Source: a virus | Lineage: Duplodnaviria; Heunggongvirae; Uroviricota; Caudoviricetes | IMG/VR virus record: IMGVR_UViG_2645727991_000015 | Coordinates: 1-15,734 of that record | DNA: 15,734 bases | Reading direction: 5' to 3' (one strand) | In this document: positions 1 to 15,734 of the stretch, piece by piece | Layout: each line of letters starts with the position of its first letter | Numbering within the stretch: the stretch's first letter is position 1 | Notes under the pieces: generated by a model | Told to the model about the DNA's origin: nothing | Database searches by the model: none | What the model saw: the letters and a program-made list of their open reading frames with translations, nothing else | Program-made: the position numbers and the translations under genes

Positions 1-544
1 CAGCAAGTTCATCATAACCCGCCACATCCACCGACTTTTCACGGTAGTTTTTTGCCGCTTTACCGCCCAGGCACCAGAAGCCACGCCCATTAGTGAAACG
101 CTTCATGGTGAGCGTGTTATCCCGGTGCTTTTTGCCATACCACGGGGCCAGCGCCAGCAGCGACGGAATATCACGAATAGTCGGCTCAACGTGGGTTTTC
201 ATAAAGTTCTCGGCATCACCATCCGTCGGCAACCAGATAAGGGTGTTGCGCTGCTTATGCTCTATAAAGTAGGCATAAACACCCAGCAGCATTTTGGAAT
301 AACCAACACGGGCAGACTTCACCACATTCACCTCGCGGATGTAGTCGCTGCCCATCGCATTCATGATGGCCCGCTGAAAGGGCAGTGTTTCCCAGCGCCC
401 TTCCTGGTATGCGGATTCTTTCGGGAGATAGTAATTGGCATCCGCCCATTCAACGGCGGTCTGTGGCTCCGGCCTGAACAGTGAGCGAAGCCCGGCGCGG
501 ACAAAATGCCGCAGCCTGTTAACCTGACTGTTCGATATATTCAC
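1..544 (-). CDS. A: Terminase large subunit gpA, N-terminal part (partial; continues beyond window start)
   Basis: Minus-strand translation from 544 reads VNISNSQVNRLRHFVRAGLRSLFRPEPQTAVEWADANYYLPKESAYQEGRWETLP... and runs open to position 1 (…KAAKNYREKSVDVAGYDELA), matching lambda gpA as I recall it. Initiation codon is GTG at 544..542, overlapping the end of Nu1 by 26 nt as in lambda. Not in the ORF track because it runs off the window. Confidence 0.9.
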   Translation of the reverse strand, partial: MNISNSQVNRLRHFVRAGLRSLFRPEPQTAVEWADANYYLPKESAYQEGRWETLPFQRAIMNAMGSDYIREVNVVKSARVGYSKMLLGVYAYFIEHKQRNTLIWLPTDGDAENFMKTHVEPTIRDIPSLLALAPWYGKKHRDNTLTMKRFTNGRGFWCLGGKAAKNYREKSVDVAGYDELA

Positions 545-1064
545 TCAGCAACCCCGGTATCAGTTCATCCAGCGCGGCTGCTTTGTTCATGGCTTTGATG
601 ATATCCCGTTTCAGGAAATCAACATGTCGGTTTTCCAGTTCCGGAAAACGCCGCTGCACCGACAGGGGGATCCCGTCGAGAATACTGGCAATTTCACCTG
701 CGATCCGCGACAGCACGAAAGTACAGAATGCGGTTTCCACCACTTCAGCGGAGTCTCTGGCATTTTTCAGCTCCTGTGCGTCGGCCTGCGCACGCGTAAG
801 TCGATGGCGTTCGTACTCAATAGTCCCTGGCTGGAGATCTGTCTCGCTGGCCTGCCGCAGTTCTTCAACTTCCCGGCGCAGCTTTTCGTTCTCAATTTCA
901 GCATCCCTTTCGGCATACCATTTTATGACGGCGGCAGAATCATAAAGCACCTCATTACCCTTCCCACCGCCTCGCAGAACGGGCATTCCCTGCTCCTGCC
1001 AGTTCTGAATGGTACGGATACTCGCGCCGAAAATGTCAGCCAGCTGCTTTTTGTTGACTTCCAT
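519..1064 (-). CDS. nu1: Terminase small subunit Nu1
   Basis: 181-aa ORF MEVNKKQLADIFGASIRTIQNWQEQGMPVLRGGGKGNEVLYDSAAVIKWYAERD... is essentially identical to lambda Nu1 from recall; it sits directly downstream of cos and upstream of A. Confidence 0.93.
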   Translation of the reverse strand: MEVNKKQLADIFGASIRTIQNWQEQGMPVLRGGGKGNEVLYDSAAVIKWYAERDAEIENEKLRREVEELRQASETDLQPGTIEYERHRLTRAQADAQELKNARDSAEVVETAFCTFVLSRIAGEIASILDGIPLSVQRRFPELENRHVDFLKRDIIKAMNKAAALDELIPGLLSEYIEQSG

Positions 1065-1149
1065 TGTTCATTCCACGGACAAAAACAGAGAAAGGAAACG
1101 ACAGAGGCCAAAAAGCCCGTTTTCAGCACCTGTCGTTTCCTTTCTTTTC

Positions 1150-1300
1150 AGGGGGTGTTTTAAATAAAAACATTAAGTTACGACGAAGAAGAACGGAAAC
1201 GCCTTAAACCGGAAAATTTTCATAAATAGCGAAAACCCGAGAGGTCGCCGCCCCGTAACCTGTCGGATCGCCGGAAAGGACCCGCAAAATGATAATAATT
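1150..1300. other. cos: cos packaging site (cosN 12-nt cohesive-end sequence at 1242..1253, with flanking cosB and cosQ regions)
   Basis: aggtcgccgccc at 1242..1253 is the reverse complement of the lambda cohesive end GGGCGGCGACCT. The flanking sequence on both sides matches lambda left-end and right-end sequence from recall, with a few substitutions. Nu1 starts about 190 bp away, as in lambda. Confidence 0.85.
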
Positions 1301-1452
1301 ATCATCTGCATGTCACAACGTGCATCTACGCCATCAAACCACGTCAAATAATCAATTATGACGCAGGTATCATATTAATTGATCTGCATCAACTTAACGT
1401 AAAAACAACTTCAGACAATACAAATCAGCGACACTGAATACGGGACAACCTC

Positions 1453-1647
1453 ATGTCAACGAAGAACAGAACCCGCAGAACAACAACCCGCAACATCCGC
1501 TTTCCTAACCAAATGATTGAACAAATTAACATCGCTCTTGAGCAAAAAGGGTCCGGGAATTTCTCAGCCTGGGTCATTGAAGCCTGCCGTCGGAGACTAA
1601 CGTCAGAAAAGAGAGCATATACATCAATCCAAAGTGATGATGGATGA
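1453..1647 (+). CDS. ylcI: Small basic protein, YlcI-like (DUF3950-type) hypothetical
   Basis: 64-aa ORF MSTKNRTRRTTTRNIRFPNQMIEQINIALEQKGSGNFSAWVIEACRRRL...; same size and position (between bor and the Nu1 homolog) as ylcI in DLP12-type prophages. Identity is by recall only. Confidence 0.5.
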   Translation: MSTKNRTRRTTTRNIRFPNQMIEQINIALEQKGSGNFSAWVIEACRRRLTSEKRAYTSIQSDDG

Positions 1648-2009
1648 ACATCCCGGTTTCTTCCACCATCGCACCGGAAAAGCGACTATGAGGGTAACCC
1701 TGCGTCTGTCAGCACAGTAAAACCCGGTGTGCATCGTTTTTGATTATTCCCGCACACTCACGCAGAAGGAATTCCCCGTCGGGCTACGGTCATGGTTAAT
1801 GCGGGAATACGGCGACGATACAGCGCAGCTAAAAGGGTAATAGACGGATAGACCGGTTTATTTCATTCCACAGGATTCTGAGTGTCCCCAACTTCCTCCA
1901 ATAGTCTGAGCGTACACCTATATAGTTTTAATTTTCATCAATCCATTTAACTATCGTTTAATTGTTGTCACATAGGATTCTGCCGTTTTTAACAATGCAG
2001 GATAATAAG

Positions 2010-2303
2010 ATGAAAAAAATGTTGTTTTCTGCCGCTCTGGCAATGCTTATTACAGGATGTGCTCAACAGACGTTTACTGTTGGAAACAAACCGACAGCAG
2101 TAACACCAAAGGAAACCATCACCCATCACTTCTTCGTTTCGGGAATTGGACAGGAGAAAACTGTTGATGCAGCCAAAATTTGTGGCGGCGCAGAAAATGT
2201 TGTTAAAACAGAAACCCAGCAAACATTCGTAAATGGATTGCTCGGTTTTATTACTTTAGGCATTTATACTCCGCTGGAAGCGCGTGTGTATTGCTCACAA
2301 TAA
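2010..2303 (+). CDS. bor: Bor lipoprotein (serum-resistance protein, Iss family)
   Basis: MKKMLFSAALAMLITGCAQQTFTV... carries a lipoprotein signal with lipobox LITGC and is near-identical to lambda Bor by recall. Start set at the ATG at 2010, preceded by a GGA-containing RBS; the track ORF starts further upstream at 1962. Opposite strand to the lysis genes, as in lambda. Confidence 0.88.
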   Translation: MKKMLFSAALAMLITGCAQQTFTVGNKPTAVTPKETITHHFFVSGIGQEKTVDAAKICGGAENVVKTETQQTFVNGLLGFITLGIYTPLEARVYCSQ

Positions 2304-2334
2304 TTGCATGAGTTGCCCATCGATATGGGCAGCT

Positions 2335-2796
2335 CTATCTGCACTGCTCATTAATATACTTCTGGGTTCCTTCCAGTTGTTTTTGCATAGTGATCAGCCT
2401 CTCTCTGAGGGTGAAATAATCCTGTTCAGCGGTGTCTGCCAGTCGGGGGGAGGCTGCATTATCCACGCCGGAGGCGGTGGTGGCTTCACGCACTGACTGA
2501 CAGACTGCTTTGATGTGCAACCGACGACGACCAGCGGCAACATCATCACGCAGAGCATCATTTTCAGCTTTCGCATCAGCTAACTCCTTCGTGTATTTTG
2601 CATCGAGCGCAGCAACATCACGCTGACGCATCTGCATGTCAGTAATTGCCGCGTTCGCCAGCTTCAGTTCTTTGGCATTTTTGTCGCGCTGGGCTTTATA
2701 GGTAATGGCGTTATCACGGTAATGATTAACAGCCCATGACAGGCAGACGATGATGCAGATAACCAGAGCGGAGATAATCGCGGTTACTCTGCTCAT
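2335..2796 (-). CDS. Rz: Spanin inner-membrane subunit Rz (i-spanin)
   Basis: [41 protein letters not shown]... matches lambda Rz (153 aa) by recall. Start ATG at 2796 overlaps the endolysin stop in an ATGA arrangement; the track ORF extends 4 codons further upstream. Confidence 0.9.
2394..2576 (-). CDS. Rz1: Spanin outer-membrane lipoprotein subunit Rz1 (o-spanin), embedded in the +1 frame of Rz
   Basis: 60-aa [54 protein letters not shown]... has a lipobox (VVGC) and a proline-rich region, lies entirely inside Rz in another frame, and matches lambda Rz1 by recall. Confidence 0.88.
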
Positions 2797-3290
2797 TGTT
2801 TCCCCCACAAACAGACTTCACGCTCAATCTCACGGCGAGTCATCAGTCCTTTCCATTGATTACCGCCAGCGTATGTCCAGCGCCGTAGCTGATCACATGC
2901 GCCTTTGATATCACCCTGGTTTATTTTGCGAAGAAGCGTCGATGTTCTGAAATTGCCAGCACCCACGTTGTAGACGAACGAGTAAAGAGCGCCGCGCGTT
3001 GTTTCCGGTATATCGACTTTGATGTACGGGTTAATTTGTCTGGCGACCGTGGCAAGGTCTTTATTCAGGAGGGCTTTGCATTCTGCTTTGGTATACGTTT
3101 TACCGAGCATGATGTCTTTTCCTGTATGCCCGTGACATACAGTCCATACACCAACAATATCTTTGTATGGTATGTAGCTGACACCTTCCAGACCATCGTT
3201 ACCACTTGGGCCAGTAATTAACACTGATGCTATAGCAATTGCTCCGCCACCAATAGCAGCAGCAACGGCTTTTCGTAATGATGGAGGCAT
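2793..3290 (-). CDS. R: SAR endolysin (T4-lysozyme-like muramidase, phage 21 R type)
   Basis: 165 aa with an N-terminal weakly hydrophobic Gly/Ala-rich signal-anchor-release segment ([20 protein letters not shown]) followed by a lysozyme-like region ([17 protein letters not shown]). Resembles the phage 21 / DLP12 RrrD endolysin by recall, not the lambda transglycosylase R. Confidence 0.85.
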
Positions 3291-3505
3291 TATTCACCTC
3301 TCGCAGCCTTGCGCTTATCTTCTTTAATCTTGAAATAAAGGTTTGTCAGGTACGTCAGCAGGCCAAATACCAGGCTACCCAGCACTCCAATTGCCGCCCA
3401 CTGTGAGGGCGTGACTTTATCTAGCAGCTGTAAAAACCAGTACCCGGCACTACCTGCTGAGGTGCCATAGGCGACACCCGTTGTTAACTTATCCATGGAT
3501 TTCAT
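3290..3505 (-). CDS. S: Class II holin (pinholin, phage 21 S type) with dual-start motif
   Basis: 71 aa [71 protein letters not shown]: two predicted transmembrane segments, charged C-terminus, and Met1/Met4 dual starts (MKSM) typical of holin/antiholin pairs. Matches S21 by recall. One-nucleotide overlap with the endolysin start. Confidence 0.88.
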
Positions 3506-4078
3506 AACCCCACCTCGCAGACAAAGCGGGTGTAAATTGAGGGAATACTACGAAACGTAACAGACTCGGAGTCAGTGAATAACTCAGGTATTGGGTTATC
3601 AGCTAATATCGAGACTCAAAAAATGGAAAAACCCACTCGACGGCGGGTTTAAGCTATGTGACGAAGTAACCACTCTTAACAGCATAACCAATTTTTTACG
3701 TACGTAAACCACTAAATGATATTTGCGAGAATGCTACCGAGTATTGAAAACACCACCACAAATACATAAGCAAATCTCAACAAATAACCAACAAATAATT
3801 CCCAGTGTTATTTTTAGCCGATTTAAATTGAACCTTCAAATCATAGAGCACTTATAAATAACAACCGTTAATATAAATTGGCTAATAGATTTATTTTTAT
3901 TCAGCCAAGAGCCATGAATAGGATTCGATAGAAAAAAGTTCAGATAAAAATAGAGATCTACTTCACAAATCAAACGAGAAACCAAAACTTACATCTTGAA
4001 ATAATCATATTGATTAGATGAATATTTATCGCGCAGTGACATCATTTTTTAATAATAGTTCAAAAAAAAGGGCTCACG

Positions 4079-5176
4079 ATGAAAAAATTAACAGTGGCAA
4101 TTTCTGCTGTAGCTGCATCAGTACTGATGGCGATGTCTGCTCAGGCAGCTGAAATTTATAATAAAGACAGTAACAAGCTGGATCTGTACGGGAAAGTTAA
4201 TGCTAAGCACTACTTCTCCTCTAATGATGCAGATGATGGTGATACTACTTATGCCCGTCTTGGCTTCAAAGGTGAAACCCAAATCAACGATCAACTGACT
4301 GGTTTCGGTCAGTGGGAATATGAATTCAAAGGCAACCGCGCTGAATCTCAAGGTTCCTCCAAAGATAAAACCCGTCTTGCCTTCGCTGGCCTGAAATTCG
4401 GTGACTACGGCTCCATCGATTACGGCCGTAACTACGGTGTAGCATACGACATCGGTGCGTGGACTGACGTTCTGCCAGAATTCGGTGGCGATACCTGGAC
4501 CCAAACAGATGTGTTCATGACTGGTCGCACCACTGGTGTAGCAACCTATCGTAACAACGACTTCTTTGGTCTGGTTGATGGTCTGAACTTTGCTGCTCAG
4601 TACCAAGGCAAAAACGATCGTAGCGATTTCGATAACTACACCGAAGGTAACGGTGATGGCTTCGGTTTCTCTGCTACCTATGAATACGAAGGATTCGGTA
4701 TCGGTGCAACTTATGCGAAATCTGATCGTACCGACACTCAAGTTAATGCAGGGAAAGTTCTTCCTGAAGTATTTGCTTCCGGTAAAAATGCAGAAGTTTG
4801 GGCCGCAGGTCTGAAATATGACGCTAACAACATTTACCTGGCCACTACCTATTCTGAAACCCAGAATATGACTGTATTTGCTGATCACTTCGTTGCTAAT
4901 AAAGCTCAAAACTTCGAAGCTGTTGCACAATATCAGTTCGATTTCGGTCTGCGTCCATCCGTTGCTTACCTGCAATCTAAAGGTAAGGATCTTGGAGTAT
5001 GGGGCGATCAGGACTTAGTCAAATATGTTGATGTAGGTGCAACCTATTACTTCAACAAAAATATGTCTACTTTCGTTGATTACAAAATCAACCTGCTTGA
5101 CAAAAATGACTTCACTAAAGCACTCGGTGTAAGCACTGATGACATCGTTGCTGTAGGTCTGGTTTACCAGTTCTAA
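4079..5176 (+). CDS. nmpC: Outer-membrane general porin, OmpC/NmpC (Lc) family, prophage-encoded moron
   Basis: 365 aa with a signal peptide ([25 protein letters not shown]), Gly/Tyr/Asp-rich beta-strand repeats and the C-terminal ...VGLVYQF ending in Phe, typical of enterobacterial 16-strand porins. Its position between Q and the holin on the opposite strand matches nmpC in DLP12-type prophages. Strong RBS (aaaagggctcacgATG). Confidence 0.88.
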
Positions 5177-5185
5177 TCTGATTAC

Positions 5186-5226
5186 GAAAAAGATATGTTG
5201 CGGGAGGCTTTGCCTCCCCAACATAT
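5186..5226 (-). terminator. Intrinsic terminator-like hairpin on the minus strand, candidate tR' of the late operon
   Basis: Near-perfect inverted repeat atatgttgcgggaggc/ttt/gcctccccaacatat at 5193..5226. On the minus strand the stem is followed by CTTTTT. Lies about 140-180 nt downstream of the Q stop, where a lambdoid tR' would be. Confidence 0.45.
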
Positions 5227-5365
5227 AAGTGGCTCCCTCAAGCCACTTCCTTTAGGAGCACAACCTTGCTTCTAACTATATAAACCTTCTGTTATATATT
5301 ACCCTTTATTTTTGGGGGCGTTGCAACGCCCCATTTTTAATAATTTTTAGTAAACAACTGGCATA
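5227..5365 (-). promoter_or_regulatory. Approximate location of late promoter pR' and Q-utilisation region (inferred from position only)
   Basis: Intergenic segment immediately downstream of Q on the minus strand and upstream of the tR'-like hairpin. Only weak sigma70-like hexamers are visible (e.g. TTGCAA ... GGTAAT on the minus strand); exact promoter not resolved. Confidence 0.3.
5314..5338 (+). terminator. Rho-independent terminator on the plus strand (likely porin gene terminator)
   Basis: Perfect palindrome ggggcgttgcaacgcccc at 5315..5332 followed by ATTTTT on the plus strand; about 140 nt downstream of the porin stop codon. Confidence 0.6.
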
Positions 5366-5749
5366 TTAATTAGAGTTATTAACAACGATATCCATCTCTA
5401 ACCGGATATCTAATGCCATTAACATCCCTTCAATTATGCCCTCAGCCTTCTGTAACCTTTTCCCGATATAACCATCAGAGCAGCAATGCTTACCTGCCAG
5501 TGACATGAATGTCATACCGACTACATAATAATCTACTAATAAATCGTGCAAATCGCTGTTGTTCTTTTTCAGACGGGCCATGCACCCGCAAATAATCATC
5601 GCGTCATCGTCACAACATTGCGGGCGAGATTTTACTTTTGAAGTAATTAATCCCTTAAAACCGGCGGCAATGGACGACCAGGTCACATCTTCATGATTAT
5701 TAGCCGCCCACGCTCCCCAACGCTCAAGAACCATCTGAATATCACGCAT
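5366..5749 (-). CDS. Q: Late-gene antiterminator Q (QuuD / phage 82-type Q family)
   Basis: [35 protein letters not shown]...[16 protein letters not shown]... (127 aa from the ATG at 5749, with a GGAG RBS 8 nt upstream; the track ORF starts at an upstream TTG). Matches DLP12 QuuD by recall; cysteine-rich putative zinc-binding region; located upstream of the lysis cassette. Confidence 0.8.
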
Positions 5750-5834
5750 CAACTTACTCCACAAAAATCAGGCCAGAACGCCAATTACAAGCAAAAATCA
5801 ACAAAACAGTATTAGTTGATTGTTATCTCTGACT

Positions 5835-5975
5835 TCATACTCCTGCTCCTGTCAGGGTTTTGGCGTAATTCTTCAGTATTCGGTAATCGGTCAAAACAGA
5901 ACCGGGGGAACGATATAAGCGCAGACGCCCCCAGCGGTGGCGAAGAAGTTCTGCCATATTAAACTCAAACATCAT
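5835..5975 (-). CDS. ylcG: Small nin-region protein YlcG-like
   Basis: 46-codon [49 protein letters not shown] found by manual translation (below the track size cutoff). Its start overlaps the rusA stop in an ATGA arrangement; same size and position as ylcG in DLP12. Confidence 0.6.
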
Positions 5976-6334
5976 TCATTCCCCATTTCGGTGATGGTCA
6001 GTTCCAGCCTCCCACCTTTGGTAACAGGCATCTTCACAACGCGGTAATCAACGACCTGAGCATCATCCAGCCAGAAACCTGCTTTAGTGAGTGCGTCAAA
6101 AGCGGCTTTTTGCAGATTATCCAGGTCACGGCGACGGAGATCCGGCATGTGGCACTCAATGCGGATTTTCACAGGCATAGCCAGGCCGATATCCAGCATT
6201 GCGTTTTTAATGATTCGGGCGACGTTATCGCGGTATGCCTGCACCTCTGCGCTGACGTGCGTGCGCCCGCGATTATGGCGGTAATAGCGATTATTGCTCG
6301 GAGGCCAGGGTAATGTGATGCTGTAGGTATTCAC
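5972..6334 (-). CDS. rusA: Holliday junction resolvase RusA
   Basis: 120 aa [93 protein letters not shown]... matches RusA by recall. Confidence 0.92.
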
Positions 6335-6621
6335 GCCTTAATAACCCCCTCTTTCAGCCAGATAACCTGTGTTCTCGCCATACCTTCCAGCGCGCATTCT
6401 TTTGCATATGCAGCATCGACAAAATGTGTGCGGCGGTCGATTTCGTCGTGGCAGGCAGAACATGCAATGGTGGCAATCAGGTCTGGCGGTTTGGTACCGG
6501 TGCCGCACAATCCAGTCAGCCGGATATGTGCCAGTACAGACGTTTCAGGGTTGCCATTACATACGCCAGGGATTCTTACCTGGCATTCCCGACCACGCGC
6601 TGCTTTTCTCAAATCAGCCAT
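6331..6621 (-). CDS. ybcO: YbcO-like nin-region protein (putative nuclease, cysteine-rich)
   Basis: [64 protein letters not shown]... (96 aa from the ATG at 6621, which overlaps the ninE stop; the track ORF extends upstream in frame). Matches DLP12 YbcO by recall. Confidence 0.85.
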
Positions 6622-6784
6622 GACTCCTCCTTGCTGCCAGTCGCAACCATTTTTTATCAACCAGGCTGGCGGTATACCCGAGCAGTGTTGGTATTTCGGA
6701 TGGCTTCAGCTCAGGTTTACGCTTACGACGATTTGGTACTCTGTAGATGTGTCCGTTCATGACACGAATAAGCGGTGTAGCCAT
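6614..6784 (-). CDS. ninE: NinE protein
   Basis: Manual translation gives 56 aa [56 protein letters not shown], matching lambda/DLP12 NinE by recall. Start overlaps the ybcN stop (TAATG) and the stop overlaps the ybcO start. Confidence 0.85.
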   Translation of the reverse strand: MATPLIRVMNGHIYRVPNRRKRKPELKPSEIPTLLGYTASLVDKKWLRLAARRSHG

Positions 6785-7239
6785 TACGCCTCCTGCTTGT
6801 CGCGCAGCAGCTGGAACTCGCAGCTCTGCGGAATAGTCAGGTGGCAGCCAATATTCATCGCCCAGGCTTCAACCTTACACAGGAAGACATACATCTCTCC
6901 GGTATCGAGATCGGAGGTATGACGTAATGACTGAATGGTGGTGATTTCACCGGTTACGACATCAACCAGTTCTTTGGTTTCATAACCGAGATAAGTGTGT
7001 TTGAGAGCATCTTTTACCCAAGCTGGAGTGGCGAACGTTTTACCCCTGCTGATGAGGTATTCACTGATTTCGCTGTACCACATGTGGCTGAGTGCATTCT
7101 GGGAAAGACTGCGTCTCTCTCGCCACGGTTTAAGCACCATGCGAAAGCATTTGCCTTCCTCCAGATAAGGCTGGATCTGCTGGCCGATAGCGGTGAAGTT
7201 GCCGCGATGTAATTTGATGCCGTCTTGTGAGAGGTTCAC
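6784..7239 (-). CDS. ybcN: YbcN-like nin-region protein
   Basis: 151 aa (M)[57 protein letters not shown]...; GTG start at 7239 with GGAGG RBS upstream. Matches DLP12 YbcN by recall. Confidence 0.85.
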
Positions 7240-7423
7240 GCTTCACCTCCGCAGAGGTCAAACGCTAGATGCAAAGAATTGCAGGTGCATTTCTGCATCT
7301 GTGAAGGGAGAAGAGAGTTTGGATTGTATGTGCGCATAAACGTCCCCGTTTAGCGCAGAAGTCACCGGAGTTGTTCAGGCTCCGATGACATGATTATGGC
7401 GGGTTGATAACGAAAAATCAAAA

Positions 7424-7525
7424 CTACTTTTTGGTGTTCTGTTCGGCCATTTCGATGTAGCGCGGATCAGATGCGCTGGCTATTCTCTGGCGACCCGTTC
7501 CGCTATCATCGGCATGTTCAAACAT
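7424..7525 (-). CDS. Possible small ORF (33 aa), YlcH-like by position and length
   Basis: Manual translation MFEHADDSGTGRQRIASASDPRYIEMAEQNTKK, preceded by an in-frame TAA. No convincing Shine-Dalgarno sequence. The only support is that DLP12 has a 33-aa ylcH gene just upstream of ybcN. Confidence 0.3.
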   Translation of the reverse strand: MFEHADDSGTGRQRIASASDPRYIEMAEQNTKK

Positions 7526-7575
7526 TTTGTAAGCGTCACCGGAGGTGGTGAGATCAACGTTACATTACTATATTT

Positions 7576-7611
7576 ATAATAAGCCTCAATTCAAACATTG
7601 AGGCTTATTAT
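7576..7611. repeat. Perfect 15-bp inverted repeat / stem-loop (ataataagcctcaat-tcaaac-attgaggcttattat) at the boundary of the AT-rich insert
   Basis: Read directly from the sequence: arms 7576..7590 and 7597..7611 are exact reverse complements, 10 nt downstream of the RloB-like stop codon. No U-tract follows on either strand, so it is not a canonical intrinsic terminator. Confidence 0.7.
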
Positions 7612-7621
7612 AATGAAAAAA

Positions 7622-8257
7622 TTACGGCACAAATGAATCTATAGCATCAAGCAACTCATTCACATTCGTATAACACCCAAGAAGAAATGGTCTATTAGAA
7701 TGAGGAGGAGCTGCATTTAAACTTTGTTTATTTAGTGCCTTCGCTCTTTGTCTGGCATTAGGAATACCAAGTCTAATTTTCTTATACAACGTAGCATCGG
7801 CTTTATTATAATCCTTTATACCCACTGATAGTAAATCTTTTTTCAAAGTAGAGTTTTTCTTTAGATCATCAAAACTTGAGTAAGGTGTATTCTTAAATGC
7901 AAAGTGTTGTAAAATCCACAATTCAAAACAAACATTTGACAACGCAATATTAATATTGTTTGCATGGGCTAAATCCCATGCTTCATGGTGTAATGTGTGT
8001 GGGTATTTTGTGACAGCCTCTCTATCATATACAACCCAAAATTCATCATCATCCGATGTATCACCACTTTCCTTGTGTTTAATTGCAGCCTTTACTAAGG
8101 CTATTGGTGTGTTATATTTTATATCAGGGATATGTATAACTTTTGCTTTCTCACTAGCAAATTCATCGATATAACCCTGCAAGTACATAGGTTCTGTTTT
8201 AGACCCTTCGCAAAAAATATGCATTCGTTTCTCTAATTTTCTCACGTTTTTTGCCAT
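7622..8257 (-). CDS. RloB-like protein (AbiLii-like; putative effector/partner of the upstream ATPase)
   Basis: 211 aa with N-terminal motif ...HIFCEGSKTEPMYLQGYI..., which I recognise as the conserved CEGxxTEPxY signature of the RloB family (recall, not searched). Strong RBS AAGGTGA; separated by 6 nt from the upstream ATPase gene; AT-rich codon usage unlike the flanking phage genes. Confidence 0.65.
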   Translation of the reverse strand: MAKNVRKLEKRMHIFCEGSKTEPMYLQGYIDEFASEKAKVIHIPDIKYNTPIALVKAAIKHKESGDTSDDDEFWVVYDREAVTKYPHTLHHEAWDLAHANNINIALSNVCFELWILQHFAFKNTPYSSFDDLKKNSTLKKDLLSVGIKDYNKADATLYKKIRLGIPNARQRAKALNKQSLNAAPPHSNRPFLLGCYTNVNELLDAIDSFVP

Positions 8258-8263
8258 GATCTA

Positions 8264-9604
8264 TCACCTTAAATCTTCTGGAATATCATCGATGTTACCA
8301 AATACTGTTAAATCAGTATCTTCAGGTTCACCACCTGTTACCTCAATGATAAAATCCTTTATTTTCATATAGTTAATTGATGGGACGCCACCAAAACGCC
8401 CTTCATCATACCACTTGTTAAAAGGTGAGTTAGCCTTAACCTTTTCTTTATCAAACTCATCTAAACTATAAACTTCGGTTACACCTTTTTTCTTTTCAGT
8501 AAACCAAATCTGATCTCTTCTCATATTTTCTGATTTCATCAACTCAATGTTATGAGTTGTAAATATGAGCTGAGAGCCTACTTTATTAACCTCACTATCG
8601 TTAAACAGTCTGATTAAAAGTGCAGCCAAATGTGGATGCATGCTGTGGTCTATTTCATCGATAATTAACACTCGATTTATTAAAAGACCAGAAATTAGGG
8701 CAGGTGTTAATTCAAATAACCTACGAGTTCCTGCTGACTCATTTTCAATATCTATATCAGCACATTCTCCACCCTCCATGTCATGCTCAAATTTAAAGCT
8801 AAATCGATTTTCAGCCAAAATTCTTCGTTTCATATCTTCCGGCATTTCATCAGGTAGCTTAATATCTAGTTCTTTATTTTCGACAATCCTTAGTTGGTTT
8901 ATACCCGTATCAACCAATGATAAGAAGTTACCGGAAAAACGAATAAGCATGTCTCTAAATTTCTCATCCTCAAGATGAAGAGCATTAAAACTTGATTCCA
9001 TTCCAATAGGACAAATTAACTGCGAAAAGTACTCATATACTTCCTTAGCAATCTCTGGAGCCTCAGCGACAGTGCCGATCTTTGATAGATAAGAGTTATT
9101 TTTAGAAAATGGAATTTTCTTTACTCCACCTTTGAATTGCGCCCCAAATTTAATATTCTCCCAACCATTATTCACACGATAGAACAAATTCGATGGCTGC
9201 TTGGAGTAATAACAATCTAAACTCTCCAATATAATTTCTTTTTGAAGATAATGTATTTTATATTTAAATTTCAAATCATTGATCACAAAGTCAATTTCAA
9301 ACTTTACTGGCTTTGAGATTGTTTTTTGACAAAGAGAATATGGTTCATAACAAGGGATATCCTCGCCATCTTTCAACGAAAAGCTATCCTCAACAAGATA
9401 ATTTAATGCAGAAAACACCTTTAGAAGGTTTGACTTCCCTGAAGCATTAGGACCATAAATTCCAACGGTACGTACAACCCGCTCATTGCTTTTGGGAAGA
9501 ACAAGCAAATTATCGCTTAAGTGGTTACTTGTTGAACTACGCAGATCAAAGTTAACCTCTTCTTTGATCGACCTAAAATTCTCAACTTTTAAGGAAATTA
9601 TCAT
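8264..9604 (-). CDS. ABC-type / AAA_21-like ATPase (AbiLi-like; putative anti-phage abortive-infection ATPase)
   Basis: 446 aa with Walker A GPNASGKSN, Walker B VLIIDEIDHSMHP and an H-loop-like LIFTTHN. AT-rich; forms a tight two-gene operon with the RloB-like gene. Confidence 0.75.
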   Translation of the reverse strand: MIISLKVENFRSIKEEVNFDLRSSTSNHLSDNLLVLPKSNERVVRTVGIYGPNASGKSNLLKVFSALNYLVEDSFSLKDGEDIPCYEPYSLCQKTISKPVKFEIDFVINDLKFKYKIHYLQKEIILESLDCYYSKQPSNLFYRVNNGWENIKFGAQFKGGVKKIPFSKNNSYLSKIGTVAEAPEIAKEVYEYFSQLICPIGMESSFNALHLEDEKFRDMLIRFSGNFLSLVDTGINQLRIVENKELDIKLPDEMPEDMKRRILAENRFSFKFEHDMEGGECADIDIENESAGTRRLFELTPALISGLLINRVLIIDEIDHSMHPHLAALLIRLFNDSEVNKVGSQLIFTTHNIELMKSENMRRDQIWFTEKKKGVTEVYSLDEFDKEKVKANSPFNKWYDEGRFGGVPSINYMKIKDFIIEVTGGEPEDTDLTVFGNIDDIPEDLR

Positions 9605-9960
9605 AAAACGATCCTCTAAAACGTACTTTTACAGTAAAAAAATGACAAAAAATGCCTAATCACGAGATTGTAATCTATAATAATATACTTTTATACAACT
9701 ATTTCTTGGTTTTGTACCCTTATAAGCACAAGAAGAATGCAATCATCATATTGAGTTACTACAAGAGCTGGACTGCCCCCTTCCGGAAGACGATCTTGCC
9801 CGATAGTTTCTTCCCTCCACTCCCACGGGTCTACGCCAGTTGGGCATCCTGAAAACTCCCGACAATCTCGATGGTTTCCAGCGCTGCTATGGGGTCGTTC
9901 ATGATAATTATATTAAGTTTGACCAAAAACTGACTTCACCTTCAGAAGGAGCGCAGTTAA

Positions 9961-10161
9961 TCAAATCGATAATTTCTTCAGGTGTCTCTTTAACGTCGAT
10001 ATACTCGCCAGAGGATATTTCAGAGTTGTAATACCATGCAGAGTCATGATAACGATATGCCCTACGGCAACAAACACAGGCTCGAAGACTGTTTCAGGTT
10101 CCCAGCCATATTTCCCCTGACGCTCAATCGTCGCTTGCTGGCTCAATTTGATGATTTTCAT
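9961..10161 (-). CDS. Hypothetical small protein, start coupled to the ren stop (possibly a truncated remnant of a nin gene)
   Basis: 66-aa ORF MKIIKLSQQATIERQGKYGWEPETVFEPVFVAVGHIVIMTLHG... whose ATG overlaps the ren stop in an ATGA arrangement. No recognisable family; lies at the edge of the AT-rich insert. Confidence 0.35.
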   Translation of the reverse strand: MKIIKLSQQATIERQGKYGWEPETVFEPVFVAVGHIVIMTLHGITTLKYPLASISTLKRHLKKLSI

Positions 10162-10451
10162 GTCTTAGCTCTCCCATATACCGCCAATACCCGTTTCATC
10201 GCGGCACTCTGGCGACACTCCTTAAAAATCAGATTCGTGCTCACCTTTCCTTCCCGTTCTTCTCTGGTAGCGAACCGGTAATACACCGTTCGCCAGACCT
10301 TACCATCAACGACCAGGATTCCTGCCCGCGCCATTTTAGCCGCAGCCTGATTTATGCTGGTTACGGTTGCGCCTGTTACCGCGGCAACGTCCTGCGCACA
10401 GAAGTTCTTATGAGTCCCCAGGTAATGAATAATTGCCTCTTTGCCCGTCAT
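10158..10451 (-). CDS. ren: Ren (Rex-exclusion resistance protein)
   Basis: 97 aa MTGKEAIIHYLGTHKNFCAQDVAAVTGATVTSINQAAAKMARAGILVVDGKVWRTVYYRFATREEREGK... matches lambda Ren by recall; immediately downstream of P. Confidence 0.88.
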   Translation of the reverse strand: MTGKEAIIHYLGTHKNFCAQDVAAVTGATVTSINQAAAKMARAGILVVDGKVWRTVYYRFATREEREGKVSTNLIFKECRQSAAMKRVLAVYGRAKT

Positions 10452-11149
10452 ACACTTACTCCTTTCAGCCCAAACTTAGCTTTGATTTCTGCGATCTTCG
10501 CCAGAGCCTGTGCACGATTTAGAGGTCTACCGCCCATGACAGGAAGTTGTTTTACTGGTTCAGGTATAGCCTCACCACGGTTAATTCGTGCGGCCATACA
10601 GGACAGTTCATCGGCAGCCTTGCGCCGTAATTCCGCGTCAGTCAACGCATTGGCCCGCATGTTCTGATACAGGTTGGTAACCAGCCAGTAGTGCGCGTTT
10701 GATTTCCACGGATAAGACTCTGCATCCGGATACAGGCCACGCTTCCGGCAATACTCGTAAACCATATCAACCAGCTCGCTGACGTTTGGCAGCCCGGCGT
10801 TAACAGATGCTTCTTCCCGGCACCAGGCGACAAACTGCCCGGGTGATGGCAGGAATGGTCGATTCTGCCGACGGGCTACGCGCATTCCAGCGTTAACCTG
10901 TTCCATTGTGGTGATCCCGTTTTCCCGGAAAGCCAGAACCCACTGGCGGCGGATTTCGTTCAGTTCATTCTGGTCACGGTTAGCCAGGCTCGCCGGGAAA
11001 GTTGCCAGTAACTGGCTGAACACACCGTTGATGATCTGCGCTACCTGCTGTACCTGCGGCTTTTCGTCGTACTGTTCCGGCATATTGTTGGCGATCCGGC
11101 GCATCTGCTCACGGTCAAAGTTAACCATCTGTGCGGCGATGTTTTTCAT
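10448..11149 (-). CDS. P: Replication protein P (DnaB helicase loader)
   Basis: 233 aa MKNIAAQMVNFDREQMRRIANNMPEQYDEKPQVQQVAQIINGVFSQLLATFPASLANRDQNE... is near-identical to lambda P by recall; overlaps the O stop. Confidence 0.93.
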   Translation of the reverse strand: MKNIAAQMVNFDREQMRRIANNMPEQYDEKPQVQQVAQIINGVFSQLLATFPASLANRDQNELNEIRRQWVLAFRENGITTMEQVNAGMRVARRQNRPFLPSPGQFVAWCREEASVNAGLPNVSELVDMVYEYCRKRGLYPDAESYPWKSNAHYWLVTNLYQNMRANALTDAELRRKAADELSCMAARINRGEAIPEPVKQLPVMGGRPLNRAQALAKIAEIKAKFGLKGVSV

Positions 11150-12075
11150 AAATCCACCCCGTAAATCCAGTCAGTGTTCGTCAGGTCGAGTTTTGGTTTG
11201 CCGGCTGTCACGCCAGCCTGTTGCTTGTTTCGGTTGATTTCGAGCTGGGTCCACTTGTCGCGGAGTTTGGCCGGACTCAGCACGTTACCGGACCAGAAGT
11301 TGTCCTGGCATGCCCAGCGGAACAGCACGCACATGTCGCGGTGGTTACGTCCGTCACGTTCACGCATCAGGCGGATATCGTTAGCCCACCCTGCAAAATT
11401 CGGTTTTCTGGCTGATGGCGCGATGGTCTTCACCATGTCAAACATCCACTCTGCGGCGGTCAGGTCTTCTGCTGTCCCCCACTTGCTGCCACTCTGAATT
11501 GCAGCATCCGGTTTCACCACAGGAAGGTCGTTTTCTGGCTGGTCAGAGGATTCGCCAGAATTCTCGGACGAAAAAGGTTTTATATTGTCTTTTGTTAGTT
11601 TGTCTTTTGTGTTTACCTGATTCGGGTAAACGCCTTTACCTGATTTGGGTAAACTTTTCTTACCTGATTCAGGTAAATTTACCTCTTTCAGGTAAACTTT
11701 ATTTTTCTTACCTGATTCGGGTAATGTTGACCATTCACTGACCACATTATTAATGCCGATATTTCGCCCGCTCTGAATAAGAATCCCACGCTTTACCAGA
11801 ACGCTTTTTGCAGCAGAACACTTGTGCGGCAATATCCCGGTCAATTCGGAAAGTTGCTCGTTGCTCACCCAATCCAGTCTTTTATTAAAGCCATATGTTT
11901 TGCGCATGACAGCCAGGAAGACCAGAAGCTGGTGCTGTGTTAATCCGGCCAGCATCACAGCTTCCAGCAACTCATTTGCAATGCGCGTATAACCATCATC
12001 GAGATCTGCCACGCGCGGCTCCTTTTGTGCCGCATCCGGCACTGGAAAATTGAATATCTCAGCAGTGTTTGCCAT
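11146..12075 (-). CDS. O: Replication initiator O (lambda-like C-terminal domain, non-lambda N-terminal iteron-binding domain)
   Basis: From the ATG at 12075 (RBS GGGAG): MANTAEIFNFPVPDAAQKEPRVADLDDGYTRIANELLEAV... aligns with lambda O MTNTAKILNF...VADLDDGY..., and the C-terminal half (SSENSGESSDQPENDL...WIYGVDL) is near-identical to lambda O by recall. An alternative in-frame start at 12165 (the track ORF) overlaps the upstream gene stop in an ATGA arrangement. Confidence 0.88.
   Translation of the reverse strand: MANTAEIFNFPVPDAAQKEPRVADLDDGYTRIANELLEAVMLAGLTQHQLLVFLAVMRKTYGFNKRLDWVSNEQLSELTGILPHKCSAAKSVLVKRGILIQSGRNIGINNVVSEWSTLPESGKKNKVYLKEVNLPESGKKSLPKSGKGVYPNQVNTKDKLTKDNIKPFSSENSGESSDQPENDLPVVKPDAAIQSGSKWGTAEDLTAAEWMFDMVKTIAPSARKPNFAGWANDIRLMRERDGRNHRDMCVLFRWACQDNFWSGNVLSPAKLRDKWTQLEINRNKQQAGVTAGKPKLDLTNTDWIYGVDL
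11575..11724. repeat. ori: Replication origin inside O: AT-rich tract (11575..11612) plus five 17-bp iterons TTACCTGATTCGGGTAA (11613..11629, 11636..11652, 11660..11676, 11679..11695, 11708..11724)
   Basis: Five direct repeats with the same 17-mer core and inverted ends (TTACC...GGTAA) read directly from the sequence, spaced 19-29 bp start to start, with an AT-rich segment on the transcription-downstream side. Same organisation as lambda ori but a different iteron sequence. Confidence 0.8.
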
Positions 12076-12161
12076 AATTACTCCCGCAATGAGTGTGTTA
12101 CGATTTGCACCTGAAAGTCGGTTCTGTTCCAGCAGACCGGCTTTCGCCATTTCTGAACCTG

Positions 12162-12707
12162 TCATATTGCCCCCAGCATGGTGGTGACCATCGCCATCAG
12201 TGGACCAGCCAAATCCGGGTCCACACGAAACATCGACACAATGCCTTCACTCATCTCCTTCAGTTTCTGGTGGCGTGGTGCGTTGAGAATGACAGCCTGT
12301 TTTGCCTCACTGAGTTCCTTTTCCATTTCAGCCAGCCGAGCCATGAAGCTATCCTGCTCAACCAGGTGGCCGCGATATTTCAGCGGTAGTACTGCCAGAA
12401 TTGCTGGAGTCAGTTCACGCACGTTATTTCGGTATTTTTCAGAATCGAATTTGTTATCGAGAAAGCGGAACAGCTTCTGGCGTGCACGACTGACATCATC
12501 AGGAAAATCGATAGTGCCGCCGCCCTGTGCTCGATACTAATTCACAATGAGTGCGGCAACGACATCCTGATTATCTACAGCCGACCAGGCGCGGATGGCA
12601 TCACGGATTTTTTCGTGGCCTGGCACCTGTTTTATTTGAGAACGATTTATCACCGCAGTCGGGATAAATCCGCTAGTCTGTTGGTATGTAAGTGGTTGCA
12701 TAGTCAT
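12162..12707 (-). pseudogene. cII-position gene (YdaT-like by recall) interrupted by a single in-frame TAG at 12537..12539
   Basis: A 56-codon ORF (MTMQPLTYQQTSGFIPTAVINRSQIKQVPGHEKIRDAIRAWSAVDNQDVVAALIVN, stop TAG) and the track ORF 12162..12422 are in the same frame; the only stop between them is that TAG. Read-through would give about 181 aa (...VN*YRAQGGGTIDFPDD...LTPAILAVLPLKYRGHL...). Confidence 0.55.
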
Positions 12708-12731
12708 TGCCTTATCAGTTAACGCCGCAGT

Positions 12732-12959
12732 TTAGGCGGCAGAATTACTCGCGTTAAACAATGGTGCGAGGTCGGGACGAATATCTGCTGGTTTAATCTT
12801 TCCACCAGTGGCTGAGACAATTTTCATTACATAGCGGGCATCAATTCCGCCACCGTGTAGCCAACGCCAAACAGTGGGTTGGGCTACACCGCATAGATCT
12901 GCCAGTCGTTTTTGACTACCTGTAATACTGATTGCGAGTTGAATGGTTTGATTTGTCAT
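12732..12959 (-). CDS. cro: Cro-like HTH DNA-binding protein (YdaS/Cro family)
   Basis: 75 aa from the ATG at 12959 (RBS AGGAA): MTNQTIQLAISITGSQKRLADLCGVAQPTVWRWLHGGGIDARYVMKIVSATGGKIKPADIRPDL...; helix-turn-helix-like segment; divergent from the CI-like repressor across a roughly 110-bp operator region. Confidence 0.7.
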   Translation of the reverse strand: MTNQTIQLAISITGSQKRLADLCGVAQPTVWRWLHGGGIDARYVMKIVSATGGKIKPADIRPDLAPLFNASNSAA

Positions 12960-13069
12960 TATCAATTCCTACTGGTATTGCAATGAATGAATAATAGCAA
13001 TGCGTATTAATCCAAGCAATAGCAAAACGTGTTTTGACCATCAATACGCAAGCGTATAAATTAAAACTT
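12960..13069. promoter_or_regulatory. Divergent immunity control region (putative OR operators with pR and pRM)
   Basis: 110-bp AT-rich intergenic region between the divergent cro-like and cI-like genes. Contains repeated ATAGCAAT-type motifs (12993..13009, 13016..13028) and an imperfect palindrome atacgcaagcgtat (13044..13057). No Shine-Dalgarno sequence precedes the cI ATG, consistent with a leaderless pRM transcript as in lambda. Confidence 0.55.
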
Positions 13070-13762
13070 ATGAAAAAAGAAACTCTTGCTGATCGCTTAA
13101 ACCTAGCGATGGAACAATCTGGAATGTCTCAAGGCGCTCTTGCAAAGGCGTCTGGCGTAGCTCAACCCACAATCTGGAGACTGACAAGCGGCAACGCGCG
13201 CGGCTCAACAAAAATTGTTGAAATAGCTAATGCATTGGGTGTTCGAACAGAATGGCTCTCATCAGGCATAGGCCCGATGAGAAATGACGGTCAACAATCA
13301 GGGAAGCCTGCTGTCAGCCATTCCAAATACTTCAAAATTGACGTTCTTGATATAGAAGTCAGTGCCGGGCCGGGTGTAATCAACCGTGAGTTTGTAGAAG
13401 TTCTACGCTCGGTTGAGTACTCGTTTGACGATGCTCGTCACATGTTCGATGGCAGGAAGGCGGAAAATATCCGCATCATTAACGTGCGTGGTGACAGCAT
13501 GTCAGGAACGATCGAACCAGGTGATCTGCTGTTCGTTGATATCACGGTTAAATCTTTCGACGGTGATGGTATCTATGCGTTTCTGTACGACGACACAGCC
13601 CATGTAAAGCGCCTGCAAATGATGAAAGATAAGCTACTGGTTATCTCTGATAACAAGAGCTACTCACCGTGGGACCCGATCGAGAAAGACGAGATGAACC
13701 GGGTGTTCATCTTCGGTAAGGTTATTGGGAGCATGCCGCAGACGTACAGGAAGCATGGTTAA
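13070..13762 (+). CDS. cI: CI-like prophage repressor (N-terminal HTH, C-terminal S24 LexA-like autopeptidase domain)
   Basis: From the ATG at 13070: MKKETLADRLNLAMEQSGMSQGALAKASGVAQPTIWRLTSGN... (HTH), with C-terminal ...INVRGDSMSGTIEPGDLLFVD...HVKRL... (Ser and Lys residues of the S24 catalytic dyad in the usual spacing). The track ORF starts at an upstream TTG (13034). Confidence 0.85.
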   Translation: MKKETLADRLNLAMEQSGMSQGALAKASGVAQPTIWRLTSGNARGSTKIVEIANALGVRTEWLSSGIGPMRNDGQQSGKPAVSHSKYFKIDVLDIEVSAGPGVINREFVEVLRSVEYSFDDARHMFDGRKAENIRIINVRGDSMSGTIEPGDLLFVDITVKSFDGDGIYAFLYDDTAHVKRLQMMKDKLLVISDNKSYSPWDPIEKDEMNRVFIFGKVIGSMPQTYRKHG

Positions 13763-13843
13763 TAATTAGCCTGTAGCTTTTTAAGGCACACTCTTTTCAA
13801 GAATATTAAATAGAACGCTATATGGCATAAACAAGGACTTAGG

Positions 13844-14317
13844 ATGGAAAAGCCTAGCTTCCCACCTCTTCTTACAGCAGGATTTCATGATATGGATAGT
13901 GATGGCATCAAGTCTCTTTGTGTCGACACCTTCCCAAAATCCGTTAGAAGAAGTATGCTATACTGTAATTTTATACAGCTTATTGAGCAATTTAAACTTG
14001 TTAATCAGCAGTGTCTATGTTTCTCTGAAGTGTGGATCGATGGTTCATTCACTACAGAGAAACCTGAACCTGATGACATAGATATACTCGTGGTCGTCGA
14101 TTATTTGGCCCTAAACTCTTTGCCAAACACGCTGATGCCATTGGTTAGCTCATTGTTAAATAGAGATTTTATTAAAGAAAACTACAGCATTGACGTTCTT
14201 TTGCTGCCTGAAAATCATCCAGAAATCGATTATAGTGAAAGGCGAAGTTACTGGAGAGGGTGGTTTGGTTTTGATCGGAAGGAGAATCCTAAAGGCCTCG
14301 TGAGGGTAATGTTATGA
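13844..14317 (+). CDS. Hypothetical protein with nucleotidyltransferase-like motif, first gene of the rex-position operon
   Basis: 157 aa; contains WIDGSFTTEKPEPDDIDILVVVD, resembling the GS...DxD signature of minimal (Pol-beta superfamily) nucleotidyltransferases. Directly downstream of cI with no intervening terminator; stop overlaps the next start (ATGA). Confidence 0.5.
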   Translation: MEKPSFPPLLTAGFHDMDSDGIKSLCVDTFPKSVRRSMLYCNFIQLIEQFKLVNQQCLCFSEVWIDGSFTTEKPEPDDIDILVVVDYLALNSLPNTLMPLVSSLLNRDFIKENYSIDVLLLPENHPEIDYSERRSYWRGWFGFDRKENPKGLVRVML

Positions 14318-15246
14318 GCGAAGAAAAAACATTCAACTCCCTCAAGGAGCGAATTGCGTTCATTCAACGCGATGTGGATCTGCTTGCTCAAAATAAGGGG
14401 AGATCATTTGCTGATGACATTATATTTAGATCACTTGACTCCCATCTGAGCGATCTCCGAGAGAGACAACGTGCAATCGATAACCAACATCCTTTACGTG
14501 ATTTCATGGAGTTGAGATTAAAAGGTGTTTTGGTCGATTTCGGGTCTATTCCGTTAGATATTCTATCTGTAATTTCAGGTAATCTCGCATCCCTTGTACA
14601 GAAAGCAGTTTACCGACTTGGATCTGGGAAAGATTCTAGTCGTGTGCCGATTGATGTTAAAAAATCATTAGACATGAGATTGGCAGACTTGCGTCCAGGT
14701 TCGACGAAGTTAGGTGTTACTTTTTCTACTGGTTCTTGCGAGCTCATCGAAACAGTATCCAGTCATGCTGTTAAGGAGATTTTTGCACTACTCTCATCCA
14801 TTGATGAAGAAACATTCACGGCTAAAATTGCCGAAATTGGTTCGCAATCAACAGCTAACCTAAAAAACATCATAAATGAGTGCGAAAAATATAGTCTTAA
14901 CTTTGATCTTACTTGGATTGGACCTTTAAGTGATGGTACCAGACAAGTGTCAATTTCTTCAGAAGATATAAAAAAACTGAATGCTCGCTTAGCTTTAACG
15001 AAGGTCATTCAGCTACCGGATGAGCATATATCAGGCGAACTTGCTATTTTATCCATGTACGGGAAATTGGAGATTGCAAGCGAGCTTGGAAAAATAAAGG
15101 CTTCTTATCCGATTGATATGTTAGGAGAAATTCAAAGTAAATATAAAGTTGGTGAACGAATATCGCTCGTAGTAAGCGTTTCTGAGATTCACAATGAAAG
15201 ATTAGGAACATCACGACGTAACTACATGGTTAAAAAAATCGAATAG
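14314..15246 (+). CDS. Hypothetical protein (310 aa), second gene of the rex-position operon
   Basis: Long ORF translationally coupled to the upstream gene; followed by a strong intrinsic terminator. No family recognised from sequence alone. Confidence 0.5.
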   Translation: MSEEKTFNSLKERIAFIQRDVDLLAQNKGRSFADDIIFRSLDSHLSDLRERQRAIDNQHPLRDFMELRLKGVLVDFGSIPLDILSVISGNLASLVQKAVYRLGSGKDSSRVPIDVKKSLDMRLADLRPGSTKLGVTFSTGSCELIETVSSHAVKEIFALLSSIDEETFTAKIAEIGSQSTANLKNIINECEKYSLNFDLTWIGPLSDGTRQVSISSEDIKKLNARLALTKVIQLPDEHISGELAILSMYGKLEIASELGKIKASYPIDMLGEIQSKYKVGERISLVVSVSEIHNERLGTSRRNYMVKKIE

Positions 15247-15253
15247 TGATGCT

Positions 15254-15281
15254 ACCCGGCCACCGTGCCGGGTTTTCTTTT
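15254..15281 (+). terminator. Rho-independent terminator ending the cI/rex-position operon
   Basis: Hairpin cccggc-caccgt-gccggg at 15255..15272 followed by TTTTCTTTT, 8 nt after the stop codon of the 310-aa gene. Confidence 0.75.
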
Positions 15282-15379
15282 GCCTCCCCCTCATCACACA
15301 AACCGTTCGAAAAACCACCATAACCCCCGCTTCAGTTATCGCTATGCGATGCAAGTCACAAAATTAATTCTTTTTGCTA

Positions 15380-15480
15380 TCAAGCATTTAATATCAAAAC
15401 ACATCAGCCAATAGCGATAAGTATTGATATCACCAATAGCAATAGCTATTATCACCATATCGCAACAACACAACGATACG
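15380..15480 (+). promoter_or_regulatory. Putative OL/pL region (operator-like repeats upstream of the expected N operon)
   Basis: Contains CAATAGC-type motifs similar to those in the cro-cI intergenic region (ccaatagcgataag, caccaatagcaatagctatt), the palindrome AATAGCTATT (15452..15461) and two TATCACC copies. Position matches OL/pL in a lambda-like layout; promoter hexamers not resolved. Confidence 0.4.
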
Positions 15481-15734
15481 GCAACCACCTGATTCACCGT
15501 TGCGATGACCGCTTAGATCCGCAGCTTGAATTTCAGCAGGCTCCGGGGAGTGCGAGGGGTGAAGCGGACGCGTGAACGTCGGTGTGACCAGCTGAAATCA
15601 ACTCAACACCTCATACCTCAGTCGCTTCAACGAGGCGTATGAAACGACAATAACTCAGTCCGCCTGGCGCCGATTATTCTGGCCGGTTTTGTAACCTGAG
15701 TGTCATTTACATGATCCAACAGGAAATGGCGTGA

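Follow-up and report, generated by a model that had tools for sequence, protein, structure and literature searches.

An intact Lc/NmpC porin cassette probably located between the Q antiterminator gene and its late promoter in a lambda-like phage sequence

The 15 734 bp stretch of viral DNA analysed here (the window; Caudoviricetes, IMG/VR record IMGVR_UViG_2645727991_000015) carries a plus-strand porin gene between the minus-strand genes of the Q antiterminator and the holin S, and it is highly probable that this gene forms part of a self-contained cassette lying between Q and its cognate late promoter pR', outside the late operon, with late transcription starting after the porin. The cassette is already known: it is the Lc/NmpC cassette long described for lambda-like (DLP12/PA-2-type) Escherichia coli prophages. 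Overall it is an ordinary one, and what is corrected is a single mechanism, the position of the late promoter. A preceding sequence-only reading held that the Q-modified late transcript has to traverse the porin gene, and the sequence upstream of it, on the way to S. That claim is not supported, given the location of the only late-promoter-block homologue in the window, in the interval from the porin to S (3708–3618, minus strand); a late start downstream of the porin, which the same reading had named as the outcome speaking against it, is where homology places the promoter block.

The lysis genes on the minus strand comprise the S21-type holin S as the first late gene (3290–3505, PF04971), an endolysin (2793–3290, PF00959) and Rz (2335–2808, PF03245), with a bor homologue at 1962–2303 on the plus strand. 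On the other side of the porin, the Q antiterminator gene of the QuuD type (5366–5749, minus strand) encodes 127 amino acids from an ATG at 5749, the mechanical ORF starting at a TTG at 5764. The product matches PF06530 over 1–118/118 (E 4e-53) and, distantly, the solved Q21 structures 6P18 and 6JNX (E 7e-7). Q is the last gene of the minus-strand early-right operon, which includes cro/cII-like genes, O, P, nin, rusA and ylcG. Positions 3290–5800 were 99.8% identical to E. coli chromosomes annotated quuD/porin/essD/rrrD, and at least 80% of this region was found in one place in 2,396 of 5,426 complete E. coli genomes; the Q/porin/S layout is therefore not a chance arrangement. One E. coli match, in which homology began at 5395, was set aside as merely an IS3 insertion.

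The porin gene (4079–5176, plus strand) is an intact ORF of 365 amino acids. In the Pfam search Porin_1 (PF00267) covered it over the full model (1–337/337, E 1e-156), and chains of the solved trimeric 16-strand porins OmpC, OmpK36 and PhoE aligned to residues 24–365 (E 1e-131 to 1e-135). The N terminus (29 letters of sequence) is a signal peptide with its cleavage site as annotated in PA-2 lc, and the C terminus, ...VGLVYQF, ends in the aromatic residue Phe, as for outer-membrane assembly. The earlier assignment of an intact OmpC/NmpC-family porin on the plus strand, between minus-strand Q and S, is borne out, also by the alignment to NmpC, OmpD and Lc which had been proposed as a check: two residues differ from PA-2 Lc (R99H and V154F, 99.5% amino-acid identity), two from K-12 NmpC with IS5 removed, and identity to chromosomal OmpD-type porins of the same subfamily (Salmonella OmpD; Citrobacter, Enterobacter) is 74–79% at the amino-acid level. 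The flanks of chromosomal ompD had no detectable similarity to the window, with no shared promoter region, IpeX or phage context. The identical porin protein occurs on at least 1000 contigs; near-identity to both Lc and NmpC, and the site between Q and S of a lambdoid prophage, place it in the Lc/NmpC subgroup. A 285 amino-acid antisense ORF within the gene (4118–4975) was rejected as a gene because its frame is broken in close alleles and because ompC and ompF also have stop-free antisense stretches, of 336 and 265 amino acids, respectively.

The same order of Rz-R-S, regulatory region, porin, spacer and Q 3' end extends over the whole 2.8-kb record of PA-2 lc (GenBank J02580; Blasband, Marcotte, Schnaitman 1986), from which the window differs by the two residue changes and a few spacer substitutions. 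The nmpC-ipeX block of K-12 DLP12 (qsr') is 97.7% identical, and shares the quuD-nmpC-essD-rrrD order and orientation. However, IS5 breaks K-12 nmpC after codon 346, in contrast to the unbroken copy of the window, and DLP12 is a defective prophage, whereas the window contains early, replication, lysis and packaging (Nu1) genes, the head and tail genes being located outside the window. No tRNAs were found in the window. Phage 434B has the same IS5 interruption as K-12, and IS3 or IS1 insertions occur near the locus in some genomes, but it is scarcely credible that the porin gene of the window is likewise a decaying, unexpressed remnant: its frame is intact, from the signal peptide through the full Pfam match to the C-terminal Phe, conservation extends to the promoter region, the CRP site, IpeX and the terminator, NmpC of the related prophage Perceval of strain LF82 is expressed in the lysogen 10-fold above the local background (PMC9928086), and the K-12 promoter PnmpC is active (PMC11677980).

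The evidence for the position of the late promoter comes from phage 933W. Minus-strand positions 3709–3627 matched 933W 20665–20746 (L097 166–247) with 74.7% identity over 83 nt (E 2.6e-9), and the matched stretch spans the annotated pR', qut and first terminator, which the GenBank record labels 'putative'; the promoter, Q-loading site and terminator at 3708–3618 are assigned by homology to these putative features. By this homology (TTTACG-16-TATCAT in 933W) and by promoter scan, pR' is placed at 3681–3708 on the minus strand, with the -35 element TTTACG (3708–3703), a 16-nt spacer and the -10 element TATGCT (3686–3681). A perfect 14-bp palindrome, TTTACGTACGTAAA, at 3695–3708 overlaps the -35 element and the spacer, and is a candidate Q-binding element. 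The initial transcribed region at 3658–3678 (minus strand) covers the position annotated 'qut' in 933W, and the 13-mer TAAGAGTGGTTAC, with one exact copy in the window, was invariant in the alignment with 933W, SfII, phiP27 and K-12. The tR'-like terminator at 3618–3650 (minus strand), detected by terminator scan and homologous to the first terminator of 933W, consists of the hairpin AAACCCGC/GUGGGUUU followed by UUCCAUUUUUUG; one position of its stem is a G.U pair in the minus-strand RNA and an A.C mismatch on the plus strand. The hairpin and U tract were retained even where the sequence was unrelated, with a weaker stem in 16 viral variants. The block thus includes what defines a late module, i.e. 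a promoter, a conserved initial transcribed region and an intrinsic terminator before the late genes, and neither its motif nor the palindrome has a second copy in the window.

The late block of 933W (and H-19B) shares with the window TTTACG, the 16-nt spacer, TATxxT, the 14-bp palindrome, centred on TA in the window and on AT in 933W, TAAGAGTGGTTAC, and the hairpin AACCCGCCG...GGGTT with its U tract; the Q proteins are homologous. The Q gene has ca. 75–78% nucleotide identity to those of Stx phages, e.g. YYZ-2008, VT2-Sakai and Min27. The homology to 933W Q stops after 'RLEMD' near 5390, beyond which the window Q continues for 7 and Q933W for 24 amino acids. In 933W the -35 element of pR' is inside the 3' end of Q, whereas in the window it is ca. 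1.66 kb from the Q stop codon, pR' not being directly adjacent to Q, and ca. 1.7 kb of antisense cargo separates the two. Moreover, the cargo of 933W (tRNAs, stx) is downstream of the terminators, in sense orientation and late-expressed, whereas in the window S directly follows tR'. The terminated pR' RNA of the Sakai Stx phages is 258 nt long (PMC7547250), a length which, judged by 933W coordinates, seems to correspond to the second terminator of 933W and not to its first; the tR' hairpin of the window may for this reason terminate incompletely or belong to a pause site.

Lambda, phage 21 and 933W have their late promoter immediately after the Q gene or overlapping its 3' end, and a corresponding pR' in the window would send a Q-modified late transcript through IpeX, the porin and the porin's upstream region, all in antisense, before it reached S. 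For such a layout, the minus-strand hairpin and U tract at 5228–5188 could be read as a tR' ca. 140–175 nt after Q, and a direct repeat (CTAAAAAT/TTAAAAAT) is present at 5350–5333 after a weak -35-like TTGTTT. It is nevertheless very unlikely. No known pR' block is homologous to the Q-porin spacer, and a direct alignment of the spacer to the Q-downstream region of 933W gave no homology; the consensus sigma-70 scan of the spacer returned only weak pairs, none matching more than 8 of 12 consensus positions and the best of them needing a 19-nt spacer, and the TTGTTT candidate would require 'ATGGGG' as its -10 element. Furthermore, the spacer is wholly explained by IpeX on the opposite strand, whereas the conserved promoter block of the family is present once in the window, at 3708–3618, and is parted from Q by inserts in most related contigs.

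This last point is based on a search with the extended TAAGAGTGGTTAC pattern, which matched at least 120 viral contigs, and on a comparative set of 120 IMG/VR contigs with the promoter-block motif. A Q homologue was present upstream on the same strand in 100 of the 120. Among these 100 contigs, Q abuts the motif in 24 (41–75 nt), the porin is located between Q and the motif in 34, and other inserts of 0.6–2.5 kb occupy this position in 42, so that inserted cargo, mostly antisense, separates Q from the motif in 76/100. Cargo at the junction includes the porin together with IpeX, a KAP NTPase (PDC-S20), an HNH-like protein resembling PDC-M68A, NA37 pairs, lipoproteins and unknowns. Across the 120 contigs the palindrome varies together with the Q allele, over different insert sizes within an allele class, a co-variation which could come from linkage instead of binding. 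The Q-binding element of phage 21 is a direct repeat, whereas the candidate in the window is a palindrome. We lean towards the view that in the Q933W/QuuD branch of the Q21 family the Q/late-promoter junction is a general slot for lysogen-expressed, mostly antisense cargo outside the late operon, and that the palindrome serves as the Q-binding element of this branch, unlike the direct repeat of phage 21.

The cassette as such varies in presence among related phages and is atypical in composition. It is absent from 933W-type relatives, where Q abuts pR', and persists alone in a remnant of Escherichia albertii; this locus was tried as a natural experiment with a different Q, and was rejected as it is a remnant without Q or S. 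The porin regulatory region (3713–4078, plus strand) has a GC percentage of 29.5, in comparison to 44.8 for the whole window. An upstream region of roughly 570 bp had been described as AT-rich, which applies to 3713–4078 and fails for the S-proximal part, 3506–3712, with 43% GC. Both CRP sites annotated in the PA-2 record J02580 are present in the window, at 3950–3970 (plus strand) and 3654–3674. The core AGAGATCTACTTCACA of the former (3952–3967) was the sole core match in 3700–4078 and is kept in the diverged E. albertii copy. A candidate porin -10 element AATAAT is located at 4000–4005 on the plus strand, with G4012 as the putative transcription start site; in K-12, the start site of PnmpC was determined as 'G' by 5' RACE, with CRP as activator and OmpR, IHF and MprA as repressors (PMC11677980).

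OmpR-type regulation had been suggested from an ompC-promoter-like 40-mer, which maps to 3989–4028. This suggestion gained no clear support: the best OmpR position weight matrix match, an ompC-C1-like box at 3988–4007 on the plus strand (14/20 to ompC C1), was not above chance in the scan, being equalled by 68% of shuffles, E. albertii does not retain its TTACAT half, and for the K-12 promoter OmpR is listed as a repressor and CRP as the activator (PMC11677980). The literature and the CRP-like site at 3950–3970 point to activation by CRP, with OmpR as a repressor.

On the 3' side of the porin gene, the 3' UTR of the porin mRNA (5177–5343, plus strand) corresponds to the small RNA IpeX, with five stem-loops of which the last is the terminator. 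The region starts directly 3' of the porin stop codon, ends in a Rho-independent terminator and is 167 nt long, as is the published IpeX from the 3' side of nmpC/lc (PMC12197685); it is identical at 163/167 positions to both K-12 DLP12 and PA-2, and folds at -62.4 kcal/mol (z -7.9). In Rfam searches at gathering and permissive thresholds, neither IpeX nor the pR' leader matched a family. The intrinsic terminator of the porin/IpeX transcript, found by terminator scan at 5315–5343 on the plus strand, 23 nt from the Q stop codon, consists of GGGGCGTTGCAACGCCCC (5315–5332) followed by ATTTTTAATA and folds at -13.9 kcal/mol, with allele substitutions at the hairpin confined to the loop. With this terminator, previously placed at 5314–5338, and with PnmpC documented in the 97.7%-identical K-12 copy (PMC11677980), the porin has its own promoter and terminator, and its description as a moron antisense to Q and S stands. 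The terminator had thus been recognised correctly by the sequence-only reading, which had missed that the stretch from the stop codon to the terminator is IpeX. IpeX represses synthesis of OmpC and OmpF (PMC5069750, PMC3333887), and through IpeX the porin gene is linked to a changed host porin composition (PMC5069750, PMC12197685).

The complement of IpeX stem-loop 1 forms a minus-strand hairpin at 5188–5228, with 15 bp and one bulge followed by CUUUUUCG, which folds at -22.7 kcal/mol (z -5.65). It is a candidate intrinsic terminator that, by its sequence, would halt early-right (Q-side) transcription before the porin 3' end. A terminator added to the K-12 nmpC/quuD spacer had no effect, and the authors concluded that quuD-side transcription does not reach IS5 and suggested intrinsic terminators as the likely reason (PMC11677980). 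In the lytic cycle, N-antiterminated early-right transcription from pR could run past Q and cross the porin antisense, silencing porin and IpeX after induction. This is a serious possibility, if somewhat short of an even chance, and it is compatible with the preferred placement of the cassette between Q and pR'. Q is the last gene of the minus-strand operon, the hairpin at 5228–5188 is the only barrier to Q-side read-through, and in lambda N-modified polymerase ignores intrinsic terminators. However, no N gene or nut site was found in the window, and such transcription could take place with an N-type antiterminator encoded outside it.

In K-12, the DLP12 lysis operon is under a phage Q-type antiterminator, and a reporter fragment whose primers map to -646..+125 relative to the essD start, and which excludes the Q-porin spacer, drives expression that varies with pH and osmolarity (PMC7918800); this speaks for a promoter on the S side of the porin. 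A different promoter has also been proposed for the lysis genes of DLP12. PMC7918800 refers to Rueggeberg et al. 2013 and 2015 for an SRRz operon controlled by both a Q-type antiterminator and RpoE, and a sigma-E-like TGAACTA-N16-TCACT is present at 4062–4035 on the minus strand. On these grounds a host sigma-E (RpoE) promoter, 'essDp', in front of essD could be the main driver of the lysis genes, with Q acting on it and not on a classical sigma-70 pR'. This is unlikely, if less so than a promoter directly after Q. The published '-121 to +650' range fits the mapped reporter primers only as about -650..+121 from the essD start and yields no start site; an 'essDp' start at ca. 4030, derived from the published range, was rejected, as the range is probably reversed. 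In addition, the sigma-E-like -10 element is changed in the E. albertii copy, the 933W-type block accounts for Q dependence without a new sigma factor, and functional phages need this promoter for ca. 25 kb of late genes, which would favour a standard late promoter.

In the preferred reading the cassette is a plus-strand unit composed of a CRP-dependent promoter, the porin gene, the 167-nt 3'-UTR IpeX and the intrinsic terminator, and with pR' at 3708–3681 it would fill the ca. 1.7 kb gap (about 3712–5387) between the Q 3' end and the late promoter block, which would itself sit ca. 170 nt upstream of S. This position makes the porin convergent with Q and divergent from pR'. The cassette would be expressed independently in the lysogen, Lc/NmpC replacing OmpC and OmpF with the assistance of IpeX, and this swap would alter permeability and the receptors open to other phages. 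Upon induction, Q would load at pR' (predicted at 3708–3658), read through tR' (predicted termination at 3650–3618) and allow transcription to proceed into S-R-Rz and beyond, with the porin left uncrossed. That Lc/NmpC forms pores and converts the outer-membrane profile of lysogens is credited to Hindahl 1984 and Schnaitman 1975 in passages of PMC11677980 and PMC8065619. Lambda bor is, like the porin, a lysogen-expressed envelope-protein gene oriented opposite to late transcription, but bor is situated downstream of pR', where the late transcript does pass over it, whereas the porin cassette is, by this analysis, upstream of pR'.

The cassette, which nearly half of the complete E. coli genomes carry, is a textbook case of lysogenic conversion in which the major porins of the host are swapped, affecting permeability, antibiotic entry and phage receptors. 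Because it lies upstream of pR', porin expression is uncoupled from the lytic late transcript, in contrast to stx, which is downstream of pR'. Its position bears on efforts to tell prophage cargo expressed in lysogens from cargo made on induction only, and also on late-promoter annotation in the many prophages in which Q is not directly followed by pR'.

The window carries part of a lambdoid prophage in which the minus strand is the rightward direction. On the Q side of the cI-type repressor gene (13034–13762, plus strand), at lower coordinates, lie the cro/cII-like ydaS and ydaT, then O and P, an AbiL defence pair, ninB-like, ybcO and rusA genes, and Q (5366–5749, minus strand), followed by the porin gene on the opposite strand and by the lysis genes S, R and Rz. 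Past Rz, towards the low-coordinate end, the Bor lipoprotein gene (1962–2303, plus strand) precedes Nu1; bor is a moron that lies antisense inside the late operon and is crossed by the late transcript, which the porin gene most likely is not. The AbiL pair (7622–9604, minus strand), composed of AbiLi (446 aa, E 1.8e-83) and AbiLii/RloB (211 aa), lies in a 33% GC island in the nin region of the early-right operon. Directly 3′ of cI, in a rexAB-like position, are two genes (13844–15246, plus strand) with matches to PDC-M63A/B, a candidate defence pair (E 7e-43 and 4e-42); the first gene is DUF6932. Region 3290–5800 shares 99.8% identity with E. coli chromosomes in which it is annotated quuD/porin/essD/rrrD, and was found at ≥80% coverage in 2,396 of 5,426 complete genomes. 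Its identity was 98–99% with temperate phages PhiR30_1, Kati and mEp332 as well as with 434B, a phage 434 derivative with an acquired DLP12 qsr′ segment.

All sequence features listed by the sequence-only reading were present, with coordinates exact or off by a base or two, including an intact porin ORF (365 aa, full-length Porin_1 match, E 1e-156) with both Q and the holin gene on the other strand. The porin differs by two residues from Lc of phage PA-2 (GenBank J02580) and by two from K-12 NmpC with IS5 removed, and is 62% identical to OmpC and 58% to OmpF; at least 1000 contigs carry the exact protein, named Lc, NmpC or OmpC. Porin alleles of other phages were 87–99% identical at DNA level, with the differences concentrated in three blocks of the coding sequence and the flanks 93–99% conserved. 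In eight phages and strains the blocks 4590–4640, 4740–4790 and 5090–5140 had 63–75% column identity, against 93–99% elsewhere in the gene and in either flank, a pattern suggestive of diversifying surface loops. The chromosomal OmpD-type genes of Salmonella, Citrobacter and Enterobacter (74–79% aa identity) had no flanking sequence in common with the window porin. The P1-like plasmid prophage P7 (2501–3758 of its contig) carries an nmpC homologue (74% nt), and the 140 nt 3′ of its stop codon are weakly similar to the sRNA IpeX (97/141).

Late transcription had been proposed to run antisense through the whole porin gene. This is most likely wrong, as the minus-strand Q–porin spacer had no acceptable sigma-70 promoter and a pR′-like block lies beyond the porin at 3708–3618. 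The spacer also had no similarity to the sequence 3′ of Q in the Stx phage 933W. The window Q is a close relative of the 933W-type Q, with about 75–78% nt identity to Q of Stx phages including YYZ-2008, VT2-Sakai and Min27, and 71–82% protein identity in related contigs. Homology to the 933W gene stops after RLEMD (near 5390), past which Q933W has 24 more residues and the window Q seven. The pR′ −35 annotated in 933W (TTTACG) falls within the 3′-end of Q and is followed by a 16-nt spacer, TATCAT, the qut region and a hairpin terminator, and this block was matched by the window minus strand at 3709–3627 (74.7% identity over 83 nt, E 2.6e-9). By homology and promoter scan, the putative pR′ of the window comprises −35 TTTACG (3708–3703), a 16-nt spacer and −10 TATGCT (3686–3681), all on the minus strand. 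The 13-mer TAAGAGTGGTTAC within the block is invariant in 933W, SfII, phiP27, K-12 and the window, and homology and terminator scan placed a terminator-like hairpin AAACCCGC/GTGGGTTT, then TTCCATTTTTTG, at 3650–3618 (minus strand). One stem position of this tR′ is a G·U pair on the minus-strand RNA and a mismatch on the plus strand. The basis of these promoter and terminator assignments is homology together with the comparative pattern, and the 933W features are themselves labelled putative. The terminated pR′ RNA of Sakai Stx phages measures 258 nt (PMC7547250), a length suggestive of a leaky first hairpin after pR′.

Scanning of viral contigs for the late-promoter motif TAAGAGTGGTTACNTNGNCAC returned at least 120 loci. 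Among the matches listed, a Q homologue was located upstream on the same strand in all 100 loci with detectable Q, and 19 of the 20 loci without a Q match had under 1.6 kb of sequence upstream; the one other, IMG/VR contig 2698536522_000001, had no detectable Q homologue despite about 3.9 kb upstream. Q–motif distances in these 100 listed loci fell into discrete classes: 41–75 nt with Q abutting the promoter as in 933W (24 contigs), about 1.67–1.69 kb with the antisense porin between (34 contigs), and 0.63–2.48 kb with other inserts (42 contigs), the longest ORF being antisense in 36 of the latter. The cargo of these 42 contigs was varied and mostly antisense, with a KAP NTPase (PDC-S20), an HNH-like protein similar to PDC-M68A and NA37-family nucleoid-protein pairs in the inserts sampled; lipoproteins and unknown two-gene sets were also seen among the listed inserts (example contigs L117 1650–2978, L145 1424–2167 and L206 3719–5918). 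A hairpin and U tract 3′ of the motif were kept even in variants with unrelated hairpin sequence. Together, the 933W homology and the comparative results identify 3708–3618 as the predicted cognate late regulatory block of the window Q, and the Q–pR′ gap as a recurrent insertion slot, in which the porin cassette sits.

The −35 and spacer are overlapped by a perfect palindrome (3695–3708), which like the 13-mer occurs once in the window and which co-varied with the Q allele among the at least 120 contigs. Contigs with TTTACGTACGTAAA had a Q 95–100% identical to that of the window, those with TTTACGATCGTAAA 71–82%, and those with GCGGTCCGC or GCGTACGC 45–52%, and within one Q allele class the palindrome was constant across differing insert sizes. 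The palindrome is a candidate element for Q binding, and differs in symmetry from the QBE of phage 21, a direct repeat.

Late transcription therefore most likely begins some 170 nt upstream of S without entering the porin gene, which is convergent with Q and, on this assignment, divergent from pR′. For DLP12, a sigma-E promoter has reportedly been proposed. In agreement with a late promoter between porin and S, the DLP12 lysis operon is reportedly controlled by a Q-type antiterminator, and a reporter fragment from −646 to +125 relative to essD drives pH- and osmolarity-responsive expression (PMC7918800); the primers given there map to a fragment excluding the Q–porin spacer. N-modified early transcription may possibly cross the porin antisense during lytic growth. 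Just before the porin 3′-end, a minus-strand hairpin and U tract (5228–5188, −22.7 kcal/mol) is best read as a stop for Q-side transcription, consistent with the finding in K-12 that a terminator added in the quuD–nmpC spacer changes nothing, from which its authors concluded that quuD-side transcription does not reach IS5 inside nmpC (PMC11677980). In the leader of S, a stable hairpin CCCGCUUUG...CGAGGUGGG (3506–3535, minus strand) sequesters the holin Shine-Dalgarno just upstream of dual start codons; similar structures determine the ratio of holin to antiholin in other lambdoid S genes. Also in the S leader, a 16–17-nt insertion (GTATCGCAA.AAAAGCA) at about 3551 was present in five of seven compared alleles and absent from the window, PhiR70_1 and K-12.

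The AT-rich region ascribed to the porin upstream held for 3713–4078 (29.5% GC) and failed for the 200 nt adjoining S (43% GC), which are a different element. The quoted 40-mer was located at 3989–4028; OmpR regulation, read from its ompC-like sequence, is not shown by that sequence. The box at 3988–4007 agrees with ompC site C1 in 14 of 20 positions, yet 68% of shuffles reached its score with a PWM built from six sites of ompC and ompF, and E. albertii does not conserve the TTACAT half of the box; OmpR therefore stands as a literature claim, as repressor. In K-12 nmpC, with a mapped start (G), CRP activates at two sites and OmpR, IHF and MprA repress (PMC11677980, citing Blasband 1986 and Coll 1994). 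The two CRP sites annotated in the PA-2 record map to 3950–3970 and 3654–3674. The former was also found independently as the sole xGxGA-N6-TCxCx core in 3700–4078, and is kept in E. albertii, whose upstream region has otherwise diverged. On the other strand, the latter occupies the same place as the late promoter's conserved initial transcribed (qut) region, and it may be no CRP site at all. A candidate porin −10, AATAAT (4000–4005), paired with a start at G4012, would leave a leader of 67 nt, close to the 69 nt of Salmonella ompD (PMC3333887).

The claimed plus-strand terminator was found at 5315–5332 with a T tract. The 167 nt from porin stop codon to terminator (5177–5343) are 163/167 identical to both DLP12 and PA-2, and fold into five stem-loops (−62.4 kcal/mol, z −7.9). 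IpeX is a DLP12-encoded sRNA of 167 nt, the 3′ part of the porin transcript, which represses OmpC and OmpF (PMC12197685, PMC5069750, PMC3333887). Since length, DLP12 origin and position agree, the stretch is identified as IpeX, and the supposed porin terminator is therefore that of IpeX; 23 nt separate its end from the Q stop codon. Homology to an E. albertii prophage remnant ends at the IpeX terminator (about 5341), which marks the right edge of the porin cassette. In this remnant (231–2667 of locus L017) bor, porin and IpeX alone survive beside ycgN-ycgM-minC, with no Q and no lysis genes; here the conversion genes outlived the prophage.

The porin cassette is a real, intact and long-known element, described as Lc/NmpC since 1975–86 and with IpeX since 2006; what may be under-described is limited to the palindromic candidate Q site and the use of the Q–pR′ gap as a general cargo slot.

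Follow-up and report, generated by a model that had tools for sequence, protein, structure and literature searches.

The ren-ybcN slot of this prophage very probably carries, as a moron, a complete two-gene AbiL-type abortive-infection system. The window (the whole 15,734-nt stretch of DNA analyzed) comes from a DLP12-type lambdoid prophage of E. coli. The pair is an ordinary instance of a catalogued system type, and its proteins are already deposited and annotated; both are 100% identical to deposited sequences. The features of the slot are as follows, with "slot" denoting the stretch over which related prophages and this one diverge:

7422..10171, no strand assigned, variable cargo slot between ren (10158-10451) and the ylcH-like 33-aa ORF/ybcN (6784-7337)
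7424..7561, minus strand, theta (holE)-like remnant, a decayed, 5′-truncated DNA polymerase III theta-like prophage gene
7574..7613, minus strand, hairpin with a perfect 17-bp stem and a 6-nt loop, 9 nt 3′ of the abiLii stop
7622..8257, minus strand, abiLii-like gene, 211-aa RloB-family Toprim (OLD-like) nuclease as assigned by profiles and fold
8264..9604, minus strand, abiLi-like gene, 446-aa ABC (Rad50/SMC-type) ATPase as assigned by Pfam, PADLOC, motifs and fold
9605..9760, minus strand, abiLi leader, non-coding, GC 0.276, the presumed site of the cassette's own promoter
9761..10171, minus strand, right part of the slot, normal GC, with a 66-aa ORF and a 200-nt segment

The two ORFs are intact and separated by exactly 6 nt (8258-8263), as a prior sequence-only reading of this DNA had described. 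The motifs that it named (GPNASGKSN, LIIDEIDH, TTHN, and CEGxxTEPxY) are all present in the translations, and the AT-richness that it noted is clear: the GC content of 7562-9760 is 0.336, compared with 0.448 for the whole window and about 0.51 in the flanks (0.511 for 5972-7421 and 0.512 for 10172-12165). Its interpretation of the pair as AbiL-like also stands, with AAA_21, AAA_15 and RloB all scoring over their Pfam thresholds and AbiLi and AbiLii as the top PADLOC models. Judged from sequence, the pair shows each element of the AbiL definition used by PADLOC and DefenseFinder, i.e., both profiles, adjacency, orientation, order and intact motifs.

The 446-aa protein matches AAA_21 (4.7e−28, 99.6 bits, cutoff 27) and AAA_15 (3.2e−9, 37.3 bits, cutoff 32.1), and its best PADLOC match is AbiLi (PDLC02335, 1.8e−83, 278 bits). 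A search of NCBIfam gave sub-threshold ABC matches only. The Walker A motif GPNASGKSN occupies residues 51-59 (G51-S58 at nt 9431-9454) and is followed by the signature E289-S290-x-G292-T293, the Walker B motif LIIDEIDH (D316-E317, nt 8654-8659) and the H-loop TTHN (H351, nt 8552-8554). G51-K57-S58, E289-S290-G292, D316-E317, and H351 are invariant in an alignment of 39 homologs. A PDB sequence search matched no solved structure for either protein and returned relatives of neither, so fold comparison was needed. The AF2 model of the ATPase (pLDDT 83.9) hit Rad50 in Foldseek (2.7e−12), as well as PtuA, OLD, and GajA, and the modeled fold is that of a Rad50/SMC-type ABC head like those of the latter three. 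The gene has a Shine-Dalgarno sequence, GAGGA, 8 nt 5′ of its ATG. Across public assemblies, 930 index blocks list an identical ATPase.

The 211-aa protein matches RloB (PF13707, 6e−31, 108.6 bits, cutoff 31.5) across nearly the full profile (positions 3-194 of 195), and AbiLii (PDLC02337, 8.7e−21) is its sole PADLOC match. The sequence CEGSKTEPMY lies at residues 16-25. The acidic part of the putative active site consists of E17 (nt 8207-8209), E22, D78-R79-E80 (nt 8018-8026), and E112 (nt 7922-7924), with S107-N108, H118, and Y150/K152 as further residues. E17, E22, D78-x-E80, and E112 are invariant in the 39-sequence alignment. The second Toprim motif of the enterobacterial AbiLii clade is D-R-E, not DxD, a conservative change. 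As expected for a Toprim fold of the OLD family, an alpha/beta core is present with a Glu after strand 1 and an acidic pair after strand 3. The abiLii start codon lies 6 nt past the abiLi stop, thus the two genes are probably translationally coupled.

Downstream of abiLii, the cassette ends in a hairpin. The sequence-only reading had reported a perfect 15-bp inverted repeat at this boundary; the repeat is real, but its arms are perfect 17-mers (7574-7590 and 7597-7613). The predicted RNA fold has an energy of −22.6 kcal/mol (z = −6.1), and 0/200 shuffled sequences were as stable. We considered a canonical intrinsic terminator and rejected it. The hairpin has no U-tract and was missed by a scan for T-run terminators, and it is therefore called only terminator-like; it is terminator-like or transcript-stabilizing. 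At the other end, a sigma-70 consensus scan of the minus strand from 9605 to 9960 found no match, consensus matches over the region as a whole are as numerous as expected from shuffles, and reading the sequence 5′ of abiLi by eye yielded weak promoter candidates only. The leader folds no better than shuffles (z = −1.1). Searches of the slot for structured RNAs and tRNAs returned nothing in Rfam at E up to 1 and nothing in ARAGORN.

The slot itself is wider than the AT-rich block. Homology to relatives with other cargo stops at 7421/7422 and restarts at 10171/10176; comparison with related prophages, which had been proposed as the means of defining the insertion, thus sets the boundaries at 7422-10171. 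The alternative cargo between ren and ybcN consists of ea22-like small genes or of emrE-ybcK. Since every relative examined has other cargo there, the block is one among several alleles of this slot. The block had been described as an insert that interrupts an otherwise conserved nin region; the ren-ybcN location is correct, but what it occupies is a multi-allele slot and not a continuous conserved sequence. Nor is the block core sequence of related prophages, in line with the earlier reading: it occurs in 2 of 5,426 complete E. coli genomes, compared with approximately 3,800 for the flanks. The unit shared with Klebsiella lambdoid prophages spans 7468-10119 (2.65 kb, ~90% identity).

At the left edge lies a remnant of a theta-like gene that has lost approximately 18 codons from its N terminus and carries both a frameshift and an internal deletion. 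At the DNA level it shares 75-82% identity with theta from a lambdoid prophage, and its peptides align to WP_025269997 as NVDLTTSGDAYK, frameshifted LNMPMIAERVARE, and ASDPRYIEMAEQNTKK*. The AT-rich cassette begins where the 5′ end of this gene is cut off. The remnant is the truncated ORF suspected before, although it is on the left, together with the hairpin, and not at the opposite edge; no gene remnant was recognizable at the right edge (9761-9960). The right part of the slot (9761-10171) accompanies the cassette, but its gene, a hypothetical 66-aa ORF (9961-10161) that overlaps the ren stop codon, is not conserved in the Klebsiella copies. Pfam, NCBIfam, and PADLOC gave no matches in this part. 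The ORF portion alone has homologs elsewhere; for segment 9761-9960 we found none outside of cassette-bearing loci. We also considered the ORF as a third component of the system and rejected it: the unit common to Klebsiella begins inside the ORF (at 10119), and the ORF is missing from other AbiL contexts.

The composition of the block, its rarity and the truncated theta-like gene at its junction together point to a foreign origin and support the horizontal acquisition suggested by the sequence-only reading. A search for flanking repeats that might be transposon or integron ends found short, chance-level repeats only, and the slot contains no transposase or integrase within the window. We suggest that the AT-rich cassette (7562 to ~9760) entered an older nin segment, deleting the 5′ end of the theta-like gene, and that recombination then moved the resulting 2.65-kb unit among lambdoid prophages in both E. 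coli and Klebsiella. The ren-ybcN slot might be a general defense hotspot of DLP12-type prophages comparable to those of P2/P4. We did not find a formal description of it as such in the literature.

The pair is also found in other places. Its contexts include the nin slot of E. coli and Klebsiella, ColE1-type plasmids, phages of Stenotrophomonas and Klebsiella, and, in Yersinia, a tail-fiber-proximal moron and the neighborhood of a Panacea toxin-antitoxin gene. The order ATPase-then-RloB is kept in all of the homologous loci examined, the longest contigs listed for the two partners are of identical length in at least nine ATPase/RloB homolog pairs, and the two genes always co-occur. When compared with the Klebsiella orthologs, both genes have a dN/dS of 0.07-0.08 (0.078 for abiLi), a signature of strong purifying selection and, presumably, of retained function. 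Among sequenced phages, the cassette has no DNA match and distant protein homologs only (27-31% identity). The same prophage contains a second candidate defense pair (PDC-M63), located beside the repressor.

AbiL was described from plasmid pND861 of Lactococcus lactis and is modeled in PADLOC and DefenseFinder as the same arrangement, an ABC ATPase (~410-460 aa) directly followed by an RloB/Toprim protein (~190-210 aa), and both are carried on mobile elements. A pair from a lactococcal prophage, annotated as abortive phage resistance, hits the same PADLOC models at a comparable level (4.4e−76 and 4.7e−18), and E17, E22, S107-N108, E112, W114, and H118 are conserved when the two pairs are aligned. 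Identity is low (~24-27%), and this comparison is with the prophage pair, not the pND861 prototype. The system described here differs from lactococcal AbiL in its Gram-negative host and in its carrier, a lambdoid prophage as opposed to the plasmid pND861, and its second Toprim motif reads D-R-E where the lactococcal protein has D-Y-D. In the OLD nucleases, i.e., P2 Old, the class 1/2 OLD proteins of T. scotoductus and B. pseudomallei, and GajA, a single polypeptide carries both the ATPase and the Toprim domain, whereas here they are on separate proteins. Gabija was rejected for the same reason, and a gene for GajB (the UvrD-like helicase) is found in neither the slot nor the window. As in other prophage moron and defense hotspots (P2/P4, lambda rexAB, and DLP12 emrE-ybcK in this same slot), a cassette of foreign composition lies between conserved phage genes, with its own terminator-like hairpin and with alternative cargo at the same place in relatives.

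AbiL has been classed with PARIS and MADS as a split ABC and Toprim system (PMC11464382). Its trigger, target and regulation are unsolved 27 years after its discovery, and whether it acts like PARIS is still unknown according to a 2026 review (PMC13064643). Our literature searches yielded no report in which an enterobacterial AbiL had been tested, and neither AbiL nor RloB is mentioned in Vassallo 2022 or Rousset 2022. We infer defense activity, trigger, target and complex formation for this pair by analogy with PARIS, P2 Old, Gabija, and the AAA-Toprim toxin-antitoxin pairs. PARIS, in which a sequestered nuclease is released when infection is sensed (PMC11464382), is the probable functional analog. 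In the lysogen, an oligomer of the ATPase would bind the Toprim nuclease and hold it inactive, acting as both sensor and antitoxin; such neutralization of TOPRIM_OLD toxins by AAA proteins has been seen in toxicity assays (PMC10440598). Infection by a second phage would yield a product, or have some consequence, that shifts the conformation or nucleotide state of the ATPase, and the nuclease, freed or activated, would cut nucleic acid. RNA, either tRNA or some other kind, would be the likeliest target, given that both P2 Old and AriB are tRNases (10.64898/2026.07.10.737580; PMC12409363); DNA, as cut by GajA, is less likely. Translation or replication would then halt and the infection would be aborted before progeny are released.

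Several other roles for the pair were weighed. That it serves chiefly as an addiction module stabilizing the prophage or cassette, consisting of a Toprim toxin and an ATPase antitoxin and having no role against other phages, we regard as improbable. AAA-TOPRIM_OLD pairs do act as toxin-antitoxin systems in neutralization assays (PMC10440598), and one Yersinia homolog adjoins a Panacea-type toxin-antitoxin gene. Homologous pairs form much of the cargo of mobilizable plasmids of 3.5-5.2 kb, which makes a stabilizing role plausible on those plasmids. However, the founding AbiL was defined by phage resistance, as Deng (1999) is cited in PMC13064643, and the pair sits in a typical prophage moron slot that holds other defense-type cargo, in a prophage with a second candidate defense pair. 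Toxin-antitoxin behavior is also compatible with abortive infection, since PARIS displays both. A much smaller probability attaches to the pair being PARIS itself (AriA/AriB), which responds to Ocr and similar anti-restriction proteins by cleaving tRNA-Lys. PARIS, a class 4 OLD-like system often found on prophages or satellites, likewise splits an ABC ATPase sensor from a Toprim effector, and AriA models are secondary PADLOC matches here (1.6e−28 and 9.2e−13), but the ATPase is best matched by AbiLi (1.8e−83) and the effector does not belong to the AriB/DUF4435 family.

The location among accessory genes for recombination and replication, co-oriented with the repressed early-right operon, together with an ATPase fold that resembles Rad50/SbcC, could instead indicate an ATPase-nuclease pair that benefits the phage itself in lambdoid replication or recombination, like NinB/YbcN, RusA, or theta. 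The rarity of the block relative to its flanks, its foreign composition, the presence of the same pair on small plasmids and at unrelated prophage positions, and the best profile matches, to defense families, make such a nin function highly unlikely, and a Rad50-type coiled coil and an Mre11-like partner are absent. Least credible of all is a role of the RloA/RloB kind, as an accessory to type I restriction-modification. The Pfam name RloB derives from genes inside Campylobacter hsd loci (PMC10440598; PMC13064643), and NCBIfam gave a weak match to a restriction-system-associated AAA ATPase (E = 1.9e−4), but that match is 20 bits, far under the cutoff of 300, and no hsdR, hsdM, or hsdS was found in the window or in eight E. 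coli contexts.

With the AbiL-type reading preferred, the known kinds of defense systems are unchanged by this pair and its practical value is modest. The host gains at least one recognized defense system from this prophage, and PDC-M63 is a second candidate; this bears on the phage susceptibility of bovine-associated E. coli and on the movement of defense genes between E. coli and Klebsiella via lambdoid phages. A compact AbiL from E. coli in a lambda-like background would also be a convenient model for trigger, target and regulation. In the lambdoid-borne clade, D-R-E invariably replaces the Toprim DxD, and H118, Y150, and K152 are clade-invariant. It is a long shot that this enterobacterial clade has a trigger or target other than those of PARIS and P2 Old. 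Its trigger might, for instance, be a protein that rival lambdoid phages use for replication or recombination, and the fixed place of the cassette among genes for these two processes would agree with this. If a distinct trigger or target were true, AbiL would gain its first mechanistic model, in a host amenable to genetics.

A lambdoid E. coli prophage of the DLP12 type makes up the window, and its early-right operon runs along the minus strand. Around the AT-rich block, the genes are arranged as follows.

Genes of the early-right operon on either side of the AT-rich block
11146-12165, minus strand: O
10448-11149, minus strand: P
10158-10451, minus strand: ren
9961-10161, minus strand: 66-aa ORF between ren and abiLi
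7236-7337, minus strand: 33-aa ylcH-like ORF beyond abiLii
6784-7239, minus strand: ybcN
between ybcN and rusA, minus strand: ninE, then ybcO
5972-6334, minus strand: rusA

Sliding-window GC drops from ~0.50 to 0.31-0.37 from roughly 7500 to 9750. The AT-rich block described in the sequence-only reading is borne out by composition, with a GC of 0.336 at 7562-9760 (0.276 in the non-coding 9605-9760) versus 0.511 and 0.512 in the nin and replication genes on its flanks. Within the block lie two intact minus-strand ORFs, an abiLi-like gene (8264-9604, 446 aa) and an abiLii-like gene (7622-8257, 211 aa). The 6 nt gap claimed between ATPase and partner is there, and all of the motifs quoted for them were seen in the translations. 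The two genes are probably translationally coupled. An inverted repeat starts 9 nt past the second stop codon. It had been reported as a perfect 15-bp repeat; it is present and perfect, but its arms are 17 nt long (7574-7590 and 7597-7613). The folding energy of its RNA is -22.6 kcal/mol (z = -6.1), and the fold is more stable than 200/200 shuffles. The repeat has no U-tract and a terminator scan gave no call there, so we label 7574-7613 only a terminator-like hairpin. Upstream of abiLi, a scan of 356 nt detected no consensus promoter, and this region contains no known RNA family or unusual structure.

Profile searches agree with the families proposed from sequence. The 446-aa protein matches Pfam AAA_21 (4.7e-28) and AAA_15, both over the Pfam thresholds, and the 211-aa protein scores 108.6 bits against Pfam RloB (cutoff 31.5), covering nearly the entire profile. 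The top PADLOC model for the ATPase is AbiLi (1.8e-83), far ahead of the runner-up AriA (1.6e-28), and the sole match of its partner is AbiLii (8.7e-21). Across the diverse homologs of the 39-sequence alignments, the ATPase keeps an invariant Walker A (G51...K57-S58), signature (E289-S290-x-G292), Walker B (D316-E317) and H-loop (H351). The RloB protein is invariant at C16-E17-G18-x-K20-T21-E22-P23, D78-R79-E80, C110-F111-E112, H118 and Y150-x-K152, and S107-N108 is kept in at least 90% of the aligned homologs. The ATPase model (pLDDT 83.9) resembles Rad50/SMC heads and, among defence ATPases, PtuA, OLD and GajA. The analysis shows an intact ABC ATPase and an intact Toprim/OLD-type nuclease, the two being conserved as a pair.

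The pair agrees with AbiL on every sequence-level point of comparison, and a phage-resistance phenotype is predicted. Comparable scores against the same PADLOC models were obtained for a pair from a lactococcal prophage that bears the annotation abortive phage resistance proteins; its key residues are conserved in the alignment, but it carries D-Y-D where homologs of the window's RloB protein carry D-R-E. PARIS does not fit, judged by the best profiles of both proteins and by fold similarity. Gabija does not fit either, since the ATPase and Toprim domains are split and a helicase is absent from the window, and the absence of hsd genes from the window and from 8 E. coli contexts speaks against an RloAB restriction-modification context. 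The 66-aa ORF was rejected as a third component because the unit shared with Klebsiella starts inside it and other contexts lack it.

Sequences resembling the window's flanks are present in 3,829/5,426 complete E. coli genomes, and the AT-rich block in only two of the 5,426, both bovine isolates. No sequenced phage carries a match to the block at the DNA level. In relatives the same position is taken by ea22-like small genes or by emrE-ybcK, the latter being the K-12 DLP12 cargo, and homology to these relatives stops at 7421/7422 and restarts at 10171/10176. This alternative cargo and these edges define a slot (7422-10171) that is broader than the AT-rich block and multi-allelic, not simply filled or empty. 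In the literature searched, the ren-ybcN slot is nowhere described as a defence hotspot, which leaves it of some interest.

Left of the cassette, at normal GC, is the remnant of a decayed DNA polymerase III theta (holE)-like gene (7424-7561, minus strand). About 18 N-terminal codons are missing, the frame is shifted and an internal segment has been deleted, and the gene's broken 5′ end coincides exactly with the start of the AT-rich DNA. No other trace of the original insertion is as clear as this truncated gene. Klebsiella-type lambdoid prophages have an intact theta-like gene at the equivalent nin position (5884-6147 in one such prophage, L019). A continuous 2.65-kb unit (7468-10119) shares ~90% identity with Klebsiella lambdoid prophages, where the flanking genes are just 65-80% identical or unrelated. 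Within E. coli, the identical module lies in prophages of differing immunity, Q and lysis modules. Thus, the unit spread after insertion by the usual lambdoid mosaic recombination. The second complete genome with the cassette (L004, E. coli NADC1036) has an extra 1.4 kb between ybcN and the AbiL unit (4482-5852), encoding a small ORF and a protein with a P22AR C-terminal domain and accompanied by a duplicate of window segment 7269-7380, so more than one rearrangement has affected the slot.

Against the Klebsiella orthologs, dN/dS is 0.078 for the ATPase (94% protein identity) and about 0.07 for the nuclease, so both genes are under strong purifying selection. The pair is kept together in unrelated settings: in lambdoid prophages of E. 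coli and Klebsiella (nin slot), in Yersinia (a tail-fibre-proximal site and a Panacea toxin-antitoxin neighbourhood), on ColE1-type mobilizable plasmids of 3.5-5.2 kb, and in Klebsiella and Stenotrophomonas phages. In the K. pneumoniae plasmid pUUH239.1 (L021, 1635-3603), an AbiL-type ATPase and RloB pair overlaps by 8 nt, the RloB protein being 41% identical to that of the window. Such a pair is most of the non-backbone cargo on this and about 40 similar E. coli/Klebsiella plasmids.

Other features of the prophage were also noted. The ydaT-like gene in the cII position upstream of O (12162-12707, minus strand) is cut short after codon 56 by an in-frame stop and is intact (179 aa) in the close relatives L001 and L005; the prophage may thus be partly defective. 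A stretch of GC 0.29-0.33 (3600-4050) lies upstream of a 365-aa ORF (4079-5176, plus strand), whose counterpart in L001, the closest relative, carries an OmpC/NmpC-type porin annotation and lies between the Q antiterminator and lysis genes. It is the classic DLP12 nmpC moron. A second AT-rich pair (GC 0.36-0.41; 13844-14317 and 14314-15246, plus strand, 4-nt overlap) immediately follows the cI-like S24 repressor (13034-13762), where lambda has rexAB. Its products (157 aa, Pfam DUF6932 4e-26 and PADLOC PDC-M63A 7e-43; 310 aa, PADLOC PDC-M63B 4e-42) match PDC-M63, a candidate defence system only, and the pair also adjoins the repressor in two related loci (L010 and L011).

The split ABC and Toprim systems include AbiL as well as PARIS and MADS (PMC11464382), and TOPRIM_OLD toxins are neutralised in vivo by AAA proteins (PMC10440598). 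AriB and P2 Old both act as tRNases (PMC12409363; 10.64898/2026.07.10.737580), and the lactococcal AbiL prototype confers phage resistance, acting after phage transcription (PMC13064643). From these four points we propose that an ATPase oligomer would keep the nuclease inactive and double as infection sensor, that a phage-derived signal would free or activate the nuclease, and that its cutting of RNA or DNA would abort infection. By analogy we lean towards RNA (tRNA) as the target; DNA, as for GajA, is the less favoured alternative. Whether AbiL works like PARIS is still an open question according to a review (PMC13064643).

Deposited E. coli entries ("AAA family ATPase" and "RloB family protein") match the two proteins at 100% identity. 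Standard defence-finder profiles class the pair as AbiL. The system is a catalogued one, and this example of it is ordinary. The sequence-only reading of an AbiL-like module was correct and well reasoned, AbiLi and AbiLii being the best profiles. Defence morons on prophages are a well-established theme. The remaining interest lies in the unsolved mechanism of AbiL, of which the window pair is a tractable E. coli version.

Follow-up and report, generated by a model that had tools for sequence, protein, structure and literature searches.

A predicted theta-replication origin with five non-lambda iterons in the O gene of an Escherichia coli lambdoid prophage

Introduction

It has been textbook knowledge since 1977–1981 that the origin lies within the O gene, that the N-terminal part of O determines specificity while its C-terminal part forms the interface with P, and that hybrid phages can cross over inside O. 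The concept of N-terminal specificity and a C-terminal P interface reportedly goes back to Furth and Yates in 1978 and Moore et al. in 1979. Phage 82 has its own iteron type, with more iterons than lambda, together with a lambda-like right half of O and a lambda-like P. Furth and Yates are said to have described in 1978 lambda-82 hybrids with crossovers inside O, enabled by this lambda-like right half of O/P, and the classical ori82 studies are reportedly those of Moore et al. in 1979 and 1981 and of Grosschedl and Hobom in 1979.

The mechanism of the lambda origin and the roles of the O domains have been described (PMC5043065, PMC6022878, PMC7466680, PMC3349717). The lambda repeats, to which those discussed here are homologous, are O-binding sites (PMC5043065, PMC7466680), and the C-terminal half of lambda O is assigned in the lambda literature as the P-interaction domain (PMC6022878). 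The extra iterons present in Stx phages are weakly bound, yet wild-type E. coli cannot be transformed by a P27-derived plasmid that lacks them (PMC7466680).

Here we describe a 15.7-kb stretch of viral DNA (the window; the whole 15,734 nucleotides of the sequence analysed), which belongs to a lambdoid E. coli prophage and in which an earlier note, made from the sequence, placed an origin with non-lambda iterons inside a mosaic O gene. We conclude that the locus is very probably the theta-replication origin of this prophage, with the layout of ori-lambda and a different initiator/iteron specificity.

Results

Organization of the replication module

The best genomic matches to the window are 97–98% identical over 80–86% of its length. 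By their RefSeq names these matches carry nohD, iss, rzpD, rrrD, essD, a porin, quuD, rusA, ybcO, ninE and ybcN, and then an AAA ATPase/RloB pair, replication protein P, a 'replication protein', a YdaT-domain gene, a cro-like regulator and an S24 repressor. The repressor, cro-like, YdaT-like, O and P genes lie in this order on one strand, which fits the layout of an early pR operon; a consensus promoter scan identified no pR-like site on the strand of the replication genes. The YdaT-like gene occupies the place immediately upstream of O where lambda has cII, and has a premature in-frame stop. An Rfam scan found no RNA families in the window.

The O gene (minus strand, 11146–12075) codes for a replication initiator of 309 aa, starting at the lambda-homologous ATG at 12075, ahead of which lies a GGGAG Shine-Dalgarno sequence. 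The reading frame is open over 11146–12165, and the PGAP/RefSeq-style start is at 12165, 90 nt upstream of 12075. In 21 of 21 distinct upstream sequences the frame of this 30-codon extension is open, and the variable sites among them (two in phase 1, five in phase 2 and four in phase 3) have no third-position bias. Residues 21–115 of O (minus strand, 11731–12015) correspond to the Phage_rep_O N-terminal domain, predicted to bind the origin, and match Pfam PF04492 over the full model (1–95 of 95; E = 3.6e-34, 117.6 bits with a cut-off of 28.7). There is no PDB sequence match for the O protein or for a 6-member profile, and a single-sequence AlphaFold2 model of the N-domain (pLDDT 44.6) has a helix pattern that is compatible with a winged helix and is too poor for more.

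The C-terminal half of O (minus strand, 11149–11570) is of the lambda type, and the P gene (minus strand, 10448–11149), which overlaps the O stop codon, codes for a lambda-type DnaB helicase loader of 233 aa that is 97% identical to lambda P and matches Pfam Phage_lambda_P with E = 6.9e-62. The O and P reading frames are both intact. A plus-strand ORF at 11415–11741 (108 aa) was considered and rejected as a gene, being antisense to the well-supported O and without support of its own.

Five iterons and an AT-rich box within the O gene

A 17-bp near-palindrome, TTACCYGAWTCRGGTAA, is present in five copies that span 11613–11724 when up to 3 mismatches are allowed across the whole window, and at the same threshold it has no further match elsewhere in the 15.7 kb. 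The chance expectation for this family is 0.08, and five matches were reached in none of 200 shuffles; a separate repeat search of the window returned the same 17-mer family. The earlier note's count of five copies is thus borne out, as is its placement of the repeats and an AT-rich tract inside the O coding sequence on the minus strand.

Every iteron is a near-perfect dyad of the form TTACC-N7-GGTAA. In the sense of O they start at nt 352, 381, 400, 424 and 447, with spacings of 29, 19, 24 and 23 bp. The part of the gene that codes for Phage_rep_O ends at O nt 345, and the array (O nt 352–463) begins 6 nt later and ends exactly at the AT box. Iteron 1, the 5′-most in the sense of O and the one that is extra relative to lambda, has the sequence TTACCCGAATCAGGTAA (minus strand, 11708–11724), starts 29 bp before iteron 2, and matches a 30-nt insertion relative to lambda. 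On the same strand follow iteron 2 (TTACCTGAAAGAGGTAA; 11679–11695), iteron 3, which is a perfect dyad (TTACCTGAATCAGGTAA; 11660–11676), iteron 4 (TTACCCAAATCAGGTAA; 11636–11652) and iteron 5 (again TTACCCGAATCAGGTAA; 11613–11629), which adjoins the AT-rich box.

The iterons are read in two codon phases and give unrelated peptides. Three are in phase 1, with iterons 1 and 3 encoding LPESGK and iteron 4 encoding LPKSGK, and two are in phase 3, with iteron 2 encoding VYLKEVN and iteron 5 encoding VYPNQVN. The repetitive peptide ascribed to the array is accordingly found at the three phase-1 iterons, as LP(E/K)SGK, and not at the two phase-3 iterons.

The AT-rich tract, the presumed DNA-unwinding element, extends over 11566–11612 (minus strand); it was correctly placed next to the repeats in the earlier note, although the start given there (11575) trims it slightly. 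Its GC content is 29.8%, and that of its core (11571–11612) is 23.8%, compared to 44.8% for the whole window. The tract holds a box that is conserved family-wide, ACACAAAAGACAAACTAACAAAAGACAATA, and the AT-rich region containing the ACAAAAGAC box (GC 0.24–0.30) directly adjoins the last iteron.

Comparison with the lambda origin

We compared the locus to the ori/O/P module of lambda (NC_001416, 38686–40283). Residues 1–116 of O are 48% identical to lambda O, residues 117–168, which are coded by the iterons and the AT box, can scarcely be aligned with it, and residues 169–309 match it at 139 of 141 positions (98.6%). DNA identity to lambda is 0.52–0.54 in the N-domain, 0.39 in the iterons, 0.79 in the AT box and 0.92–0.96 from the AT box to the stop codon, with 96% over the C-terminal half of O.

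In lambda and in the window alike, dyad-symmetric iterons lie in O just after the Phage_rep_O domain, and the N-domain, iterons, AT box, C-terminal half and P of the window follow the lambda order. Lambda has four annotated 18-bp iterons with the consensus TCCCTCAAAACGAGGGA, whereas the window has five 17-mers (TTACCCGAATCAGGTAA). The lambda iterons are spaced at 20, 24 and 23 bp and the last four here at 19, 24 and 23 bp, such that these four superimpose on the four of lambda and the extra iteron at the left adds 30 nt, or 10 aa. Directly after the last iteron the same 12-mer, ACACAAAAGACA, is present in both. These comparisons uphold the earlier description of an ori-lambda organization that differs from lambda in repeat sequence, in repeat number (five rather than four) and in the N-terminal domain of O (48% identity over residues 1–116), with a lambda-like C-terminal half of O (98.6%) and P (97%). 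The ori-lambda specificity group, which includes lambda, 434, ES18 and the Stx phages and is characterized by TCCCTCAAAACGAGGGA together with a lambda-type N-domain, does not include the window, because its iteron is TTACCCGAATCAGGTAA and its N-domain is 48% identical to that of lambda.

Constraint on the iterons as DNA

Conservation of the array was evaluated by comparison with Klebsiella phage ST11-VIM1phi8.2 (MK448234). Iteron 5 matches at 17 of 17 positions and iterons 2, 3 and 4 at 16 of 17 each, so that iterons 2–5 together match at 65 of 68 positions (96%); the figure for the spacers is 16 of 27 positions, and DNA identity in the N-domain is 78% overall and 58% at third codon positions. 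Iteron 1 has the lowest conservation of the five (12 of 17), and because of this poor conservation in the Klebsiella lineage it may be a weak or accessory site.

A second comparison used 65 distinct alleles, derived from 74 related IMG/VR loci and the window. Polymorphism beyond singletons affects 3 of 85 sites in the iterons versus 5 of 27 in the spacers (Fisher p = 0.019) and versus 63 of 256 among third codon positions elsewhere (p = 3e-6). When only third codon positions inside the iterons are considered, the within-allele polymorphism signal is marginal (Mann-Whitney p = 0.066, n = 27), and the comparison with the Klebsiella phage is the stronger evidence. Because the iterons use two codon phases and are conserved above both the spacers and third codon positions, the repeats are under selection as DNA and not as peptide, and the repetitive peptide is a by-product of the DNA repeat.

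Co-variation with the N-domain and exchange at the AT box

In a comparison set of 14 O/gp18-type genes, repeats are present in the same place and end at the same AT box in all 14, and the repeat sequence tracks the type of N-domain. The window and the Klebsiella phage share TTACC..GGTAA (five copies), P22 has related repeats with GGTAAA half-sites, and HK97, Yersinia 21.09, SEN34 and Erwinia 49 have TTAGC..GCTAA. The repeat type is TGTCTC..GAGACA in mEpX1 and TGTCAC..GTGACA in mEp043; lambda, ES18, Oslo and P27 have TCCCTC..GAGGGA in four, four, four and six copies, respectively, and phi80 has four copies of TTCCCG..CGGGAA. The earlier note had suggested comparing the iterons and N-domain with those of phi80 and HK-type phages, and both carry repeats that differ from those of the window. 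A short segment of O varies with the repeat type, being LPHKCSAAK in the window, APTKCSTAK in P22, HHTH(V)C(A/T)AK in the HK97 group and PVKRCNEAK in lambda, and this segment may be the recognition helix.

The C-terminal half of O and the helicase-loader partner reassort freely around the shared AT-rich box ACACAAAAGACA. Thus ES18 has a lambda-type N-domain with a T7 gp4-like primase-helicase, SEN34 has an HK97-type N-domain and iterons joined to a lambda-type C-terminus and P, and ST11-VIM1phi8.2 has a window-type N-domain and iterons with an unrelated C-terminus and a DnaC-like ATPase. In pairwise comparisons the similarity between O genes switches at the shared AT box, and the box itself (ACAAAAGAC) is 79–94% identical to that of lambda, SEN34, the Klebsiella phage, P22 and HK97 however similar the flanks are; the box is therefore the patch of homology for module exchange as well as the likely unwinding element. 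The proposal of a replication-specificity mosaic generated by modular recombination, in one direction or the other, is supported, with the exchange seen directly in ST11-VIM1phi8.2 and SEN34.

Distribution and relationship to phage 82

The N-domain and iteron DNA of the window is present in 2297 of 5426 complete E. coli genomes (42%), in up to three places per genome (at least 80% coverage, with nearly all matches at least 95% identical), and the lambda-type equivalent is rarer (1324 genomes). The exact sequence of the 309-aa O is found in 321 contigs, and the cluster to which it belongs at 90% identity, 'replication protein (O)', has 7825 members. Sixteen named phage records also contain the module, at about 98% identity; the propagation hosts listed in such records include E. 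coli C and K-12 MG1655, and we take these laboratory hosts of related phages as a sign that the module works. All five iterons are at identical positions in 75 of the 77 complete related IMG/VR loci, and the combination of window-type N-domain and iterons with a lambda-type C-terminus and P is the dominant form, being present in 74 of the 77. In one related locus (L056) an iteron is missing and the reading frame is shifted, and another (L011) has a stop inside the array. In two inspected records of this prophage type O is annotated, and the iterons and origin are unannotated.

The nin region of the window is 95.7% identical to the phage 82 record X92588, which covers the nin region only. In view of this identity and of the phage 82 traits outlined above, the window origin may be the classical phage 82 origin (ori82). 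In the collections searched X92588 alone surfaced for phage 82, with no O or ori sequence, and a full-text search of accessible papers found none that prints the ori82 sequence or the window 17-mer. The lambda misc_recomb features at 39157/39158 and 39165/39166 have no notes naming hybrids. With or without identity to ori82, this is a known kind of element and a known and widely sequenced allele.

Discussion

Proposed mechanism and alternative explanations

The reading of this locus as an origin is based on its anatomy, the homology of both halves of O and of P, the selection at the DNA level, the co-variation of N-domain and iterons, and the reassortment at the AT box. In the mechanism that we propose, leftward (minus-strand) early transcription would lead to expression of O and P, and dimers of the O N-terminal domain would then bind to the five dyad-symmetric 17-bp iterons within the O gene. 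The resulting nucleoprotein complex would stress and open the adjacent AT-rich box, and the lambda-type C-terminal half of O would recruit P-DnaB such that the host helicase is loaded. We infer the binding of O to the iterons, the unwinding and the firing of the present copy by analogy with the lambda origin.

The alternative that survives best, which we consider unlikely without dismissing it, is that this copy has a genuine origin architecture and is now a relic: the prophage would be defective (cryptic), the iterons would survive only by recent descent and no firing would occur. The in-frame stop in the YdaT-like gene just upstream of O is consistent with this, as are a late region like that of the cryptic prophage DLP12 (nohD, essD, rrrD, rzpD, quuD, rusA and ybcN/O, by the RefSeq names of the best match) and the decay of related loci, L056 by iteron loss and frameshift and L011 by a stop in the array. 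However, the reading frames of O (309 aa) and P (233 aa) are undamaged, and all five iterons have the majority sequence of 71–74 of 75 alleles; the window stops short of the prophage ends and so gives no measure of completeness.

It is much less probable that the array mainly titrates or handcuffs O for copy control, or excludes superinfecting phages of like replication type by serving as a decoy, with initiation being secondary. Such a role would agree with the inhibition of lambda replication by ectopic copies of ori-lambda or of iterons (PMC3349717, PMC4488673) and with the spread of this iteron type, which 42% of complete E. coli genomes carry, in up to three places each, but the array is in the canonical position, adjoining the conserved AT box and upstream of P, and no second candidate origin is seen in the replication module. 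Moreover, exclusion would be a by-product of origin function and not an alternative to it.

Least plausible is that the repeats have no function as DNA and are just a low-complexity coding repeat that flexibly connects the two domains of O; the earlier note had named a low-complexity coding repeat without origin function as a finding that would overturn its reading. The Lys/Ser/Gly/Pro-rich character of this stretch between two folded domains, and the ability of lambda O to complement after in-frame deletions in the neighbouring AT-rich part (indicating a dispensable, linker-like peptide; PMC6022878), are outweighed by a dyad-symmetric 17-mer that gives two unrelated peptides in its two codon phases, by 96% conservation of iterons 2–5 versus about 59% for spacers and synonymous sites, by the joint shift of iteron type and N-domain type across the family, and by the role of the homologous lambda repeats as O-binding sites (PMC5043065, PMC7466680).

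Implications

The preferred reading, an origin of ori-lambda layout with its own specificity, carries little weight as a discovery, as the layout is textbook and the exact allele is already known from cultured phages and from thousands of genomes in public collections. Its value is in annotation, where a rep_origin feature covering the five iterons and the AT box could be added to a very common prophage type. Replication specificity could reasonably be studied with this allele as a model, given that it outnumbers the lambda type in E. coli, and the pairing of N-domain type with iteron type is a ready data set for the Phage_rep_O recognition code.

More speculatively, and with considerable doubt on our part, the sharing of one iteron type by about 42% of genomes, sometimes in two or three places, could link prophages into a network of replication cross-talk or exclusion. 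If this were so, O supplied by a single phage, on induction or infection, would activate all resident origins of its type, and these resident origins could also titrate O. The fifth iteron, accessory and leftmost, might set how strongly the origin depends on transcriptional activation, as has been reported for the extra iterons of Stx phages.

Relationship to known systems

The annotated gp15 binding sites of phi80 are TTCCCGAAAACGGGAA, and the phi80 N-domain is 37.8% identical to that of the window, which lies outside the phi80 specificity group. The Stx phages 933W and P27 are similar to the window in having a lambda-type C-terminus and P, and have six iterons and an O protein that is 13 aa longer, but they retain the lambda iteron sequence and the lambda N-domain, and the window differs from them in specificity. 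Gene 18 of P22 has an N-domain about 58–65% identical to that of the window (58% over residues 1–116 of O), which is closer than that of lambda and less close than that of the Klebsiella phage, and it shares the GGTAAA half-site and the same AT box; its repeats are less regular, however, its C-terminus is unrelated, and its partner is the DnaB-type helicase gp12.

Klebsiella phage ST11-VIM1phi8.2 has an N-domain 82% identical to that of the window, five iterons at the same positions and the same AT box, and differs in that its C-terminal half is unrelated (33–36% DNA identity) and a DnaC-like AAA ATPase is present in place of lambda P. Finally, Escherichia phages Lambda_4C10, 4A7, 1W, 3W, Perceval, Turner and the PhiR series ('Bievrevirus' and relatives) have O genes that are 97.4–98.4% identical to that of the window over their whole length, all five iterons included. 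These phages and thousands of E. coli prophages of this kind have the same P, and most share the phage-82-like nin/Q region, such that there is essentially no difference between them and the locus described here.

An AT-rich box beside the iterons

Directly after the last iteron of the O gene lies an AT-rich box of the form ACACAAAAGACA-N(2-8)-ACAAAAGA (positions 11571-11604, minus strand). When the O gene of the window was compared with those of the loci L003, L005-L008, and L090-L097, 13 of the 14 O/gp18-type genes were found to keep this box immediately past their last iteron, phi80 being the sole exception, and among these genes conservation of the box is independent both of the type of iteron and of the partner gene. 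The position of the box is also that at which the similarity between the mosaics switches.

Rare degraded versions of the same origin are present among the IMG/VR relatives, at approximately nucleotides 400-450 of the O gene. L056 has lost one iteron, with four left, and a frameshift generates a 296-residue ORF with a foreign tail, and in L011 the iteron array is interrupted by a stop codon.

The O start and the gene upstream

Two starts are in use for O annotation, and the public databases contain both forms. The start homologous to that of lambda O is the ATG at 12075, which is preceded by GGGAG and gives a product of 309 residues; the RefSeq/PGAP-style start is located 30 codons upstream (alternative N-terminal extension at 12076-12165, minus strand), giving 339 residues, and its ATG overlaps the stop codon of the upstream gene within an ATGA. 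The reading frame of the extension is always open, and third-position bias is absent among its variable sites.

The upstream gene (12162-12707, minus strand) occupies the cII position and is not cII but a YdaT-toxin-like gene (Pfam PF06254, E = 2.8e-19). Its reading frame in the window is interrupted by a stop codon after some 58 codons (…ALIVN*YRAQ…), and it is probably a pseudogene here; the counterpart in the best genomic match is an intact CDS of 540 nt.

Antisense to O, on the plus strand at 12050-12078, is a site that resembles a promoter, TTGAAT-17-CATAAT with a TG upstream, whose -10 element and the start codon of O overlap. No obvious oop-like terminator was seen downstream, and the region has no match in Rfam. 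The position of the site matches that of lambda pO, the promoter of oop RNA (PMC3349717, PMC6022878).

Defence, late, and nin-region genes

A two-gene anti-phage defence pair (7622-9604, minus strand) is placed between the nin region and the ren-like and early genes, and encodes a 446-residue AAA ATPase (PADLOC AbiLi, E = 1.8e-83) and a 211-residue RloB-family protein (AbiLii, E = 8.7e-21). The late region contains genes for an Iss (increased serum survival) lipoprotein (about 1962-2303) and an OmpC/NmpC-like porin (4079-5176), both on the plus strand; these are lysogenic-conversion-type cargo genes, identified by the names that RefSeq gives them in the genomic match with 97% identity, with approximate coordinates taken from the ORF list.

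The nin region (ybcN/orf151, ninE, ybcO, and rusA; 5845-7300, minus strand) is common to most phages that share the O allele of the window, and is 95.7% identical to that in the classical phage 82 record (X92588).

What the first reader, a model, noticed from the sequence alone, without database searches (positions are those of the whole stretch)
12162..12707. cII-position gene split by a single in-frame amber (TAG) codon
Two minus-strand ORFs between cro and O are in the same frame and separated only by TAG at 12539..12537 (...ALIVN-TAG-YRAQGGGTIDFPDD...). Together they would encode about 181 aa. From memory the downstream part (...LTPAILAVLPLKYRGHL...) resembles YdaT-family proteins, which follow YdaS-type Cro proteins in some prophages. 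This could be a recent nonsense mutation (pseudogenisation of a toxin-like or cII-like regulator), a laboratory-derived amber allele, or a case where the downstream GTG/ATG start gives a shorter product.
Basis: seen in the sequence. Interest (0 to 1): 0.6.

Follow-up and report, generated by a model that had tools for sequence, protein, structure and literature searches.

The report
Amber-stopped cII-like prophage regulator gene
A single G-to-T change has put a stop codon into the lysogeny-establishment regulator (a YdaT-type, cII-like gene) of a lambda-like prophage of E. coli; the mutation is real and inherited in a small lineage, but it is an ordinary loss-of-function mutation.

Summary
On the minus strand, a TAG at 12539..12537 interrupts one reading frame that otherwise runs to the TGA at 12164..12162. 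Homologues show the true start is most likely the ATG at 12701, not 12707. That gives 179 codons with the stop at codon 55.

The gene is a YdaT-family, CII-like regulator (Pfam PF06254, PHROG 163). It lies between a YdaS-type cro and replication gene O in a DLP12-site lambdoid prophage.

Every relative examined has GAG (Glu) at this codon, and more distant homologues have Glu or Gln. All 33 aligned homologues are single ORFs of 178-180 aa. The nearest intact haplotypes differ from the window by two bases in 5.6 kb, one of which is this base.

It is not an assembly error. The same TAG occurs on at least 24 public contigs from isolate genomes, gut-type metagenomes and raw-read assemblies. None of the complete E. 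coli genomes that could be compared at this site carries it.

The stop falls in helix α2, upstream of the DNA-recognition helix and the tetramerisation helix. The product should therefore be non-functional.

Expected consequence: lysogen maintenance is unaffected, and released phage would establish lysogeny poorly. In the window's own strain an ISEc10 insertion adds a second lesion.

Verdict: a real, recent, ordinary pseudogenisation.

The parts
12537..12701 (-). 5' part of the ydaT/cII-like gene: 54 sense codons plus the premature TAG. An alternative upstream ATG at 12707 would give 56 aa.
   Evidence: The start is set by homologues and annotated relatives.
12537..12539 (-). Premature amber codon TAG (codon 55). 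The ancestral codon is GAG (Glu). The mutated base is 12539 (A on the + strand, ancestral C). The following base is T, giving a UAG-U context.
   Evidence: DNA alignment; allele table; mismatch map.
12162..12536 (-). Remaining 124 in-frame codons plus TGA. They encode the α2-α3 loop, recognition helix α3 (residues 70-83), α4-α5, the long helix 119-138 and the C-terminal helices. In the window they are identical to the nearest intact haplotypes.
12162..12422 (-). Mechanical 86-aa ORF from GTG (codon 94). Gene finders call it on TAG-allele contigs. It has no GGAG/AGGA within 20 nt upstream.
12732..12959 (-). cro (YdaS-type HTH, 75 aa), immediately upstream in the same operon.
   Evidence: Pfam PF15943 at 1e-14; annotation of relatives.
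13070..13762 (+). cI repressor (HTH plus S24 peptidase, 230 aa from the ATG; 242 aa from TTG at 13034). It is divergent from cro and intact.
11146..12165 (-). Replication gene O (339 aa). Its ATG overlaps the ydaT TGA (ATGA), so O normally starts where ydaT translation ends.
15638..15734 (+). End of an ISEc10 (IS21-family) element inserted between the cI-side cargo genes and kil. This is a second lesion in this strain's prophage, and the contig ends inside it.

Best explanation
This is a recent, heritable loss-of-function nonsense allele (Glu55 GAG to TAG) of the YdaT-type CII-analogue gene of a lambdoid prophage integrated at the DLP12 (fimZ/argU-side) site.

Shown here:
- The change is a single base on an otherwise unchanged haplotype.
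- It is present in many independent assemblies.
- It truncates the protein inside helix α2, so the 54-aa product lacks the recognition helix α3 and the oligomerisation helix.

Inferred from work on YdaT of CP-933P and Rac and on lambda CII:
- No active regulator is made, so the repressor-establishment (pRE-like) promoter is not activated after infection or induction.
- The resident prophage stays repressed, because maintenance needs only cI, which is intact.
- Any released phage would lysogenise poorly (a clear-plaque, amber-suppressible phenotype).
- The allele is neutral in a lysogen, or mildly favoured if this YdaT is toxic when derepressed, so it is carried vertically.
- In the window's strain an ISEc10 insertion near kil shows further decay.
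For: Single-base cause:
- PhiR30_1, D2, 4A7 and E. coli 582 all have GAG and an intact 540-nt gene.
- The nearest intact haplotypes, L009 and L012, differ from the window in 10100-15700 only at 12539 and 15610.

Real and heritable:
- TAG is found in L005, L008, L010, L011 and L014-L023. These come from NCBI isolate assemblies, ENA metagenomes and Logan read assemblies made by different assemblers.
- The 54-aa fragment is indexed in 36 blocks, with 24 contigs read.
- The identical Glu allele is on at least 1000 contigs.

Family:
- PF06254 at 5.5e-29 and PHROG 163 at 1.4e-65.
- A profile of 33 homologues hits PDB 8BT1 (YdaT of CP-933P) at 7.5e-9.
- All 33 homologues are 178-180 aa single ORFs with Glu or Gln at this column.

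Position of the stop:
- The AF2 model has helices at 46-58 (α2) and 70-83 (α3).
- The invariant motif R-x-R-Q-K-L-F-R-x-L-D-N lies in α3, downstream of codon 55.

Function of the missing parts:
- YdaT residues 1-96 without the tetramerisation helix do not bind DNA (PMC9986795).
- α3 residues H56/R57 are needed for binding (PMC11879457).
- YdaT activates a pRE-like promoter (PMC8630535).

No rescue visible: there is no tRNA gene in the window, and UAG-U is a strong termination context in E. coli (established knowledge, Poole et al. 1995).
Against: - No expression or phenotype data exist for this phage.
- This YdaT subfamily is only distantly related to the two characterised proteins (phmmer E about 1e-3 for the single sequence), so its targets and its role in establishing lysogeny are inferred.
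- The host genome outside the contig was not seen, so a chromosomal amber suppressor cannot be excluded.
- The allele's presence on contigs with different O/P segments (L016, L018, L021, L017) could mean it has survived recombination. That would argue for more persistence than a purely recent, neutral lesion, although these are metagenome or read assemblies and may be chimeric.
- The AF2 model is of moderate confidence (mean pLDDT 66.5).
Confidence: 0.85

Rival explanations
1. Sequencing or assembly error: the TAG is not in the real genome.
For: It is a single-base difference in a draft contig. No complete E. coli genome that could be compared at the site carries it, and no copy was found in the GTDB representative genomes, IMG/VR or JGI metagenome contigs.
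Against: The same base is found in at least 14 other fetched loci from different projects and assemblers. Four of them are NCBI isolate assemblies, and two are 100% identical to the window over more than 10 kb.
Confidence: 0.01
2. The gene stays functional through amber suppression or stop-codon readthrough, in a host or phage with a suppressor tRNA, giving conditional or low-level full-length YdaT.
For: TAG is the codon read by the classical supE/supF suppressors. Gln, which supE inserts, occurs naturally at this column in part of the family. The downstream 124 codons have no further damage.
Against: No tRNA gene is in the window. Natural E. coli isolates rarely carry amber suppressors, and UAG followed by U terminates efficiently (established knowledge). 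The absence of further damage is equally expected for a very recent mutation.
Confidence: 0.04
3. The split creates a new product. A C-terminal fragment (from GTG codon 94 or ATG codon 120) carries only the oligomerisation helices. It acts on its own, for example by poisoning the YdaT tetramers of co-resident or incoming lambdoid phages.
For: Gene finders call the 86-aa ORF. It retains the Pfam YdaT match at 2.8e-19 and the predicted long helix 119-138. An AGGA lies 7 nt upstream of the ATG at codon 120 (sequence). The allele is seen with several O/P variants.
Against: There is no Shine-Dalgarno motif before the GTG. Termination 115 nt upstream makes re-initiation unlikely. No homologue is organised as two genes. 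The same internal ATG exists in intact alleles, so nothing new is created. The O/P variants are all in metagenome or read assemblies.
Confidence: 0.05
4. Laboratory-derived amber allele, from a mutagenised or engineered phage.
For: Amber alleles of cII-type genes are classical laboratory tools.
Against: The allele is found in draft genomes of isolates and in metagenome assemblies from several projects. It is integrated next to chromosomal fimbrial and response-regulator genes (L014). It is absent from the 50,697 phage records (all GAG or non-matching).
Confidence: 0.02

Closest known systems
YdaT of cryptic prophage CP-933P (PDB 8BT1) and YdaT of Rac (E. coli K-12)
   Same: Same Pfam family (PF06254). 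Same position between a YdaS-type cro and the replication genes. The predicted architecture matches: a helical HTH domain followed by a long helix. The α3 motif is conserved (QK-[IL]-FR-[WF]-LD).
   Different: The relationship is distant (single-sequence E about 1e-3, profile 7.5e-9). This protein has about 25 extra N-terminal residues and a longer C-terminal helical tail (179 versus 141 aa). Here the gene is interrupted at codon 55. Its DNA target is unknown.
Lambda cII amber / cII-null mutants (clear-plaque class)
   Same: Same gene position and the same expected logic: loss of the activator of repressor establishment, while maintenance by cI is unaffected.
   Different: There is no sequence-family membership (no Pfam Phage_CII match). 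This is a natural allele in a prophage, not a selected laboratory mutant. The phenotype has not been measured.
Intact cII-like genes of Bievrevirus-type phages (4A7, D2, PhiR30_1)
   Same: These are 96.7-99.1% identical in DNA over the 701-base segment 12100-12800 (3' end of cro, ydaT, 5' end of O), with the same neighbours (cI, cro, O, P, ren).
   Different: All have GAG and a 179-aa product. The window has TAG.
Prophage decay by point mutation and IS insertion (for example DLP12, Rac, Qin in K-12)
   Same: The integration site is the same as DLP12's. A regulatory gene is lost and an IS element is inserted in the early-left region.
   Different: Decay is at a very early stage: the replication, lysis, Q and terminase genes in the window are still intact.

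Membership tests
YdaT family (Pfam PF06254; PHROG 163 CII-like transcriptional activator) | Sequence match to the family model above the curated threshold | tested here: met
   The repaired 179-aa sequence scores 100.9 bits against a cut-off of 21, E 5.5e-29. PHROG 163 gives 1.4e-65.
YdaT family (Pfam PF06254; PHROG 163 CII-like transcriptional activator) | Gene lies directly after a YdaS/Cro-type gene, before the replication genes and opposite a cI-type repressor | tested here: met
   The order is cI (+), cro PF15943 (-), ydaT (-), O PF04492 (-), P (-).
YdaT family (Pfam PF06254; PHROG 163 CII-like transcriptional activator) | N-terminal helical HTH (POU-like) domain with recognition helix α3, followed by a long oligomerisation helix | tested here: met
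   The profile of 33 homologues aligns to 8BT1 at 7.5e-9 over positions 22-106. The AF2 model shows helices 29-40, 46-58, 70-83, 88-112 and 119-138, at moderate confidence (pLDDT 66.5).
YdaT family (Pfam PF06254; PHROG 163 CII-like transcriptional activator) | Uninterrupted ORF encoding both domains | tested here: not met
   TAG at codon 55. By descent the window copy is a member of the family, but as a pseudogene.
YdaT family (Pfam PF06254; PHROG 163 CII-like transcriptional activator) | Binding to an inverted repeat of the TTGATT-N6-AATCAA type near ydaS/ydaT and activation of a leftward establishment promoter | tested here: inconclusive
   Two one-mismatch sites occur (12948-12965 over the cro ATG, and 7404-7421), against 0.15 expected. 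The first is not conserved in D2 or 4A7, and neither site type is found in PhiR34_1 or IdasGreatGrand. Binding itself cannot be tested with these tools.
Lambda CII family (Pfam Phage_CII) | Sequence match to the lambda CII model | tested here: not met
   Only PF06254 was reported at E up to 0.01. The protein is an analogue by position and inferred role, not a homologue by sequence.
YdaS/YdaT toxin-antitoxin pair (database label 'toxin YdaT') | YdaT is a toxin neutralised by YdaS | not tested
   The literature argues against a true TA pair (PMC8630535, PMC5917428). Rac YdaT is toxic when expressed (PMC11879457), while CP-933P YdaT is not (PMC8630535). Nothing here bears on this subfamily.
Programmed stop-codon readthrough / phage-borne suppressor | A suppressor tRNA or a conserved in-frame stop among relatives | tested here: not met
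   No tRNA in the window. No relative outside this haplotype has a stop here. Only 15.7 kb of the genome is visible.

The most novel reading that the evidence does not exclude
The amber allele is not neutral debris but is kept because it pays. One possibility is that it removes a regulator that is harmful to the host when the prophage is partly derepressed. Another is that it releases a C-terminal oligomerisation fragment that interferes with the CII-type regulators of other lambdoid phages in the same cell. Its occurrence on at least 24 contigs, with more than one O/P variant and both with and without the IS, is the only hint.
Probability: 0.05. Interest if true: 0.5.

Novelty: already known. 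Interest (0 to 1): 0.13.

Why it matters
The finding matters little beyond annotation. The two ORFs should be annotated as one ydaT/cII-like pseudogene, not as two small genes, one of them labelled 'toxin'. The allele marks a small E. coli lineage. It is also a ready-made natural cII-type amber mutant. In an IS-free carrier strain it could be used to test whether this widespread 179-aa YdaT subfamily, present in about 40% of complete E. coli genomes, really controls the establishment of lysogeny. It is a modest counter-example to the remark in PMC11879457 that the ydaT locus stays unmutated.

Tried and rejected
1. Looked for the published YdaT operator (TTGATT-N6-AATCAA). Two one-mismatch palindromes were found, but they are not conserved among phages with the same ydaT. 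I kept this only as a lead.

2. Read the + strand over the ydaT start for a lambda-type CII site. TTGC-N7-TTGC is present, but the spacing differs from lambda's N6 and it is only a 4-mer repeat. I rejected it as uninformative.

3. Checked whether the G-to-T change creates a promoter. It produces TAGTAT, a -10-like hexamer, but there is no usable -35 or TG motif upstream, and the scan did not flag it. Rejected.

4. Searched for a phage-borne suppressor tRNA or a known RNA family. None was found.

5. Scanned for the TAG allele in GTDB representative genomes, IMG/VR and JGI metagenome contigs. None was found. The allele turned up only through exact-protein look-ups.

6. The 61-mer test in complete genomes reaches only the 209 genomes close enough around the site. 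For the other roughly 2000 genomes with the gene, only the annotation of the listed hits (intact 'toxin YdaT domain-containing protein') speaks.

Its siblings of 46-56 aa are contig-edge fragments, so it probably is one too.

8. A literature search for the source accession found nothing.

Full report
**What is in the sequence**

Read on the minus strand, 12707..12162 is one frame of 182 codons. It has a TAG at 12539..12537 and a TGA at 12164..12162. The mechanical ORF list shows the two pieces as 12537..12707 (56 aa) and 12162..12422 (86 aa, GTG start).

One correction concerns the start. Annotated relatives and all 33 aligned homologues begin at MQPLTY, which is the ATG at 12701. In phages with a different cro module, this ATG is preceded by AAGGAG. 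The gene is thus 179 codons, the stop is codon 55, and the GTG of the second piece is codon 94.

**What the gene is**

The repaired protein matches Pfam PF06254 (YdaT_toxin) at 100.9 bits against a cut-off of 21. It matches PHROG 163, 'CII-like transcriptional activator', at 1.4e-65.

The gene sits between a YdaS-type cro (PF15943) and replication gene O. The ATG of O overlaps its TGA. It lies opposite an intact cI with an S24 peptidase domain.

The window is the early-right, nin, Q, lysis and terminase part of a lambdoid prophage of the 4A7 / D2 / PhiR30_1 (Bievrevirus) type. In one carrier contig the prophage lies next to an integrase, a response regulator and fimbrial genes, which is the DLP12 site (L014). 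The window is the whole of contig JHSU01000047.1 of assembly GCA_001266125.1 (L015: same length, 100% identity).

**The stop is one substitution**

Aligned with PhiR30_1, D2 and 4A7, the codon is GAG in all three. The only other differences from PhiR30_1 are three bases near the 3' end.

The closest intact haplotypes, L009 and L012, differ from the window across 10100-15700 at just two positions, 12539 and 15610. The downstream 124 codons carry no further damage. The change is G to T on the coding strand (C to A on the + strand at 12539), and it is recent relative to all other divergence in the region.

Across 33 homologues of 64-97% identity, every protein is a single ORF of 178-180 aa. The column holds Glu, or Gln in one subgroup.

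**It is not an error**

Exact-protein look-ups found the same TAG in these assemblies:
- NCBI isolate assemblies GCA_017117335.1, GCA_039603515.1 and GCA_019587545.1.
- ENA metagenome assemblies ERZ15609681, ERZ28619318, ERZ28619491 and ERZ27279576.
- Logan read assemblies SRR28368749, SRR34450882, SRR15417312, DRR567776, SRR19768666 and SRR27129228.

Further similar places were reported but not shown. The 54-aa fragment is indexed in 36 blocks of the collection, and 24 contigs were read. Two isolate contigs are 100% identical to the window over more than 10 kb.

By contrast, the identical protein with Glu is on at least 1000 contigs. The gene is found in 2213 of 5426 complete E. coli genomes. 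None of the 209 complete genomes that a 61-mer centred on the site can reach has TAG. A 20-mer with TAG is absent from the GTDB representatives, IMG/VR and JGI metagenome contigs. The allele is therefore real and heritable, but confined to a small lineage.

**Where the stop falls in the protein**

A profile of the 33 homologues aligns to the solved YdaT of CP-933P (8BT1) at 7.5e-9. An AlphaFold2 model of a 97%-identical intact homologue (mean pLDDT 66.5) has helices at 29-40, 46-58, 70-83, 88-96, 98-104, 107-112, 119-138, 143-160 and 162-178.

Codon 55 lies in the second helix. The invariant block R72-x-R74-Q-K-L-F-R79-x-L-D-N lies in the third helix. This corresponds to the recognition helix α3 of 8BT1 (QKIFRWLD).

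Three published results bear on what is lost:
- YdaT is a tetramer held by a long helix after the HTH domain, and the isolated domain 1-96 does not bind DNA (PMC9986795).
- α3 residues H56 and R57 of Rac YdaT are required for binding (PMC11879457).
- CP-933P YdaT switches on an otherwise silent pRE-like promoter between ydaS and ydaT (PMC8630535).

The 54-aa product has one and a half helices of the DNA-binding domain and nothing else.

**Can anything rescue it?**

No tRNA gene or Rfam family is in the window. The stop is followed by U, a context that terminates efficiently in E. coli (my own knowledge, Poole et al. 1995).

The GTG at codon 94 has no GGAG or AGGA within 20 nt upstream. The ATG at codon 120 has an AGGA 7 nt upstream, but it is equally present in intact alleles. 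A chromosomal suppressor cannot be excluded, because only this contig is available.

**Most likely mechanism and consequence**

Shown: a single-base nonsense mutation that removes both functional elements of the protein and is inherited in a lineage.

Inferred, by analogy with the YdaT work above and with lambda cII mutants:
- The establishment promoter for cI is not activated.
- The existing lysogen is unaffected, because cI and its operators are intact.
- Phage released from such a lysogen would give clear plaques and lysogenise poorly.
- Plaques would turn turbid on an amber-suppressing host.
- The mutation is invisible to selection while the prophage is repressed. It may be slightly favoured if this YdaT, like that of Rac, harms the cell when expressed.
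- O normally starts at the ydaT stop (ATGA overlap) and now lies 375 nt beyond the last translated codon. Some loss of O translation or transcriptional polarity after induction is possible, but this was not tested.

**A second lesion**

The last 97 bases of the window (15638-15734) are the end of an ISEc10 (IS21-family) element. Such elements occur at up to 22 copies per genome.

The junction is found in no complete genome. IS-free TAG carriers (L008, L014, L018, L019) continue into kilR about 93 nt further on. The IS end is also present in L020 (DRR567776 and six similar contigs).

The order of events is therefore TAG first, then the IS in a sub-lineage. This fits progressive decay of the prophage. 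The IS sits between the cI-side cargo and kil, and so probably cuts the early-left operon off from its promoter (inference).

**An open point**

Four TAG contigs from metagenome or read assemblies (L016, L017, L018, L021) differ from the window in the 3' half of O and in P (10233-11527). They carry alleles seen in other phages, and are identical from about 11550 to 15637. This is either recombination after the mutation arose or chimeric assembly of co-resident prophages. The isolate assemblies are all identical, and I cannot decide between the two.

**Comparison and verdict**

The gene belongs to the YdaT family by sequence, synteny and predicted fold. It is not a sequence relative of lambda CII, although it occupies that gene's place and, by inference, does its job. 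The window copy fails one defining feature, an intact ORF, and should be annotated as a pseudogene rather than as two genes.

Nonsense decay of prophage regulators is a familiar phenomenon, and nothing here calls for a new mechanism. Interest is low. The allele is mainly useful as a natural amber mutant for testing the function of this very common YdaT subfamily.

Noticed in passing
window 15638-15734: The contig ends in the terminal 97 bases of an ISEc10 (IS21-family) element inserted about 93 nt before kilR. The junction is in no complete E. coli genome. It is absent from IS-free carriers of the TAG allele and shared with DRR567776-type contigs.
   Followed up: yes
window 7622-9604 (minus strand): A two-gene AbiL-type abortive-infection cargo lies between ren and ninB: AbiLi (446 aa, 1.8e-83) and AbiLii/RloB (211 aa, 8.7e-21). 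PhiR30_1 carries an acyltransferase and a lipoprotein gene at this place.
   Followed up: partly
window 13844-15246 (plus strand): Two overlapping genes lie directly after cI, in the rexA/rexB position. They match the PADLOC candidate defence system PDC-M63 (A: DUF6932, 7.4e-43; B: 4e-42).
   Followed up: partly
window 12948-12965 and 7404-7421: Two nearly identical 18-bp palindromes (TTGATAA-N4-AAATCAA) are each one mismatch from the published YdaT box. The first covers the cro start codon. About 0.15 such sites are expected per window, but the first is degraded in D2 and 4A7, and neither type is found in phages with another cro.
   Followed up: partly
window 12050-12078 (plus strand): A sigma-70-like promoter (TTGAAT-17-CATAAT with TG) lies inside the 5' end of O and points back into the 3' end of ydaT. 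Lambda's pO/OOP antisense RNA promoter has the same place and direction.
   Followed up: no
window 12537-12570 (ydaT codons about 46-56): Many public contigs end inside ydaT at this point. They appear as 'regulator, partial' proteins of 46-56 aa. This suggests a repeat boundary shared by co-resident lambdoid prophages, which breaks short-read assemblies.
   Followed up: no
window 4079-5176 (plus strand): A 365-aa porin gene (OmpD/NmpC-like, PF00267) lies between Q and the holin, as in DLP12-type phages.
   Followed up: no
L004 5350-5652 (E. coli 582, NZ_CP120568.1): In this close relative with an intact ydaT, the neighbouring ren gene is annotated as a pseudogene with an internal stop. This is another single-gene lesion in the same prophage type.
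   Followed up: no

Follow-up and report, generated by a model that had tools for sequence, protein, structure and literature searches.

A two-gene cassette of the PADLOC candidate family PDC-M63 lies directly after the cI repressor gene, in the slot held by rexAB in lambda, in a lambda-like prophage represented by a 15,734-nucleotide stretch of Caudoviricetes DNA (the whole of which is called the window here). It is best explained as a lysogen-expressed superinfection exclusion or abortive-infection cassette in which a nucleotidyltransferase (NTase) is the only enzyme, a reading with a probability of about 0.45. An anti-phage defence role of the pair is unproven, as is a toxin-antitoxin role.

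Judged by HMM matches, the window holds a PDC-M63 member; the pair is already listed and is not a new discovery. The earlier note had called it an undescribed pair assignable to no named system, which does not hold, as both proteins match PDC-M63 (E about 1e-42) from end to end and are encoded by adjacent co-directional genes in the order that this system requires, and nothing sets the pair apart from the PADLOC entry. The first protein (A) matches PDC-M63A (PDLC04744, E 7.4e-43, residues 1-156 of 157), Pfam DUF6932 and PHROG family phrog_9194. Nor is the second (B) without a recognizable family, as had been supposed: although it has no Pfam match, six PDC-M63B HMMs match it (best E 4e-42, residues 25-309 of 310), as does phrog_6603 (E 5e-177). 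The PDC class was drawn from cassettes that lie inside known defence systems, and its members have been described as untested candidates; PDC-M63 itself is a bioinformatic candidate for which one published test was negative. What is added here to the PADLOC entry is the exact allelism with rexAB, the linkage to repressors (53/54), a predicted OB fold in B and evidence of expression. A search of the literature for DUF6932, the RefSeq accessions and PhiR30 found no match.

Layout of the immunity region

Gene A (13844..14317, + strand) encodes 157 amino acids and gene B (14314..15246, + strand) encodes 310. The ATGA at 14314-14317 contains both the start of B and the stop of A. The two open reading frames and their 4-nt overlap are as the earlier note gave them. 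Both are real genes since homologues are numerous (129 or more for A and 279 cluster representatives for B). The GenBank record of phage PhiR30_1 annotates a 141-aa start for A; however, the 157-aa start is favoured because the first 16 residues are conserved among homologues (P8, G13).

The repressor gene cI (13070..13762, + strand) encodes a 230-aa protein (Pfam S24, 1.3e-18; HTH_3, 1.8e-6) identical to RefSeq WP_001295669.1, found in E. coli NC101 and STIN_95. It is divergent from cro (12732-12965, - strand), and the oR-side operator array (12993..13041) lies between the two. An 81-nt spacer (13763..13843, + strand) separates cI from A and holds the ribosome-binding site of A (AAGGA, 13832-13836). 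The same 81-nt gap is found in 12 of the IMG/VR loci whose pair is identical to that of the window (L023-L033 and L044). The spacer has no + strand terminator-like or promoter-like site and no significant folded structure (z = -0.76).

The sole + strand terminator-like site within 12700-15734 follows the pair, which bears out the proposal that no terminator lies between cI and A. This intrinsic terminator (15254..15281, + strand) consists of a hairpin, ACCCGGC-N6-GCCGGGT (15254-15273), then TTTTCTTTT, and is common to the alternative cassettes described below. The hairpin, with the U-run after it, is a plausible terminator because it folds at -13.3 kcal/mol; the word 'strong' used in the earlier note is a matter of judgement. 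Beyond it is the oL-side operator array with a pL-like promoter (15410..15458, + strand; TTGATA-17-TATTAT at 15424-15452, a 10/12 match). The array at 15410-15458 and the oR array at 12993..13041 form a 49-nt direct repeat (71% identical) across the cassette. In PhiR30_1 kil, gam, bet and exo come next, on the same strand as the pL-like promoter. The pL leader has no significant folded structure and an Rfam scan of 12500-15734 gave no real match.

The pair thus occupies, on the cI strand, the position between cI and oL/pL that the Rex genes hold in lambda. In two lambda-immunity contigs (L061 and L063) with lambda cI upstream, a homologous pair stands precisely in place of rexA-rexB, and the replaced stretch runs from immediately downstream of cI to the stop codon of rexB. 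The rexAB position proposed for the pair is thus supported. The cassette is a discrete unit (13765..15253, + strand) whose limits are the stop codon of cI on one side and the common terminator on the other. Homology to PhiR68_2 and 4A7, which have the same cI, stops at 13758-13764 and restarts at 15254-15255, at the terminator, and the GC content of the cassette is 0.39-0.40 versus 0.48 for cI. In place of the pair, 4A7 carries PDC-M11 and PhiR68_2 an unclassified pair. That the site after cI is a hotspot for exchangeable cargo is thereby upheld, and agrees with the literature, in which the cI-N interval is a mosaic hotspot holding rexAB and bstA.

Linkage to repressors and expression in lysogens

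Of 5426 complete E. coli genomes, 98 (about 2%) carry the cassette at ≥ 99% identity, among them the adherent-invasive (AIEC) model strain NC101. More widely, the order A then B with an identical 4-nt overlap recurs in six loci from genomes, in 55 of 57 from phages and in three distant lineages represented by Pseudoalteromonas, Bermanella and one metagenome contig. The translational coupling suggested by the earlier note is thus supported. One genome, that of strain OkiPb01716, tolerates an IS3 element inserted between the two genes.

A same-strand HTH/S24 repressor ends 59-270 nt upstream of the pair in 53 of 54 phage loci. The conservation of genomic context that had been put forward as a check is therefore seen, with the pair directly after a CI-like repressor. 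These repressors fall into at least 17 sequence clusters. The coupled pair is also found elsewhere. In Pseudoalteromonas it lies in an island flanked by Tn3 and mer and adjoins GmrSD-like and RecD2-like genes, in Bermanella it adjoins imuB-dnaE2, and in L008 and L009 it is near phage tail genes.

Published RNA-seq data from E. coli NC101, whose cassette is 99.7% identical to that of the window, support strong expression of the pair in the lysogen, together with cI. In a comparison with a prophage deletion, logFC was -11.7 for B and -11.1 for A, the two largest values in the table and above cI (-9.8), cro (-6.7) and O (-5.0). The single NC101 data set available ranks the pair with the most abundant transcripts of the prophage, as expected if, as had been proposed, it is expressed with cI in lysogens.

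Such a location might also suit a modulator of the lysis-lysogeny decision or induction of its own prophage, with no anti-phage role; for example, the OB fold of B could sense single-stranded DNA or damage and the NTase could modify a regulatory target. Consistent with this, the pair in phage contigs almost always comes immediately behind a CI-type repressor, it is expressed with cI, and two defence tests were negative (in NILS69 and NC101; see below). Lambda RexA, too, is reported to influence the transition from lysogenic to lytic growth. Nevertheless, this explanation is distinctly unlikely. The pair cannot depend on a specific repressor because at least 17 unrelated repressor clusters accompany it, and it occurs outside prophage immunity regions, as in Pseudoalteromonas, Bermanella, L008 and L009. 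PADLOC's choice of PDC candidates, as a class, from cassettes inside defence systems also speaks against it.

A predicted minimal nucleotidyltransferase and its partner

Fold searches give A an NTase alpha/beta fold, and its sequence has the hG[GS]-x9-13-Dh[DE]h motif of Pol-beta minimal nucleotidyltransferases with a third acidic residue. The catalytic motif (14039..14101, + strand) comprises D66-G67-S68 and D78-x-D80 (residues 66-86, DGSFTTEKPEPDDIDILVVVD). Across 37 homologues of A, with identities down to 35%, eight residues never vary (D66, G67, S68, T71, K73, P76, D78 and D80), and D117, the third acidic residue, is ≥ 90% conserved. The GS...DxD match picked out by the earlier note is therefore not spurious. 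Matches to the Pfam Polbeta and DNA_pol_B_palm models were sub-threshold only. On sequence and predicted structure, A is a divergent member of the minimal Pol-beta nucleotidyltransferases in which GS-x9-DxD is invariant and for which catalysis is predicted.

Two other identities for A were rejected. A match of its C-terminal RSYWRGWFG to ribosome modulation factor was weak and not significant (E 0.34). Antibiotic NTases (ANT) are among its structural neighbours, but A is found in a phage and defence setting that does not suit them. ANT enzymes have a drug-binding C-terminal domain, which is absent from A.

In the predicted structure of B, a coiled coil is followed by a middle region and then, at the C-terminus, by an OB fold of the nucleic-acid type. 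Its AF2 model has a pLDDT of 72, with the middle third at about 50 and residues 100-150 unreliable; wider recruitment of homologues added five sequences only. The predicted helical hairpin or coiled coil (residues 10-57; 14341..14484, + strand) is formed by helices H10-25 and H32-57 (pLDDT 74-83), and the OB fold covers residues ~229-309 (14998..15240, + strand). Ser130, in a G-S-T turn (codon 14701..14703, + strand), is one of only two residues invariant across the family: S130 is found in 63 of 63 and G129 in 62 of 63 aligned B sequences, down to 18% identity. Among the best 150 of the 279 homologue representatives (clustered at 50%), lengths are ~300-356 aa, fragments aside. With a 63-member profile, nothing significant was found in PDB or Pfam.

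Neither A nor B has a membrane segment, since the maximum 19-residue Kyte-Doolittle means are only 1.26 and 1.54, respectively. No catalytic motif was seen in B and none of the effector domains looked for (membrane segment, nuclease, TIR, patatin) was recognizable, which makes the suggested 'NTase-plus-effector' type doubtful. B also matched PDC-M32A and PDC-M02B weakly in PADLOC (E about 0.005-0.01), which is uninterpretable.

The structural neighbours of A include MNT antitoxins (7ae9, 7ae2, 8xeh, 5yep and 1no5), whose chains rank with its best structural matches, which raises the question of a toxin-antitoxin pair. HEPN-MNT modules, too, begin with the gene of a small minimal NTase with GS...DxD, and this overlaps the partner gene, an order that A and B match. 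Examples are Shewanella SO_3166/SO_3165, Aphanizomenon MntA-HepT and Haemophilus HI0073/HI0074. In a type VII-like addiction module, A would nucleotidylate and neutralize B, with the Ser130 loop as candidate acceptor, and the pair would stabilize the prophage or fire on loss or inhibition of A, with no dedicated defence required. The invariant G129-S130 does adjoin a low-confidence loop of the model. However, B is not a HEPN protein: it has 310 residues with a predicted coiled coil and OB fold, and it lacks a conserved Rx4-6H. Homologues do not conserve the local Rx5H string RAIDNQH at residues 53-59, R53 included, and HEPN Pfam models gave nothing beyond noise. A also belongs to a separate Pfam family (DUF6932). 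Toxic activity is not evident in B, the cassette swaps freely among phages with no sign of addiction, and the insertion in OkiPb01716 argues weakly against strict toxin-antitoxin dependence. A type VII-like toxin-antitoxin or addiction module is unlikely.

CD-NTases (CdnB, CdnC, CdnD and CdnE) are also among the structural neighbours of A. Together with the nucleic-acid-type OB fold of B, they could indicate nucleotide signalling of the CBASS, Hailong or Panoptes kind, in which A would make an oligonucleotide or nucleotide signal that B binds through its OB fold and transduces. With a shallow profile, residues 63-99 of B weakly matched a SAVED-domain chain (9r8s, E 0.47), which pointed the same way, but the match was lost with a deeper profile and a SAVED/CARF-like sensor was rejected as noise. 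Moreover, A has 157 aa, compared with about 300 or more for a CD-NTase, and lacks their helical C-terminal domain; it matched no CBASS, SMODS or other signalling HMM in Pfam or PADLOC. B has no recognizable effector module either, and signalling is very unlikely.

Phage challenge and possible mode of action

Published challenges gave no resistance phenotype. Deletion of PDC-M63AB in E. coli NILS69 caused no change against 10 virulent dsDNA phages, and deletion of the whole NC-SV prophage in NC101 caused no change in EOP for four virulent phages. A plaque-size effect of the NC-SV deletion was reproduced by an sRNA alone.

For an exclusion or abortive-infection cassette, A would be an active minimal nucleotidyltransferase and the only enzyme of the pair. 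B, a soluble protein, is most likely complexed with A and would provide the binding of a target or ligand, probably single-stranded nucleic acid. The phages acted on would be others, plausibly temperate ones. A nucleic-acid cue of infection, sensed via B, would release or direct A, which might then nucleotidylate B itself (in the manner of MNT-HEPN), the 3' ends of RNA or tRNA, or DNA ends, and growth of the phage or the cell would stop.

A bolder version is possible but somewhat unlikely: PDC-M63 may truly exclude phages, and do so by a new type of mechanism, in which a coiled-coil/OB partner sensing single-stranded nucleic acid guides the NTase to nucleotidylate a nucleic-acid or protein target upon superinfection, probably by a temperate phage. 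Action against temperate phages would mean that panels of virulent phages miss PDC-M63. RexAB would then have been functionally replaced by entirely different chemistry.

Prophage genes expressed from the repressor promoter shape the phage susceptibility of the lysogen, and the rexAB slot is the classic example. If the pair excludes phages, an NTase-based mechanism with no recognizable effector joins the repertoire and is relevant to predicting host range in phage therapy. If it does not, the label of defence candidate and a position in a hotspot are insufficient. Either way, the pair is a good experimental target.

Among known systems, the pair shares with lambda RexA-RexB its slot between cI and oL/pL, its orientation and its regulatory logic, with a terminator at the end. 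In contrast, it lacks a RexB-like multi-pass membrane protein and has a predicted enzyme (the NTase) that is absent from Rex, and hhalign revealed no sequence relationship to lambda RexA (probability 0.3% for B and 0.1% for A). The cI-N hotspot also houses BstA of Salmonella prophage BTP1, which is likewise repressor-linked, expressed in lysogens and provided with its own terminator. Unlike the pair, BstA consists of one protein, for which abortive infection has been demonstrated, and it has an aba self-immunity element; a PADLOC scan of the window gave no BstA match. AbiEii and MenT (DUF1814) are Pol-beta-fold NTases of two-gene phage-resistance or toxin-antitoxin modules. Their NTase gene is second in the pair whereas A is first, no AbiEi/MenA-like partner is present and A had no match to DUF1814/AbiEii in Pfam or PADLOC. 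A is about half the size of these NTases. They nonetheless offer a possible analogy for nucleotidylation of tRNA or RNA 3' ends.

The cassette and its surroundings

The cassette that follows the repressor gene cI (13070..13762, + strand, encoding HTH and Peptidase_S24 domains) comprises two + strand ORFs, A (13844..14317, 157 aa) and B (14314..15246, 310 aa), which lie exactly where an earlier note, made from the sequence alone, had placed them and overlap through an ATGA at 14314-14317. Shine-Dalgarno-like sequences precede both (AAGGA before A, GAGGG before B). The note's claim that no terminator separates cI from the pair and that one follows it also holds: a consensus scan of the + strand from 12700 to 15734 gave no terminator-like site between cI and A and a single site overall, at 15254-15273 followed by TTTTCTTTT, with a hairpin folding energy of about -13 kcal/mol.

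The note took the pair for an undescribed system that could not be assigned. This part of its interpretation fails and the whole is supported only partly, since both proteins match PDC-M63 of PADLOC-DB v2 (A, 7e-43; B, 4e-42), A belongs to Pfam DUF6932 (4e-26) and both have PHROG families (phrog_9194 and phrog_6603, respectively). The PDC (PADLOC phage defence candidate) set holds 145 candidates, drawn from cassettes that lie within known defence systems (bioRxiv 10.1101/2024.01.29.577857), and was explicitly left out of DefensePredictor as unvalidated. The cassette is a catalogued, unvalidated candidate, a member of PDC-M63 and DUF6932. New here are its base-level allelism with rexAB, its linkage to a repressor in 53 of 54 contigs, the predicted OB fold of B and the evidence of expression, and it is a worthwhile experimental target.

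The region has the order of lambda read leftward, with P, O, a gene in the cII position and cro on the - strand and, after cro, cI, A, B, the terminator and an operator/promoter block on the + strand; in Escherichia phage PhiR30_1 (PV340558) kil, gam, bet and exo come next on the + strand. PhiR30_1, a close relative of the window's element with a different genome, is identical to the window over 13030-15308 and 98.75% identical over 10183-15637. Two copies of a 49-nt operator-like array, 71% identical to each other, flank cI and the cassette, one to the left of cI at 12993-13041 and the other on the right side of the cassette at 15410-15458, where it overlaps a TTGATA-17-TATTAT promoter-like site. 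cI and A-B are thus enclosed by oR and oL, like cI-rexA-rexB of lambda.

The GenBank entry of PhiR30_1 gives A an internal Met start (141 aa; window 13844-13891 corresponds to 8845-8892 of its locus, L001). The 157-aa start is supported by the conserved N-terminal FPPLL.xGFHD and by RefSeq. The gene in the cII position (12162-12707, - strand) is annotated as cII in PhiR30_1 and as 'toxin YdaT domain-containing protein' in RefSeq. In the window a single base change relative to PhiR30_1 at 12539 (A versus C) gives it an in-frame stop (codon 12537-12539, - strand; ...ALIVN*YRAQ...), and the element may be impaired in establishing lysogeny or be a prophage in decay. No N-like ORF was found between the pL-like promoter and kil (window 15459-15734; L001 10248-10560), and the short - strand ORF that PhiR30_1 has annotated in this interval appears spurious. 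The 15459-15734 region had no Rfam match, and the one leader stretch that was folded (15455-15600) gave no significant structure. Window 7398-10182, absent from PhiR30_1, whose interval between the nin region and ren holds a different segment, is probably a further mosaic cargo site.

Exchange and linkage of the pair

The rexAB slot of lambda is occupied by an abortive-infection system. In two IMG/VR contigs (L061 and L063, about 2400-5480), the ORF upstream of the pair is lambda CI itself (PDB 3bdn, E 1e-156), and from cro through 31 nt beyond cI the contigs match lambda DNA at 98-99% identity. Homology sets in again with the final base of rexB and extends across oL, the gap being filled by a homologous A-B pair (61% and 55% identical to that of the window). 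In these contigs rexA-rexB has been replaced exactly by a PDC-M63-type pair, which, with the oR/oL-like flanks, bears out the proposed rexAB position.

The same cI also carries other cargo, as the note had anticipated in calling the slot a site of exchange. PhiR68_2 and 4A7 encode the window's cI (98-100% protein identity), and their DNA homology to the window ends at the cI stop codon (13758-13764) and picks up again with the terminator's first base (15254-15255). The 4A7 slot (L003 3844-5260) holds the PADLOC candidate PDC-M11, a 353-aa protein with a 125-aa ASCH-domain protein, and that of PhiR68_2 (L002 3857-5312) a third pair of 341 and 149 aa, which had no match in PADLOC or Pfam and is less described than the PDC-M63 pair. 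Chromosomal copies of the identical cassette in E. coli follow either of two repressors with a common C-terminal (S24) domain and different N-terminal HTH domains; the corresponding cro proteins are 44% identical, and the recombination joint lies within cI near window 13206 (window 13070-13205 versus 2309-2441 of the compared locus L017). GC content is 0.39-0.40 in the cassette versus 0.48 in cI. The interval between cI and N has already been described as a mosaic hotspot with rexAB and bstA (PMC8585504).

Among 57 phage contigs encoding a B homologue, A lay directly upstream with the same overlap in 55; the exceptions are L034, which begins inside B so that A is not visible, and L076, where A is directly upstream with a different junction. 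Upstream sequence was long enough in 54 contigs, and in 53 of these a same-strand HTH and/or S24 repressor-like ORF ended 59-270 nt before A; these ORFs formed at least 17 sequence clusters. Such constant company would suit a function in tuning the prophage's own switch, a doubtful reading given so many repressors and the pair's occurrence outside phages. Outside phages it occurs in an island flanked by Tn3 and mer that carries GmrSD-like and RecD2-like genes and, elsewhere, beside imuB-dnaE2, which shows the pair to be self-sufficient.

A and B were adjacent with a 4-nt overlap in all six loci of Enterobacterales complete genomes. The same adjacency and overlap recurred with more distant A proteins (35-42% identity) from Pseudoalteromonas, Bermanella and a metagenome contig, the downstream proteins of 303-312 aa matching the B profile (1e-78 to 1e-90). 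No A-B fusion was seen among the matches listed. The E. coli allele occurred in 98 of 5426 complete genomes, always chromosomal and at least 99% identical. In E. coli OkiPb01716 (L021 2298-4961) an IS3 element at the A/B junction shortens A to 154 aa and uncouples B, which stays intact, so separation of the two is tolerated. A type VII-like toxin-antitoxin or addiction module is an unlikely reading of the pair.

The two proteins and their possible action

In A, residues D66, G67, S68, T71, K73, P76, D78, D80, W137, R145, K150 and G151 were invariant among 37 homologues (down to 35% identity), and D117 was at least 90% conserved. GS-x9-DxD with a third acid is the Pol-beta-type nucleotidyltransferase (NTase) signature and supports an NTase fold, so the motif pointed out earlier is not a spurious match. 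The relationship to Pol-beta NTases is distant (matches to the Polbeta and DNA_pol_B_palm models were sub-threshold), and A has a conserved C-terminal motif of its own, RSYWRGWFG..R...PKG. A is a conserved minimal NTase that is probably active. A nucleotide-signalling pair built on such an enzyme is improbable.

That B lacks a recognisable family is true of Pfam, searched with B alone or across 63 family members, and untrue of PADLOC (PDC-M63B, 4e-42) and PHROGs (phrog_6603). No significant PDB sequence match was found. The family has 279 representatives at 50% clustering, the best 150 of which are ~300-356 aa except for fragments. S130 and W201 alone are invariant family-wide, G71, G77, P80, G105, G129, F157, G176 and G241 nearly so, and residues 66-78 and 121-131 both show an LRLxG...G[ST] pattern. 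The family has no conserved acidic/histidine/lysine set pointing to a nuclease or other enzyme, and B no membrane segment. B is non-enzymatic, with a predicted coiled coil and OB fold, and strictly coupled to A.

The pair shares slot and genomic manner with lambda rexAB, but RexA is unrelated to B or A (hhalign 0.3% and 0.1%) and, unlike RexB, neither partner is a membrane protein. It resembles bstA in genomic manner, although the proteins are unrelated, and HEPN-MNT in NTase and gene order. The pair did not pass the defining HEPN test, nor those for CBASS and AbiE/MenAT.

We favour an exclusion or abortive-infection module, at a probability of roughly 45%. A and B would form a complex that binds a nucleic-acid ligand or target via B, and the output would be nucleotidyl transfer by A, as the sole catalytic activity in the pair. 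Candidate targets are B itself, possibly at Ser130 (by MNT-HEPN logic), RNA or tRNA 3' ends (by MenT/AbiEii logic), or DNA ends. Because of the position between oR and oL, expression would drop when the own prophage goes lytic, and the carrier phage would be spared.

Expression and tests of defence

The cassette is present at 99.7% identity in NC-SV, a prophage of E. coli NC101 (cI, GQ584_RS06850; A, RS06845; B, RS06840). Published RNA-seq compared the wild type with an NC-SV deletion 10 minutes post infection by a virulent phage. The two largest changes in the table were those of B (logFC -11.74) and A (-11.13), compared with cI (-9.76), cro (-6.65), kil (-5.79) and O (-4.97; S1 Data, PMC12803456). 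As prophage genes are missing from the deletion strain, logFC follows wild-type abundance, and A and B are thus among the most abundant prophage transcripts, about 3-4 fold over cI per nucleotide after a rough length correction. These data support lysogenic expression, as the note had proposed, and are compatible with a shared transcript of cI and the pair that starts at the repressor promoter; an additional promoter or a more stable transcript may contribute to the level. Two overlapping sigma-70-like matches lie within A, upstream of B (14190-14236), but shuffled sequence gives at least as many promoter-like matches. Together with the transcript excess over cI they recall the lambda pLIT promoter, which lies inside rexA, and are only a lead.

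In the only paper naming PDC-M63, PDC-M63AB was deleted from a prophage of E. coli NILS69, and challenge with 10 virulent dsDNA phages gave no sign of defence. Deletion of the whole of NC-SV from NC101 left plaque counts unchanged for 4 virulent phages, and an effect on plaque size and adsorption could be reproduced with an sRNA from the 3' end of cI. Both tests used small panels of virulent phages only. As the classical phenotype of Rex is very narrow, they lower the defence reading and go no further. The sRNA svsR of NC-SV is placed by a 2026 paper at the 3' end of the gene for the same cI protein (window about 13680-13762), where it would lie directly upstream of the cassette, and is credited there with reduced phage adsorption.
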